A stretch of 64,000 nt of DNA from a virus. Lineage: Duplodnaviria > Heunggongvirae > Uroviricota > Caudoviricetes. Below the pieces are notes generated by a model, which was not told the DNA's origin, did no database searches, and saw only the letters and a list, made by a program, of their open reading frames with translations. The stretch's first letter is position 1. Each line of letters opens with the position of its first letter. The stretch covers positions 201,798 through 265,797 of the IMG/VR virus record IMGVR_UViG_3300031992_004563. The stretch is one strand, 5' to 3'. A program made the position numbers and the translations under genes. Shown here one piece after another: positions 1 to 64,000 of this stretch.

Positions 1-363
1 TTTTATAATCTCACTCTAATTTGCATATTCAGTTCCATATTTTTCCATACATGTATTTTTTAGTTTTTTCTTTACAATTGGATCATTTGCTGCACATGTA
101 GGACAACAGTGTTTCTAATATCCTTTGCCAAAACTATAGTATTTTAATATATTTCCACATATACAATGGGGGGTTTCATTAATATTATTTTTAATTCTAT
201 ATAAAATTTCAGATATATTATTAATACTATAATTATCAGAATATCTATTTAATAAGTATTCTAATAAATTATGATGTTTTAATAAATATGACTTTGCTAA
301 TTTTTTACAATTAATTCTATTATTTTTAATAAAAACATCTAATATTTCCTAATCTGTTATCAT
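1..363 (-). CDS. Homing-endonuclease-associated-type protein (Zn-finger CxC..CCxxC plus 'KNTCMEKYGxEYxxQ' repeat), runs off window; code 15
   Basis: Manual translation MITDQEILDVF...CICGNILKYYSFGKGYQKHCCPTCAANDPIVKKKLKNTCMEKYGTEYANQSEIIK with 3 TAG read as Q. The last TAG falls on the Gln typical of this repeat. Confidence 0.6.
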
Positions 364-533
364 AATACAAAAATAAACATTTATTTTTATTATAATTAGC
401 ATTAAAGTGAAGCGATGCTAAAATAAAAATAAATGTTTATATAAATTAATTTAAATTAAAATAAATTATAATTTTATCTACGCTTCACTTTAGATATTAA
501 TTATATATATTATTTATTTAAGTTTTGAAATTT

Positions 534-773
534 TTAATAAACAATTGCAATTTTGCTTGTTTTACATGAAACTATTTTCCAATCCCACATTGTTCCTTTC
601 ATTTCTTCTGCCACTTTTTTCTCGATATCAGTGACTGAAACTCCATCAACTAAATGAAATTCTTTTACTTTCTTTACTTTACCAGTTTCAGAATCTTCTT
701 GTTCAACTTCAATTTGAACTTCCCAAAAGCCATATTGCGCTTCTAATACTTCGTCTTTTTCCATAGTTTTCAA
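534..773 (-). CDS. Hypothetical protein
   Basis: ORF track 79 aa, co-oriented with early operon. Confidence 0.7.
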   Translation of the reverse strand: MKTMEKDEVLEAQYGFWEVQIEVEQEDSETGKVKKVKEFHLVDGVSVTDIEKKVAEEMKGTMWDWKIVSCKTSKIAIVY

Positions 774-817
774 TATATATTTTTATTATTATATGTGTTT
801 ACAAAATTTTTGTTTAT

Positions 818-1084
818 TTACATTAATGTATCATCAAATATAGATAATGGTAATAATATAAATAATGTGGCAAATCCATACATTACAAATATAAATTCTA
901 ATAAATCATTTACGGCATTACTGTTATATTCATTAACAAATAATCCAATAATACACTCAATGCCTTTACTAATCCAATATATTGGCCATAACAATGTAGT
1001 AAATACTGTAATTGCTAAAAAGAATACAATACCAATTGGAAAACCAATTAAACCAACCAATAATTTTTCTAAAAATGTTTTCAT
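818..1084 (-). CDS. Small two-helix membrane protein
   Basis: Two hydrophobic stretches; in operon. Confidence 0.65.
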   Translation of the reverse strand: MKTFLEKLLVGLIGFPIGIVFFLAITVFTTLLWPIYWISKGIECIIGLFVNEYNSNAVNDLLEFIFVMYGFATLFILLPLSIFDDTLM

Positions 1085-1105
1085 ATAAAAATAAGCAATT
1101 TTTAA

Positions 1106-2185
1106 TTATTTTATTAATGGCGAATCATATATATTCACCTTTTCAAATTTTTGTTTAAATTCAGCTTCCCTATCCATTTCATCACAGTGTGTTAATTCAA
1201 TTTCATATTTTTTAAATCTACTATCTTTATACACACGTTTTTTCAAATCATCAATATCTAATAGGCCATATCTAAATTCGCCTTGAAAATCATTCCATTT
1301 ATTTGTTCTATCTTCTTGAACACCATTTGAAATTATTTTTCTATCTTCTGCATTTGTTATAATGCCATCTCCATGTCTTGTTAAATATGGCCTTGTAACA
1401 TAATGCGCAGTAATATCAACATCCTCTCCATATAAATCAACATTTACCATATTAAGTGCATATAGAATTCCAGTATTTGATGGTGTTGTATCATATCTAT
1501 CTTCTCCTGTATCACATAATAAAAGACCTTGACCATTTTCAAATATTAAATTCTCATGTGGTGTTTCTGCTAAATTCCATACAGGAATTGTATGATCTGC
1601 CATAAACCTACAATCATTTATAAAATGTTGTTGAAGTATTGAAGAATTCCAAATATCTATAAAATTTTCTGGAATTGTAAGTTCTTTTTCGTAATATTCT
1701 TTAACTGAATTAAGATATACTTCTGGTTTATCTAATTTTAAAAACTCATCAAATATATATCCAGGAAGAACATTCCATCTTTTAATAGTATTCCATATTC
1801 CCATTCCACATGATGCATGACGTCCTTGAAGTTGTTCAGAAATCATATTAGCCATTGAGTCATATGGGGTTGACCACCAGCAATTTCTGTCTCTATATAT
1901 ACGTTTAGGCTTAATTAGCAATTCATTATATTCTTTAACAAATTGCATTGGATTAAGAATAAAATAACGAGAATAATAATTGTCTGCACCATGGTATGTT
2001 CCTGAACCAAAATGATGAAATGTCATACTTCCATCTTCAGTTAGAATGGAATGACCTCGTTGCGCTCCACCATTAGTTAATACATTAAGAACTTCTCCTT
2101 CAGTATGTTTGGTGTAATGAGCAACAACTGTGCCCTTCCCTTCATCGCCATAATTGGCACCAATTATTATTCTCGCTTTTCTCAT
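1106..2185 (-). CDS. purA: Adenylosuccinate synthetase-family protein (divergent PurA)
   Basis: GANYGDEGKG P-loop, NGGAQRGH, FENGQGLLL, TRPYLTRHGDG motifs. Start set at ATG 2185, just after the vWA gene stop. Confidence 0.85.
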   Translation of the reverse strand: MRKARIIIGANYGDEGKGTVVAHYTKHTEGEVLNVLTNGGAQRGHSILTEDGSMTFHHFGSGTYHGADNYYSRYFILNPMQFVKEYNELLIKPKRIYRDRNCWWSTPYDSMANMISEQLQGRHASCGMGIWNTIKRWNVLPGYIFDEFLKLDKPEVYLNSVKEYYEKELTIPENFIDIWNSSILQQHFINDCRFMADHTIPVWNLAETPHENLIFENGQGLLLCDTGEDRYDTTPSNTGILYALNMVNVDLYGEDVDITAHYVTRPYLTRHGDGIITNAEDRKIISNGVQEDRTNKWNDFQGEFRYGLLDIDDLKKRVYKDSRFKKYEIELTHCDEMDREAEFKQKFEKVNIYDSPLIK

Positions 2186-2186
2186 T

Positions 2187-3086
2187 TTACCATTCAATTT
2201 CACCATTCTCATTTAATTGACCGGCAGATGTAGAAACCTGTTCAAGATCAATTATTGCAGAATTATTATTAACTGATTCGGTAATACAATCTTCAATAGT
2301 TTTAGCAAGCATATTGATTGTAGATGTTTTAAATCTATTTCCAAGAATTTGTCCAAAACTCTTTTCAATATCCTCTTTATAACCACTATAGCAGTTACCT
2401 GGATCATCTACTGCAATATGGAAAATATCAAACTTCTTAGATGCTTCTTTATAAAGCTCAGGAGTTTCAATATTTGCCTGTACATGCTCATTAATTTTAT
2501 TATTTAATCCATGTGTTCCATCTACAGGAATATATGGATTAAGAGGTTCATCACCCATTGTGATAATAATACCTTTACGGCCTTGCTTATCATAACAATC
2601 GAGTTTTGTTTTATGTAAGCCCATATACCATGCGGCGGTATAGCTTTCATAACGATTGCCTCCACCGCCATGTTCCATCCAAAGTTTATCCAATGATTCA
2701 GCAATACGAATATCACTTTCAAATTGGCTCATTTGAATTGGAGCATCATCAAAGGCACAATCACCAATACCCATAATACAAAATTCAACATCCTTGAATT
2801 TCTCATATAGATTTTTCATAATTGTTCCAAGGGCAGCAGCAGTTTCTGCGCATGCACTACCCATGGAACCAGTTACATCTAATGCTAAAATTACAGGAAT
2901 TGTATTTGGGTGTTCATCACTATTGGCACATTCACGAACTTTAAATTTTCGTGGGTCCAATCCCTCATCAAGTCTACTAGCTCGATAAGTTTGACCAGTT
3001 ACACGACCGGTATCCTCATCATAATCACGCCCAAGTGATTTAGAATACGTTCTATAACTAGATGCTGAAAAACAACCGCTTCCCAT
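2187..3086 (-). CDS. vWA (MIDAS) domain protein
   Basis: VILALDVTGSMG MIDAS motif, IITMGDEP, GGGGNRYESY. Confidence 0.8.
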   Translation of the reverse strand: MGSGCFSASSYRTYSKSLGRDYDEDTGRVTGQTYRASRLDEGLDPRKFKVRECANSDEHPNTIPVILALDVTGSMGSACAETAAALGTIMKNLYEKFKDVEFCIMGIGDCAFDDAPIQMSQFESDIRIAESLDKLWMEHGGGGNRYESYTAAWYMGLHKTKLDCYDKQGRKGIIITMGDEPLNPYIPVDGTHGLNNKINEHVQANIETPELYKEASKKFDIFHIAVDDPGNCYSGYKEDIEKSFGQILGNRFKTSTINMLAKTIEDCITESVNNNSAIIDLEQVSTSAGQLNENGEIEW

Positions 3087-3088
3087 AA

Positions 3089-3727
3089 TTATGCCTCCTT
3101 TTCTGTATCAGTTTCTTCTACGTCCTCACCTTCATCATCACCATCAAGTGAGAAATCCATCATACCCTCAAAAGGATTATCTTTCATTCCACCCATCATC
3201 ATAGACATTGCCATCATATTACCAAGGCCACCGCCGAATCCAGTGTTTGAATTAGTGTTGCCACCACCAAACATCTGTGACATCATCATCATTTTAACGA
3301 TTTTGCTGACACCTTTGCCACCTTTAACTACATTTCCAAATGGAGAAATAATTTTACCATAGAAATAAGCACTGCCCATAAATACGTGACGCTCAGGAAC
3401 AACTTTACGTTCCTCCGCATTCTCATAATCAATCACAGTAATAATCTTTTTATCAACATTTGTTACACACTTAGGTTTACCATTAACAAGAATAATATCA
3501 CCACGCTCAACCTTACTTGTAGGAACAACGAAAAATAAATCATCACCTACATTAAAACAGAAATTAGTTACATTTGTCAAAGTACCCTTATCAACGTGAT
3601 AAGTTTTGTAACCATTAGAACATTTTACAGCAATATTGCCATTAACTGTAAGACGACACATACCCGGTGCAATCTTACCAAACATGCCATTAAAGGCGTT
3701 TTGTACATTCTCAAACATAGTTTTCAA
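3089..3727 (-). CDS. Hypothetical protein with Met/Gly-rich C-terminal region
   Basis: 212 aa ORF 2 nt upstream of vWA gene; KMMMMSQMFGGG...MMAMSMMMGG tract. Confidence 0.75.
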   Translation of the reverse strand: MKTMFENVQNAFNGMFGKIAPGMCRLTVNGNIAVKCSNGYKTYHVDKGTLTNVTNFCFNVGDDLFFVVPTSKVERGDIILVNGKPKCVTNVDKKIITVIDYENAEERKVVPERHVFMGSAYFYGKIISPFGNVVKGGKGVSKIVKMMMMSQMFGGGNTNSNTGFGGGLGNMMAMSMMMGGMKDNPFEGMMDFSLDGDDEGEDVEETDTEKEA

Positions 3728-3808
3728 ATTTTTTAATTTATTATTTTATTATTATTTTACCTTTTTGTTTATCATATATAAACATCAAATTCTATATATA
3801 ATATAAAC

Positions 3809-3842
3809 AAAAGACACAAAGTTTCAAACTCTGTGTCTTTTT
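3809..3842. terminator. Intrinsic terminator hairpin
   Basis: aaaagacaca...tgtgtctttt inverted repeat with A/T tails. Confidence 0.7.
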
Positions 3843-3866
3843 ATTTTAAATTATTAAATTTAGCTA

Positions 3867-4493
3867 TTATGCAAATTCAACATCTTCTTCAAAATCAGAA
3901 TTGTCTACAGTACAAGATGCAATTTGACGTTCAGGCGGAAGTTCCATCCAAGTGCTATAAAGAATAGGTCTAGTCTCATAATACTTGCAACCAGTTTTAT
4001 AATGGTAATCCAACCTGATGGCCCAAAGTTGAGGACAATCACGAAGAGGACCATTCCAATCATAAAACAATGGTTCAGTAGTTCCATACTTAGAGCGAAT
4101 AACCAATGTACGGGTAGTGTCCATATCAATATAACTTCTATGGGATACAATGTTATATTTTTTGATGAGCTCCATTGGGTCTTTGATTTTACTCATATCA
4201 TACCCTTGTTTCTCAAGCTCATCTTTCTTTTCAAACATTGCTACAATCAATTCAACACCATTGTTAACACCATATTTTCTAAATGCAGTCATGATGTTTC
4301 CATAGGTTGTATACAAACCATGAGAATCATGCTTAGTGATGTAATCTTGTACATCACTAAAGAATGTTCGACCATCCTTTTCATTTTCTAAACGAAGAGG
4401 AGTTTTACGTTTCTTAAGGACCTCTTTAATACCATCCTGAAGAAATACTTTTTGTAAAGTTCTGTTGTCAAAAAGAGTGATTGTCGTCTCCAT
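3867..4493 (-). CDS. Hypothetical protein
   Basis: 208 aa ORF downstream of conserved promoter repeat. Confidence 0.75.
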   Translation of the reverse strand: METTITLFDNRTLQKVFLQDGIKEVLKKRKTPLRLENEKDGRTFFSDVQDYITKHDSHGLYTTYGNIMTAFRKYGVNNGVELIVAMFEKKDELEKQGYDMSKIKDPMELIKKYNIVSHRSYIDMDTTRTLVIRSKYGTTEPLFYDWNGPLRDCPQLWAIRLDYHYKTGCKYYETRPILYSTWMELPPERQIASCTVDNSDFEEDVEFA

Positions 4494-4511
4494 ATATTTT
4501 CAATTTTTAAA

Positions 4512-4561
4512 TTAACGATACAAAAATAATACTTTTTTGCCAATCTAAAAAATAGAAGTTA
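4512..4561 (-). promoter_or_regulatory. Repeated ~50-bp early promoter module, copy 1
   Basis: Near-identical to 6597-6646, 8035-8084, 15165-15214; minus strand contains TATTTTTG = Bacteroidota -7 box TAnnTTTG. Confidence 0.75.
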
Positions 4562-4565
4562 TATT

Positions 4566-5117
4566 TCATTTAACATTATATTCAACGTTTGATGGTGTAA
4601 TTGTATATTCAATTGGCTCTCCTGTATTATCAATTATCCATGTATTATAAACATAATTGATGTTTTCTTTTACTTTATTAATAGCTTCATTTTCACTATT
4701 AGTATAATTAACAATTTCCTTATTATTAATTGCTAGGTTTTCTGGATAATAATGGAATATTGCACATGGATAATAACTATCATAATAGTCTGTACCAATT
4801 TCTAAAACAATCTTTCCAGTTATTGCATCAGTAATTTGATAAAATTTCTTACCACCGTCGCCAACATGATCTTTAATTAACGTAATAATAACATCATGTG
4901 GAACAAATCTGTTTTTAATATCTTTTGGTGTAATACCAATTGGAATAAACAAACTGCCATAACTACGATATCCATCATCTGGATCAAGTTCAAATGCATA
5001 TACATTATTATTGATGATAACATAGTAACCATCTATGTTATCACCAAATTCTGTTTTTCGACTATATTGCTCTATACCGCTTAATCGATGTTTTCCTGTT
5101 GGAAGTTTTTCAAACAT
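4566..5117 (-). CDS. Hypothetical protein
   Basis: 183 aa ORF. Confidence 0.7.
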   Translation of the reverse strand: MFEKLPTGKHRLSGIEQYSRKTEFGDNIDGYYVIINNNVYAFELDPDDGYRSYGSLFIPIGITPKDIKNRFVPHDVIITLIKDHVGDGGKKFYQITDAITGKIVLEIGTDYYDSYYPCAIFHYYPENLAINNKEIVNYTNSENEAINKVKENINYVYNTWIIDNTGEPIEYTITPSNVEYNVK

Positions 5118-5272
5118 ATATTTAATTATTATTTTTACATTTTTCTTCTAAATTTTTACCACTGCAAAACATTGATTTTTTAGCATTTTTACAATGATTA
5201 AAAAATATACAAAATGAATCACAAAATGTACCTATAATTATTATATGTTTAAATATGTTAAAGTTTCACAAA

Positions 5273-5866
5273 TTACTTATTAGTTTTAGTATTCATTTGA
5301 ATAATGATACCACCACCAAGTGTTCCACCTTGGCCCCATACATACTTGGCATCAAAATTTAAACCAAACCACTCACAGAAAGGAAGATAAATCGTTCCAT
5401 ATATACCACTATGCCAATTGGTCTCTCCAAAATACTGACCGCCTACATAGCCAATACCAAGATATTTACAAATAATAATACCTGCTCGCATATTCCAATA
5501 TTGTTTTTGATCAAATCGCCAATCTACACAACCATAATCAAATCCAGCAGAAATACCAAATTTAACACGGTCCTTTGCTGGAAAATTATAATATAATTGA
5601 CCACCAATTTCAGGCTCTATCATACGATGTCCAAATGTGGTATTGCCAAAACCAAGATGCAATGCTAAACCAACATTACCGGGTTGATAAAAAGAATTAA
5701 ATCGCTCGCTTGGAGTTACACGTTGATATTCAACATTCTCTGTTTGAACATAAGTTCGTTGAACAGTAATGCTGGTTGGGGTTTGTCGAATAATTCGAAC
5801 ATTGTCTGCGCTAATAGTTAAAATACCTGCAAAAATTAAGAGTAAAATAGATAAAATCTTTTTCAT
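5273..5866 (-). CDS. Secreted, probable outer-membrane beta-barrel protein
   Basis: Signal peptide MKKILSILLLIFAGILTISA, then alternating amphipathic Gly/aromatic beta-strands. Start set at 5866. Confidence 0.55.
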   Translation of the reverse strand: MKKILSILLLIFAGILTISADNVRIIRQTPTSITVQRTYVQTENVEYQRVTPSERFNSFYQPGNVGLALHLGFGNTTFGHRMIEPEIGGQLYYNFPAKDRVKFGISAGFDYGCVDWRFDQKQYWNMRAGIIICKYLGIGYVGGQYFGETNWHSGIYGTIYLPFCEWFGLNFDAKYVWGQGGTLGGGIIIQMNTKTNK

Positions 5867-5879
5867 AATGTTACTATTT

Positions 5880-6173
5880 TTAGTGTTGTTTATGTTTTTT
5901 ACACCAAGTTTGAAGTTTCTCACAAAGTTTGTCAAAATCTTCATCTTGGAATTTTACGATTGCTGCATTATTAGCATTAACATATTCTGCAATAATTTCA
6001 ATATGTTGTTTTCCATCAGTGTGAAATCCAGACCAATCTTCAAAAGAGAATGATAATTTAAATGAATCATAATTTGCATGATACTCAAATGGAGATGCAA
6101 TAAAATGATTATGTTCATCAATAATCTTTATAAAAAGATCTATGCCATATTGTTTTACTTTTTCTAACAACAT
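5880..6173 (-). CDS. Hypothetical protein
   Basis: 97 aa ORF. Confidence 0.65.
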   Translation of the reverse strand: MLLEKVKQYGIDLFIKIIDEHNHFIASPFEYHANYDSFKLSFSFEDWSGFHTDGKQHIEIIAEYVNANNAAIVKFQDEDFDKLCEKLQTWCKKHKQH

Positions 6174-6175
6174 AT

Positions 6176-6580
6176 TTAAAACTCCTCTTCAATATATTTG
6201 TGCCAATAATCATTTACAAATGGAGAACCATCTTCTTTTTGGAATTCTTCGCATTTATAAACCCATGCTTTAAAATCTTCAATTGATTGATGTACCATAC
6301 CAAATCCAATTGGCATATCAATATCATTGTAAAACATCTTACGATATGCAATTTTGCCATCAATAAGTTGCTTCCATTCTCCATCAAGACAATCTTCAAT
6401 TTTTCCGCCACCAAGAACAAAATCAATCATTTCTTTTGCTGAATGAAAATATCCATTTTCCTCCATATATGCGTATTTTTCTTGTTTACGCTCTTCCTCA
6501 CGTCTTTTCATTTCAGCATCATATCGTGCTTGAAGTTCTTCAAGAGTCATGTTGCTCTTTTTGTTGTATTTAAATTCCAT
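6176..6580 (-). CDS. Hypothetical protein
   Basis: 134 aa ORF after promoter module. Confidence 0.7.
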   Translation of the reverse strand: MEFKYNKKSNMTLEELQARYDAEMKRREEERKQEKYAYMEENGYFHSAKEMIDFVLGGGKIEDCLDGEWKQLIDGKIAYRKMFYNDIDMPIGFGMVHQSIEDFKAWVYKCEEFQKEDGSPFVNDYWHKYIEEEF

Positions 6581-6596
6581 AAAACGTATTTTTAAA

Positions 6597-6646
6597 TTAA
6601 CGTTACAAAATTAATACTTTTCCATCAATCTAAAAAATAGAAGTTA
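6597..6646 (-). promoter_or_regulatory. Repeated early promoter module, copy 2
   Basis: Minus strand TAACTTCTATTTTTTAGATTGATGGAAAAGTATTAATTTTGTAACGTTAA with TAATTTTG -7 box. Confidence 0.75.
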
Positions 6647-6973
6647 TTATGCATAAGGCTGAGATTCACGACAACCACAAGAATACCCTTCAACAAATCC
6701 TACTCGCGCTGCATCTATATATTGATTTTTTATAGAACGTGCAAGTGCATTAGGACAAGTTTCCTCGGTTTCATATGGAAACACTTTGGCAGCTTTAGCT
6801 TGAATATACCTTTTCCATAACTGAAGTTGATATTCATAATTACCATTAAAATTCGGACAACTTTCTTGACAGTCCTTATATTTGCATTCCCCATGATTAT
6901 GATTATGCAAATGACATTCACCACTATACAAATAACTGCAAATACTGATAGTTGTAATAAGTTTAGTTTCCAT
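6647..6973 (-). CDS. Cys/His-rich hypothetical protein
   Basis: CxxxxxxxC...CxxxxCxxxC; 108 aa. Confidence 0.65.
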   Translation of the reverse strand: METKLITTISICSYLYSGECHLHNHNHGECKYKDCQESCPNFNGNYEYQLQLWKRYIQAKAAKVFPYETEETCPNALARSIKNQYIDAARVGFVEGYSCGCRESQPYA

Positions 6974-7006
6974 AATTAACGCTATTTTAAAATTATGAAA
7001 TAGAAG

Positions 7007-8017
7007 TTATTGACATTCAATAACTCCCATTTCTTCCATTTTCTCAAACAATTGTTCAAGATTACAAGTATACCAACGATAATGTAAACATCCACCATAA
7101 TAGTCAGCCTCAGCATCATAATCCTCGTCTACACAAGCATCCCATAATTTACGATAATCATCATGTGAAATGTTTGGACAGAAGTGATTAACTATGTTTA
7201 TGTAGCTGGTAAATTCTGCTGGTTCATCTTCATTATCAATTACCCAATGACTTCCCCAACAGTTGCAAACATCCCCTCCTACACACCAACGCTCTGAACG
7301 AATTTCACCATTATCACCATAGTTTTCAAGAATGAGTTCTTTTTGTGAATGTGCTACAACAGTATGCTCAACGTAGTTGAATTCATAATCAGGAAACATT
7401 TGTCGCAATGCATCTATATCAATCATCTCATATTTTGCATATTTGATGGTTGCAGTTGCAGCTTCAGTTCGATCATATTCACCAGTCTCAAGACGAATTA
7501 CATCATTTTTCAGGCAAGCCTCGCGATCTTCATTCCATTGATGAATAAAGAATTTTGCCGGAATTTGTTTTCCATTCCATTTCAATTGGCTAATACGATT
7601 TACAAAAAAACTTGATATTTTTTGAACATCTTCATTAGTAAGCATCAAACCATCAAAAATGATTTGTTCACCACATGCAAAAGTGCCACAAGTTTCACGA
7701 GAAATTTCATAACCATTCCGATCAAAAAAATCGTTAATATAGTTTTCAACTCCTTCACTTTGTGCAAACCACGAATCAGCTTCGATAATATGCGTATAGC
7801 ATTTGCGTTCATCTTTAATCTGATATGCAAAAGTAGTTTTACCTGAACCAGGAAGACCAACAAGAATATGAACCTCTAAAGGTTTCCAATAATTAGGCAT
7901 ACGCATATGTTCTACCGCCTCATTAGCAATTTTGCGCGCAGCTTCACATTTTTTCTGTTTTGACATACCACGTTTTTTGTAAGAACGGCCAATTTGCATT
8001 AACTCATCATCTTCCAT
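7007..8017 (-). CDS. P-loop kinase (polynucleotide-kinase/AAA_33-like) fused to an unknown C-terminal domain
   Basis: ILVGLPGSGKTTFA Walker A, IIFDG Walker B. Confidence 0.7.
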   Translation of the reverse strand: MEDDELMQIGRSYKKRGMSKQKKCEAARKIANEAVEHMRMPNYWKPLEVHILVGLPGSGKTTFAYQIKDERKCYTHIIEADSWFAQSEGVENYINDFFDRNGYEISRETCGTFACGEQIIFDGLMLTNEDVQKISSFFVNRISQLKWNGKQIPAKFFIHQWNEDREACLKNDVIRLETGEYDRTEAATATIKYAKYEMIDIDALRQMFPDYEFNYVEHTVVAHSQKELILENYGDNGEIRSERWCVGGDVCNCWGSHWVIDNEDEPAEFTSYINIVNHFCPNISHDDYRKLWDACVDEDYDAEADYYGGCLHYRWYTCNLEQLFEKMEEMGVIECQ

Positions 8018-8034
8018 AACTTTATTTTTTTAAA

Positions 8035-8084
8035 TTAACGTTACAAAATTAATACTTTTCTATCAATCTAAAAAATAGAAGCTA
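8035..8084 (-). promoter_or_regulatory. Repeated early promoter module, copy 3
   Basis: Near-identical to 6597-6646. Confidence 0.75.
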
Positions 8085-8135
8085 AAATTAATTAGCCTCT
8101 ATTTCATTAATATGTTTGTACGTGTTAGGAAGTTA

Positions 8136-10034
8136 TTACCAAATTTTAGCTCTCTTACTTATTGGAACAAATAATTTATCTTTTGGTGTTATTCCAAATA
8201 CTTCATACCAAGGTGTAAACATTGCAAGTGTTCCATTAACTCTATTAAAGTTTGCAGAATGTTCATTAGTTGTTGTCATTAATCTTAATGATTCATCTGT
8301 ATTAACACCTGCCCATGTAGTGGCATAACTAATAAAGAAATTCTTTAAATCTTCAATATTCTCTGTTTTTTGTTTAAGAGCATTAAATGCAATTTTTACG
8401 CCACCATAATCAGCAAGATTTTCGCCTAATGTTAATGTTCCATTTGCCTTTAGATCTGGAAGAACATCTAATTCATTAAAATGATTAATAGTATTTTCTG
8501 TTAACTTATTAAACTTTTCAATTTCTTCATCTGTCCACCATTGATGCATATTTCCATTTGAATCAAATTGACGTCCATGATTATCAAATCCATGAGTCAT
8601 TTCATGCCCAATAACCACACCAATCGCTCCATAATTTAATGCATCATCCCTTCCATATTGATAAAAATCACCTTGAAGAATTCCAGCAGGAAAACAAATT
8701 TCATTTGTTGTTTCATTATAATATGCATTAATTTGGTGAGCACTCATAAACCATTCATTTTTATCAACTGGTTTATTATATTTTTTTTCTTTGTTTTTAT
8801 TAAAGAAATATTTTGAAATATTAATTGTGTTTTCAAATAATGTCAAATTTTCATCAATTGGCATATCACTATAATCTTCAAATTTATCTGGATATCCAAT
8901 TTTAATATTGAGCTTATTTAATTTTTCAAATGCAAGTTTTTTAGTATTTTCAGATAACCAAGAATGTTCTGATAATACATTTTTAAATGAAATAATTAAA
9001 TCATTTACAAGGTTTTTAACATCATATTTAGCATCTTCGCTAAAATATTTTTTAACATACAATTCACCAATTGCATCTGAGAATAATGAACTTACTGCAT
9101 TAATTGCGCGTTTTTTCTTAGGTTGATCTTTCTTTGCGCCCGTAAGTGCTTGTGAAAATTTAAATATAATTTTACGTGCATCATCACCACAACTGTTTAT
9201 TCCATATTTGATTACTTTCCATTCCAATAGTGTTTTTAAATCTTCTACATCCAATGTATTAAATAATTTACAAACATATTTAAAATGTTTTTCTTGACCA
9301 ATTATGATGTCATTTGATGCATCATAACCATATAGACAAAGGAATTTATTTAAATCAAAATTGGTAGCTTTAGAAAGCTTTTCAATATTCTTTTTATGGT
9401 AATTTTTAGATGGTTCTTGTTGTTCTTCTTCAGAAGTATAAACCTTTGCAATTTGTTTTTCAATTTTAATAATTGTCTTATATTTTTCTTTGGCAACTTC
9501 ATCTGATTTACCAAGCAATTTATAAAGACTAATTATATATTTTTTAAATGCTTTAAGAATCTTTTTATTTGCTTCAGATTTTACTAAATAATAATCTCTA
9601 TTACCAAGTGACAAACCACTTTCCCATTCCCACAATACATTCATTGTAGGGTTTTTAAAATCTGGAGCAATTTGTAAATTAAAAAATAATGACCATTGTT
9701 CTTTTGCACAATACTCAATAATTTCTTCACGAGTAAATAAAGAATAAACATTTTTATAGAGGAATTGCTTTAATGGAAGAATTCCATCTTCATTTCGTTT
9801 ATCCCAATTACTAAAAATCTTATAATAAGATTTTATTTTTTGACCTATTTCAGAATTACCAGGATTTTTAATAATCTTATTAATTCTTTCAAGATTTTCT
9901 TCACGTAATATTGTAAATGTATTCCATCTTGGATATTCTGGTAATTGTGGGTGACAATCAATCCAGTGACCTGTAGCATATTTAAAAAAATCATCTCCTG
10001 GATTAACTGTGTTATCTATATACTTATTCTCCAT
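8136..10034 (-). CDS. M13 family (neprilysin/PepO-like) zinc metallopeptidase, no signal peptide
   Basis: PGDDFFKYATGHW, INAYY, VIGHEMTHGFD (HExxH), GENLADYGG. Start set at MENKY, with TATAAATA about 22 nt upstream. Confidence 0.93.
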   Translation of the reverse strand: MENKYIDNTVNPGDDFFKYATGHWIDCHPQLPEYPRWNTFTILREENLERINKIIKNPGNSEIGQKIKSYYKIFSNWDKRNEDGILPLKQFLYKNVYSLFTREEIIEYCAKEQWSLFFNLQIAPDFKNPTMNVLWEWESGLSLGNRDYYLVKSEANKKILKAFKKYIISLYKLLGKSDEVAKEKYKTIIKIEKQIAKVYTSEEEQQEPSKNYHKKNIEKLSKATNFDLNKFLCLYGYDASNDIIIGQEKHFKYVCKLFNTLDVEDLKTLLEWKVIKYGINSCGDDARKIIFKFSQALTGAKKDQPKKKRAINAVSSLFSDAIGELYVKKYFSEDAKYDVKNLVNDLIISFKNVLSEHSWLSENTKKLAFEKLNKLNIKIGYPDKFEDYSDMPIDENLTLFENTINISKYFFNKNKEKKYNKPVDKNEWFMSAHQINAYYNETTNEICFPAGILQGDFYQYGRDDALNYGAIGVVIGHEMTHGFDNHGRQFDSNGNMHQWWTDEEIEKFNKLTENTINHFNELDVLPDLKANGTLTLGENLADYGGVKIAFNALKQKTENIEDLKNFFISYATTWAGVNTDESLRLMTTTNEHSANFNRVNGTLAMFTPWYEVFGITPKDKLFVPISKRAKIW

Positions 10035-10167
10035 AAGCTTTAGAATCAATTTTTGTTATTTATAGTTTTCTTTTTATTATAATATAATAAAATTGGTATC
10101 AATGTTATACACGCTATAAATAACACATATAACACTGAAATACCAATACATGTTAAAATTTCACTTA

Positions 10168-10614
10168 TCATACTAAATGTTTTTGTACAATTTGTGCAAC
10201 CAATTTGCCATCAGCTGTAGGTAATGTTTCCTTAACGGCTTTAACAATAGCCCCCATATTTTTCTTTATTGGCTCAATAACACGTGACAGAACAATATTT
10301 TCTACAACAAATTCAATTTGTTCAGCTGTTACCTCAGCAGGTAAAAACTCTTTGAGAACAAGCAATTGTGCATGTTCTTCATTTGCTAATTCAATACGGT
10401 CATTTGCCATATATATTTCTATGGACTCTTCACGTTGTTTAATTAACTTTTTAATAATTTGAATTTCATCTGCTTCTGTCAATTCTTGTCCTGCATGTTC
10501 TTTGCTTGTTTCCCAGTTCGTAAATGCAGTTTTAATTGCACGGAGTGCTTCAAGTCTCATCTTTTTATGCTCTTTCATTGCCTGCATAATAAGGCCGTTC
10601 AATTCTGTTTTCAT
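10168..10614 (-). CDS. GatB/YqeY domain protein
   Basis: AMKEHKKMRLEALRAIK, IIKKLIKQREESIEIY, KNMGAIVK, ADGKLVAQIV. Confidence 0.88.
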   Translation of the reverse strand: MKTELNGLIMQAMKEHKKMRLEALRAIKTAFTNWETSKEHAGQELTEADEIQIIKKLIKQREESIEIYMANDRIELANEEHAQLLVLKEFLPAEVTAEQIEFVVENIVLSRVIEPIKKNMGAIVKAVKETLPTADGKLVAQIVQKHLV

Positions 10615-10623
10615 ATTCTTTAA

Positions 10624-10905
10624 TTATTTTAAATTACCATTTTCATCTCGTTCTATATTAAGAACTCGTTTGCCATCTTTAACATCTACTATTTTTAATA
10701 ATTGTTTATTTAATGCATATAAAAATATTGGAATTTTTGAATCATCATAAAAACAATCATATTCAGTTCCTCTAATTGTATTTACATCTTGAGGATATAA
10801 TTCATACGCATAATTAAAATATGCTTGGCCTAATCTCCATTCTTTAGGTTTGTTTTGAACCTTTATATGAAGAACAATATTTTTACTATAATCAATTTGA
10901 TCCAT
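10624..10905 (-). CDS. Hypothetical phage protein
   Basis: WRLGQAYFN...DCFYDD motif; in operon. Confidence 0.7.
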   Translation of the reverse strand: MDQIDYSKNIVLHIKVQNKPKEWRLGQAYFNYAYELYPQDVNTIRGTEYDCFYDDSKIPIFLYALNKQLLKIVDVKDGKRVLNIERDENGNLK

Positions 10906-11362
10906 TATTAAAAATTATATTTTGTATGCCATCTTCTGGCTCATAAGGCTTATCTTCAATATTAATATTATGCTCCTTACGGTATTCAATTTCTTTTTCA
11001 ATAAATTGGTCATACTTGGAATGAATATTAAGGTTTTCATTATAATCAAGAACACCAACCAAATGCAAATTGTTCATTTTATAAAGAGGCACCCAAACTC
11101 TATTACCATTTTTATCAAATGTTCCTCGAAGCATTACTTTACGAATTTCTTCAAATGGTGCATCACTAAATACTTGAAGAGATTTAGCAGGAACTTTATT
11201 TACAGATGTTCTATAATTTAAAATATCTGGTCCACCATCGAGCATATAATGTTCTCCATTTGCATCATCGTATGCAACATAATCATGATGTCCACGGCTC
11301 CATAAGATAGTTCCATCTGGAGTTTGAATACGATTAGCAATCATAAATTTTTCATTTTCCAT
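10892..11362 (-). CDS. Hypothetical phage protein
   Basis: 156 aa ORF in operon. Confidence 0.7.
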   Translation of the reverse strand: MENEKFMIANRIQTPDGTILWSRGHHDYVAYDDANGEHYMLDGGPDILNYRTSVNKVPAKSLQVFSDAPFEEIRKVMLRGTFDKNGNRVWVPLYKMNNLHLVGVLDYNENLNIHSKYDQFIEKEIEYRKEHNINIEDKPYEPEDGIQNIIFNNGSN

Positions 11363-11364
11363 AA

Positions 11365-12324
11365 TTATTTCTCCTCTTCTATTTTCTTCATTAATTTCTT
11401 ATATTCTTTAGTTTCTTTCCATTCACCATTTATCTTTTCTTGATATACTACTTTTTCTTTTGGATAACAATCATCACAATATGGTGATATCCAACCAGAT
11501 GTTATTTTAGTTGCAGGTTTTCCACAAACTAAACATGTATTCCAAGAAATATCTTCATATTTTCTGATAATATCATGCACCTCTTTAGATGCTCCATAAT
11601 CATACCAATGCAAATATCCCCATTTTTCTTTAATTTGAGTTATTCGATATTTATAAAGATATTTGTCCTTTTTAAGTTGAGCTTTCAATTCTTCACAAAG
11701 CTGAATTCCAAATGCTTTTCTCCAACCAGGTTCCAATGCATCAAGCTCTGTAAAAGTTGGAATAAACAATATTCTATCAAGAATTTCACGATCAACCCAA
11801 GAAATAATATCATGCCAAAAATGTTTCCATTTATTTGTGATAATTTCAACCCTATTAAAGCAAAATCCATAATTATTTGTATCATTTTCATCTTTAACTT
11901 TTACATGAACTTTAACGATTGGGTTTCCGCCAATTGCAAAAATTAAAGATGTTCCAATAATTTCAAATTTATCATCATATAAAATCTTCATTAAATCAAC
12001 TTCATATTTAATTTTATCTTTTGCACTCCAAATAAAAAGTTTTTTATTATGCTTTTCAAGTTCAACACGATAATCTAAAAATGAAAGATACGTATTATTA
12101 TAAAACTTTTCACGTGGATTAATATCTCCTTTTTCTTGAGTAGCTGATACTGATATTTCTTGTACAGAATCTTTATATAATTTCCAAATTAAACTGCCTA
12201 ATACATTTGCACGATGTCTTCCGGTAAATCTATTTCTTGGATATAAAAACGGAAATCTCATGCATAACCAGCATGCTTCCAATGTATGTAAAAATTTATT
12301 GCATTTCTTCATAATTTCCTTCAT
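11365..12324 (-). CDS. Hypothetical protein with C-terminal CxxC..CxxC (QIKEKWG motif)
   Basis: 319 aa ORF. Confidence 0.7.
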   Translation of the reverse strand: MKEIMKKCNKFLHTLEACWLCMRFPFLYPRNRFTGRHRANVLGSLIWKLYKDSVQEISVSATQEKGDINPREKFYNNTYLSFLDYRVELEKHNKKLFIWSAKDKIKYEVDLMKILYDDKFEIIGTSLIFAIGGNPIVKVHVKVKDENDTNNYGFCFNRVEIITNKWKHFWHDIISWVDREILDRILFIPTFTELDALEPGWRKAFGIQLCEELKAQLKKDKYLYKYRITQIKEKWGYLHWYDYGASKEVHDIIRKYEDISWNTCLVCGKPATKITSGWISPYCDDCYPKEKVVYQEKINGEWKETKEYKKLMKKIEEEK

Positions 12325-12547
12325 CTATTGGTTTTCTTTCATTTACAAAATCTTCCATTGCTTGGAGAATTCCTTCAGGAACAAATGTCATTCCTACCAA
12401 TGCTGTATAAAATGCTTGACATAATTCATCTGCCCCAGCATCCCATGATAATTCTTGTGTAATAACACCATGTCCGGTTTTAACCTACAAAATTGTGGGA
12501 AGTTCATCTCTATTTCCCATATAATATTCGCTATCTTTTGGCTCCAT
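12296..12547 (-). CDS. Hypothetical protein (83 aa, one in-frame TAG; code 15)
   Basis: Fills the gap in the operon; MEPKDSEYYMGNRDELPTILQVKTGHG... ends TAA. Confidence 0.6.
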
Positions 12548-12568
12548 ATTATTAAAAATATTTTTAAA

Positions 12569-12997
12569 TTATATATTTTTTGCAGTATTTTGTTTATTTT
12601 TGCAGCATTTTCCTATATCTTTTTTCAATTGTTCATATTCATTTTCACCACCAGGAAGATCCCAAATTCCCATTTTTCGTCCGGCAATACAAATAAACCA
12701 TAAGTGATTTGCGTACTTTGAATCAGCTTTCCAAAGATAATAATGAAGCATACAATGCAAATCAAATGGCACATATAATAGATTCTCTTTATTTTTAACT
12801 AACCCCATTTCAACCTTTTTAGGAATAATATGGTGAATAGTTACAAAATCTTTAGTTAATGTAGATTCTTTATCATTCCTTTTTGGTTGGGTTTCTTTGA
12901 TTATTTTATAATAAGACTCGTTAGATTTTATTTCTCTAACGAGTTCATTATACTTGGTTATCCAAGGGTTATTATCAAAATTTGGAAATTGAAACAT
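12569..12997 (-). CDS. HNH endonuclease-like protein
   Basis: IHHIIP...NKENL...H..LH motif. Confidence 0.6.
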   Translation of the reverse strand: MFQFPNFDNNPWITKYNELVREIKSNESYYKIIKETQPKRNDKESTLTKDFVTIHHIIPKKVEMGLVKNKENLLYVPFDLHCMLHYYLWKADSKYANHLWFICIAGRKMGIWDLPGGENEYEQLKKDIGKCCKNKQNTAKNI

Positions 12998-12999
12998 AA

Positions 13000-13308
13000 T
13001 TAACGATATACATGATAAAAATTACCGCGCTGGCTCTTTTTAACCTTGCCTATAAGATTACGATTAATTAATGTTGTTTGAGCAACACATCTGGAAATAG
13101 GTTGTTCACCTTCTTTGATAGGTTTTGGATAAAAACCTGTATGGGTAGCATCAATTGTTACATAACCACATCGATGAAGTTCATTATACTTAATTGGATA
13201 TACCACTTCATTAAGTGGAATTTCGTATCCAAAAATGTCCTGCCTTCCGGATAAAACAGGTTTATAACTTTTCTTAAAAAGATTTTTAAAAAATTCTACG
13301 ATTTTCAT
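13000..13308 (-). CDS. Hypothetical protein
   Basis: 102 aa ORF in operon. Confidence 0.6.
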   Translation of the reverse strand: MKIVEFFKNLFKKSYKPVLSGRQDIFGYEIPLNEVVYPIKYNELHRCGYVTIDATHTGFYPKPIKEGEQPISRCVAQTTLINRNLIGKVKKSQRGNFYHVYR

Positions 13309-13320
13309 ATTATTAAAAAT

Positions 13321-13557
13321 TTAAATGTTATTATCTAAGTCAAAGTTATCAAGATATACATATTCACCATCAATATAATCAGGCCCATTATCATCTACTT
13401 TAATTTCATATACAAGCACACATGGATATTTTTCGGGCTCCTCAAGCTGGCTAACAATTTTCCCATGATATGGATCTCTGTCTTTCGTATAAAGTTTTAC
13501 AAAATTTTCAAAATCAAATTTTTGATTAAATAATGTTTTCATTTTTATATCTGTCAT
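13321..13557 (-). CDS. Hypothetical protein
   Basis: 78 aa ORF in operon. Confidence 0.6.
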   Translation of the reverse strand: MTDIKMKTLFNQKFDFENFVKLYTKDRDPYHGKIVSQLEEPEKYPCVLVYEIKVDDNGPDYIDGEYVYLDNFDLDNNI

Positions 13558-13918
13558 TTAATTGTTCAATAACATCTTTACAATCCTCTTCAATTTCTTC
13601 AGGTGTCCAATGATGTGGTGGCATTCCAAAGCCATCTTCCATTTCATCTCTATAATCACCAAATATTGGCACGTAATCTCCAATATGCGCATAATCCCAT
13701 CCAATACACCATTGATAATTGGCTAATCTATGATAATTAGAAAATGTAAATCCACAATGTGTTTCTATATTTTCAATATTATCATAGTGAACTTCAAATA
13801 ATGGATGTCCTTCTGGAATAATTACATATGCACAATACCATCGATCATCTACATAAACAATAAAATATTCATATCCATTATATTGTTTGCGTTTTACTAT
13901 TTGAACATCAAAATCCAT
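13526..13918 (-). CDS. Conserved hypothetical phage protein
   Basis: CAYV.IPEGHP, HCGFTFS, IGWDYAH motifs. Confidence 0.7.
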   Translation of the reverse strand: MDFDVQIVKRKQYNGYEYFIVYVDDRWYCAYVIIPEGHPLFEVHYDNIENIETHCGFTFSNYHRLANYQWCIGWDYAHIGDYVPIFGDYRDEMEDGFGMPPHHWTPEEIEEDCKDVIEQLNDRYKNENII

Positions 13919-13920
13919 GT

Positions 13921-14208
13921 TTAATTGTGTTGTTTATTTTTATCCATTTTTTCTAAAAGTTCAACACCCCAATCTACAAAATTGCATAAGGCTATGCATA
14001 TTAAAAATAACATATAAAATGGCCAAAATAACATTACAAGCAAGCCATCAATGGATGTTGGCAATGTAAAATGATCACTAAGATTGTAATAATCATCAAT
14101 ATCCTTTTTCATATCATTACAAGCTTTGAAATAATGTGCAACTAACCAAATTATGCCTGTAAGAAGATAACATAATGCTACAAGTAGCCAAAGTTCAAGT
14201 GTTGTCAT
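13921..14208 (-). CDS. Small membrane protein
   Basis: Two hydrophobic segments. Confidence 0.65.
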   Translation of the reverse strand: MTTLELWLLVALCYLLTGIIWLVAHYFKACNDMKKDIDDYYNLSDHFTLPTSIDGLLVMLFWPFYMLFLICIALCNFVDWGVELLEKMDKNKQHN

Positions 14209-14212
14209 ATTT

Positions 14213-14578
14213 TTAAAGATTTATTTGAATTTCTGTTTGTAAAGCATTTAAAATATGTTGAAGCTCATGAACATACTTAATTTGACACATCATCTCAGTA
14301 CATTCATATTCAACTTCAATATCTACATACCAATATTCTTTATCATCACACCAAAAACCACGTGATATAAATATACCACGAAGAGTAAATTCATCATGAT
14401 TTAATGATAATCTGTTGTTAGATTGAAATCCAGCATTAATCAATATTTCTGGAGTAATATCAACAGGCTTAAACTTTGCAATTTCATCATCAGATAATGC
14501 GTAAGTTTCACGAGTAACTTGATAATATTTTCTACCAAGTTTATACCAATCACCTATGTGTAATTCTTCAATTTTCAT
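14213..14578 (-). CDS. Hypothetical protein (domain shared with C-terminus of 15212-15931)
   Basis: IGDW...KPVDITPEIL...YVHELQHIL matches IGDW...KPIELTNEIL...YVHELQHLL. Confidence 0.7.
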   Translation of the reverse strand: MKIEELHIGDWYKLGRKYYQVTRETYALSDDEIAKFKPVDITPEILINAGFQSNNRLSLNHDEFTLRGIFISRGFWCDDKEYWYVDIEVEYECTEMMCQIKYVHELQHILNALQTEIQINL

Positions 14579-14580
14579 AT

Positions 14581-15147
14581 TTATAGTTGTATATTAAATG
14601 ATTGAACAATAGAATTTTTAGGTATATAAATAGTACCATGCCATTTTTCTTTTTCAATCGTTCTATGTATGGTATCATTAAATACTAATCGATGATTAGG
14701 TTCTTCTATTATTTCTGTTGCATCTATAACAATTTTAGGAGTTACCGTATCAGTACATACAATATCAAAATTGTTTGCATTAACCTCTACCAATTTATAC
14801 CTATCTTGTGTCAATGTATAAAATCTATATGTTGGAACGCTTGTGCCATTAATTGTTCCACAACCAAGCATAAATGATCCATTCACATCATATTTTGTAT
14901 TTATACCTATAGAATATATTTCAACCTCATGTTTGGACATAGGATCTTCATATGAAATTGTATATGTACATGCAAATAGGATTACATATATTAAAATTAT
15001 TATTAATCCAGCGATAATAACATTTATAGGACTCAATAAAATATGTACCCACCATCTACAATCCGTTGCATTATGCATAATCCATATAAAACCTATACAT
15101 GATGCCACTAAAATTACCCAAAATAAAATGTTTCCAAATATTGTCAT
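14581..15147 (-). CDS. Membrane-anchored hypothetical protein
   Basis: Two N-terminal TM helices, GSFMLGCG. Confidence 0.7.
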   Translation of the reverse strand: MTIFGNILFWVILVASCIGFIWIMHNATDCRWWVHILLSPINVIIAGLIIILIYVILFACTYTISYEDPMSKHEVEIYSIGINTKYDVNGSFMLGCGTINGTSVPTYRFYTLTQDRYKLVEVNANNFDIVCTDTVTPKIVIDATEIIEEPNHRLVFNDTIHRTIEKEKWHGTIYIPKNSIVQSFNIQL

Positions 15148-15164
15148 AGTATTTTAAATTTTAA

Positions 15165-15214
15165 TTAACGTTACAAAAATAATACTTTTTATATAAATTA
15201 AAAAATAGAAGTTA
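15165..15214 (-). promoter_or_regulatory. Repeated early promoter module, copy 4
   Basis: ttaacgttacaaaaataatac...aaaaatagaagtta. Confidence 0.72.
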
Positions 15215-15931
15215 TACATTTGTATCAATTGGACATCTAGCAACATGTAATAAATGCTGCAATTCATGCACATACATAATAGGTATTTGTTCATATGCAT
15301 AATAAAAATATGTATGTTTTGTGCCTTTTAGATGTATTTTTGGTCCAAAATGCTGAGTAGTTTCATAACTGTCATATTCATCATTATACGCCCATTCATT
15401 TTTAAGCAATATTTCATTTGTTAGCTCAATTGGCTTAACTTCATAAAGATTAATTTCTTCAGCTTCATCATATTTACTTGGTCTAACAAATAATGTATCC
15501 ATATTTGTTATCGCCGTAATTTGAACGTATTTATATTTTTTAGGATATTTAAGTTCAAACCAATCTCCAATCATTATATCATCTTTTTCAACTCTAATAG
15601 GCATCGTTCCTGAAAGCCCTAAATATAAATTATCTTCAGCAATTTTTGGTGGAAGATACCCATTTACAATTTGAAGAACTTCTGGAAACAAAATTAACAT
15701 CATTCGCAAAAAATGCCCGGAAGTTCCAACCCAATCAACAAGGTCAATAAATAGTTCTTTTGCGTCTTCTTTATTTTCTTTACAATATTCAAGTAAATCA
15801 ATCCATTGTTGATTAGAATCATCAATACTTGACAAAAACTTTATATGATCTTGCCATGCATTATATAATTCCACTATTGGCTTTTGGTGGTCTTTGTCAG
15901 TTTCTACATGTAAAAAATTACCAGTTAACAT
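15212..15931 (-). CDS. Two-domain hypothetical protein
   Basis: 239 aa ORF; C-terminal domain paralogous to 14213-14578. Confidence 0.7.
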   Translation of the reverse strand: MLTGNFLHVETDKDHQKPIVELYNAWQDHIKFLSSIDDSNQQWIDLLEYCKENKEDAKELFIDLVDWVGTSGHFLRMMLILFPEVLQIVNGYLPPKIAEDNLYLGLSGTMPIRVEKDDIMIGDWFELKYPKKYKYVQITAITNMDTLFVRPSKYDEAEEINLYEVKPIELTNEILLKNEWAYNDEYDSYETTQHFGPKIHLKGTKHTYFYYAYEQIPIMYVHELQHLLHVARCPIDTNV

Positions 15932-16132
15932 ATATTTCTATTTTCAATTTTTAAAATTAATCTCGATGTGTTTTTTCATAATACTTTAAATATTCTATAA
16001 ACAATACAGTTGCAACTGTTGTAATTGTTCCAACGCCTAATACATTTTTAACGATATTTAAAAATACTTTATTCATAACATATAAATACTTTTATTATTT
16101 TATAATTTTATGTTATTTTGTTTCAAATAAAA

Positions 16133-16162
16133 AATGCAATACCAAATTAATGATATTGCATT
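16133..16162. terminator. Terminator hairpin after structural operon
   Basis: aatgcaata...tattgcatt inverted repeat. Confidence 0.55.
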
Positions 16163-16184
16163 TAATAAAATATGTATAATAAAA

Positions 16185-16847
16185 TTATGTTGTTTTAACT
16201 TTTGCATTAACAATACTTGCTCTTACAAAATCGGTCATACTCATACCATTTGTTGCACATTTTTCATCTAATGCAGTAGCAAGTTTTTCTGCGTAATCTT
16301 CAGGCATTGTTGTATTTCCTGCATCAGTACCAAAATACATACGTCCATTTTTAATTGTAATTGCTGTTCCTTGATCTGAAATATATGGCACCATAAACCC
16401 ATCATTTTCTTCAAATTTGGCAGCGCCGCTTGGAATAGGTTTATTAGCCAAATTATCATATGATGTAGAATCAGATTTAAAGTCTTTATTTGTGAATTTA
16501 TAATATGTTTGTACCTATTCTTGTAAAGAAACTTCTTGATTTTCAACATCTTCCATTTGGGCTTCAGCTTCAGATGGTTCTGGAATAAACAGTACATCAT
16601 CCTAATCTATAGAAAATGGATTAGATACACCTGAATATTTTAGTATATATTCTGTGTATTCATCTTTTCCATATTCTGCAAATGCAACTTTATCTGGTCT
16701 CATCTAATAATGACTATTTAGTTTAACAGTCTAATAAGAGTTTAAACCAGTTGCACCTTTAGAAAATATAGATTTAGTTAAATCAATAATTTCATTTCCA
16801 TTATTATCTATAATGGTAGGTTTTTTATCAATTGTATTAGTAAACAT
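16185..16847 (-). CDS. Baseplate wedge protein, T4 gp53/LysM-like (220 aa, code 15)
   Basis: Read-through gives MRPDKVAFAEYGKDEYTEYILKYSGVSNPFSIDQDDVLFIPE; 4 in-frame TAG, ends TAA. Confidence 0.65.
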
Positions 16848-16853
16848 AATTTA

Positions 16854-19661
16854 TTATACGTTAATTAATTTTCTAGTTGCAGCCAATGATCTAATTCTTG
16901 CAACAACATTTTCAGATTGTGCGGCTCTACCAGATTGTCTATCTGCAACACTTCTCATTGCCTATGTATTAATTGGTGTAAATTTAGTTATCAATGTAGT
17001 ATTCCAATTTCCAGAATTTTTGGCTTTTGTGCCAGGTTCTATTCTATATGTCTAATATCCAGTTCCATATTCTTTTTGTAATGCGCCTGCATTCATATAA
17101 TTTATATTACCTGTTGCATCTGTAATATTTTTGGTATATTTGTCAACATAAGTAGTATGATCTGAAGAAGTTGAAATATAGTCTGGTAATACATAGAACT
17201 TACCCATACCTCTATTAAACATTGATTGAATAGCATCATTATCTCTTGGCATTGCATGTTCTATTGTATATTCAACAGTGAATCCTTCTGGAAAATCATC
17301 AGGACCAAGTTCTTCATCCCAATCAACTTTCATTTCACTACAAATTAAATTTCCAATAACCATTATAGGATTAAGTGGATTTCCAATTGTTAAATGCCAT
17401 TCACCTGTAGGTTCACCAACAAGAATATTACCACCTGCATTAATTTGTGGCATTACAGTTGCAGCCATCATTCTATTATGCCACATTTGTTTTAAGTTCG
17501 TTAATAAATTGGTTGCTTTTTTCTAAGCATCTTGTTTAATTTGCGCTTCATTTCTTGTATTATCAACTGAATCTGCTGCACCAAATACTTTATTTGAAAG
17601 ATTATTTAAGAAATCAGATCCACCAAATAAATCAGATAAACTGCTTATTGCCTATCCTAATAAACCAAGAGCTGAACCTCCCATTCTTCCAATTAAATCT
17701 TTAGCCGTGTCAAAATTAAATGAACCATCACCATTTTCACCAACCTTTTTAAATCCAGATAAAACTGTTGCAAGAGCACCTTTATCGCCTAAAAATTTAC
17801 CATCATAAATTTTAGCCATAAAACTATCACGCCAACCACCATCATGGAATGGATACATCTATGGGTGAATCATAAATCTATGACCACCACCCCAGAATAA
17901 TGCATGAGGTGAACACATTTCAAGACAGTTTCCAAGAACATCTAATAATGCAGCCTTTGGATTTATACCACCAATAGCTTTTGCTTTATATGAGCATTTA
18001 ATATTTAATGATTGTGAAAATTTAATACCTGCATCACGTTTTTTAACAGAATCAATTCTATTAACTGGTCCTTTTATTCTATTTCTAAATGTTGCATCAA
18101 ATGGGTCAACATTTGCACCTGCCATTTTTTCAAATGCATCTTGTGATGTTCCAATTTTTCCATTTAATGCCAAGTTAAACTTTCCAAGAGATGTTATTTT
18201 AGCAGATAACATTGATAATGTATGTTGTGGACCATTTATAACATCACCAATTTCAGCATCTTTAAATAATCCTGTATGATCCCCATCACCTAAGAATTTA
18301 TCTATAACAGCCTATTTAGATTCACCAGTATCACCATCAACATTCCAAATATCAGATTTTAAATCGCTCCAATTTGTTCCAGTTGAGAATGACATTAAGC
18401 TTTTTAATGAATTTCCAGTTTCGCCTCCAAACCATGTTACTACATATGCCAATGGTGAAAATGTTTTATCAGCTGTATTTTCTTTAGATGTTTTATTTAC
18501 TGATTCTGTTTCTGTAGTGCCTTTAGCATTTTTTGTTTTCTATTCCTAATCACCATACATACTTTCAAATTGTAAATTATCATATGTAGGTACTGTATAT
18601 CTTCTAAATGTAATTAATCTATTATTAGGAATTAAACCAAAATATTTACAATATACGAAATCTTGGAATGAATATGGTGTTCTGCCCCACATATCTGCAT
18701 TAGACCATTTAATCAATTGTGTAACAGTTGGGTTAGAAACCTATGTTAAATTTTCATTGCCTTCTTGCATTGAATAGAAACGCCGTTGGTCTCTAATATC
18801 ATACATATAGTTTGTAATATTATTGCCAGATATTGTAAGTCCACCAACTAACTTCGTTAATGAATATGGATTCATTATAGACTGAACACCATAATTAAGA
18901 CTTTCAGCCTCAAAATCTTTTGTATCATTTGTTATAATTTTTTGAGTATTTGGTAAGGTTTTTGACTAAATTGTTTTCTTTCCATCTTTTTCTGTTTCAA
19001 CTGATGTTTCTACATTGCCATCAATTTTCATTGCTTGGAATCTTTCTGCTAATTTACTACCTTTAATTATGCCTTTATCAACAAATGCCTATACTACACC
19101 AGCTTCAAGAACATTTGACATATCAGCAAATGCGGTTGCAGCGGTTTTAGATGCAAAAGGTACTCTCATTACGTGTGCATTATCGCCTTTACCTTTTCCA
19201 TCCTCTAAGAAATATTCATCAATTCTATATAAACGAGGATCCCATGCAGCATGAGATTGAAAATCATTTACAATATCTTCCATTAATCTTGGATTACTTT
19301 CAATATCAACTGCACCAGTTTCAATATTTGTAGAAGGGTCTGTTGAAGTTTCAATATCACTTGTTGTTTCTCCTACTGAACCATCTTTTGCAATTTCATC
19401 TTTTGCATTTTCACCGGTTGAAGAATCTTTTATTTCAACTTCTTCAACTGTTATAGAAGATGGTCTAAATACCCATTCAGCTGAAGGAGGATATTTCTAC
19501 ATTAATTTTTCTCTATATGTAGATTCAATTGTTACAGGATTATCTGTGTCTTCGCCTTTAACAATCTATGAAAGTAATTTATCCTCTTCATCCCATTCCT
19601 CATATTCTTCATCCCATTCCTCTTTATAAATTACATAACGTATTTGAAACTATTTAGCCAT
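16854..19661 (-). CDS. Large virion (baseplate/tail) structural protein (935 aa, code 15)
   Basis: Track fragments 19089-19283, 17859-18212, 17652-17858 and 17052-17486 share one frame and are separated only by TAG. Contains YCKYFGLIPNNRLITFRRY; adjacent to gp53-like gene. Confidence 0.7.
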
Positions 19662-19677
19662 AATATTTCTAAATTTA

Positions 19678-21213
19678 TTATCTTATTGGTGATACAAAGC
19701 TCATATCATTAGCAGGTTTAGGTGTATCAACTAATATCAATTTGCTTGCATTTCTTACTACTTGACTATACATATCTTGCTTATATGCATCTCCAAATTC
19801 ATATTCATTCTCAAATAATCTAATATTTGTCATATTAAATTCTGTTTTAACATTATTAATTAATACAGAATTAAATGAGAATGTTTTTATATTTATAGGT
19901 AATTTTTCATCCATTATTAAATTATCATAAGTATGTCCAATTGCATCTGTTAATGTGTCCAAAATTATAATTCGTATATTTTTTGGTGTTATTTCAAATG
20001 CAATATAATTCCAAGATGATAATTTTAATTTTTTAATATTAATCTATTTCTCTATGTCATTATATTTAATAATAATGCAATTGTCAGTTGTTATATCAAA
20101 TTTAACTATATTTTTGCCATTATCCTATAATGTTAATAAATTGAATTCACTTTTTGTTTTTAATCTCCATAATCCGGCTTCCCAGAATTTTGGGAATTTC
20201 TTATTTGTAATTAAACATTCTGATGTTGGAACTTTTATAATATATCCCGTTGCACATTCATCTGTATCAACTTCACCATTTAATACAATTTGTGTTCCAC
20301 GAGTTAATGATATTTTTTGGCCATATTCTAATCTTGCATTTGAATTAACATTAATATACCAATAATCATTATCTTTTGTTTGCAAACTTAATTTTGCATT
20401 ATATGAATTTACTTTATCACTTCCTTTAAACCAACAACTATATACCCATATATTTTCTTTTACTGCAGTATCATACACTGCATCTACTTTATATGTAATT
20501 GGTTTATTTGCTTTTTCAAATGCATAATATGCAGCAGAAATAATATTTCTACTTTCTCCATATATATTATCAACTACTATACTATCAATATCAAAATCTT
20601 TAAATGGATCTACATGTGTTGTTGTATTATATGCAGTTTCTACATCATTAACTGCATCTGCAACTTCTTTAGAAATAGTATCACCAAATAATCTATCCTG
20701 AGCATTTGTAAGTTCATCAATAGAAATTTTGAAATCTTCTGATTCTGCTCTAGAAGCTGCATGTTTCCATTCACCTAATACACATTTCCATGATGTTATT
20801 TTTTGCCCTATTGTATGAACAGGTGTTGATGATATAACTTCATATGGGCGATGTAATAATGGAATTAAAACAAAATCTCCTTTTTGTGGAAGTGTATCTT
20901 CTCCATATACATTTTTCCATGTAGTTATATCAATACTGATTTCAAGTGTTTCTGCCTATTTAATTCCAAATAAATCAATTGTGAAATTACCAACATTAAA
21001 ATTTGCATTATTAGATACTACTTTAATATTTTTAGGACATTCATATTGATGCAATGTATATTCTTGCACAATAACATCCTCACCATTATCATATGGAAGT
21101 AATCTACACCATACTGCATCTAAACCAATCATTTGTGTTGCAGATTGATTTAAATTCATTATTGTTTGATATAAACTTGCAGCGGTTTCCTATAAATTAA
21201 GTATTTCTGCCAT
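19678..21213 (-). CDS. Neck/head-closure protein, T4 gp14-like N-terminus plus extra C-terminal domain (511 aa, code 15)
   Basis: DVIVQEYTL, FTIDLFGI, PQKGDFVLIPLLHRPYEV; three track fragments in one frame joined by TAG. Confidence 0.6.
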
Positions 21214-21252
21214 GTAATAACATATATTTTTATATTTATTATATAAAAATGA

Positions 21253-21278
21253 CACTATACCTATTTTAATAATAAATA
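21253..21278 (+). promoter_or_regulatory. Extended late-promoter motif CACTATACCTATT-N7-TAAATA
   Basis: Same 13-mer, same 7-nt spacing and TAAATA recur at 46304->46279 on the minus strand. Confidence 0.55.
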
Positions 21279-21306
21279 ATTAAAGATAAAATAATATAGT
21301 ATAATT

Positions 21307-24159
21307 ATGGCTGATACCGTACAAGGAAAAGCAGTTTATAGTGGCATAATGAATCGTTGGATTTTTGGCGCAACAGCTGATGGCAGAAAATCTTCAATTT
21401 TTAAAGATGGCTATGACGATCCAACATATATGACATTTAAAGTTGAGTTTGGAGAATGGGGCGCATCTGTTTTGGATAGATCAATTGTTCAAAATGGATT
21501 AACTGAATTTGGCTTATCGTTTAATGACTATGACCAATTACCAGTTGGTTTATTAAATTGTCCATATGAAGGCAGTAATAACCAAGATGAATATTGGCAA
21601 ACAAACACAGATTATAAAGTTTTTAATAACACAAAATTTTATAGTGCGTTTCAATATCTTCGTTCAAGAAATGAAGATACACGTGCAAAATACTTATATT
21701 ATTTTGTTAATGGTTTATATGAAATTCAACATGATTACCCATTTGTATTTAAAAAAATATCTGGTATAAACGAATTAGAAAAATTTGATCCTGTTTCTGG
21801 ATAGCGTTTAAAAGGGCCTGTAAAAATAACATTAGAGTGTTATGAAGGATTAGATTTAAAAATTAGAACATTATTTGAATTTTATAGAAAAGCTGCATGG
21901 GATGATGTATATCAAAGATGGATTCTTCCAGAGAATATGCGTGAATTCAAAATGATTATTTATATTTTTGAAAGACGTGTATTTTAGGATACTGAAATGT
22001 TTACAGTAGATGATCAAAAACATATGAAAATGAGTTTTGGTAAATTAAATGCAGATATTCCAGTAAAAGCATATGAATGTATGCCATGTGAATTTAGTAT
22101 TGGTGATTCAATATCATGGAATGGAGAGTATGGTTCAGCTCTTGAAAATTCAGAAGAATCTTCAAAATTAGTTATTAATGTTAAAAATGTAAAAACATAC
22201 TTTAAAAATAATTTATTTAATGATGAATTATCAAAAGTATACAATAATAATGGTAAATCCGGTAATAATTTATAGGATAGAATTGATTCCATTATGATAT
22301 ATGATTTAGTCGAAGAAATGGAACGCAACAATGGTAAGATAAATGAGGCTGAGAATATTACAGAATATAGTTCAACAAATTTCACTAATATGACTGTTAA
22401 TGGAGTTAAAGCAATGTTTTTAGATAAACGAATATTACTTGAAACTGGTGAAGGCAATCTTAATATTAAATCTTATGTATGGGGTAATAGTGCAGCTGGT
22501 GCATTCTATTCAGATGGTGATAAAGTTAGTAAAGTTAATGAAGGCCGTAGAGATTATACATTAAGCTGGTTAGAAGATAATACACCATATCGTGGTGGAT
22601 GGGTATTTTCATTAACATCCGGCCCAACATATGATGAAAACAAATCATTTTGGAGTAATTTAGGTGATAATATTAAAAATGTAATAACAGGCACACGTAG
22701 ATTAATATTAATGTCTGGTGCAGCAAATCTTCAAATTATACCAAATTGCTTAATTGACAGTATTTTTATTCCACCTCATGTATTTGATGCAATTGATTAT
22801 TATGATAATGGATTTGGATATTTAAAACCAAAAGACTTACATATGAAATCAAGAGAAATAGATGAATAGAGTTATCTTGAAATTGAAGAAGAACGTTATG
22901 TACCAGATCAGAATTTTGGTGAATTGACATCAAGAGATATATCTGAACAACAATATAAAGATATAGAGCCAGAACGTGAAATACCTAAATAGGAATATAA
23001 GGATTTAGAACCTGAAAGAGTAATTCCTAAACAATAGTTTGATGAATTATCATCAAGAACGGTTCCAAAACAATCTTTTAATGAACTTAAACCTGAAAGA
23101 GTAATTCCACCTCAAGACTTTGGAACATTATCTAATAGAATTATATTACCACAAAGTTTTAAGCCTTTGGAAGAGCCAAGAGATATTCCTAAATAGGATT
23201 ATCGTAACTTAGACCCTGAACGCAATTTACCAGAATAGAGATTTGAAAACTTAGATCCTGAACGTGATTTACCAGAACAAAAATATAAAGAACTCGATAA
23301 AGAAAGAGATCTTCCAGAATAGAAATTTAAAGACTTAGAAAAAGAAAGAAATACTGATAGTGAATTAATGAATTTATTATTGGTTGCTCGTTCATTACCA
23401 GGATTCAAAGATTTGACAATTGAAGATGTTAGAAAAATTCCAAAACAAGATTTATTGGAATTAAAAGATGCAGAAGAACGCTCAATGCCAGCGTTTAAAG
23501 CAGATCAATCTGTTTTATTAAATTCTGTTAAAGATATAGAAGGCTCAAATGTAAAATTATTAGAATTAGATAAAGATAATAAAACATTTGAAGAAAGAGC
23601 ATTAGAACTTCTTAAATAGAATTAGGCATTATCTAAATTTGAATTAAGCGAAACTGACAAAGAATCACCAGATGAAAAAGCTGAAAAATTAAAGAAACTA
23701 ACAATATTCACTAAAGATTTTGTTGAAAATTCTGATAAAGTTAGACAAGCATATGTTAATAATATATTGGAAATGAAAAATGATTTAAGAGAAACAACAA
23801 TTGACATCATTAATCATCTTCCACAAAATGATACATATATTATTAAAGAAAGAGAAGTTAATAAAGAACCATCATATTTAAATGATGTTATGGTAAGTCA
23901 AAATGATATTGACCAAATAAATCATAATATGAAATTCTTAGCTATTAATGATAAAGATGTTGAAAAGCTATCATTCCAAACATTAATAAGTATACAAGAT
24001 GAATTATCTGATGCTGTTCAACGTTCACATGCAGTTAATGGATTAACAGAAATCATTAAAAATAGTGTAGCAACAAATCCAGATAAATCAATTAGAAATG
24101 CTGCAAAGGAATCTGTTATTAAAGAACAAAAGAAAGATAAAATGAAAGTTATATATTAA
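21307..24159 (+). CDS. Virion structural protein, tail-tube/baseplate-like N-terminus with internal tandem repeats (950 aa, code 15)
   Basis: Five track fragments share one frame, joined by TAG only; ends TAA 24157-24159. Confidence 0.65.
22867..23352 (+). repeat. About 12 degenerate 12-14 aa coding repeats (Qx[FY]xxLxPERxxPx)
   Basis: PE*RF (TAG 23236), PEQKY (CAA 23278), PE*KF (TAG 23320). Confidence 0.85.
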
Positions 24160-24213
24160 TATAGAAAATAAATAATAAAAGATATAAAAATAAAAATTAA
24201 TCATGCAAGGCGT

Positions 24214-25995
24214 ATGGCTAAAAATTTAAAATTAATTAAAGGGTTATCAAATAGCCCACTTAAAAAACTAAATGAAGGTTAGGTTTTAAAAAATCCTGAC
24301 AAATATGTGTTTGAAGGCGTATTTACACAATGTTCTACACCAGATCATAAAATTGTAAATCGTAATGGACGTATCTATATGGAAAACGAGGTGCTTCGCC
24401 ACCTTGGTTATCTTCGTGATATGATCAAAGAAAACAATGGACGTATTCTTGGTGAATTAGATCACCCTGAAGGACGTTTTGAAGTTTCTATGAAAGAAGC
24501 ATCACATATGATTACCGATTTATGGTATGATCAAAATACACACTGTGTAATGGGTAGACTTGAAGTTCTTGATACTCCTAATGGTAAAACATTAAAATCA
24601 TTAATTGAAGCAGGTTTCCCATTATATGTTTCTTCTAGAGCAGCAGGTGATGTTGATACAAAAACAAAAGAAGTTGAAATTGCACAAATTTTTACTTATG
24701 ATGTTGTTTGTACTCCTGGTTTTAAAGAAGCAAGACTTGAAAGAGTTAATGAATCTTTATTGACAGATGCAGCATTAAAATATATTAATGAATCTGCAGG
24801 TCAAAATGAAAAAACTAAAAAAATGAAATCAATTGATGTTCCAATGGAAGTTGTAAATGAAAGTGAAGTATCTAAATTTAATGATACAAAATTAGAAGAT
24901 GTAACTACTCCTCTTAATGAAGACGAAGAAGTTTCTGAAGAAAATAATTTAAATGATGATGTTAAGAAATTCTTACCAATTATGAATACATCTGGTTCCA
25001 ATAATACTATTAAGGAAGAAGATGAAACATCTGAAGAAGAAAATAAAGAAGAATCTTCTGAAGAAAATAAAGAATCTGATGAAAATTCAGAAGAAAATAA
25101 AGAGGAAGATAATAAAGAAGAAATTGGAGACGACGATGAAGAAAAGAAAGAATTAACCGATGAAGAAAAAGAAGCTAATCGTGAAAAAATCGTAACAGTT
25201 GAAGGTTTTGATGCAGATGGCAACAAACTCGGAGATTCTGAAGAAGACAAAAAAGAAGATATTGAAAACATTGAAGGTGAAACTGATGAAAATTCTGAAG
25301 AATCATCTAAAGAAGAAAATAAAGAAGAATCTTCTGAAGAAAATAAAGAAGAAACAAATGAAGAAGATGAAGCCAATGAAGATGTAGAAAATGAAACTGC
25401 AAAGGCTGAAGAAAAATCTGCTAAATTAAAAAAAGATACTGATAAAGATGTTGCTGAATTAGAATCTATTCTTGCAAGTGTTAAAAAGAAAGAAGAAGTT
25501 AAAGAATCTATTATTGAACGCTATCCATTTGCTGGAGCATTAACAGAATCTAATTTTGCTAAATTTGCTGCTCTTCGTCCAAAACTTAAAAAACGTGTTT
25601 TAGACTTCATTAATGAACATGAAATTTATGATGTTCAATCTATTAATGAATTATGGATGGCTCCATTAACAGAAGAAAAGAAAGTTCAACAAAACTGGTT
25701 AAAACTTGCTTCACAATCTGATATTGATTTATATGTTTCTGCTCCTGTAGAAGTTCAAAATGCTATTGAAGAACAAGCTCAATTATTCCCAATGGAAACT
25801 GAAGCTGAAGTAGATGCATTCTGGAATATGACAGGTTTAAGACAACAAGCAATGCGTAAACAAATGAATGAAAGATTAGTTAATGATTATAATGCATTTG
25901 TTACAGAAGTTAATGAATCAGTTGAAGCAAATCTTGGTTATGACCCATACTTAATTAGAGCAACTGAACTTATGTTAAATGAAGATGAATTTTAA
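24214..25995 (+). CDS. Prohead core protease (T4 gp21-like) fused to acidic scaffold-like region (593 aa, code 15)
   Basis: NRNGRIY, LGELDHP, VSSRAAG, TYDVVCTPGF. ATG 24214 with a single TAG at 24280; long Glu-rich linker. Confidence 0.88.
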
Positions 25996-26016
25996 TAAAA
26001 TATAATTATTAGACTT

Positions 26017-26271
26017 ATGAAACAAGATAATAAAAAACTATATGAAAGCATAATGTCTTCAGTTGCCAAAGAAGTTAAAAAATCAATAAATGAAATATGG
26101 ATTTGTAGAGCAAAAATTGGCAATGTTCTTGAAGTTGAATTACGTTATGATGGACATTTCTTTTGGCATACACCAGAAGATAGTGATTGGGAACGATTTG
26201 AATCAATGGAAGATTGGGAAATTAATATAGACGAAATGCCTGAAAGATTTTTTATTAAAATTGGTGAATAA
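26017..26271 (+). CDS. Small protein with leader family A (KKLYESIMSSVAKEVKKSINE); putative internal head protein
   Basis: Leader nearly identical to those of 47957 and 48801; directly after protease gene. Confidence 0.7.
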   Translation: MKQDNKKLYESIMSSVAKEVKKSINEIWICRAKIGNVLEVELRYDGHFFWHTPEDSDWERFESMEDWEINIDEMPERFFIKIGE

Positions 26272-26276
26272 TATTT

Positions 26277-26305
26277 AAAAAGGAGGAATTTAAGTTCCTC
26301 CTTTT
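26277..26305. terminator. Bidirectional terminator
   Basis: aaaaggaggaa-tttaag-ttcctcctttt between convergent genes. Confidence 0.8.
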
Positions 26306-26309
26306 ATTT

Positions 26310-26753
26310 TTAATATCTTTGCAAAACTAAAAATACTTTTTCAAGAATTTTTCTCAAATTGAAATATATATGAGAATCTTCCAAATCATCATTTACAAAA
26401 TCAAAAAATTTATATCCAACAACTTCAGGAACTTCTTTTCCATATTGATTTTCAAAAAATGATGTGCATTTGCAATCATTTATATCAAATTTCTTTTCGC
26501 AATAGAAAATATCAATTTCATCTTTTCCATAAGGAAAATTACCAAGAAATGTTAATTCTGTTGGATCAACCTCTATGCCTGCCTCTTCTTTAGCTTCTCT
26601 AATAGCAGTATCTTCCAAAAGCTCACCTTCTTCCCAATGGCCTTTTGGAATGTCATATATATTACCTGGAAGGGATTTGCCCCATCCTTGCTCAAGTAAA
26701 ATTAGGTTAGTACCATATTTACGAATAATTATTCCAGCTCTTTTATTTCCCAT
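26310..26753 (-). CDS. NUDIX hydrolase
   Basis: PKGHWEEGELLEDTAIREAKEEAGI Nudix box. Confidence 0.92.
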   Translation of the reverse strand: MGNKRAGIIIRKYGTNLILLEQGWGKSLPGNIYDIPKGHWEEGELLEDTAIREAKEEAGIEVDPTELTFLGNFPYGKDEIDIFYCEKKFDINDCKCTSFFENQYGKEVPEVVGYKFFDFVNDDLEDSHIYFNLRKILEKVFLVLQRY

Positions 26754-26756
26754 AAT

Positions 26757-27266
26757 TTATTTACCTACATATGTTTCAACAAAATCTATATTAATTCCAA
26801 TAATATTATTATCATTTTCAAAATCCATAAGTGTTGGTACACAATTATGTAATTTAAAAATCATTTCACTAACTGTATCTAAATATGGATCATTTTCAAA
26901 AACCAAAGTTTTTGTAGGTTTATCAATAAATGCTAATTCCCCTTCTGATACTATATCACTTTTGAATCCTATACATTTTCTATATGAATCAAATGATTCA
27001 ATTAACTGTGCACACTTTTCTTTAGATTCAATTTTACATCTAAACATTTCAAATGAAACAGGATGTACTGGATTATTTTTTCTTTGAACATCCCATAATT
27101 TTGAAATATCTACATTTGTATAATGATCTGTTTCATATCCACAAAACTCATCATCTTCATCATACATTGGCTTATCATAATGAATAACAGTATAATCAAA
27201 TGCAATAGGCATAACTATTGAAGTTTTGCCATTTTGATGTTTTAATTTCAATTCCAAATTTTTCAT
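26757..27266 (-). CDS. Hypothetical protein
   Basis: 169 aa ORF in operon. Confidence 0.7.
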   Translation of the reverse strand: MKNLELKLKHQNGKTSIVMPIAFDYTVIHYDKPMYDEDDEFCGYETDHYTNVDISKLWDVQRKNNPVHPVSFEMFRCKIESKEKCAQLIESFDSYRKCIGFKSDIVSEGELAFIDKPTKTLVFENDPYLDTVSEMIFKLHNCVPTLMDFENDNNIIGINIDFVETYVGK

Positions 27267-27283
27267 AATTATTTCCTTTATTT

Positions 27284-27496
27284 TTAACGATGAGGGATTC
27301 CACCAGGTGTCATTGCATTTTCGACTATATGATGTTTTTCATATTCATCATTAAACCAAATTCGTGATCTACATATTGGACAAATCATATAATGGCCATC
27401 ATCACTATCATAAATGTCATCTTTTGTAATTTCATCCATTACTGAATCACATTTTGGACATCTAACTTTACCCCAGTTATTTTCAAGTAGTCTCAT
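27284..27496 (-). CDS. Small zinc-ribbon protein
   Basis: CPKC...CPIC. Confidence 0.65.
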   Translation of the reverse strand: MRLLENNWGKVRCPKCDSVMDEITKDDIYDSDDGHYMICPICRSRIWFNDEYEKHHIVENAMTPGGIPHR

Positions 27497-28014
27497 ATTA
27501 ATTTATTTTCAATTAAATATTTCATTATATAGTCACATGCATCTACATTATCTAATTCAATGTATGCAATATTATTTTTATCCATTATTTCTTTGTATTT
27601 ATTATCTAGTCTTTCCGCTTCTTCTTTGGTTTCAATTCTTCCATTTTGTTCGTATTCTTGTTTTCTATGAATAAGAATATTTAAATTATTAAATTTTTTA
27701 AATTGTTTTAAAACCAATCCATCAAAATATTCATCACGCTCTCCATAAACTAAAGAATTAAGAAGTGAACAATCTGTTACAATTATATCAACTTTATCTT
27801 TTAATACAAATAATTTATGAAGTTGTTTTGCAAAAATGTAAATTTGATCATCCATACAGTGAAATGATTCTTCATATACTTTGCATTTAACCCATTCTGA
27901 TGATAATTCTACATTACACTAAAGTTTCTTTAGACCATAAAACAATCCAGATGCGGCTGTAGATTTTCCACACCCTGGTCCACCAATTAAATTTATAATT
28001 AAAGGCTTTTCCAT
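27493..28014 (-). CDS. P-loop NTPase/kinase (AAA_28, NadR-like) (173 aa, code 15)
   Basis: Read-through of one TAG restores the N-terminal IINLIGGPGCGKSTAA Walker A; IVTDCSLL. Confidence 0.8.
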
Positions 28015-28108
28015 AATTGCTTTATTTTATTATAATACATAAAAAATAAAAGTTTTCATTAATTATAGTCTTAATTATAGTCATTAATTATAATAAATAT
28101 ATTGAAAT

Positions 28109-28948
28109 ATGAAAAACTATAAATAGATATTAGAAGCTATTAATAAAGGCATTAAGTTAGCACTAGATGATTATGAAGATATAAAAAATAATAGTTCTAT
28201 ATCTCAACATAATGATATAATAGATAGTGAAGATGTCATTAAATAGAAATACGATTTATTAAAAGAATTAGTTGATTTAGGACTTCCTTCAGGAACTTTA
28301 TGGTTTAACTATAATTATGGAGTTGATTGTAAAAAAGTTTTTGAATACAATAAACCTGAGGATTTTTATGGATTATTTTTATCATGGGGAGAGAAAAATA
28401 TTAAACGATAGTATGATTGGTATACATACACATATTGCAAATATCCTCAAAGAGAAAAAAGAAAATTAACAAAATATTGTAATTTAGAGGAATATTGGCC
28501 TTTGAAATCTGATATAGATAATTTAACGATGTTAGAATCACAGGATGATGTTATTACGCATGTATATGGTTCAGGATATCATATCCCTACAATAGATCAA
28601 TATAATGAATTGTTACAATATACCGAATCGTTTCCAGTTGAAGATTATTTAAGAATTCATGGATTGAATGGAAGAATATTTAAAAGTAAAATAAATGAAA
28701 ATTAGATATTTTTTCCATATAATGGTATAAAAAGTGGTAGTACATATTTAGGAAAAAGATGGAATGAATGTTTTCTTTAGACATCAAATATATCATTAAA
28801 AAATCCTTTGTGCTGTAAGGTATTTCATTTTTATGCTTCAAACGATTCAAATGAAATGAATGGGTGTTTAAATAAAATTGGTTTCGGTCAACAAAGATGT
28901 TTAGGTCTAGGAATCCGTGGAGTTTTTAATAAAAATTTAATTAAATAA
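28109..28948 (+). CDS. Leader family B + FISUMP/C-type-lectin-like domain, paralog 1 (279 aa, code 15)
   Basis: MKNYKQILEAINKGIKLALDDYED...VDLGLPSGTLW...SWGE...IPTIDQYNELL...QRCLGLGIRGV. Confidence 0.75.
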
Positions 28949-28950
28949 AC

Positions 28951-29718
28951 ATGTTATTAAATGAAGTAGAAGAAATATATGATAGCATTTCGCCTGCACA
29001 AATAAATTTAAAATCTTTTGAAACTAAAGAATCTCTTAATCCAAAATTATGGAATGAAAATGGTGAATTAGAACCAAAAATTAGAAAACGCTTATTAACT
29101 ATTGCTATGGATTTTTATGATTCATTGAATATAGAAACACTTCCTAAAGATATTATAATTGTTGGTTCTAATGCAGGCTATAATTGGTCAAAATATTCTG
29201 ATATTGATCTCCATATTTTATTAGATTTTGATGAAATTAATGATAACACTGCGCTTTTAAAAAACTATTTTGGTGCTAAAAAGATTACATGGTCTAGCCA
29301 ACATAATATAACTATTCGTGGATATGAAGTTGAGTTATATGTTCAAAATATTCATGATGAAAATGCAAGTGATGGTATTTATTCATTAATTAAAAATGAA
29401 TGGCTTCAAATTCCTCATGCAAAAGATATTAGATTAGATAAAAAACTTATTACTCATTAGGCTGCAAAAATAATTAATTTAATAGATAAATATTTAGAAG
29501 AACCTATTCAAGATTTAAACAAGAATGATCTAGAGAAACTTTACATTAAGAGTGATAAACTATATAAACTAATATTTCAAAACCGTCGAGATGGAATTGC
29601 ACAATTTGGAGAAAGTGCAACACCAAATATAGTGTTTAAAGTTCTTAGAAGAAGTGGACATTTAGAAGCATTACGTCAATTAAAATTTAAAATTTATGAC
29701 AAATTAGAAAGTCTATGA
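28951..29718 (+). CDS. Pol-beta-superfamily nucleotidyltransferase (255 aa, code 15)
   Basis: GSNAGYNWSKYSDIDLHI (GS..DxD), VELYVQ; one TAG at 29458-29460, ends TGA. Confidence 0.75.
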
Positions 29719-30533
29719 AACTAACTAAACATATATTAGAAGCTATCAATAGAGGCATTTAGTTGGCACTAGATGACATTGAGGATAATGAACCAATTAA
29801 CCCATTATCTCAACATAATGATGTCATAGATAGTGAAGATGTTATAAAAAATAGAATAGAATTAGATAAAATAGTTGTCGATTTAGGGCTACCATCTGGA
29901 ACACTATGGTGCAAATATAATCTTGGTGTTAATCAAAATTAGTTACTTAAACCAGAAGATTGGTATGGAGATTATTATGCATGGGGCGAAATTGAGTCAA
30001 AACCAAAAAATATTAGAAAAACAAGTTGGACAAATTATAAATTTTGTAAAGCTCTTGATTAGCAAAATCGTCCTATTTTCACAAAATATATAACAAAATA
30101 TGAAAAAGATCATGGGCATGATATATCATATTTAGATAATTTAACTACATTATTACCAGAAGATGATGCAGCATATCAATATGATAACAGAATGAAAATA
30201 CCATCAGATGAATAGTTTGATGAGTTAGTTGATAATTTAACAGGCGAATGGAAACTTGGATATAATGGCATTAAAGGATTAAATGGAATGCTTTATAAAA
30301 GTGAAAATGGTAATGAAATATTTTTCCCTGCTGCCGGATGTATTTCAATTGATGGTAATGGAATTATTGGACAATCTGCATGTTTATATACAAACAAAAT
30401 TTCTTCATTAAATTTAAAAGCAAGATATGCCGAAATGTGGGGAAGTCAATTTAGTTGTAATGATATTATAACAGATGTTGATGGATTTAGATATAGAGCG
30501 TTATCAATAAGACCAGTATTAATTAAAAAATGA
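29715..30533 (+). CDS. Leader family B + FISUMP/CLec-like domain, paralog 2 (272 aa, code 15)
   Basis: VDLGLPSGTLWCKYNLG, YYAWGE, PEDDAA, IFFPAAG, LSIRPV; ATGA overlap with NTase. Confidence 0.78.
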
Positions 30534-31312
30534 AAAATTATAATAAAATATTAGAAGCAGTAAATAAAGGTATTTAGTTAGCGCTAGATGACTTTGAAGA
30601 TAATGAGCCAAATAGTTCATTATCACAAAAGAGTGATATCATAAACACTGAAGATACCATTAAAAAGAAAATAGATTTAATGAAAGATTTTATTGATTTA
30701 GGTTTGCCATCTAAAACTTTATGGGCTAAATATAATGTTGGAGTTAATCCTAATTAGTTATCTAATGCCAAAGATTGGTATGGAAATTATTATGCATTTG
30801 GTGAGATAGAAACAAAAGATGAATATACGTTAAATAACTATAAATGGTATGATGAATCTAAAGGAAGATTTGAAATGTTAAAATATAATTATCAATATGT
30901 ATTAGATTTAAAAGATGATATAGCAAACTTAACAAATAATAAATTTAAAACTCCAGATAAAGACCAATTTAAAGAATTATTACATTATACATCTCATTAG
31001 TTTGTTCAAAATTATAATAGAATATATGGGTTGAATGGTGTAGTATTCAAAAATAATAATGCAGAATTATTTTTACCTGCTGCTGGTCATTATTGTAATA
31101 AATAGTTATGTGCTAAAGGACACTATGGATTATATTGGACATAGAATTCTGGAAATCCTGGAAATGCATGGAATTTATTTTTCTCTGGGAGTCCAAAAGA
31201 TACATTTATATCAATAGAAAAATATTATAAAGAAGATAGGATTGAGTTATCATTAGGTGATAGATGCCAAGGATATACTATTAGACCAGTATTAAATTAT
31301 GAAACTAACTAA
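30530..31312 (+). CDS. Leader family B + FISUMP/CLec-like domain, paralog 3 (260 aa, code 15)
   Basis: IDLGLPSKTLWAKYNVG, LFLPAAG, YWT, DRCQGYTIRPV. Confidence 0.78.
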
Positions 31313-32060
31313 ACATATATTAGAAGCTGTTAACCGAGGTATCTAGTTAGCTTTAGATGACTTTGAAGATAATGAACCAAATAGTTCATTATCACAAAAG
31401 AGTGATATCATAAACACTGAAGATGTCATTAAATAGAAAATAGATTTAATGAGAGATTTTGTTGATTTAGGTTTGCCATCTAAAACTTTATGGGCTAAAT
31501 ATAATTTAGGTGTTGATTCAAAAAATAATAGAATGTTAAGATTTTCCAAAAATTGGAAAGGCGAGTATTATGCATGGGGTGAAACACAGCCTAATATTGG
31601 GTCAAAATGGTCAATATATAAATTTTCAGCTGCAGGATATGCTCAATTAACTAAATATTGCACAGATTCAAATTTTGGAATGTTAGGTTTTAATGATGGA
31701 TTAGATTAGTTGCTTCCTGAAGATGATATAGTTACAATAACATTAGGAAAACATTTTCATATTCCAACAAAAGAACAATGGGAAGAATTAATAAAATACA
31801 CAACAACATATTGGACAGATAATTATAAAGGAATCAAAGGTTTAGCTGGTAGAGTTTTTGTAAGTGATGAGGTTGATAATGAAATATTCATTCCAAAATA
31901 TGAATAGTATACTGATACATGCTATAGTATGTCATCGAATATTTCAAAAATAAAACCATTTAGATCATATATACTTACAGCTTCTAAAGATTATGGGCTT
32001 CCAAATTTAACACCAAATTCTAGAGTAGACTTAATGCCAATACGCCCAGTGTATAATTAA
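31299..32060 (+). CDS. Leader family B + FISUMP/CLec-like domain, paralog 4 (253 aa, code 15)
   Basis: VDLGLPSKTLWAKYNLG, YYAWGE, PEDD, IPTKEQWEEL, MPIRPV. Confidence 0.78.
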
Positions 32061-32067
32061 TAAAAGA

Positions 32068-32097
32068 AAAGAGAGATTCAATTTAGAACCTCTCTTA
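32068..32097. terminator. Terminator between paralog array and ncRNA
   Basis: aagagag...ctctctt inverted repeat with A/T tails. Confidence 0.55.
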
Positions 32098-32102
32098 TTT
32101 TA

Positions 32103-32295
32103 TTTAGCGGAAGGTATATGGTCCTTGTGGGTATTCGTTTCCATAATTTTGTAAATTATAGTCGTAATAGGAACCTTGACTGATTCTGGACCTTGACCAA
32201 ACTTTCTTTAAGCTGCCTGCTACTGTACTTCACTAGGTTTTTAAGGCTTAAATGAACACCCAAACAAGTTTGGCCTCACAGTATACTATGCCAAA
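32103..32295 (-). ncRNA. Putative 193-nt rod-shaped RNA with 6S-like architecture
   Basis: 5'/3' end pairing, a 13-bp internal helix with G-U pairs only on the minus strand, an A/U-rich central bubble, TAAATA 6 nt upstream, a hairpin downstream and no credible ORF. Confidence 0.5.
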
Positions 32296-32331
32296 TTTTT
32301 ATATTTATTATAGACAATATTCTGAAAAAGT

Positions 32332-33711
32332 TTATTTTAAAGAATCATTTTTTATTTTTTCTTTAAAATTTGGATCAATTTCTGCAAAAATATCTTTAAA
32401 CATTTGCTCATATTGATCTTTATTATGTCTAATTTCATCTGGAAGGAATGTTAATAAATGGTCATATTTATCTTTTGCCTTTTCATTATAATTTTCAACT
32501 AAACATTTATAGAAATTATAAATTACTTCTGCAAATCTTTTTGGACACCCATTTAATATACTATTTTTAACATCATATATTTCAGAACTTCCATTATCAT
32601 ATGAAATTGCTCCTGTAGCACGTCTAGATTTTGTAGCAAATAATGGGTCAATACTTACTTTATTTTCTGTCATATTTGATCTACCATGAATACATGCAAT
32701 TAAGGGTTTTATACAAATATTATTATAATTTAATCTTCCATTTTCATATTGTGTTGATGAAATTAATAAAAAGGCTTTTAATTCTGGAAGAATTTCACTT
32801 TCATCAAGTTTATTATTTTTATAAGTGAGTTTAGTATCTTTAATAAAATCGATAAGTGTTTTATTACTATGTACAATTTTTAATAATGCATTATGAATGC
32901 CTGTCATCATTCTTGCATTACTACTTGATGCTGCACTAAAACTATTTCCATATGCAACTTTTAAATCAATAGGAATTATATCATTTTCATTCTTATTAAA
33001 CACTGCATCTGGAAATGCCATTGGATTATTGTTGTTACATACATTAACATCTGACAATAATTGAATAATATTAGTTGGATCCTTTTTATTATGTTTAATT
33101 CCACTTAATAATTGAATTGTAGCTTCATTTGCATAACCGCCCGCACTTTTAAGAATTGTTTGTAAAATTTGTGTGGCAGTATAAGATCTATCATCTTTAA
33201 ATTTTGTTTCATCATTTATAGATGCTAACATCTCATCTTCACCATTATTATTTGTATAAATTTCCAAAGCAGTTTTTATATAAAAACCATTACCCATATT
33301 AAATGAATTAATATTATTATAGAAATTTAAAAATTCATTATTTGTTGTAATATGTTTTGCAATTTCAGATAAATCAATATTTGAAATTGTTTTCTAATTA
33401 GCTTCATTTAATTGTCCCATTATTAATCCAATCTCTGTAATTTTATATTTTTCCATTAGTACAGAATTAAAATCAAATTCTACACTATTAAGATATTGAT
33501 CTGGCTCATATATAGGAGTCAAATCAATATTGGTATTGAAATCAAATTCTTGTGGTTCTGGCACATCATTAAAATCAAAATCTTCACCATCTTGATCTTT
33601 ATCAAATAATGCTGTTAAATGATACCACTTTTTATTAAATTTGATATCTTTACTAAATTCTTTTGAAGTATTATAATTTCGCCAATCTTCTTTCTAATTA
33701 ATCTCTTTCAT
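32332..33711 (-). CDS. Late hypothetical protein (459 aa, code 15); possible PD-(D/E)xK-like C-terminal domain
   Basis: ATG 33711 with two TAG reads into track ORF 32332-33297; TAAATA upstream; GQLNE site; FPD...IDLK. Confidence 0.6.
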
Positions 33712-33742
33712 TGTATCTCTACAATTTTTATATTTATCTTAA

Positions 33743-34006
33743 TTAGACAATAAGTTTTGTTGGGATTTCTGATTTAGGCGCGTTAGAATTATCATCCATT
33801 TTATACATTTCTCTATATTCAGGAAGAATTTCACCACATTTAGCACAATACCAAACTGGAAGATCTACAAAAACATCTTCTGTTCCTTGGCCCATTTCCA
33901 ATCCTGGAACTCTTTTTAAAATAACTCCTTGATTCCAAACTTCGCATCCACATTTACATTTTATATTTGGATATTTAAGCGGATTAACTCGTATTGTATT
34001 TTCCAT
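33743..34006 (-). CDS. Small zinc-finger protein
   Basis: CKCGC...CAKCGE. Confidence 0.7.
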   Translation of the reverse strand: MENTIRVNPLKYPNIKCKCGCEVWNQGVILKRVPGLEMGQGTEDVFVDLPVWYCAKCGEILPEYREMYKMDDNSNAPKSEIPTKLIV

Positions 34007-34010
34007 ATTA

Positions 34011-34334
34011 TTAATCTATTAATTTTGATGTAACATATAAATCTACTTTTTTAACTGATGGCATATCAAATAATGTGCAATCAATTTCTACATAATCTTT
34101 TAAATCATTATTTGCTTTATTTACATAAACATCTATTCCCATCAATTTTCCCATATAATATATGTCAGGTTCAACTTCTTTATATGAAATAGTTTTATCA
34201 TTATCACCAGTTGCATATTCTGCCATAATACCAGCTGTATAAATATTAACAATAATTTTTAAATTTTTTGCTCCTCGTTCTTTAAGATCATTAACTGTAT
34301 GTAAAATATTAACTATGGCTTGATCAAATTTCAT
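34011..34334 (-). CDS. Hypothetical protein
   Basis: 107 aa ORF in operon. Confidence 0.65.
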   Translation of the reverse strand: MKFDQAIVNILHTVNDLKERGAKNLKIIVNIYTAGIMAEYATGDNDKTISYKEVEPDIYYMGKLMGIDVYVNKANNDLKDYVEIDCTLFDMPSVKKVDLYVTSKLID

Positions 34335-34337
34335 ATA

Positions 34338-34772
34338 TTACTGATTATTTTTATACTTATTAATAATTTCATTAAATGGATAAAGCACATTCTCATATTC
34401 TTTAGTAGCTTCACGCATTGAAACTAAATAGTCATGATCTTTTAAGCACTTCTCATAATTTTGTTTTCCAAATGCAACTGCTGCTGTAGCAATATCATGG
34501 CAACCATCATCACCTCTATTCCAATCTTCACCAATTCTATTAACTAATACTCTAGATTTTGCTCTAATATTATCTGCAATGTCTTCAATATCATCAACCG
34601 TTAATTCTTGAGATTTAACTTTATTCTCTAAGAATCTATAAATAACATCAAAAACTTGATCAACATTAACAGAATATAAAATCTTTTTAAAATCTAATTC
34701 TGCTAATAAAGTCCATGTTAAAATATCAAGTGCTTCTTGATATGTTGTTTTTCTCCAATCTTTTACTTCCAT
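34338..34772 (-). CDS. Hypothetical protein
   Basis: 144 aa ORF in operon. Confidence 0.65.
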   Translation of the reverse strand: MEVKDWRKTTYQEALDILTWTLLAELDFKKILYSVNVDQVFDVIYRFLENKVKSQELTVDDIEDIADNIRAKSRVLVNRIGEDWNRGDDGCHDIATAAVAFGKQNYEKCLKDHDYLVSMREATKEYENVLYPFNEIINKYKNNQ

Positions 34773-34927
34773 AATTATTAAAAAATTATTTTTATTCTTC
34801 TATATTATTTCCAGGAATAAATCCAGTGCATTTGTCAGTGCCATAATTTCCGGCGCAGTATTCATAATCACCACATGTATTACATTTTTCCCAACGTGAT
34901 CTTTTTTCCAAATCTTCTTTTTCTTCC

Positions 34928-35188
34928 TTAGTCATTGTTTTGTATTAGTAAATTTTTTATATTTTCCATATTGGGTTTAATAAAAGATTTATAACTCTCT
35001 TTGTCCATTTCTCTTGGTGCAATTGTAGTTACATTTGTTTTTTCATTAAACTTTAAATTAACAATATCTTTTATTTTTTTATTTATAAATGAAATTGTAA
35101 TTATGCCTTTATTATTTGTTTTTAATTTAATATTGAAGTCTTGTAAGTCATTTAATAAAAGCTCTTTGGCATTTTCAATATTTAACAT
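34928..35188 (-). CDS. Hypothetical protein
   Basis: MLNIENAKELLL...; start reassigned to ATG 35188. Confidence 0.55.
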   Translation of the reverse strand: MLNIENAKELLLNDLQDFNIKLKTNNKGIITISFINKKIKDIVNLKFNEKTNVTTIAPREMDKESYKSFIKPNMENIKNLLIQNND

Positions 35189-35259
35189 GTTGATATAAAT
35201 ACTTTTTATATTATAGTTTATAATTCTTACAAAGTTTTGAAACAAAAAATAGAGGAACA

Positions 35260-36522
35260 TTAAAGTGTTCCTCCATTATTTAATTTTTCCATTGCTGATT
35301 TTGGTATTGCCAATTTTTCAAGCATTTTCTATTGTAAATACTAAATATCATTGTCAGCACCATTTAATGCTTCATCTGCAACCGGTGGTTCTGGGAGCTC
35401 ATCGGTTTTTGCCTTAGCTGCATCACGTTTAGCAGCTACATAATCAGTTTTTTCTTGAAGATCTTCTGCTTCACGCTTTGCAATTACTGCATCACGGTCT
35501 GCAGATACCACATCAGAAAGAATAATTCTGGTATTTCCATTAGCACGTTCGATACGGTGAACATAAACATTCAACTTCTCTTGTGCCTCTACTTGGTTCT
35601 GACGGAGACGTTCACGAAGTTCATCACTCATTAATGTCTTGTGAATCATACCTGTAAGTACCTCATTAATTTCACAGAAGATACCAAATGGTGTAGTACC
35701 AGTAACAGTAACCTCAAGTAATGTGTCTTTATTCTCTTTAAGAGTTGTTTCAAGATTCTTAAGATAAATTGGAACAATTGTACGTAAATATTTCTTACGT
35801 GATACAATAAATCCAAACTTAGGATCATAACTTTCAACCATTACTTCCATTTCAGTTCCAACAAGGGACTCATAATCATTAAGCTTATTAGCAGCCGCCA
35901 TTGAACCTGGCATAAATGCTTTAACCATACCAGCAATTTCAACAACAAAACCACCATTATTAGAAGAAATAATCTTAGCAACATATGCCTTGCTCTTCTT
36001 AGTAATTTGTTCTTGCATTTCGCTCATTAATGATTCTACATATCCATCCCAAATAGAACCCTTCTCTACATCTGTTCCAATCTTTGCAACTAATCCCATT
36101 TCAATAAATTTCTTATGAATATCTGGGTCATCGAGTAATTGCAAGAATGTCTCCTTTGTAAGGGTTTGGTCACCTATTACAATAGTATTAAAGAATTTAC
36201 CCTCTTTATTAAGGTCAATACTAATGTTATTAGCACCACCATTAATACTTGCAGAAATATGATTATCATCAATCTTACGCAATCCATCAATCTTAACCAA
36301 TGTATTCTTTTTAAGTTCTTTAGAAATTGGCTCAGCTTGTTTAGTATATTGATTTAACAAATTTTGTGCATATGATTCATGACAATATACCTTAATATGC
36401 TTATCTTTATTTTTTACCTTTTTGTTTACTCGTAGACTTAATCCATTCCATCCATCTTCATATGGAGCCCAATTAAAATCTCCAGCCACGATTTCTGTAT
36501 GTTTCTTAATAATTTCAGCCAT
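35260..36522 (-). CDS. Ribosomal protein S1-like (two S1/OB domains) (420 aa under code 15; 393 aa if TAG 35341 stops)
   Basis: NNGGFVVEIAGMVKAFMPGS and TTPFGIFCEI...GMIHK S1 motifs; terminator hairpin overlaps TAA at 35260. Confidence 0.8.
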
Positions 36523-36549
36523 CTTTTAAATAAATTTAAACATTAATAA

Positions 36550-37437
36550 TTAATTACTCTTTGCAGCCGCAATAACAACTTTTGAATTACCAGCATCAAC
36601 TAAAATACGTGATGCACCGGCAGTATCCATTGTAATTTCAAGAGTTTCAGCTATTAAACCTTTAGTTGCATTAAGGAAGTTTTCCTTAAAAATAGTTGTT
36701 GCAGTTTGTCCTTGTTGACCAGTTGCATAATATCCAAGCAAATAATCAAATGATCCATTTGTCTCATCATAAGCATAAAGGCCAAGAACACCATCAACTT
36801 CCTTAGAATAAAACTTAATAAGATCGCGAGACTTATCAGCTGCAAATACCGATGCAATCTTAGAAAGATTTCCAAGAACCGCGGTATTAACTTCATAAGT
36901 CGAAGGCGATCCAATGTTACATACTCGAGTTAAGAAAGTTTCATCATCACATTTTTGGAAGAATTCACTGATTTGAGAATTCTTTACAGTCATTGTAAGA
37001 GATTTTGAATGGAATACTGTTGTTGTAGCTTGATATTCCTTAACAGCTTTTTGTTGTCCCCAATAAAGAACATTATTACAAATATCAAAGTTTACAACCA
37101 TTTCATGTTCTGAACCATCAAACATTGATACAACATCAATAAATTTGCCAAGAACATTATAAATACCAACCTTAACACGGCCATCTGTTTCGGTGTCATG
37201 CTGTACCCAATCAAAATCTACGCCATTATCTTGAATATGACTAAGTTCAAAACCTGCATCTTCAAAAGAAATTTTTGCGTATTTTACTACAGACTTGTCT
37301 TGTGGAAAACTTTTTGCGATAAACTCATTTGACTCTAAATCAATCTCTACCAATAGCGAGCCATTAATATCTTTAAAACCCTTAAGCCAGGTAACAAAAC
37401 CATTGGTAGATCCAATACTCTTTAGTTTTAATTCCAT
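36550..37437 (-). CDS. Probable DNA polymerase sliding clamp (PCNA/gp45-like)
   Basis: 295 aa with two-fold alpha/beta pattern reminiscent of clamps; no diagnostic motif, inference only. Confidence 0.4.
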   Translation of the reverse strand: MELKLKSIGSTNGFVTWLKGFKDINGSLLVEIDLESNEFIAKSFPQDKSVVKYAKISFEDAGFELSHIQDNGVDFDWVQHDTETDGRVKVGIYNVLGKFIDVVSMFDGSEHEMVVNFDICNNVLYWGQQKAVKEYQATTTVFHSKSLTMTVKNSQISEFFQKCDDETFLTRVCNIGSPSTYEVNTAVLGNLSKIASVFAADKSRDLIKFYSKEVDGVLGLYAYDETNGSFDYLLGYYATGQQGQTATTIFKENFLNATKGLIAETLEITMDTAGASRILVDAGNSKVVIAAAKSN

Positions 37438-37537
37438 TTGTTAAAATGTTTTTACAATGTTAATAAAAATGTTAATTTAAACTCCTAAATATACATAAAG
37501 TATATTTTAATAATTATATGTTCTATTCTTATTTTGT

Positions 37538-37762
37538 TTATTTTAATATCATTTTAATAAGTGACATAATTCCTAAAATAATAAGCCCAATAAAAATACA
37601 AGCTAATACAATAGCAAGTCCACCCCAAAGAGGTGCAGTTACCCACCACCAACTCCAGGATATTATACCACATAATTTTAAAACAAGAAAAATTAAAAAT
37701 AGAACAGTTGATAATCCTAAGCCACCAGTTGTGACTTCTGTTTTTCTATAAATTTCACCCAT
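37538..37762 (-). CDS. Small membrane protein, SWWWVTAPLW family, copy 1
   Basis: LKLCGIISWSWWWVTAPLWGG. Confidence 0.8.
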   Translation of the reverse strand: MGEIYRKTEVTTGGLGLSTVLFLIFLVLKLCGIISWSWWWVTAPLWGGLAIVLACIFIGLIILGIMSLIKMILK

Positions 37763-37774
37763 ATTTTTAAAAAA

Positions 37775-37948
37775 TTAAATTGTTAATAATGGTATAAATA
37801 AAAGACACACAAGTCCAAATGTTATACCAATAATCCATAATACTATACCAATCCATAATGGTGCGGTTACCCACCACCAAGACCAATTAATAGTATTTGT
37901 AAGTTTCAAAATAAGAAACACAATAAAAAGTGTAAATGCAAAACTCAT
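37775..37948 (-). CDS. Small membrane protein, SWWWVTAPLW family, copy 2 (57 aa, missing from track)
   Basis: MSFAFTLFIVFLILKLTNTINWSWWWVTAPLWIG... Confidence 0.75.
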   Translation of the reverse strand: MSFAFTLFIVFLILKLTNTINWSWWWVTAPLWIGIVLWIIGITFGLVCLLFIPLLTI

Positions 37949-37960
37949 AATATTAAAATT

Positions 37961-38209
37961 TTAAGAAAGTAAATAAACTAAAAATAATATTAAAAAGATA
38001 AAAATTATAATTATGAAAAACAAAGCCAAACCTCCCCAAAGAGGTGCAGTTACCCACCACCAAGACCATGAAATATATCCTGTCAATTTAAGTGTTACAA
38101 ACACAGTAAATAAAATTGTAAGAAAATTTGTTTTGCCAGCTGCAAATACTTTAGCAACTTCTTTTAAATTAGAAATAATTTCATTTCTCTTTTCTTCGCC
38201 TATTCTCAT
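37961..38209 (-). CDS. Small membrane protein, SWWWVTAPLW family, copy 3
   Basis: LKLTGYISWSWWWVTAPLWGG. Confidence 0.8.
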   Translation of the reverse strand: MRIGEEKRNEIISNLKEVAKVFAAGKTNFLTILFTVFVTLKLTGYISWSWWWVTAPLWGGLALFFIIIIFIFLILFLVYLLS

Positions 38210-38285
38210 AATTAATTAAATTTATAATTAAAAATTATAATAATGAAATTTTAAAAAGTTTATAAAAAATAGATAACCAAAATGA

Positions 38286-38708
38286 TTATCTATATTTTTT
38301 ATATTCTTGATATGCTTTATCTCGTTGTTCCTATGTTAAATATATTCCATTATTTTCTAAATAAAAATTATATATCATTGTAATGTAATTATATTTTTCT
38401 CTTATATGTTCTGTTGCAAATTTAAATTTTTTTAAATCATCAATAGTTAAATGCATATATTCACATAATTCTGGAACTATTAATTTGGCAATTGCCATTC
38501 CAGCTCTTTTGCAATGGTCTAATTCATATTCAATAAATTCTTCTTTTTCCATTTGTTTATATGCAAAAATATCACCTTGTTTATTACGTATATGTACAAA
38601 TGTTTTATATAATTCTGGGTTATTCTCAAATAAAACATAATCAAAATCATGAGGTTTAAAATCATCATAATTGCTAAAAAATACTCTGCTTCCAACTAAT
38701 ATTTTCAT
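38286..38708 (-). CDS. Hypothetical protein, possibly nucleotidyltransferase-like (140 aa, code 15)
   Basis: ILVGSRVFF...DFDY; read-through adds QEQRDKAYQEYKKYR up to TAA next to a terminator hairpin. Confidence 0.6.
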
Positions 38709-38712
38709 ATAA

Positions 38713-41277
38713 TTATTTTTTGATTTTTTTAAATACACATAAACCTTGATACTAAACTGGAATTATATTAGTAAATGTGTTACCTCTATAATCATTAGTT
38801 CTTTTTGTTTCACAATCTACACTCATTTCATTATCATCATAGCTATAATCTGTATCATAACCATTTAATATTGCCACAAATTCAGGTGATGATGTTGTTA
38901 ATGGAAGATTCAAATCTAATGTATTTGTTAATATTTTACATTCATAATTTAAATCAAAATTACTACTTTTTCCGCCCCATTCATATCTATCCCATACATA
39001 ACATAACTAATTATCAAATCTTATAATTTGTCCTGAATATTGATAATATTCGTATTCTAATGGTACTAATTCAAGTGTAGCATTGTATATATATGGATCA
39101 TAACCAGTTAATCTATAATCATATTCAGAATTTATTTTTCCTTGTGTATTATAATTTTCATCTTTTGGTATTTCATTCCAATAATCTATAAATATTTCTG
39201 TATTATGCATTAATGAAAATCTTTTAACTGAATCAACGCTATTTGGAATATATGACTATATACATGGTATTGATTCGCTATTATAATTTTTTACACCATT
39301 CTCATTATCTAACATTATATTTAATATACTAAATGACTAAATTGAATGTAATATTGTAAAATATAATGTATATGAGCCATTTAAGTCATCAGGTATTATA
39401 AATTTTATCTATACTGGTACTCCACCATTATAATCCATTATTGGAATTATATCTAAATATATACATTGTTTATTATCTATTTTCTTTATATCTTTAGTAT
39501 CAAATGTAAATTTATATCGGCCATTTTCATTATATGTAAATGCAGTTTTGAGATATTTTGATTCATCTATTACAATGTTTCCATTATCTAAAAGTTTATA
39601 TTCATTGCCCTCTTTAACATATGATACTTCTACACCAAAAACTTCATTTAATAGTTTTTCTTTATAATATGTTGGTGTATTAGTTCCAATTGGCTAATCA
39701 CTAATAACATATTTATGTAATCTAAAATTTTTGTTTGGAAATCCAATACGTATTGGTCTATTAACATCAACATCAAACGTATATGATAAAGAATATATCT
39801 TTTTATTTGTATCACCTTCTCCAGATTTTTCAGGATTTAATTGTTTTGATGTTTCATAAACAGAACCATCAACCCAAATTTTTGCATATAATTCATTTAT
39901 ATTATTTGCTGTATTATACACTGATACATTTAATATATCACCTGCATGTATTTTATTAGCTGGTGTAATTTCAATAAATCCATCACTTTCTGACATTGCA
40001 ACACCAAATGCAATACCATATGGGCTATTTTGATCTTTATCCTATTCACTATGAATCTAATAGCTTCCAATAACATCATCTAATGTTTTAGATGATGATG
40101 CAGTTCCTTGTGCAAGAACATGTCCATGCACATCAACATTTAATGAAACATCTACAGATAAACTTTTATTATATAAACATTCTGTACAATCTACATATAT
40201 TGAGCTATTTTCAACATTTATACTTTGTATGTTAAAATCAGATTTTGTAATTAATGCAGGTAAATCTAAAATATTATACGCTGGCAAATATGCATCATAT
40301 GTATCTGCACTTATTTGGCCATTAATTACATCTGATAATTTCATTAATATTTGATCATTATTTCCAGTATATATTTTTCCAAATACTGTATCTTTTCTAT
40401 TTGCTAAATATGTTAATGCATCACTACCTTTATCGCTTTGATAAATTGATAAAATATACTAATTTGCCTAATCGTCATAAATAATGCTATATTTTAATTT
40501 GTCACATAAATATTTAAAATATGTAACAGTATCATCAGATGTTAAAACTGTTGAGAAATTATCATATTCTTTATCAACATTATTATCTGCATTAACTTTT
40601 AAATCACCATTAATAACTACTGGCTTATTTGAATCTACATAAAATGCATTATCAGTTGTTTTATATGTCAATGTTAATTGCCCATCTTCAATATCAACAT
40701 TATCAACGCATTGCATTCTAATCATATCAATATTATCATTTTCATTAATAACATTTGAAACAATATTTAATGCTGCATTTTTATCTATATATGATTCATA
40801 TGTTGCAGGATCATCTGTATTAATACCAGATAAAATATCAAATCCTTTATCATATGTAGTATTTAATGCTAATCTATTATTTGTTATAAATCTAAAGAAA
40901 TCTGAACTCTATTTAGCATTAAGTTTACCAACAATTTTAAAATAACTTGTATAATTATTTGTATTACCGCTAGAATAAGATATATTTATTAATTCTAAAA
41001 TACGACCAGTTTTATCAAAAAATAAATCACGTACTTTATATGGGCGTGTTGTTTTAATATTTAATCCAACTAATGGTAATATATTTGACATAATTTTAGA
41101 CAACATTTCATTTAAGTCTGAAGTTGAGTCTATAATGTCATAATCTGTAAAATATATATTATTACCATCTTCACCAGTCTATCCAGTTTTACCATCAATA
41201 CCATATGTGGCAATGCCTGGTGCATAATCATAATTATTATATTTTTGACTTAAAATCTATTCTTTACTTGTAGACAT
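38713..41277 (-). CDS. Large virion structural protein (854 aa, code 15)
   Basis: Five track fragments in one frame joined by TAG; N-terminal PGIATYGIDGKTGQTGEDG short collagen-like motif. Confidence 0.65.
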
Positions 41278-41279
41278 AA

Positions 41280-44200
41280 TTAAATTTTATTAATTTTTAC
41301 TGTTGGATAAAATATATAATTTTCATAATTTGACACTGTTATTGTCAAAATTACTTCATTATTAATATCTTTAAATTCTGTTTTATAATTTTGGTCAATT
41401 TCAAAATTTTGTAATTCAGGCTCATCATATATAAAATGTTCTTTAGCTATTTTATTTCTAATAAGCTCATCATATTTTTTATAAAGAGTAACATCAAAAT
41501 TACCTTTAAAATTATACAAATTATACAATACATTATTTATATAGTTATTTATATAGATTTTTGAATTGGTATAATTTTTAATATTTTTCCAGTTATCAAT
41601 AAAATTCTATTGATTCATTAAATAATCATAAAATGTTTTCGTTAAATTAAGCTAAATCTCTAATACCTTCTTCTATTTACTTCTTTCATTTTGTTTAGAA
41701 ATATTATATTTGGCATTATTAATGTTTTTATTATAATCCCATTTAGTTAATAATACTCCATTATTATGAAGATTTAATACTTTTGAACCAAAGAACATTT
41801 TATCATCAACACCTAATGAGTATCCTTGTAAATATTCATATGTTTCTTCTGCTGTATATTGTCTATACACATTATTATCCCAGTTTGTTGAGAATGGACT
41901 TCTATAATTCTCAACAAAATAATTATATACATATGTTGGGTTTAATTTACTAAATGTTCCTATTGCTTTACTATATGATTGTGAACTAAATGTTCCAATT
42001 GTTTTTTCATATGAATTTGCTAATACTTTATTACTATAATAATTCATTATTGAACTAATAGATGATATTTGGGTATTTCCATATAATGTATCAATACCAA
42101 TTCTATCTGAAATATTATCATTTAATTCAAAATTGAAAATATTTACAAAATTTGGATTAAATAAACCATTATTAAATTTAACTTTATTTGGTAATAATAA
42201 TTCTATTGTTAATGGCTTATAATTTTCATTAATTTTAATTGGCTAAATATTTTCTTCTACATCACTTTCAATAATATACATATTAAAATCACTTTTAAAT
42301 GAATCAATATATGCATTTAACTTATCATTATATGTTGTTGATATTAATTCATCCATTGGAGTATCATTTCTTTTAATAACATAACCATTTTTCTATCTAA
42401 AGTCTGCATCAATATTTTCATAATATGTTCCTAATAAAGTTATATCATTTTCTATAGATGAGTCTTTTGCCATATTAAAATTATTATATGCATATACATC
42501 ATAATTATCATATGTTTTAAAGTTAGAGTCAATTGTAAAATACGCATATCGTGGTTCTTCACCAAAATTTGTATATTCACTATCATAAATATTTAAGTCT
42601 ATTTCAATAAATGATTTTAAATTTTCTAAATCATTCATTACATATGAAATTGATTTGTTTGCATATATTTTATTATTTAAATATCCAGTATTTTTTAATT
42701 CATATGCATATGGAGATTTAAACCAATCATAATCAATATCCTAAATAATATTATCTTTATATGTTTTAATATTTGAATTTCCATAATAATATGTAGATTT
42801 ATATGTGTGATTAATTATTAATATAAACTCTTCACGTTTAGATATAATAATTTCATTATAATCAGTGTTATTATAGTCATTTATAATAAACACTTCATAG
42901 TTATCAAACTCATTAAGTTTAATTTCATTTGCATATTCATTAGATGTCAATTTAAATATAAACTTAATTCCATAAAATATAAATTCAAGTGTTTGCACAT
43001 ACGGGTTATAATATCCAATAGCAGTTTGAATTTTTGAATTTGAACAAAGATATTTTTTAATTGTACCAGTTTTTAACAAATAATCATATATTGTTGTTTC
43101 TTCGCCATTTACATTAATTATATCATCTAATGAATCAACTATATATTGTCCGCCCTGTTGTGGTGTATATTTGCATTCAATAAAGTTTCCAACAATATCA
43201 TAATCATTAATTAATGTATTAACATCCAATAATGATAATGTATCAAAATAATATCCATTTGATTTCCATTGGCAATTAATATGTGGAACTAATGGAATTG
43301 TTAAATCAGATTTATCTGTATGAATTGGATCTGTATAATAATTATCCTCATTTAAAACTGGATATGTAACATCATAATTATATAAATCCATTGAATTTGT
43401 TGATACCAACATAATTATTGTATCTTCACTAAATTCAATATAGTCTGTTGTTAAATTAATTGATTCAATCTATCCTGCATTATCAGCGTTTGTATACACT
43501 ATCTTATCATTTAATATTGTAAAACTATTTAATGCAGCTGATGGGATTCCATAAATTGAGCCACTAATTATAGAATATGTTATAAATTTTCTAATTCTAG
43601 AATCACTATTGTCAAGCTTAACTATTTCACCAGCTTTAAATGAAGATGATGCTTCTGTATGATGTTCTTCTATAACTTCATTATTTACATAAACATCAAT
43701 ATCTTTAACATCATTTATACCCATTAAAGCAACATTTAATTCCAATGGTGAACATATATTAATTGCATCATTAACTTTTTCAATTTCATATGGTGAACAT
43801 ATAATTGATTTGTCTACATGATATGGTGATATGATTGAAATAAACTCAGCAGCATTTAATGAAAACCTACTTACATATTGTCTATAAAATTCTAAATCAC
43901 CATTATTATTACTAAATTTAACCATTGGATAATATCCATTAACTGTGTATATTAGTGGATATGCAATCATATGTGTTTCATCATATAAATCCTTTTCAAT
44001 TTCATAAATATACTTATCTTTAAAATCATCAACATTTATAAATTTAGTAATATTGGCATATCTTTCAAGTGTTTCTTCTAAGCCATTATTTGCATAACCA
44101 ATATAATGAATATCATAAAATATGTTATTATACTCAATATATTCACATTTTTGAATATTATTATAATTATAATATCTTAATGTGTCATATACTTCAATGT

Positions 44201-46253
44201 TATTAAGATCTATTTCTCCACTATATGAATCTCTTTCTTCAACAAATTCATTTGACATAATATGTTGGAAATAAACATCTTTAACACTTGATATAATTGA
44301 TATAGATTCTTCCCCATCTGAACCAACTTTAAGAACATTATCAAATTTTTTAATTGCACTTCCAATTCTTAATATTTGATCTTTTAATGAAGCTGATTCA
44401 TTTTCGTTATCTAAATCCTATGTATAAAATGCAACTCTATAAATTTCAGTTTGCTCTTCTTTTTCAATTGGGCTTAATCGTGTTGGAATATTAGTCTATA
44501 CATATGGGCTAATATAATTATCCATATCTTTTAATCTATGGTCATTTGATGCAATAATTTCAAATACTACGCATTTAGATTTATCATTATCATATTCATA
44601 TTTTGGAATAATGAATTTAAAATGCTCACCATATTTTATCTATTGTGTGAAATCCATAGATAAAAATGCTTTTTCATCTTCTGCTAATTTAAATTTATCA
44701 CCATCTAATTGCACAATATTTTCATTTGGTTTATTAACAGCTTCATTTTTAGTGAAAATATTTAAATCATCTAATGACTATAAATTTGCTACTGCATTTT
44801 TTGTTGATGCAAAGAAAATTCTATCAGTAAATTCTGTGTCTTCAATTACATCTATTGGAGTTGTGTTAATATCAATTAAATTACTTGATGTATCAAAATA
44901 TTTTAAATTATAATTATTTGCGTTATTTTCATCTTTAATGACCTAATTAAATGTAATAAAATCATTTTCAGTTAAATATAAACCAAAGTAGTTATGCATT
45001 GAGAAATCATCCACTTCTTTATCATTAAACATATATTCAAGATTAATGATATTTGGAAATAATAAATTATTTCTTGAAAAACCATTAACCAAGAACATAT
45101 CAAAATTTTCTTGTGGAGCACTTCCTTCAAGAGTTTGTGTGGCAAAATATGTTGTTTCATTTCTATCAGTCAAAATTCCTTTATCATATGCCAAGCCTTT
45201 CCATGTATTTTGACCTTGACGATGATCAACTGAATTTTTATCATTATCCTATTCAATAAATTGTAATGCGCAAGTACCAGCCAAATATTTGATAATCATT
45301 TCTTGATATGTATTCAAATATTTGCCAATTGTCGTTGAACGTCTTAAATCAAATATTTTAATGCATTTAGCATCATTTAATAATTGTTTAAATACATCTG
45401 AATTTGTAATAGTATTATCATCTGTTTCTAATCTTTCTGAACGCCAAATTGCAAAATAATCTGGAAGATGTTTACCAATATATAAAGGTGCAAGAATTTT
45501 CATATTTTCAGAATATAACTTATCTGAATTATATTCTGCACCATATTCATAAATATTTCTAATTTGATCATCCATCTTATGATAGCTAATATGTGGATTA
45601 TAACTATCAGGATAAATGCCATACATCTCAGTCGCAGGTAGAAATTTAAATATTCTATAAACATCATATGGATAATTGCCATCGGCAGAAATAGCCTAAT
45701 GACGGTATTCTTGTTTGTTTAAAACTGAGTTACTTGAAATTTTAAATGTATCTAAATATAAATTATAATCTTCATCGACAACAAGCTTTACATTACCTGT
45801 AAGTTTTGGATTTGTTCGAAGTAGCATAAATGATTCCATATTAGATGCAATCATCTATGATGATTTATCATATACTTTATACTAATTGATTGTGTTTTTT
45901 GTAATATATAAAGGTATTATATATGTCTCAACATCATCTATAAAAATATGTAAATTAAACATATTATAATCTTTATTGCCAAATCCATAATTAGAATCAA
46001 CAGATATTGTTAATATGTATGAATCTAAATTGCTATATTTAGCAATTATAAATTCTGAATCTTTTAATAATTTACCATTTATTCTAATATAAGTTAAACG
46101 GCTATCATAATAACTACCAGTACTAGTAGGGTCAATAATTTTTATTTTAAGATTTAATAAATTTGTAGGAATATCAATAATATCTTCTAATTTAACAATT
46201 AATTCTTTATTGTCATTTGATACTTTTAATATGCCATTGATATTTTCAACCAT
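41280..46253 (-). CDS. Very large virion structural protein (1657 aa, code 15)
   Basis: Eight track fragments in one frame; I found only TAG interruptions between ATG 46253 and TAA 41280; LLRTNPKLTGNVKLVVD motif. Confidence 0.7.
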
Positions 46254-46278
46254 ATATTACTATAAAAACATATTTTAT

Positions 46279-46304
46279 TATTTATTATAATAATAGGTAT
46301 AGTG
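46279..46304 (-). promoter_or_regulatory. Extended late-promoter motif CACTATACCTATT-N7-TAAATA, copy 2
   Basis: Reverse-complement match to 21253-21278. Confidence 0.55.
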
Positions 46305-46365
46305 CCAGTTTTTATGATGGCCATCTTTTTTACAAAATAAATAATAAAAAATTATTATCCTTTAT

Positions 46366-47148
46366 ATGGCAGGAAATAGTTCAACATTTTAGTTAAGATA
46401 GCAAATGAATGAATCTAATCTTAAACAATGGCAAAATTGGTCAGTTGACATTAATTATGTTGTTAGTCAATTTAATGATGTAGTTCAAAATTTAACAGAT
46501 AAATTGGAATTAGCCGAAACAACGGCCAATGCGTTATAGATAAAATTAAACAAACTTATAGAAAAATCAGGTGTAACAGATATAAGATATGTTAAACTTT
46601 AGAGCGATACTATTAGCATAAATTCTATGAAGAATGTTGCATATACAAAGCCATGTGGTATATTCTCAATGAATGATGGAAATCCACATATGATTAGTAT
46701 ATTCTCTACAAGAACGATAGATGGATTATATGTTAATGATAGTAAAGTTTATACAGCAACACTTGGTGAATATTATAAACCATTCTTAAAAGTTGCAGGT
46801 TCTGATGCTGGAACAATTGTTACAATTAAAACAGATAATATGACAAAACTTGGTGATGATATTGAATTATATTTTAGTATTGATCCATCATTATATAATG
46901 GTTCTGTCGGAGAAGGATATAAAAATGTTACAAATGATGAAATTGCAAGATTAATTATTAAACCAATATATTCATAGGTTGTAACAAAACAAATTATATC
47001 TGTTAATAATTCTGCATTATCAAAAGCATTAGTTAATACAACAGCAATGTCAACTGATGCAATTCCTATAAGTAAATATGGCGCATCAGTTGGTGTTTAT
47101 TCAACAACAAAAACTATTGCACAACTTGCAAAAAATAAACGTATTTAA
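46366..47148 (+). CDS. Late hypothetical/structural protein (260 aa, code 15)
   Basis: ATG 46366, five TAG, TAA 47146-47148; N-terminal coiled coil. Confidence 0.65.
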
Positions 47149-47154
47149 TAATTT

Positions 47155-47922
47155 ATGAAAGAGGAAACTAAAGAAAAACTAAGTAAAATTAGTGTTAAAG
47201 ATTGGGTTATCATAGCATTAATTATTATAATAATTTTATTAACATTTGGATTGGCATTGTATTGTCATAAATATTATGATGCAGAAAGATAGGTTGTTAT
47301 TTGGAATGATTCAACATATATTTATAAAAATATGTATGGCGAAGAATATGCTGCCAAAAATACTTATATTTTAGAAGCAGAATAGTTAAAGAAATATAAT
47401 GAAGAATTATATGCTGAATATAAATCATTAAAAGACCATCCAATAGTTATTACTAAAACTAAAGTAGTAACTAAAATTGATAGTGTTGAAACGGTTCCAT
47501 ATGATATTCAATTTGAAGATTCATTAGTTAAATGGAGCTGGGCAGCATAGGATAAAGATTATTACAAAATTAATGGGCATTCAAGTGTTGATTTAACTGA
47601 TACTAATTCACCATCAACTATGATAGATAGCATGGAAATGGATGCTAAGCTTACATTAAATGTAATTGATAATGGAGAACAATTGGCAGTTGTGGCAAAA
47701 ACAGACAATCCATATATGAAATTAGATTCAATGCAAAGTGTAGTTATTGATCCAGCCGAAAGTCCAACAATGAAAAGATATTTTAAACCAAAACGCTGGG
47801 GATTAAGTGTTTATCTTGGATTAGGTGTTAACTGTGGGTATGATCCAATTAATAAAGGTGTTGGATTAAATATTGGCCCATCTGCCGGTATTGCTGTAAC
47901 ATATGATTTGATATAGTGGTAA
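47155..47922 (+). CDS. Membrane-anchored protein, putative spanin-like lysis accessory (255 aa, code 15)
   Basis: N-terminal TM helix, helical region, C-terminal KRWGLSVYLGLG...GIAVTYDLIQW beta-hairpin; four TAG. Confidence 0.45.
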
Positions 47923-47956
47923 TAAAATAAATATTAAAATTAAAAAATTTGAAAAT

Positions 47957-48799
47957 ATGAAAGATACTAAAAAACTTTATGAACATATAATGGCTTCTGT
48001 TGCTAAAGAAGTCAAAAAAGCATTGAATGAAAATAAAGAGGATTATTCAATAGCTAGAAATATATATGATATGGTTACAAAGGCTGATAGTGGTAATTCA
48101 ATGTTTTTAGATGTTGCATTACGTCAAGAATCAGGTTGGTCAACATATACTTTATTTTCAAAAAATGTAATTGGACAAAGTAGAGATAGTGCTGAAATAC
48201 TAAATTTTTCAAATGAATGCTTTGATGGTGATATTATAACTGATTCAAATGCTGCTATTATTAGAAAACTTACAGAAATGGAAGAAGATAAAAGTTGTAA
48301 AGGATATATTGTATTTGAAGAAGAACCGTATCTAAGAGGAAAAAAGACACCTGTATATAAATTTGTTATTAAGCTAACAGAAACTGGTGCAAACTTAGCT
48401 AATGATATAACTAATAAACGTGATGCAAGGCGAAATAGCAAATATGATAATATAGACTAGTTAGAAAAGAAATTAACAGATCTTAATGTTTCTGGCAGAA
48501 TGTCTAAATTCTTGTCTAAGAAATATGGTATTTCAAATTATGCAATTGAAGATATTAAATTTATGTGTAAAGATTTTGCGCATATGTTATTAAGTTATGT
48601 TGAGCGTGATAATATGGATTATGGAGATTTTGAAGATGATGATTGGGATGTAACCAAATATCCAAAGCATAAAGGATATGGACCTATGGGATTTGGCAGA
48701 CATAGTCTTGTAGATAATAAAAAGGCAAGAGACATTAGCAAAAGAATAGAAACAACAGTATTTGAAATTTTAGAAGACATAAAAAAGAATGATAAATGA
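47957..48799 (+). CDS. Leader family A protein (280 aa, code 15)
   Basis: MKDTKKLYEHIMASVAKEVKKALNE; TAG 48458 joins two track ORFs in frame. Confidence 0.7.
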
Positions 48800-48800
48800 T

Positions 48801-49205
48801 ATGAAAAATACTAAAAAACTTTATGAACACATAATGACTTCCGTAGCAAAAGAAGTCAAAAAAGCAATTAATGAGGGCGAAGATTATAATGAAGAAATAG
48901 ATATTCAAGGTGATACCGAACGTTGGTGTGATGTAATTGATGAATATTTATGGGATCAAATTGGTGGATCAGCAGATGCAAATACAGTATTAGCGTTATT
49001 TTCAACATTAGTTTATCTTGATCAATTAGATGATGAAGAAGTTAAAGATATTGCAGAAGCAATAATGGAACAAATTGACAATGATGAAGAATTTGATAAT
49101 CCACCAGTAGATGAAGTATTCTTTGAAGCTGTAGCTGAAAAAATCAAAGACAGTGCGGAAGATTGGTGTGCAGATGTAGTAAGAGATTGGAAATTAAATC
49201 AATAA
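48801..49205 (+). CDS. Leader family A acidic protein
   Basis: MKNTKKLYEHIMTSVAKEVKKAINE. Confidence 0.72.
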   Translation: MKNTKKLYEHIMTSVAKEVKKAINEGEDYNEEIDIQGDTERWCDVIDEYLWDQIGGSADANTVLALFSTLVYLDQLDDEEVKDIAEAIMEQIDNDEEFDNPPVDEVFFEAVAEKIKDSAEDWCADVVRDWKLNQ

Positions 49206-49210
49206 TAGAT

Positions 49211-49999
49211 ATGAATAAGAAACAATTATATGAGAACATTATGAAAAATGTTCAAAACGAACTTAATAAAGTTCTTAATGAAGAAAAAGAATTGTCTCCA
49301 TCTGAAAAAATGGATGCTTGGCATAATGGTGAACGTGATGAAAACATCAAAGCATGTGGAGCAGATAAACTTAAAAAATATAAAGCTATTTGTCAAGCTA
49401 AAGGATATGATGCAGAAGTTGCTGCACTTCAAGCAGAAATTGATAAACGTGGTTTAAAGGAATCTGCAATTTTTGAAAATGAAGAACCAGATATTAGAGA
49501 AAAATATGGTGATGAATTTGCAGATTTAATAGGAGATATAGATGATGGCGCTAGAGAAATTAATACAGAAAAAGATTCTGAAATTTTATTTAGCGCATTG
49601 GTTCCAGGATCTGGTAATGCTGATAATTTAGGTGGTGAATTATTAAGAGCTGCTGAACGTATTGCATATCGTTATTATAATGATGGCGATAAAGCAGGCG
49701 AAGGTTATGGCAGAGAAACAGTTAATCCTGCAGTTAGATTTATGTATGCAAATGTTACTCCTACTACAATGGATAATCCATTATGGAGAACAGTTAAAAA
49801 ATTCTTCAAATTTATTGAATATGGAAATTCAATAATGGATACTGAATATGAACAATTAACCATGATTCTTTTACGTCAAACAGTTCTTTATATTATTCAA
49901 AATAGATTATGGAATGTTCCTAATAAAGAAGATATGTGGGATTATAAAAATGCTGAAGAAGATGTTGATAGAGATGAATGGGATGAAGAAGATTGGTAA
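49211..49999 (+). CDS. Divergent leader family A protein, multi-domain
   Basis: MNKKQLYENIMKNVQNELNKVLNE; internal GLKES/AIFEN; LVPGSG...GELLRA...YRYYNDGD domain. Confidence 0.72.
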   Translation: MNKKQLYENIMKNVQNELNKVLNEEKELSPSEKMDAWHNGERDENIKACGADKLKKYKAICQAKGYDAEVAALQAEIDKRGLKESAIFENEEPDIREKYGDEFADLIGDIDDGAREINTEKDSEILFSALVPGSGNADNLGGELLRAAERIAYRYYNDGDKAGEGYGRETVNPAVRFMYANVTPTTMDNPLWRTVKKFFKFIEYGNSIMDTEYEQLTMILLRQTVLYIIQNRLWNVPNKEDMWDYKNAEEDVDRDEWDEEDW

Positions 50000-50019
50000 T
50001 TTTATTTTAAACAAAAATT

Positions 50020-50050
50020 AAAGGAGAAACTTAAATGTTTCTCCTTTTTC
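50020..50050. terminator. Bidirectional terminator
   Basis: aaaggagaaac-ttaaat-gtttctcctttt between convergent genes. Confidence 0.8.
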
Positions 50051-50052
50051 TT

Positions 50053-50370
50053 TTATGCTTCAAGAACTTCAATATCTAAATTATATTTCTCAAACCACTC
50101 TAAAGCTTGAATAAATGCATCAAATATATTTTGATTACCAAGCATAAATGACCACATATTTACAACTTTGCCTTCGCGTTCAGTTTCTAAAGATGAATAT
50201 ACAATATCAAATTTGGTCACTTTAAAATATCCTGTCATATCGCGATATCTAATTTTGGTCGGTAACATATTAAATACATCACCCAATGTGTATTCATCAT
50301 TATCTACTTTTAGAATTCTATTAATTTTTTCTACTTGCTCTGGAAGAGCTGTTTCAATCATTCTTTTCAT
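50053..50370 (-). CDS. Hypothetical protein
   Basis: 105 aa ORF. Confidence 0.65.
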   Translation of the reverse strand: MKRMIETALPEQVEKINRILKVDNDEYTLGDVFNMLPTKIRYRDMTGYFKVTKFDIVYSSLETEREGKVVNMWSFMLGNQNIFDAFIQALEWFEKYNLDIEVLEA

Positions 50371-50376
50371 AATTTA

Positions 50377-51549
50377 TTAATTTGCAAAGTTATTAAAATA
50401 GTTTTTAACTAAGATAACAGGCGTTCCTTTATCTCCAGAACCAGATGTTAAATCCATAAGACTACCAAGTAAATCAACATATCTACGAGGTGTTGTACCT
50501 TGTGATGCCATATTGCCTACAAGATTTGCATCTTTATTTTTAATTTCAGCTTTAATAGCATCTGTTAATTCTTCGCCATTTAAATCTTTAAATTTATCAT
50601 CAGCGAATGTCTTAATCTTAATTTCATTTGGTGTTCCTTCCAAACCTTTAGTATATGCTGGAGAAACAACTGGGTCAGCCCATTCCCAAATGCCACCTAC
50701 TGGGTCTTTAAAGCATCCATCACCATAAACCATTACTTCTACATGTTTTCCAATTCTATCAAAAATCTCTTTTTGAATATCTTCAACAAGTTTTTGTGCT
50801 TCAATTGGTAATGGGAATAATTTAATCTTTTCTTCAGTTGCTTTATTAGAACCAAGCAAACCATATTCATTATTCCAACCACTGAAAAGAATTGGTGACT
50901 TCATAAAATCTTTAAGTGTTAATTGATCACCTTTTTCTGGGTGGCAACGGCAATCAATAAATGTTTCTCCAAATTCTACACCCATCCATTTTGTTCCAAG
51001 TAAATAATATTGTGGTCTTTGGTATTGATAATTCATTTGATTCTTATGCATTTCAAATTTACAATTCTCACTTTCACAAAGTTCACGATAATATTCTTTA
51101 ATATCTACGCCTGTAAATTGGTTAATGCCCTCATTAGGATTTCCTTGTTCATCGTATTTACCATCATACACAATTGTAATAGAATCAGCATAACGTGCAA
51201 ATGCTTTAAGAATCATTGAGAAACGATTACGTGACATAATAGGAGAATAAAGAACCAAATTTTTTGAAATTTGTCTATCACCAAATTCTTTATAATGTGA
51301 CATATAATACACAATTTCATCAATTGTTACATAATTGCCTTGAGCACGTGCAACAATAGATTCTGTAATTCCAATTACATCTTTATCATGAATATCAAAT
51401 ACTTTATTTTCAAATGGCTCTGGAATGCCATCTACATATGTAGTCATAGCCTCAAGAACAGTGTCAGAAACGATTTTAACAAGGTCATCACCTTGACGAA
51501 TAATAGGTAACTTAATACCAATACTTTGTACACCTTTAAAATTATTCAT
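50377..51549 (-). CDS. Coenzyme F420-0:L-glutamate ligase (CofE)-family protein
   Basis: GIKLPIIRQGDDL, VIGITESIVARAQG, YGDGCFKDP, LGSLMDLTSGSGDKGTPVILV. Confidence 0.8.
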   Translation of the reverse strand: MNNFKGVQSIGIKLPIIRQGDDLVKIVSDTVLEAMTTYVDGIPEPFENKVFDIHDKDVIGITESIVARAQGNYVTIDEIVYYMSHYKEFGDRQISKNLVLYSPIMSRNRFSMILKAFARYADSITIVYDGKYDEQGNPNEGINQFTGVDIKEYYRELCESENCKFEMHKNQMNYQYQRPQYYLLGTKWMGVEFGETFIDCRCHPEKGDQLTLKDFMKSPILFSGWNNEYGLLGSNKATEEKIKLFPLPIEAQKLVEDIQKEIFDRIGKHVEVMVYGDGCFKDPVGGIWEWADPVVSPAYTKGLEGTPNEIKIKTFADDKFKDLNGEELTDAIKAEIKNKDANLVGNMASQGTTPRRYVDLLGSLMDLTSGSGDKGTPVILVKNYFNNFAN

Positions 51550-51562
51550 ATATAATTTTTTA

Positions 51563-51754
51563 TTATTTTTTTACAATTTGTACATGATCATTTAATGGGT
51601 TAACATATACTTCTGGAATATAATCATAGTATTCATCATCCCCATATCCATAATTTGCTTCACGAATAATAATGGGAAGATGTTGAGGAACATTTTTTAG
51701 CTCATTAATAAATTCTGCTACAGTTTTAACTTTATTTTCTGCTTTACTCTTCAT
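51563..51754 (-). CDS. Hypothetical protein
   Basis: 63 aa ORF in operon. Confidence 0.55.
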   Translation of the reverse strand: MKSKAENKVKTVAEFINELKNVPQHLPIIIREANYGYGDDEYYDYIPEVYVNPLNDHVQIVKK

Positions 51755-52670
51755 TTATTTTATTAATCATTTTTGGTTTCTTTGTAAATACTGCAGGTAA
51801 TGTACCAAACTTATTTACAATATTCATGATAGCTGATAATTCATCATATGAAAGCATAAAATCACGATTAGTTTCATCATGATCACTTGCATAATGAATT
51901 GAAATATCAATGCCTTCTCCATTTGTCCATTCAGTTACTTCAAGCCAATCACCTTCATGACCAAATATAGAAAATTTACCAAGATCTACATTAGCGGCTT
52001 TTCTCATATTAACATCAGAAATAAGATTTCTTTGTTCAATACAATATTCACATGTTCCTGGTTCTTCTTTACTTTCTTCAATTTCATCAAAAGATGTTCC
52101 ACATAATTTACATTTTTTAACTTCTTTTGGCCCAATGCCTTCTGCCATTTTTGCCAATTCCATAAATTCATAATAAAATGATTCATCATTAGGAACAGCT
52201 TTCGTTAATTGATAATCAAAATATATTTCTGTTTTACCATTTGGGAACCCAACTTCATATCGATATTTTTTATTATCTAATATTTTAGTAATTATTCCAA
52301 GATTTGGCACTTCTTTACTCATAATAACTTTTACAATATCGCCAATACAAAATAAAGGTGTATCAATACTTGGAAATTTAATAGCATTATTATTAAGTTT
52401 TTCTTCCTCTTTATTAAAATTTGGAATATATCCATAAGGCCCACACACAGTATCTTCTTTTTTGTAATGTTCTGCTAATGCATGAAGATCTGCAAATAAT
52501 AATTCATAACTCCAAAAACAATGTGTTTCATATTTATTATTATCAAATATTACACAATATCTCTTACGCGAGTCATGAGTAAATGAATGAGTTATTATGC
52601 CAGGTTTTCCGGCATAATAACCTTTTTTTGGTGTTACTTTATCACCTATTTTAAATTTTTGTTTAGCCAT
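51744..52670 (-). CDS. Multi-domain hypothetical protein (two KOW/SH3-like units, Zn ribbon)
   Basis: FKIGDKV...G.I and FCIGDIV...G.I repeats; CKLC...CEYC. Confidence 0.6.
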   Translation of the reverse strand: MAKQKFKIGDKVTPKKGYYAGKPGIITHSFTHDSRKRYCVIFDNNKYETHCFWSYELLFADLHALAEHYKKEDTVCGPYGYIPNFNKEEEKLNNNAIKFPSIDTPLFCIGDIVKVIMSKEVPNLGIITKILDNKKYRYEVGFPNGKTEIYFDYQLTKAVPNDESFYYEFMELAKMAEGIGPKEVKKCKLCGTSFDEIEESKEEPGTCEYCIEQRNLISDVNMRKAANVDLGKFSIFGHEGDWLEVTEWTNGEGIDISIHYASDHDETNRDFMLSYDELSAIMNIVNKFGTLPAVFTKKPKMINKINEE

Positions 52671-52672
52671 AA

Positions 52673-53083
52673 TTACTTACTAAGTCTTTCAATTTCTTCT
52701 TCACAAAAATGAATATTATCAAGTTGACTTTTACGTTCATCACATGCTTCTTTAAGAAATGTTTCCCAATGTTTAGAAACTTCTGAACGATTTAAAAATC
52801 TATGATAAACCTGATATTCATTGCCTTCAATAATTGCACGAAGTTGTTCAATAACTGCATCCGTATTTCTTAAATCACGTTTGCGTTGAACAATTTCACA
52901 ACGATAAGCTGCAATTTCTTTACCACGTTCTACATCAAATGTATCATGAGGACCGCATTTTGAATAGCCATAAATTTTTTCGCCTTTAGATACAATCATG
53001 CATGTTACTGACTTTTTCTTTTCGTTTACAGTATATACTGCACCATTAATTTCCTTTCTTGTTGTTTTTTCTTTACGTTCCAT
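52673..53083 (-). CDS. Hypothetical phage protein
   Basis: GYSKCGPHDTFDVERGKEIA motif. Confidence 0.7.
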   Translation of the reverse strand: MERKEKTTRKEINGAVYTVNEKKKSVTCMIVSKGEKIYGYSKCGPHDTFDVERGKEIAAYRCEIVQRKRDLRNTDAVIEQLRAIIEGNEYQVYHRFLNRSEVSKHWETFLKEACDERKSQLDNIHFCEEEIERLSK

Positions 53084-53096
53084 AAATTAATTGTTG

Positions 53097-53345
53097 TTAA
53101 TTTTTGTTTAATTGTTTGTTTAATTTAATTATTTCCTCAATTAATGTTTCTCTTGGAAATAACTGTGTACTTATATTGTTTAGCCAATATCCTTGGTCAG
53201 ATTCTAAATATACTACTTGACGATATGCATTATAATCACCAATTTGCCATTCATGTGTATCTAATGCATTAATAATTCTCTCTTTATCTTTATTATCAAT
53301 ATTATTTTGTTGTTCAATATGTTCTCTTAAAAAACCAAGTTTCAT
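53097..53345 (-). CDS. Hypothetical protein
   Basis: 82 aa ORF. Confidence 0.6.
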   Translation of the reverse strand: MKLGFLREHIEQQNNIDNKDKERIINALDTHEWQIGDYNAYRQVVYLESDQGYWLNNISTQLFPRETLIEEIIKLNKQLNKN

Positions 53346-53347
53346 AA

Positions 53348-53695
53348 TTATAAATTTTCAAATTCTTTTTCTAGTTGTGTTTTTTGATCTTTGTGAAATT
53401 TTAATGCAACTTGTAATGCTTCTATTGGAAGCTCCAAATTTGATATTTGAACATTAGCTTTATTATCCATAACAGAAATATGAGTTGTATGTCCAACAAT
53501 TTCAGAACACCCCTCATATTTTTCGCTTTTTTTAATTACATCATTATTTATGGTAATGTTGTTTTTCTCCCAATAATCAATTATTTTTTCTAAAACATTA
53601 ATATTTGCATTGCAATGATTAATGCCAGCTTTAATACTTTGTGCTTTTTCAAATTTGTCTTCTTTCATATTATTTAAAATTTTAATTTTCTTCAA
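53348..53695 (-). CDS. Hypothetical protein (start uncertain)
   Basis: ORF in operon. Confidence 0.6.
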   Translation of the reverse strand: MKKIKILNNMKEDKFEKAQSIKAGINHCNANINVLEKIIDYWEKNNITINNDVIKKSEKYEGCSEIVGHTTHISVMDNKANVQISNLELPIEALQVALKFHKDQKTQLEKEFENL

Positions 53696-53924
53696 TAAAT
53701 AGCTCTACCAAATCATGAGAGTTTGGCCCAAATATAATCATTCTAAGATTTTCCTGATGAAAATATGGAATATACCCGCCAACATATGTAAGATTCATTC
53801 CTTTATATTTTATATTATGATATTCATGCTTATCAGTAACAAGCACATATGCACTATCATCTAATAAAAGTTTTAACATTTCTTTATTAATGATAGCAAA
53901 ATATTTACAATCTTCTACTCTCAT
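53682..53924 (-). CDS. Hypothetical protein
   Basis: 80 aa ORF, ATGA-coupled to smpB. Confidence 0.6.
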   Translation of the reverse strand: MRVEDCKYFAIINKEMLKLLLDDSAYVLVTDKHEYHNIKYKGMNLTYVGGYIPYFHQENLRMIIFGPNSHDLVELFIEEN

Positions 53925-54364
53925 AATTTCATTTCCCTTTCTAAATCTCTTTTCTTTATTGTTTCTCGCTTATCATAATTATGCTTACCCTTGCATAATG
54001 CAATTTTAAACTTTATATAACCTGGGTCATTAACAATAATAGCAATAGGAATAATAGTATATCCATTTTGTTCAGAATCTTTTTTAAGTTTCTTTAATTC
54101 TTTTTTAGTTAACAAAAGTTTTCTATCTATATTCTCCTCACGTGTATATACAATATTATTATATTTGTATATGTAACAATTTTTAAGAATAAGTTCACCA
54201 CTTTTATTAAAAATACAATATGATTCAGATAGATCAACCCATGTGGCTCTGATAGATTTAACTTCAGAACCAATTAGTGAAATGCCAGCTGTATATTCAT
54301 TTATAAAATAATAATTATGCTTAGCCTTTCTATTCTCAATATATCTAAATTTTGTATCTTTCAT
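53921..54364 (-). CDS. smpB: SsrA-binding protein SmpB
   Basis: NRKAKHNY, AGISLIGSEVKSIR, RKLLLTKKEL, IALCKGKHNYDKRETIKKRD. Confidence 0.95.
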   Translation of the reverse strand: MKDTKFRYIENRKAKHNYYFINEYTAGISLIGSEVKSIRATWVDLSESYCIFNKSGELILKNCYIYKYNNIVYTREENIDRKLLLTKKELKKLKKDSEQNGYTIIPIAIIVNDPGYIKFKIALCKGKHNYDKRETIKKRDLEREMKL

Positions 54365-54448
54365 TCTAATTATTATAGACAGATAAATACAAAAGTTTTG
54401 AGATTTATATGAAAATAAATATAAAAATAAAATTATAAATACATTTTT

Positions 54449-56200
54449 ATGGCAATTAATAAAAATATAATTAAAAATAAACCTGTTAATTTATGTGGTG
54501 TTCCTGAACCAAATCCAGATTATAGTTCAGCACCAATACCAATGCATTGCGAACAATGTCCAAAACCAATAGTCTATAATTCATTTGAAGAAGCAATGGC
54601 TGCATGCGAATTGTTTTTCTTAAAACCTGGAAAAACTCATACAGAATACTATAAAGATGATAATGAAATACATTGTGTAATAGCAATTGGAAATATATAT
54701 CAAAATAGAAGACATTTATATTTGTCTGATACTGGAAATAAATCGGCTATTGAACAATTTGAAGAATTGTTCAATACAAATGAAATTCAAGACGTTTCTA
54801 TTAATTTATTATTTCAATATATAAATGCTGAACCAATTTCAGATGCTTCTATAGAATCTTTGTTTCATAATGATATATACACTATTAATTTATGTTGTTA
54901 TACAAAAGGCGGATGTGTGCAAATTGAAGATGTTTATGATGAAACAAGAGTAGCAGAATGCACACCACATAATGAATATAAAACATATGTTGTTGGTGAT
55001 GAAGCGATTTTAACTGCAATTCCAAATAGAGGATATAAATTAAATTATTGGCTTTTAGATGCAAATTATGATGAACCAATTTATAATACATTTGTTAATT
55101 ATGTATTTAATGAAGAAAGAGGAGATATTAACGTAATCGGAACATTAAATGATGGTATGGAATAGGCACCAATTAAAAATGGTTATACTGCAATATTTAG
55201 CAAATTAATGGAATTAAAATTTGATACATCTGTTTTGAATGCCGATATTGCAGATAGTTTTGATGATGAACTAAACATTTCTGGTGATATTTATGAAATC
55301 TTTGATGGAGTTGCATATATTGATAAAGGACAAAATGCAACAATATTAGCAGAACCTGCAAATAAACATCATTTTATATACTTTGTAGTAGATTCTTCTA
55401 TTATATCTGAAATTAATCCATACACTATTGAAAATTTCACAGAAAATCATACTATTACTGGATATTTTGAAGAAGAACGATATAAATTCTTTGCTGAACC
55501 AAATATTGCAGAATATGGAAATATAGAAGTTACATATACATTAGATGGCAGACCATATGCTCCAAAAGCAAATACTGTTATTACTGGTGTGAATGCTAAA
55601 TTAAATGCCAGTCCAAAAGAAAAATATAAATTCAATTGTTGGCGATATGGTGTTGAAGAGGAACATGTTGGTGAAATTTATTCATTAGATCAACAAATCG
55701 ATGTTCTTATTGATGAAAACAGTGTCAAATATTTAGTTGCAGAATTTGAAAGAATTCAAGAATATATTTTTGAATTAAATGTTCCTAATGTAGATGAAGG
55801 TATTGTTACTGATAATGAGTATAATTTGAATAATGGAAGTATTATTGGCAATGATAATTTTGGCGGTATTGCATTTGATTCAAACACTCCGACTGACTTT
55901 AGCACAAATTATATTGAAGCTATTCCAACTGAGACAATTGTTGCAGGTTGTATATTAGAAATCAAAGGATGGATAAAATCTGGAGGTTCTGATCCACTTA
56001 CTAAAAAATTAAAATTCAAATCAATTAATGGAACATATAAGGATGATATGATATTTGAACATCATAGAAATACTGATGATGTTACAGAAGAAGAAATTGC
56101 TACATATACATATGTGTTCGACGAAGATATTGAAGGATCCTTATTTATTGGTGTAGACGTAAATACAATAAGATTGCATAGTATCAAAATATCAAAATAA
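54449..56200 (+). CDS. Virion surface/fibre protein with bacterial repeat (Flg_new/InlB-B-like) domains (583 aa, code 15)
   Basis: TAG 55163 joins two track ORFs in frame; repeats AILTAIPNRGYKLNYW, ATILAEPANKHHFIYF, AKLNASPKEKYKFNCW. Confidence 0.65.
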
Positions 56201-56209
56201 CTAAAATGA

Positions 56210-56605
56210 ATGAATAATAAATTTATGGAAAACAATAAAACAATTTTTGATTGGGAAAATACTGAATTATATACAAAAGAATTCAAAGAGTGGATTTGGA
56301 AACTCTTTAGAAAAGTTCATGCAAGAATTGGACACGTTGAAGAAAAATTAGCATTATTAGAACCAATAAAAATTAATGGTGAAGAACCAGTTGGTGAACG
56401 TTCAAATAATGAATTTGTTTCTGTTAGTGTAACAAAAGAAATGGAAAATGTAAATCTTAAATCTGAAGTTCAGCTTGCAGAGAAAGTTGAAGATGCATCT
56501 CTTCCAGATGGTTATATTCATGCAGAATCAACAGGATTAGCCAGTGATGGATATGTTAAAGATTACATTGAGGCTGTTTTCAAATGGGAAATAGTAAATG
56601 TCTAA
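56210..56605 (+). CDS. Hypothetical late protein
   Basis: 131 aa ORF in fibre cluster. Confidence 0.65.
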   Translation: MNNKFMENNKTIFDWENTELYTKEFKEWIWKLFRKVHARIGHVEEKLALLEPIKINGEEPVGERSNNEFVSVSVTKEMENVNLKSEVQLAEKVEDASLPDGYIHAESTGLASDGYVKDYIEAVFKWEIVNV

Positions 56606-56620
56606 AAATAATTTTGAAAT

Positions 56621-57634
56621 ATGAAAGAAAATATAAAATATTTCGAAACACTATAGGAAACTAATGGGTATTTAATTAAAGATATTCCATTCACTAGTTA
56701 TATTAAAGAAAAAGGATAGGTTTTATTTAATAATACACCGAATAAAATGTTAGTTATTTAGAATGGATAGGTTATTGTTCATGAGGTTGTTAATATAGTG
56801 TTTAATACTTTAGCTGAAGCTAATGGATATATTATTGAAACTATTCCATTTAGTTGTTATATTAAAGAGAATTAGCAGTTATTAGAATGCAATTAGGAGA
56901 ATTGCAAAATAGTTGTTGAGAATGGAGTTGCTATTATTAAAGAAATGAATGATATAATTAGATATACGGCAACAAGTAAAGTTGAACCGTATCAATCAAG
57001 TTCTTTACCTGCTATTATTTCTAATGATTTTGATCCAAATACCGGAAAAGGTGTTATTAAATTTGCAACTGATATTGAAAGCATTGGAACTAGTGCATTC
57101 AATCAATGCACTAGTTTGACTTCTGTAACGATTCCCAATAGCGTCACCAGAATTGGAAACTATGCTTTCTATGGTTGCAGCGGTTTGACTTCTGTTACGA
57201 TTCCCAATAGCATTACAAGCATTGGTTATAATGCTTTCTATGGCACCGGTTTGACCTCTCCTGTTTATAATGCACATCTCTTTGCGTATATGCTACCCTC
57301 TTATTCCGGAGAATATACCATACCGGATGGAATAGAAATCATTTCCAGTACTGCTTTCTATAGCTGCAGCAATTTGACTTCTGTAACGATTCCTAATAGC
57401 GTCACAAGCATTGGAGAATTGGCTTTCCAGTATTGCAGTGGTTTGACTTCTGTAACGATTCCTAATAGCGTCACCAGCATTGGAGAATTGGCTTTCTTTG
57501 GTTGCAGTGGTTTAATATCTATCTCATATACCGGAACAATATCTCAATATAATTCTATAACTAAAGGGAGTTATTGGCATAATAATGTTCCAGCAACAGT
57601 AGTTCATTGTACAGATGGCAATACGCCAATCTAA
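56621..57634 (+). CDS. BspA-type leucine-rich-repeat protein 1 (337 aa, code 15)
   Basis: LTSVTIPNSVTSIGxxAFxxC repeats; N-terminal domain contains six TAG. Confidence 0.88.
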
Positions 57635-57641
57635 TATTATA

Positions 57642-57695
57642 AAGTCTATTCAGATTGGTTTCTGAATAGATTACTAAAAATAATAAAAATAAAAT
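57642..57695 (+). repeat. Direct repeat (terminator hairpin + A-rich leader), copy 1
   Basis: aagtctattcagattggtttctgaatagattactaaaaataataaaaataaaa, identical at 63013. Confidence 0.85.
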
Positions 57696-57711
57696 TTTTT
57701 AATAAAAAATT

Positions 57712-60700
57712 ATGAATTATAAACAGTTTATTAGATCAAATTCACTAGCTGCTTTGTTTATAGAACCTGAAGCGGGTTGGGAAGCAGTTGCAGATGGTGA
57801 TATTAAACAACTAGAACTTATCCCAGATAGTTCTATTGCTAGTGAGTTTTCAATCATATTTGTTAATGATGCATCATATGGTAATTATATATGGACCGGT
57901 GGATATATTTATAATACTGCAAATGGAAGTGGTGGAAGTAGTGAAGGACATATTTATAATAAAGAAAAAGATTCATTGGCAGAAGGGACTAATGGTAGTA
58001 TTGGAGAATTAAATATTGCATCTGGAATTAGAAGTCATGCTGAAGGAAGAGGAACTGTTGCATCTGGAAATTATTCATAGTCTATTGGTGAATATACTAC
58101 TGCTTCTGGATGGGCATCACATGCAGAAGGATATGAATCTGATGCAACCAATGATTATGCACACGCAGAAGGATATTATACTAATGCATCTGGTTAGGCA
58201 TCGCATGCAGAAGGAAATACGACAACTGCATTAGGTCAATCATCACATGCAGAAGGAATTGGTGGTAATGTTACATTATTTTAGGTATATTGGAAACCAG
58301 AATTTGGTAATACTAGATTATATTATGATAGTATTAGATCAGACAGGTCTGCATCAGACTCAGCTTATAATTTCTTAGCTGGTTCAGATTTTCAATCTGA
58401 TGCTTGGATTGGTAATTCAGCTTCAGATATTACTGAAAAATATAGAATAGAAAAAACTAATAAATTTGCTGGATGGATTGGAAGAACATTATACAATGCA
58501 GACGGTTCAGTTTTAGGTGTAATTACAAGATTCCCTGATAAGTCTCAAGGCAAAAGTGGTAGTTGGTTTGAAATAGATAGAGCTGCACAAATACCTTCAG
58601 GCACATGGGTTTCTGCTTATATAAAAACTGGTGCAGCTGGTGAATCTTCTCACTCAGAAGGATATTTATCAGATGCTGCTGGCAAATATAGCCATGCTGA
58701 AGGTGAAAGAACTCGTGTTACTGGAACAGCAGCCCATGGTGAAGGAACAAAAACTCAAGCATATGGCGCATATTCTCATGCAGAAGGTGAACAGACACAA
58801 GCACTTGCATTTGGATCACACTCTGAAGGAAAATATACACATGCAGAAGGTGAATATACACATGTTGAAGGATATGATACTAAAGCATCAGGTTTATATG
58901 CACATACTGAAGGCATTCATTCATCTGCACAAGGCGAAGGCTCGCATGCAGAAGGATATAATTGTACTACAGATGGAAATACTTCATATAAAGAAACTAA
59001 ACATAAAGTAATTTTAGATTCAATAAGTGATCAAGCAATAACACTTAGATATGTTGACGAAGATGATTATGATAATTTCGTAATTTATTTTGATACTTTA
59101 AGAACTATATAGTTAATAAATCCAAATAATAGACGAGAAAAAATTTATTTAATAAATTGTGTAGTAGATTATACAGGTGATGATTATATCTATTTAAAAT
59201 TAAATTCTGATATTAAACAAGGTGCTTCAGTTATTGATTATGATCGTGGATATACAATAGGCGCAACATATGATGTTCTTAAAGAGGTTACAACAGTTGC
59301 TGCACATGCAGAAGGTAAAGATACAGAAGCAGCTCAAACTGCATCACACTCTGAAGGTATAAATACAAGAGCTGATGGAGATGCTGCACATGCAGAAGGT
59401 ATTGATTCAAAAGCGTTAAGCAAATATGCACATGCAGAAGGTGTAAATACATTTATAAACGAACATTCAGAAGGTTCTCATACTGAAGGATATGAATCTC
59501 AAACAAATTCAATTTATTCACATGCTGAAGGTTGGAAAACATTTGTACAAAGTAGAGAAGAATTTGTAAATAGAAATGCAAAAGTAAAAATACTATCATA
59601 CAATTCAACAACACACCATATTGTACTTAAATTATCTGAAGGTGATTTTTATTCTTTATGCTGTACATTTGATGAAAGAAAACAATCAAGTGTATAGTTG
59701 AAACCAATTGCAGATGAAGGTGAACGAATTAAACTTCATAATTTTATTGAATATTCAACAGATTATAGTAACGTTACTATAGAGTTGGCACCACGCTATG
59801 ATGTTTGGGGACCAGGTGAAAAAGAAGATCAAAGTGGAATAAAAGGTGACATTAGTTACAATATATCTGATTATCCAAATGCTATATTCCAAGTTAAACG
59901 TAATGAATATTTTGGATTTGGCGCTCATACAGAAGGTGGTGAAACATATACTGAAGGAACATATGCGCATGCAGAAGGTGAGCACACAAGAGCGTTAAAG
60001 CAATCAGCACATGCTGAAGGCTATTATGCAGATGCATCCGGTGAATATTCGCATGCAGAAGGTGTAAAAACTGAAACTAAAAACTATGCGGAACATGCAC
60101 AAGGATTTAGAAATGTTTCGCATAAAGCATCTTATGAATATGGAAACAAAGGAAACACACTATTTTCTGTTGGTGCTGGAGGAAATATAGAAGTTTATAA
60201 AGGTGAGCCAGAATTTATCGGATATTTTAAAGGTACTGAAGATTGGTCAGATCAAGTAAATTGGCAATATTATTCAGGAAGTGATAAAACAGCACTATTA
60301 AATTATTGTTTAATTACTGAAAGACATGAAATGCCTACACCAGATATAGCAGATATTGAAAATTTAGTTGGTAGCCAACTTTTCTCAGATGATGAGAAAA
60401 AACAATATCTTGGAACAGTTATTGCGGCTGCTCGATATGATTAGTCTGAACCTAGTTGGGCTTCAGCAAGAATTTATTTAGCATTAAACAAATATGTCGA
60501 TGTTACCATTGATCCTTATAATGCATTTTCTTGTTGGAGAGTTGAAAAATCTGATGAAACTGAATTTATTTACACTGGGGGTGAAGATCGTGCAAATGCA
60601 TTAGAAATAACACAAAATGGTGACATTTATGTTAGAGGTGCTGGTAATTTTGATGGAGACAATATTAGTGAAGCACAAACATTGCAATAGGTACTTAAAA

Positions 60701-60867
60701 ATGCTGATACAACTAATTTAATTCCATTATTTGAAACTATTTCTGCTGCACTAAATGATTTAAATGATAGATTAATTGCATTAGATACTGTGGTTTCAGC
60801 TACTTTAGTTAATCATGAAAATAGACTTCAAAATTTAGAAACTAATTATGAAATTCCTGAACCATAA
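57712..60867 (+). CDS. Tail fibre with YadA-head-like HAEG beta-roll repeats and inserted domains (1051 aa, code 15)
   Basis: Many (S/A)HAEGxxTxA repeats; frame open except for TAG; C-terminal coiled coil. Confidence 0.8.
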
Positions 60868-61561
60868 TCATAAAGAATTTAATATAGCCCATTTTCAAGG
60901 AACATCTTCTGAAGTATTCACTAAATTTCTAGATGATATAAAATCTAGAAATTTAGATGCGCTTCCTGATGATATAACACTTTTGTCAATCTGGACAACT
61001 GATGAAAAATGTATTCTTTATCAACAATTAAAAAATAATAATATTGAAATTGTAAATGGATATATTCCAAGAGAAGAAAAATGGTCAAATCCATATAAAA
61101 TCACTTGTATATTAGAATCATTAAAAAATATAAAAACCAAATATACAATAATTTTAGATGGTTATGATGTTGTAATTAATTCTTGGGATCATATTATTGA
61201 AAAGTTTTTAAATTATAATGCAGATATAGTATTTAATACATCAAAAAATAATTATCCACCATATTTTGGTGATGTTGTTGATACTGGAAATATTTCTAAA
61301 TTCAAATATTTAAATGCTGGATGTTGTATTGGATATACAGACAAATTGATTGATTTTTATAATGAAGTTGCAGATTATTATGAAAAACATCCTACAAATA
61401 AATGGAACAGCGAATAGTTAATAGTTAGAAGCGTTTATTCTAAATATTGCAAATATTCATCTGACTATAATTTAATTAAATTAGATTTAGATTGTGATAT
61501 TTTTCAAACATTTGGACAAATGATGTATAAAGAAAGAAAAGATTATATTATTATATATTAA
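60848..61561 (+). CDS. PLOD/procollagen-type glycosyltransferase domain protein (237 aa, code 15)
   Basis: IILDGYDV, FKYLNAGCCIG, SEQL (TAG at the Gln of the DDQL-like motif), LDLDCDIFQT. Confidence 0.7.
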
Positions 61562-61576
61562 AATTTTTAAATAAAA

Positions 61577-63010
61577 ATGATGAAAGAAAATATAAAATAT
61601 TTTGAAACATTAAATGATGCTAATGGGTATATAATTAATGATATTCCATTCACTGGTTATATTAAAGAAAATGGATAGGTTATATTTAATAATAAACCTA
61701 ATAAAATGTTAGTTATTTAGAATAATAAAGCAATAGTTCATGATATAGTTGATGTTATTTTTGAAACATTAAATGATGCAAATGGGTATATCATTGAAAC
61801 TATTCCATTCAGTTGCTATATTAAAGAAAATTATTAGTTTTTAGAATGCAATTAGGAAGATTGCAAAATAGTTGTTAAGAATGGAGTTGCCATTATTAAA
61901 GAAAGAGGTGATATAATTAGATATACAGCTACAAGTAAAGTTACACCATATCAATCAAGTTCTTTACCACGTATTATTTCTAATGATTTTGATCCAAATA
62001 CTGGAAAAGGTGTTATTAAATTTGCAATAGATGTCACAAGCATTGGAAGTTCTGCTTTCTATAATTACAGCAGTTTAACCTCTATTACTATTCCCAACAG
62101 CGTCACAAGTATTGGATATCGTGCTTTCTCTAACTGCAACAATTTGACCTCTGTGATGATTGGTAATGGTGTCACCAGCATTGGAGATAGTGCTTTCTAT
62201 AATTGCAGTGGTTTGGCTGGAGAATTAGTCATTCCAGATGGTGTCACCAGCATTGGAGATAATGCTTTCTATGGTTGCACCAGTTTGACCTATGTAACCA
62301 TTCCCAACAGCGTCACCAGCATTGGGATTCAGACTTTCTAGGGTTGCAGTAGTTTGGCCTCTCCTGTTTATAATGCTCATGTATTTGCGTTTATGCCGAC
62401 TTCTTATTCAGGTGCATATAATATTCCAGATGGTATTGAATCAATCACATATGGTGCTTTCTCTAGTTGCCGCGGTTTGACCTCTGTAACTATTCCAAAT
62501 AGCGTAACAAACATTGGAGATCTTGCTTTCTATAATTGCACAGGCTTGACTTCCATCGAGATTCCAGATAGCGTCACAAGCATTGGAGGGGATGCTTTCT
62601 ATAATTGCAGCAGTTTGTCCTCTCCTGTTTATAATGCGCATGTCTTTGCGTTTATGCTAACCTCTTATTCTGGTGCATACACTATTCCCGATGGTATTGA
62701 ATCTATTGCAGGAGGTGCTTTCTATAATTGCAGAGGTTTGACCTATGTAACCATTCCCAACAGTGTCACAAGCATTGGATATAGTGCTTTCTTATTGTGC
62801 ACTGGTTTGACCTCTGTGACGATTCCCAATAGCGTCATAAGCATTGGAAATAATGCTTTCTGGTCTTGCAGTGGTTTAACCTCTATCTCATATACTGGAA
62901 CAATATCTCAATATAATTCTATATCTAAAGGATTAGATTGGCATTCTGGTGTTCCAGCAACACAAGTTTACTGTTTAGGAGAAAATCCACCAGCTTATAC
63001 ACCAATTTAA
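61577..63010 (+). CDS. BspA-type leucine-rich-repeat protein 2 (477 aa, code 15)
   Basis: Paralog of 56621-57634 with the same N-terminal domain and more LRRs. Confidence 0.88.
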
Positions 63011-63012
63011 TT

Positions 63013-63065
63013 AAGTCTATTCAGATTGGTTTCTGAATAGATTACTAAAAATAATAAAAAATAAA
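63013..63065 (+). repeat. Direct repeat (terminator hairpin + A-rich leader), copy 2
   Basis: Identical to 57642 copy. Confidence 0.85.
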
Positions 63066-63075
63066 AATAAAAATT

Positions 63076-64000
63076 ATGACAGAACATATTCAACTTATTA
63101 AATCAGAGGCTGATATGCCAGGTGAATTAATTCCAAATGCAATTGTTATGAATGGCACTAACGAAACTTTAAAAATTAATAATGTTATTACTAGTTTTAA
63201 AGGTGTAAAAGAATTTGCAAGTTTATTTGATGCTGAAGAATTAAATCATTATAATACTCGTGGTGCAGTGTTATCATACGATAATGGTATATTTAAAGCA
63301 TGGAATGGTGATCCAGACAATCTAGAATGGCAATTTGATGAATTTCCAGAAGGATTGTGTGTAGGTGCTACAGATACATCTGCATATTTTAGATATCCAA
63401 ATGATGATGATAATTATTCAGATAGTAATGGAATGCTCTTTATCAATGATGAAAACTGGATTGGTAAAGATAGTGAAGGAAATAATGTTATATTATATGC
63501 TGGTATTCCTACAACACATGGAACACCTATTGCAGTATGTCTTGGTAAAGGATTATGGCATGTTTTAAATTGGCAAGAACGTGATGCCGAAGGAGTTGTT
63601 ACATTTAAAAATCTTAAATGGGCAACAAACGATACCGGAGTAGATCATTTATATAATGATTTTATTATGGGCGCATTTAGAACAAACGATGGTGCTAAAG
63701 CAAGTAAAGCTATATATCAACATGCGTATCTTAGTGAATCTCCATTATTCACCGCTGTTAAAAACTTTAATTCCCCAGGTGGAATAAATGTTCCTGGTGT
63801 AGCTGGGCGTTGTTTTGTTCCATCAATTATGGAAAATTTTGAAATTTGGAAAAATCTTCAAACAGTTGATGAGCAACATTATAAAGGAAGTTCATTAAAT
63901 GAAGAATATGATAGTGATCATACTGGTATAAATTTTAGAAGTAAATTATGTTGTGCTGTGTTGTACTCTATTGGCCACGATTATTGGTCTAGTTCTTAGT
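63076..64000 (+). CDS. Probable fibre/receptor-binding protein, possibly C-type-lectin fold; runs off window
   Basis: NDGAKASKAI, CFVPSIMENFEIWKN, DYWSSS pattern; follows the same repeat as the tail-fibre gene. Confidence 0.5.

Follow-up and report, generated by a model that had tools for sequence, protein, structure and literature searches.

Does the GC-richer island between two convergent genes of this gut virus encode a functional RNA, and if so, how does the RNA fold and what might it do? The initial annotation, made from the sequence of a 64,000-nt window (the whole stretch of DNA analyzed here), proposed that positions 32103 to 32295 specify a 193-nt minus-strand RNA that would fold into a 6S-like rod, be made late in infection, and sequester RNA polymerase. 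Here, we evaluate these proposals by comparing the locus with its homologs and with known RNA families.

The window belongs to a 380.5-kb IMG/VR virus record (labeled G000) of 76% completeness as estimated by CheckV. Its GC content is 28%, and it shows long open reading frames (ORFs) only if TAG is taken as a sense codon. An S1-domain protein, encoded 3 kb from the RNA on the upstream side, is about 55% identical to its homologs in the Prevotella phages Lak-A and Lak-B. Because of this similarity we assign the source genome to the Lak-like megaphages, and its sequence characterizes it as a TAG-recoded member of that group. The stretch was found in sequencing runs of sheep, bovine, and goat gut samples. 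When ORFs are called with TAG = Q, the RNA gene falls in a 271-nt intergenic gap (32061 to 32331) with convergent genes on both sides: P0002 (31299 to 32060, plus strand) and, directly upstream of the RNA, P0001 (32332 to 33711, minus strand), which has two in-frame TAG codons.

Conservation of a predicted minus-strand RNA gene

As noticed in the initial annotation, the island is richer in GC (0.37 to 0.39) than the window (0.28) and has no credible ORF. No ORF is conserved among the homologs, in which the longest open stretches span 25 to 57 codons and differ in frame and strand. Using covariance models built for the RNA, we recognized 20 distinct homologous sequences (59 to 236 bits), all of them in ruminant-gut Lak-like contigs and each located just downstream of a homolog of P0001. 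These sequences were drawn from the contigs of P0001 relatives and from pattern scans of IMG/VR and of metagenomes. A strict pattern of the 3′ part of the RNA added one IMG/VR contig and gave 8 true and 5 chance matches in metagenomes, and it had no match in 185,579 prokaryote genomes. The GC-rich ones among these matches proved to be chance matches in coding DNA. A looser pattern returned 4 new IMG/VR and 23 genome matches, including two Prevotella-labeled MAG contigs, all of which fail the covariance model and were set aside as chance. The gap had no blastn match among 50,697 phage records, an exact 21-mer search of IMG/VR was also negative, and the covariance models found no credible copy in the whole genomes of Lak-A2, Lak-B5, and a complete 673-kb relative (best score, 18 bits).

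The strand of the gene can be read from the alignment, in which strand-specific pairs comprise 56 G-U cells and only 3 A-C cells. This imbalance fixes the minus strand, on which alone, according to the initial annotation, the G-U pairs would work. Judged by this comparative evidence, selection acts on the minus-strand RNA itself, and 32103 to 32295 is the conserved core of a genuine, independently transcribed noncoding RNA gene. In the numbering used below, RNA position n corresponds to window position 32296 − n, and position 1 is 32295.

Predicted promoter and terminator

Two promoter elements are conserved in all homologous loci. The upstream element, AAACTTTTT (32325 to 32333, minus strand), lies 11 to 12 nt before TATAAT, which opens a TATAAT-AAW-TATAAA box (32296 to 32312, minus strand). 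The box includes the late-type motif ATAAATA and, within it, the TAAATA at 32307 to 32302 that had been proposed as a T4-type late promoter. The leader before UUUGGC measures roughly 11, 27, or 65 nt, depending on the clade. The hairpin noted after the RNA belongs to a predicted intrinsic terminator (32061 to 32096, minus strand), which consists of an 11-pair stem (32096 to 32069) and a T tract and faces the convergent gene as well; most loci retain the sequence of the stem. The RNA gene is thus predicted to have its own conserved promoter and intrinsic terminator, and these elements, together with the 20 homologs, uphold the proposal of an unannotated minus-strand RNA of about 190 nt.

The full promoter motif occurs in four copies in G000, of which two stand directly before the RNA and directly before the tmRNA gene, the third stands about 80 nt upstream of tRNA-Leu(UAA), and the fourth precedes an array of seven tRNAs by about 500 nt, with a small ORF between. 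There are also four full-motif copies in a second genome, G001: three are located before RNA genes (this RNA, the tmRNA, and a tRNA-Leu-like gene) and the fourth before a protein gene. The late-type character of the motif suggested by the initial annotation agrees with its distribution in G000: in a crude census, the 90-nt stretch preceding the ORF contains ATAAATA in 52 of the 140 TAG-containing ORFs (37%) versus 20 of the 191 TAG-free ORFs (10%). The motif TAnnTTTG shows the opposite tendency in G000 and lies upstream of 16 of the 140 TAG-containing and 33 of the 191 TAG-free ORFs. Phage sigma factors are mentioned in the Lak preprint.

The genes that share the promoter have features of their own. 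The tmRNA gene of G000 (G000:C1:269450-269849, minus strand) lies about 3.6 kb past the end of the window and encodes the tag peptide GEDEYAMAA, and the tmRNA of G001 (L071; Rfam tmRNA model, 76 bits) is likewise preceded by the extended promoter. The tRNA-Leu(UAA)-like gene of G001 (L069:1565-2285) extends over about 720 nt behind the common promoter, and its acceptor, D-arm, anticodon-stem, and 3′ parts are split by large insertions of higher GC content, possibly introns; neither ARAGORN nor Rfam calls this gene. ARAGORN identified 31 tRNA genes in G000, one of which has an unassignable anticodon, and did not detect a CUA suppressor tRNA anywhere in this approximately 76% complete record of 380 kb, although TAG is a sense codon.

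In some relatives, the RNA core and the terminator are separated by an additional conserved module of about 110 nt, which contains two hairpins, one of them GC-rich. This 3′ module is present in L005 (L005:4112-4225), L007, L011, L017, L020, L023, L026, L027, L029, and L041, has diverged in L040 (L040:2597-2700), and is absent from the window’s clade and the L006 clade.

Covariation and the predicted fold

In the final model of the 20 sequences, 97.6% of cells are paired, and both sides have changed in 19 of the 42 pairs. The covariation score (0.382) exceeds that of shuffled alignments (0.177) and was reached in none of 500 shuffles, and it falls to 0.03 to 0.10 in a control in which the partners were slid by 1 to 3 columns. 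All helices described here are on the minus strand. The ends of the core are joined by helix H1 (32290 to 32295 with 32103 to 32108; RNA positions 1 to 6 with 188 to 193), which is the pairing of UUUGGC with GCUAAA already put forward in the initial annotation. H1 is paired in 100% of cells, and one of its pairs has changed on both sides (G-C in 17 sequences, A-U in 2, and G-U in 1). Next to it is a tentative small 5′ hairpin, Ha (32278 to 32289; RNA positions 7 to 10 with 15 to 18; 98.8% paired), which varies only from G-C to G-U and has one mismatch, in L040.

Two domains are predicted inside H1. The first is built of H2 (32266 to 32275 with 32195 to 32204; RNA positions 21 to 30 with 92 to 101), with changes on both sides in 8 of 10 pairs, and of the hairpin H5 (32207 to 32252; RNA positions 44 to 50 with 83 to 89), with such changes in 4 of 7 pairs and a variable apical part that is reduced to a tiny loop in L040. 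The second comprises H4 (32188 to 32192 with 32120 to 32124; RNA positions 104 to 108 with 172 to 176), which is 100% paired and has one pair that switches between G-C (7 sequences) and A-U (11 sequences), the hairpin H6 (32171 to 32186), and the hairpin H7 (32141 to 32161), which likewise covaries and is found in all homologs with variable length and sequence. The domains are tied together by the long-range 8-bp helix H3, in which GGGUGUUC (32261 to 32254; RNA positions 35 to 42) pairs with GAAUACCC (32136 to 32129; RNA positions 160 to 167). H3 is paired in 93% of cells, and 5 of its 8 pairs have changed on both sides. Because H3 crosses both H2 and H4, the RNA is predicted to be pseudoknotted (pseudoknot 1). 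The alignment was fitted to nested helices with H3 outside the model, and the support for H3 is therefore independent of the fitting. Taken alone, the covariation of H3 may fit pairing inside one molecule or between two.

A second pseudoknot is likely to form between the AAGG of the H6 loop (32177 to 32174) and a CCUU (32114 to 32111) in the 3′ tail. In L040, the most divergent homolog, the loop sequence AAGGU has become AGAGU and the tail sequence ACCUU has become ACUCU, which amounts to two compensated pairs in this single sequence. The tail is otherwise invariant, and L011 has a G-U at one of the pairs.

This branched and doubly pseudoknotted model replaces the proposed rod, two of whose four helices fail. 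Compensatory changes are found in the terminal stem and in the core of the 13-bp helix, which corresponds to H3, but not for the rod as a whole. The CUUG/CAAG extension of the 13-bp helix is paired in 61% of cells and the GUAUA.UG/CAUAUAC helix in 63.6%; neither is conserved, and their bases take part in other covarying helices. The strands assigned to an A/U-rich central bubble and an apical stem form separate hairpins, with H5 on the 5′ side and H7 on the 3′ side. The proposed mechanism of a 6S mimic falls with the rod architecture.

Folding energy adds no support, as 43 of 200 shuffled sequences are as stable as the minus strand (z = −0.94) and the plus strand is not significant either (z = +0.46). 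A helix of the minimum-energy structure (RNA positions 32 to 38 with 83 to 89) is paired in 87% of cells, weaker than H3 and H5, and is possibly an alternative conformer. The 3′ hairpin GGA/UCC proposed by RNAalifold is invariant and hence uninformative. Two local resemblances were rejected. The likeness of GGUCAAGGUCCAGAA to SRP RNA domain IV is limited to the window’s clade, with the GNRA hairpin absent and no SRP model matching, and a sarcin-ricin-like GAA/AGUA loop at the tip of H5 is absent from L040 and the L006 clade, which places it outside the core.

Comparison with known RNA families

No Rfam model matches the window at the gathering score, and none of 4,227 models matches 31900 to 32500 or the RNA in seven homologous loci at E ≤ 10; the models without a match include those of 6S RNA. 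ARAGORN found neither a tRNA nor a tmRNA in the window, and it did find the 31 tRNAs and the tmRNA elsewhere in the genome. The RNA has no similarity to the tRNA, tmRNA, SRP, RNase P, or rRNA models. As specific candidates, tRNA and tmRNA were rejected for having no counterpart here of a cloverleaf or tRNA-like domain, by either ARAGORN or Rfam. Such an RNA is not mentioned in the Lak papers that we searched.

The RNA does share general features with several known classes. Like 6S RNA (RF00013; in Bacteroidota, 6S-Flavo, RF01685), it is predicted to come from an independent gene of 180 to 200 nt (here about 190 nt) with its own promoter and terminator, and its 5′ and 3′ ends pair. Unlike 6S RNA, it is branched with two pseudoknots and has neither a rod nor a conserved bubble resembling an open promoter.

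The cores of RNase P RNA and of group I introns are built around long-range pseudoknots. The RNA resembles both in that a closing helix joins its ends and the long-range H3 crosses other helices. Its strand order H2a, H3a, H2b, H3b recalls P2/P4 of RNase P RNA, and the order H3a, H4a, H3b, H4b recalls P3/P7 of group I introns. However, the helices P3 and P8 and the conserved regions of these classes are missing or misplaced. RNase P RNA was rejected on the grounds that the bacterial A and B, archaeal, and type T models do not match at E ≤ 10 and that the helix order differs from P1-P2-P3-P4. A group I intron was rejected as well: no Rfam model matches, and the RNA is intergenic, has its own predicted promoter and terminator, and interrupts no host gene.

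Two further comparisons concern phage RNAs. The pRNA of phage phi29 measures about 170 nt and has paired ends, and its covarying loop pairings, first taken as an intramolecular pseudoknot, proved to be intermolecular. Compared by description, the two RNAs are alike in being phage-encoded, structured, and paired at the ends, whereas they share no likeness in sequence or helices, and no link to packaging genes is seen here. The small RNAs RNAC and RNAD of phage T4 are located in the T4 tRNA gene region. They are late RNAs whose function is still unknown (PMC9697503). The predicted RNA resembles them as a small, stable, late phage RNA linked to phage tRNA genes with no known function, but it has no evident sequence relation to them, is larger and doubly pseudoknotted, and is tied to a nuclease gene. 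Of the classes compared, RNAC and RNAD offer the closest functional parallel. We conclude from these comparisons that the RNA belongs to no catalogued family and represents a predicted new family among the stable small RNAs encoded by phages.

Association with a predicted nuclease gene

P0001, the gene upstream of the RNA, is represented in the protein collection by 15 relatives (97% to 35% identity); it has no family in Pfam or PHROGs and no relative in IMG/VR detectable by peptide patterns. Its AlphaFold model has a pLDDT of 64, is better at residues 110 to 445, and matches NlaIV, HincII, EcoRV, and restriction-endonuclease entries of AlphaFold DB. Because of these fold matches and of a motif PD...D-L-K that is invariant in the alignment, P0001 is predicted to be a PD-(D/E)xK nuclease. 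At its N terminus, a conserved basic-aromatic motif is followed by a disordered acidic region with FDFN repeats.

The RNA and P0001 occur together. A copy of the RNA is recognizable in the 240- to 480-nt gap after every P0001 homolog of at least 38% identity, directly downstream in every examined locus. A longer, 35%-identical relative, P0017, has no RNA beside it, and both P0001 and the RNA are absent from Lak-A2, Lak-B5, and the complete 673-kb relative. P0001 was not found in published Lak genomes.

Traces of the RNA in metatranscriptomes

A 194-nt contig from a bovine metatranscriptome (X22) lies within 32066 to 32306, as seen in assembled contigs rather than raw reads. The contig, which comes from a relative, connects 32306 and 32066 through a single additional letter, at a depth of 2.4 and with a short side of 22 letters. 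At this joint, the UUUUC that follows the terminator stem is fused to the base immediately downstream of TATAAT. We take it as a hint about the transcript ends and nothing more; it could stem from a circular RNA, a ligation artifact, or a tandem copy. In a sheep metatranscriptome (X3), the whole stretch is covered including the flanks, and DNA content is possible. The flanking genes have no cover in X22 and X24, and the RNA has none in X20, but absence of cover carries no weight. Small shares of the RNA’s words were found in 12 RNA runs of 9 studies, which likewise carry no weight for expression or habitat.

Possible functions of the RNA

We propose, with somewhat better than even confidence, that the gene specifies a stable trans-acting RNA, that this RNA represents a new family limited to a subclade of ruminant-gut Lak-like Prevotella megaphages, that it folds to bind protein, and that P0001 is its likeliest partner. 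The RNA would act through its shape, as a scaffold, cofactor, or decoy in a ribonucleoprotein. We favor protein binding over antisense action or mimicry of an open promoter because the RNA has no long conserved single-stranded seed and its invariant bases lie in junctions; the only long invariant single strand is the one used for pseudoknot 2. The adjacent nuclease P0001 would be the likeliest binding partner because of its strict co-occurrence with the RNA. Synthesis of the RNA would coincide with that of tmRNA and tRNA-Leu(UAA), which have the same promoter type, and would fall in the TAG-recoded and presumably late phase.

The choice of partner is a narrow one, and we only slightly favor P0001 over the translation or RNA-processing apparatus. 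The co-occurrence of the RNA and P0001 could reflect one inserted cassette within a narrow clade of conserved gene order, and we know of no PD-(D/E)xK restriction-like nuclease that depends on RNA. The promoter shared with tmRNA and tRNA genes points as much to a role in translation as to a nuclease partner. A stable RNA of the tRNA/tmRNA regulon might, as a decoy or cofactor, bind the ribosome, a translation factor, or an RNA-processing enzyme in the late phase. The occurrence of the extended promoter before the tmRNA and tRNA-Leu(UAA) genes of two genomes is consistent with such a role, as are the S1-domain protein gene 3 kb upstream and a compact fold like those of RNAs that bind large machines. 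We nevertheless regard it as unlikely: the same promoter precedes at least one protein gene, the RNA is absent from other complete Lak genomes that have tRNAs and recoding, and the models of the translation-related RNAs named above show no likeness to it.

If P0001 is indeed the partner, the two genes might form an undescribed two-part system, in which the nuclease needs, or is restrained by, the late RNA, itself maybe circularized by putative phage RNA ligases. We consider this elaboration rather unlikely.

The fold and the X22 joint also raise the possibility of a ribozyme or a self-processing, perhaps circular, RNA, in which the double-pseudoknot core would be catalytic or the transcript would be joined head to tail. 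Two pseudoknots with invariant junction bases have the complexity of small ribozymes, and the contig that connects 32306 to 32066 is what a circle would leave. Yet the joint is a single shallow contig of a relative, with its 22-letter short side, and was not listed as a joint by the tool; a tandem copy, or ligation in the course of library preparation, would give the same picture; and no known ribozyme model matches. We therefore consider this explanation improbable.

We think it very improbable that the element acts in cis, whether as a riboswitch-like aptamer that governs read-through of the terminator and thereby exerts antisense control on the convergent gene, or as a structured 3′ untranslated region of the P0001 mRNA. 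The closing helix, the complex aptamer-like core, and a terminator only 6 nt later would suit a riboswitch, and the position directly after P0001 would suit an untranslated region. However, the RNA is separated from the P0001 stop codon by a conserved promoter of its own, and no alternative antiterminator pairing appeared on reading the sequence. The distance from core to terminator grows to about 110 nt in two clades (the L005 clade and L040), and the next gene is convergent in all examined loci except L014; with no riboswitch model matching, a terminating riboswitch was rejected.

A 6S-like sponge that imitates an open promoter and, late in infection, ties up the host holoenzyme containing the primary sigma factor is hardly tenable: it agrees with the length of about 190 nt, the independent gene, the paired ends, and the late-type promoter, but the search with 6S models at E ≤ 10 was negative, the place of the central bubble is taken by H5 and H7, H2 and H4 cross the long helix, and half of the rod’s helices are lost. 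With the 6S-like label wrong, the sequence alone gives no ground to pursue sequestration of RNA polymerase.

Returning to the protein-binding RNA that we prefer, pseudoknotted RNAs of this complexity and size are rare, and solving them has usually revealed a ribozyme, a ligand sensor, or the core of an RNA-protein machine. The present RNA is found in the largest known gut phages, behind a promoter common to tmRNA and a tRNA, and is accompanied by a nuclease gene. It offers a testable handle on the recoded late program of Lak-type megaphages and on the control of nucleases by structured RNAs of phages, with a general reach limited by the narrowness of the family (about 20 sequences, from ruminant guts only).

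Other genes near the RNA

Four head-to-tail ORFs of 253 to 272 aa (TAG = Q; 28951 to 32060, plus strand) converge on the RNA, and one of them has a sub-threshold match to nucleotidyltransferases. In one relative, a gene for an IS200/IS605-type Y1 transposase is inserted beside the S1-domain gene (L007:688-1290). Genes of 255 aa similar to the four ORFs follow the RNA in most homologous loci.
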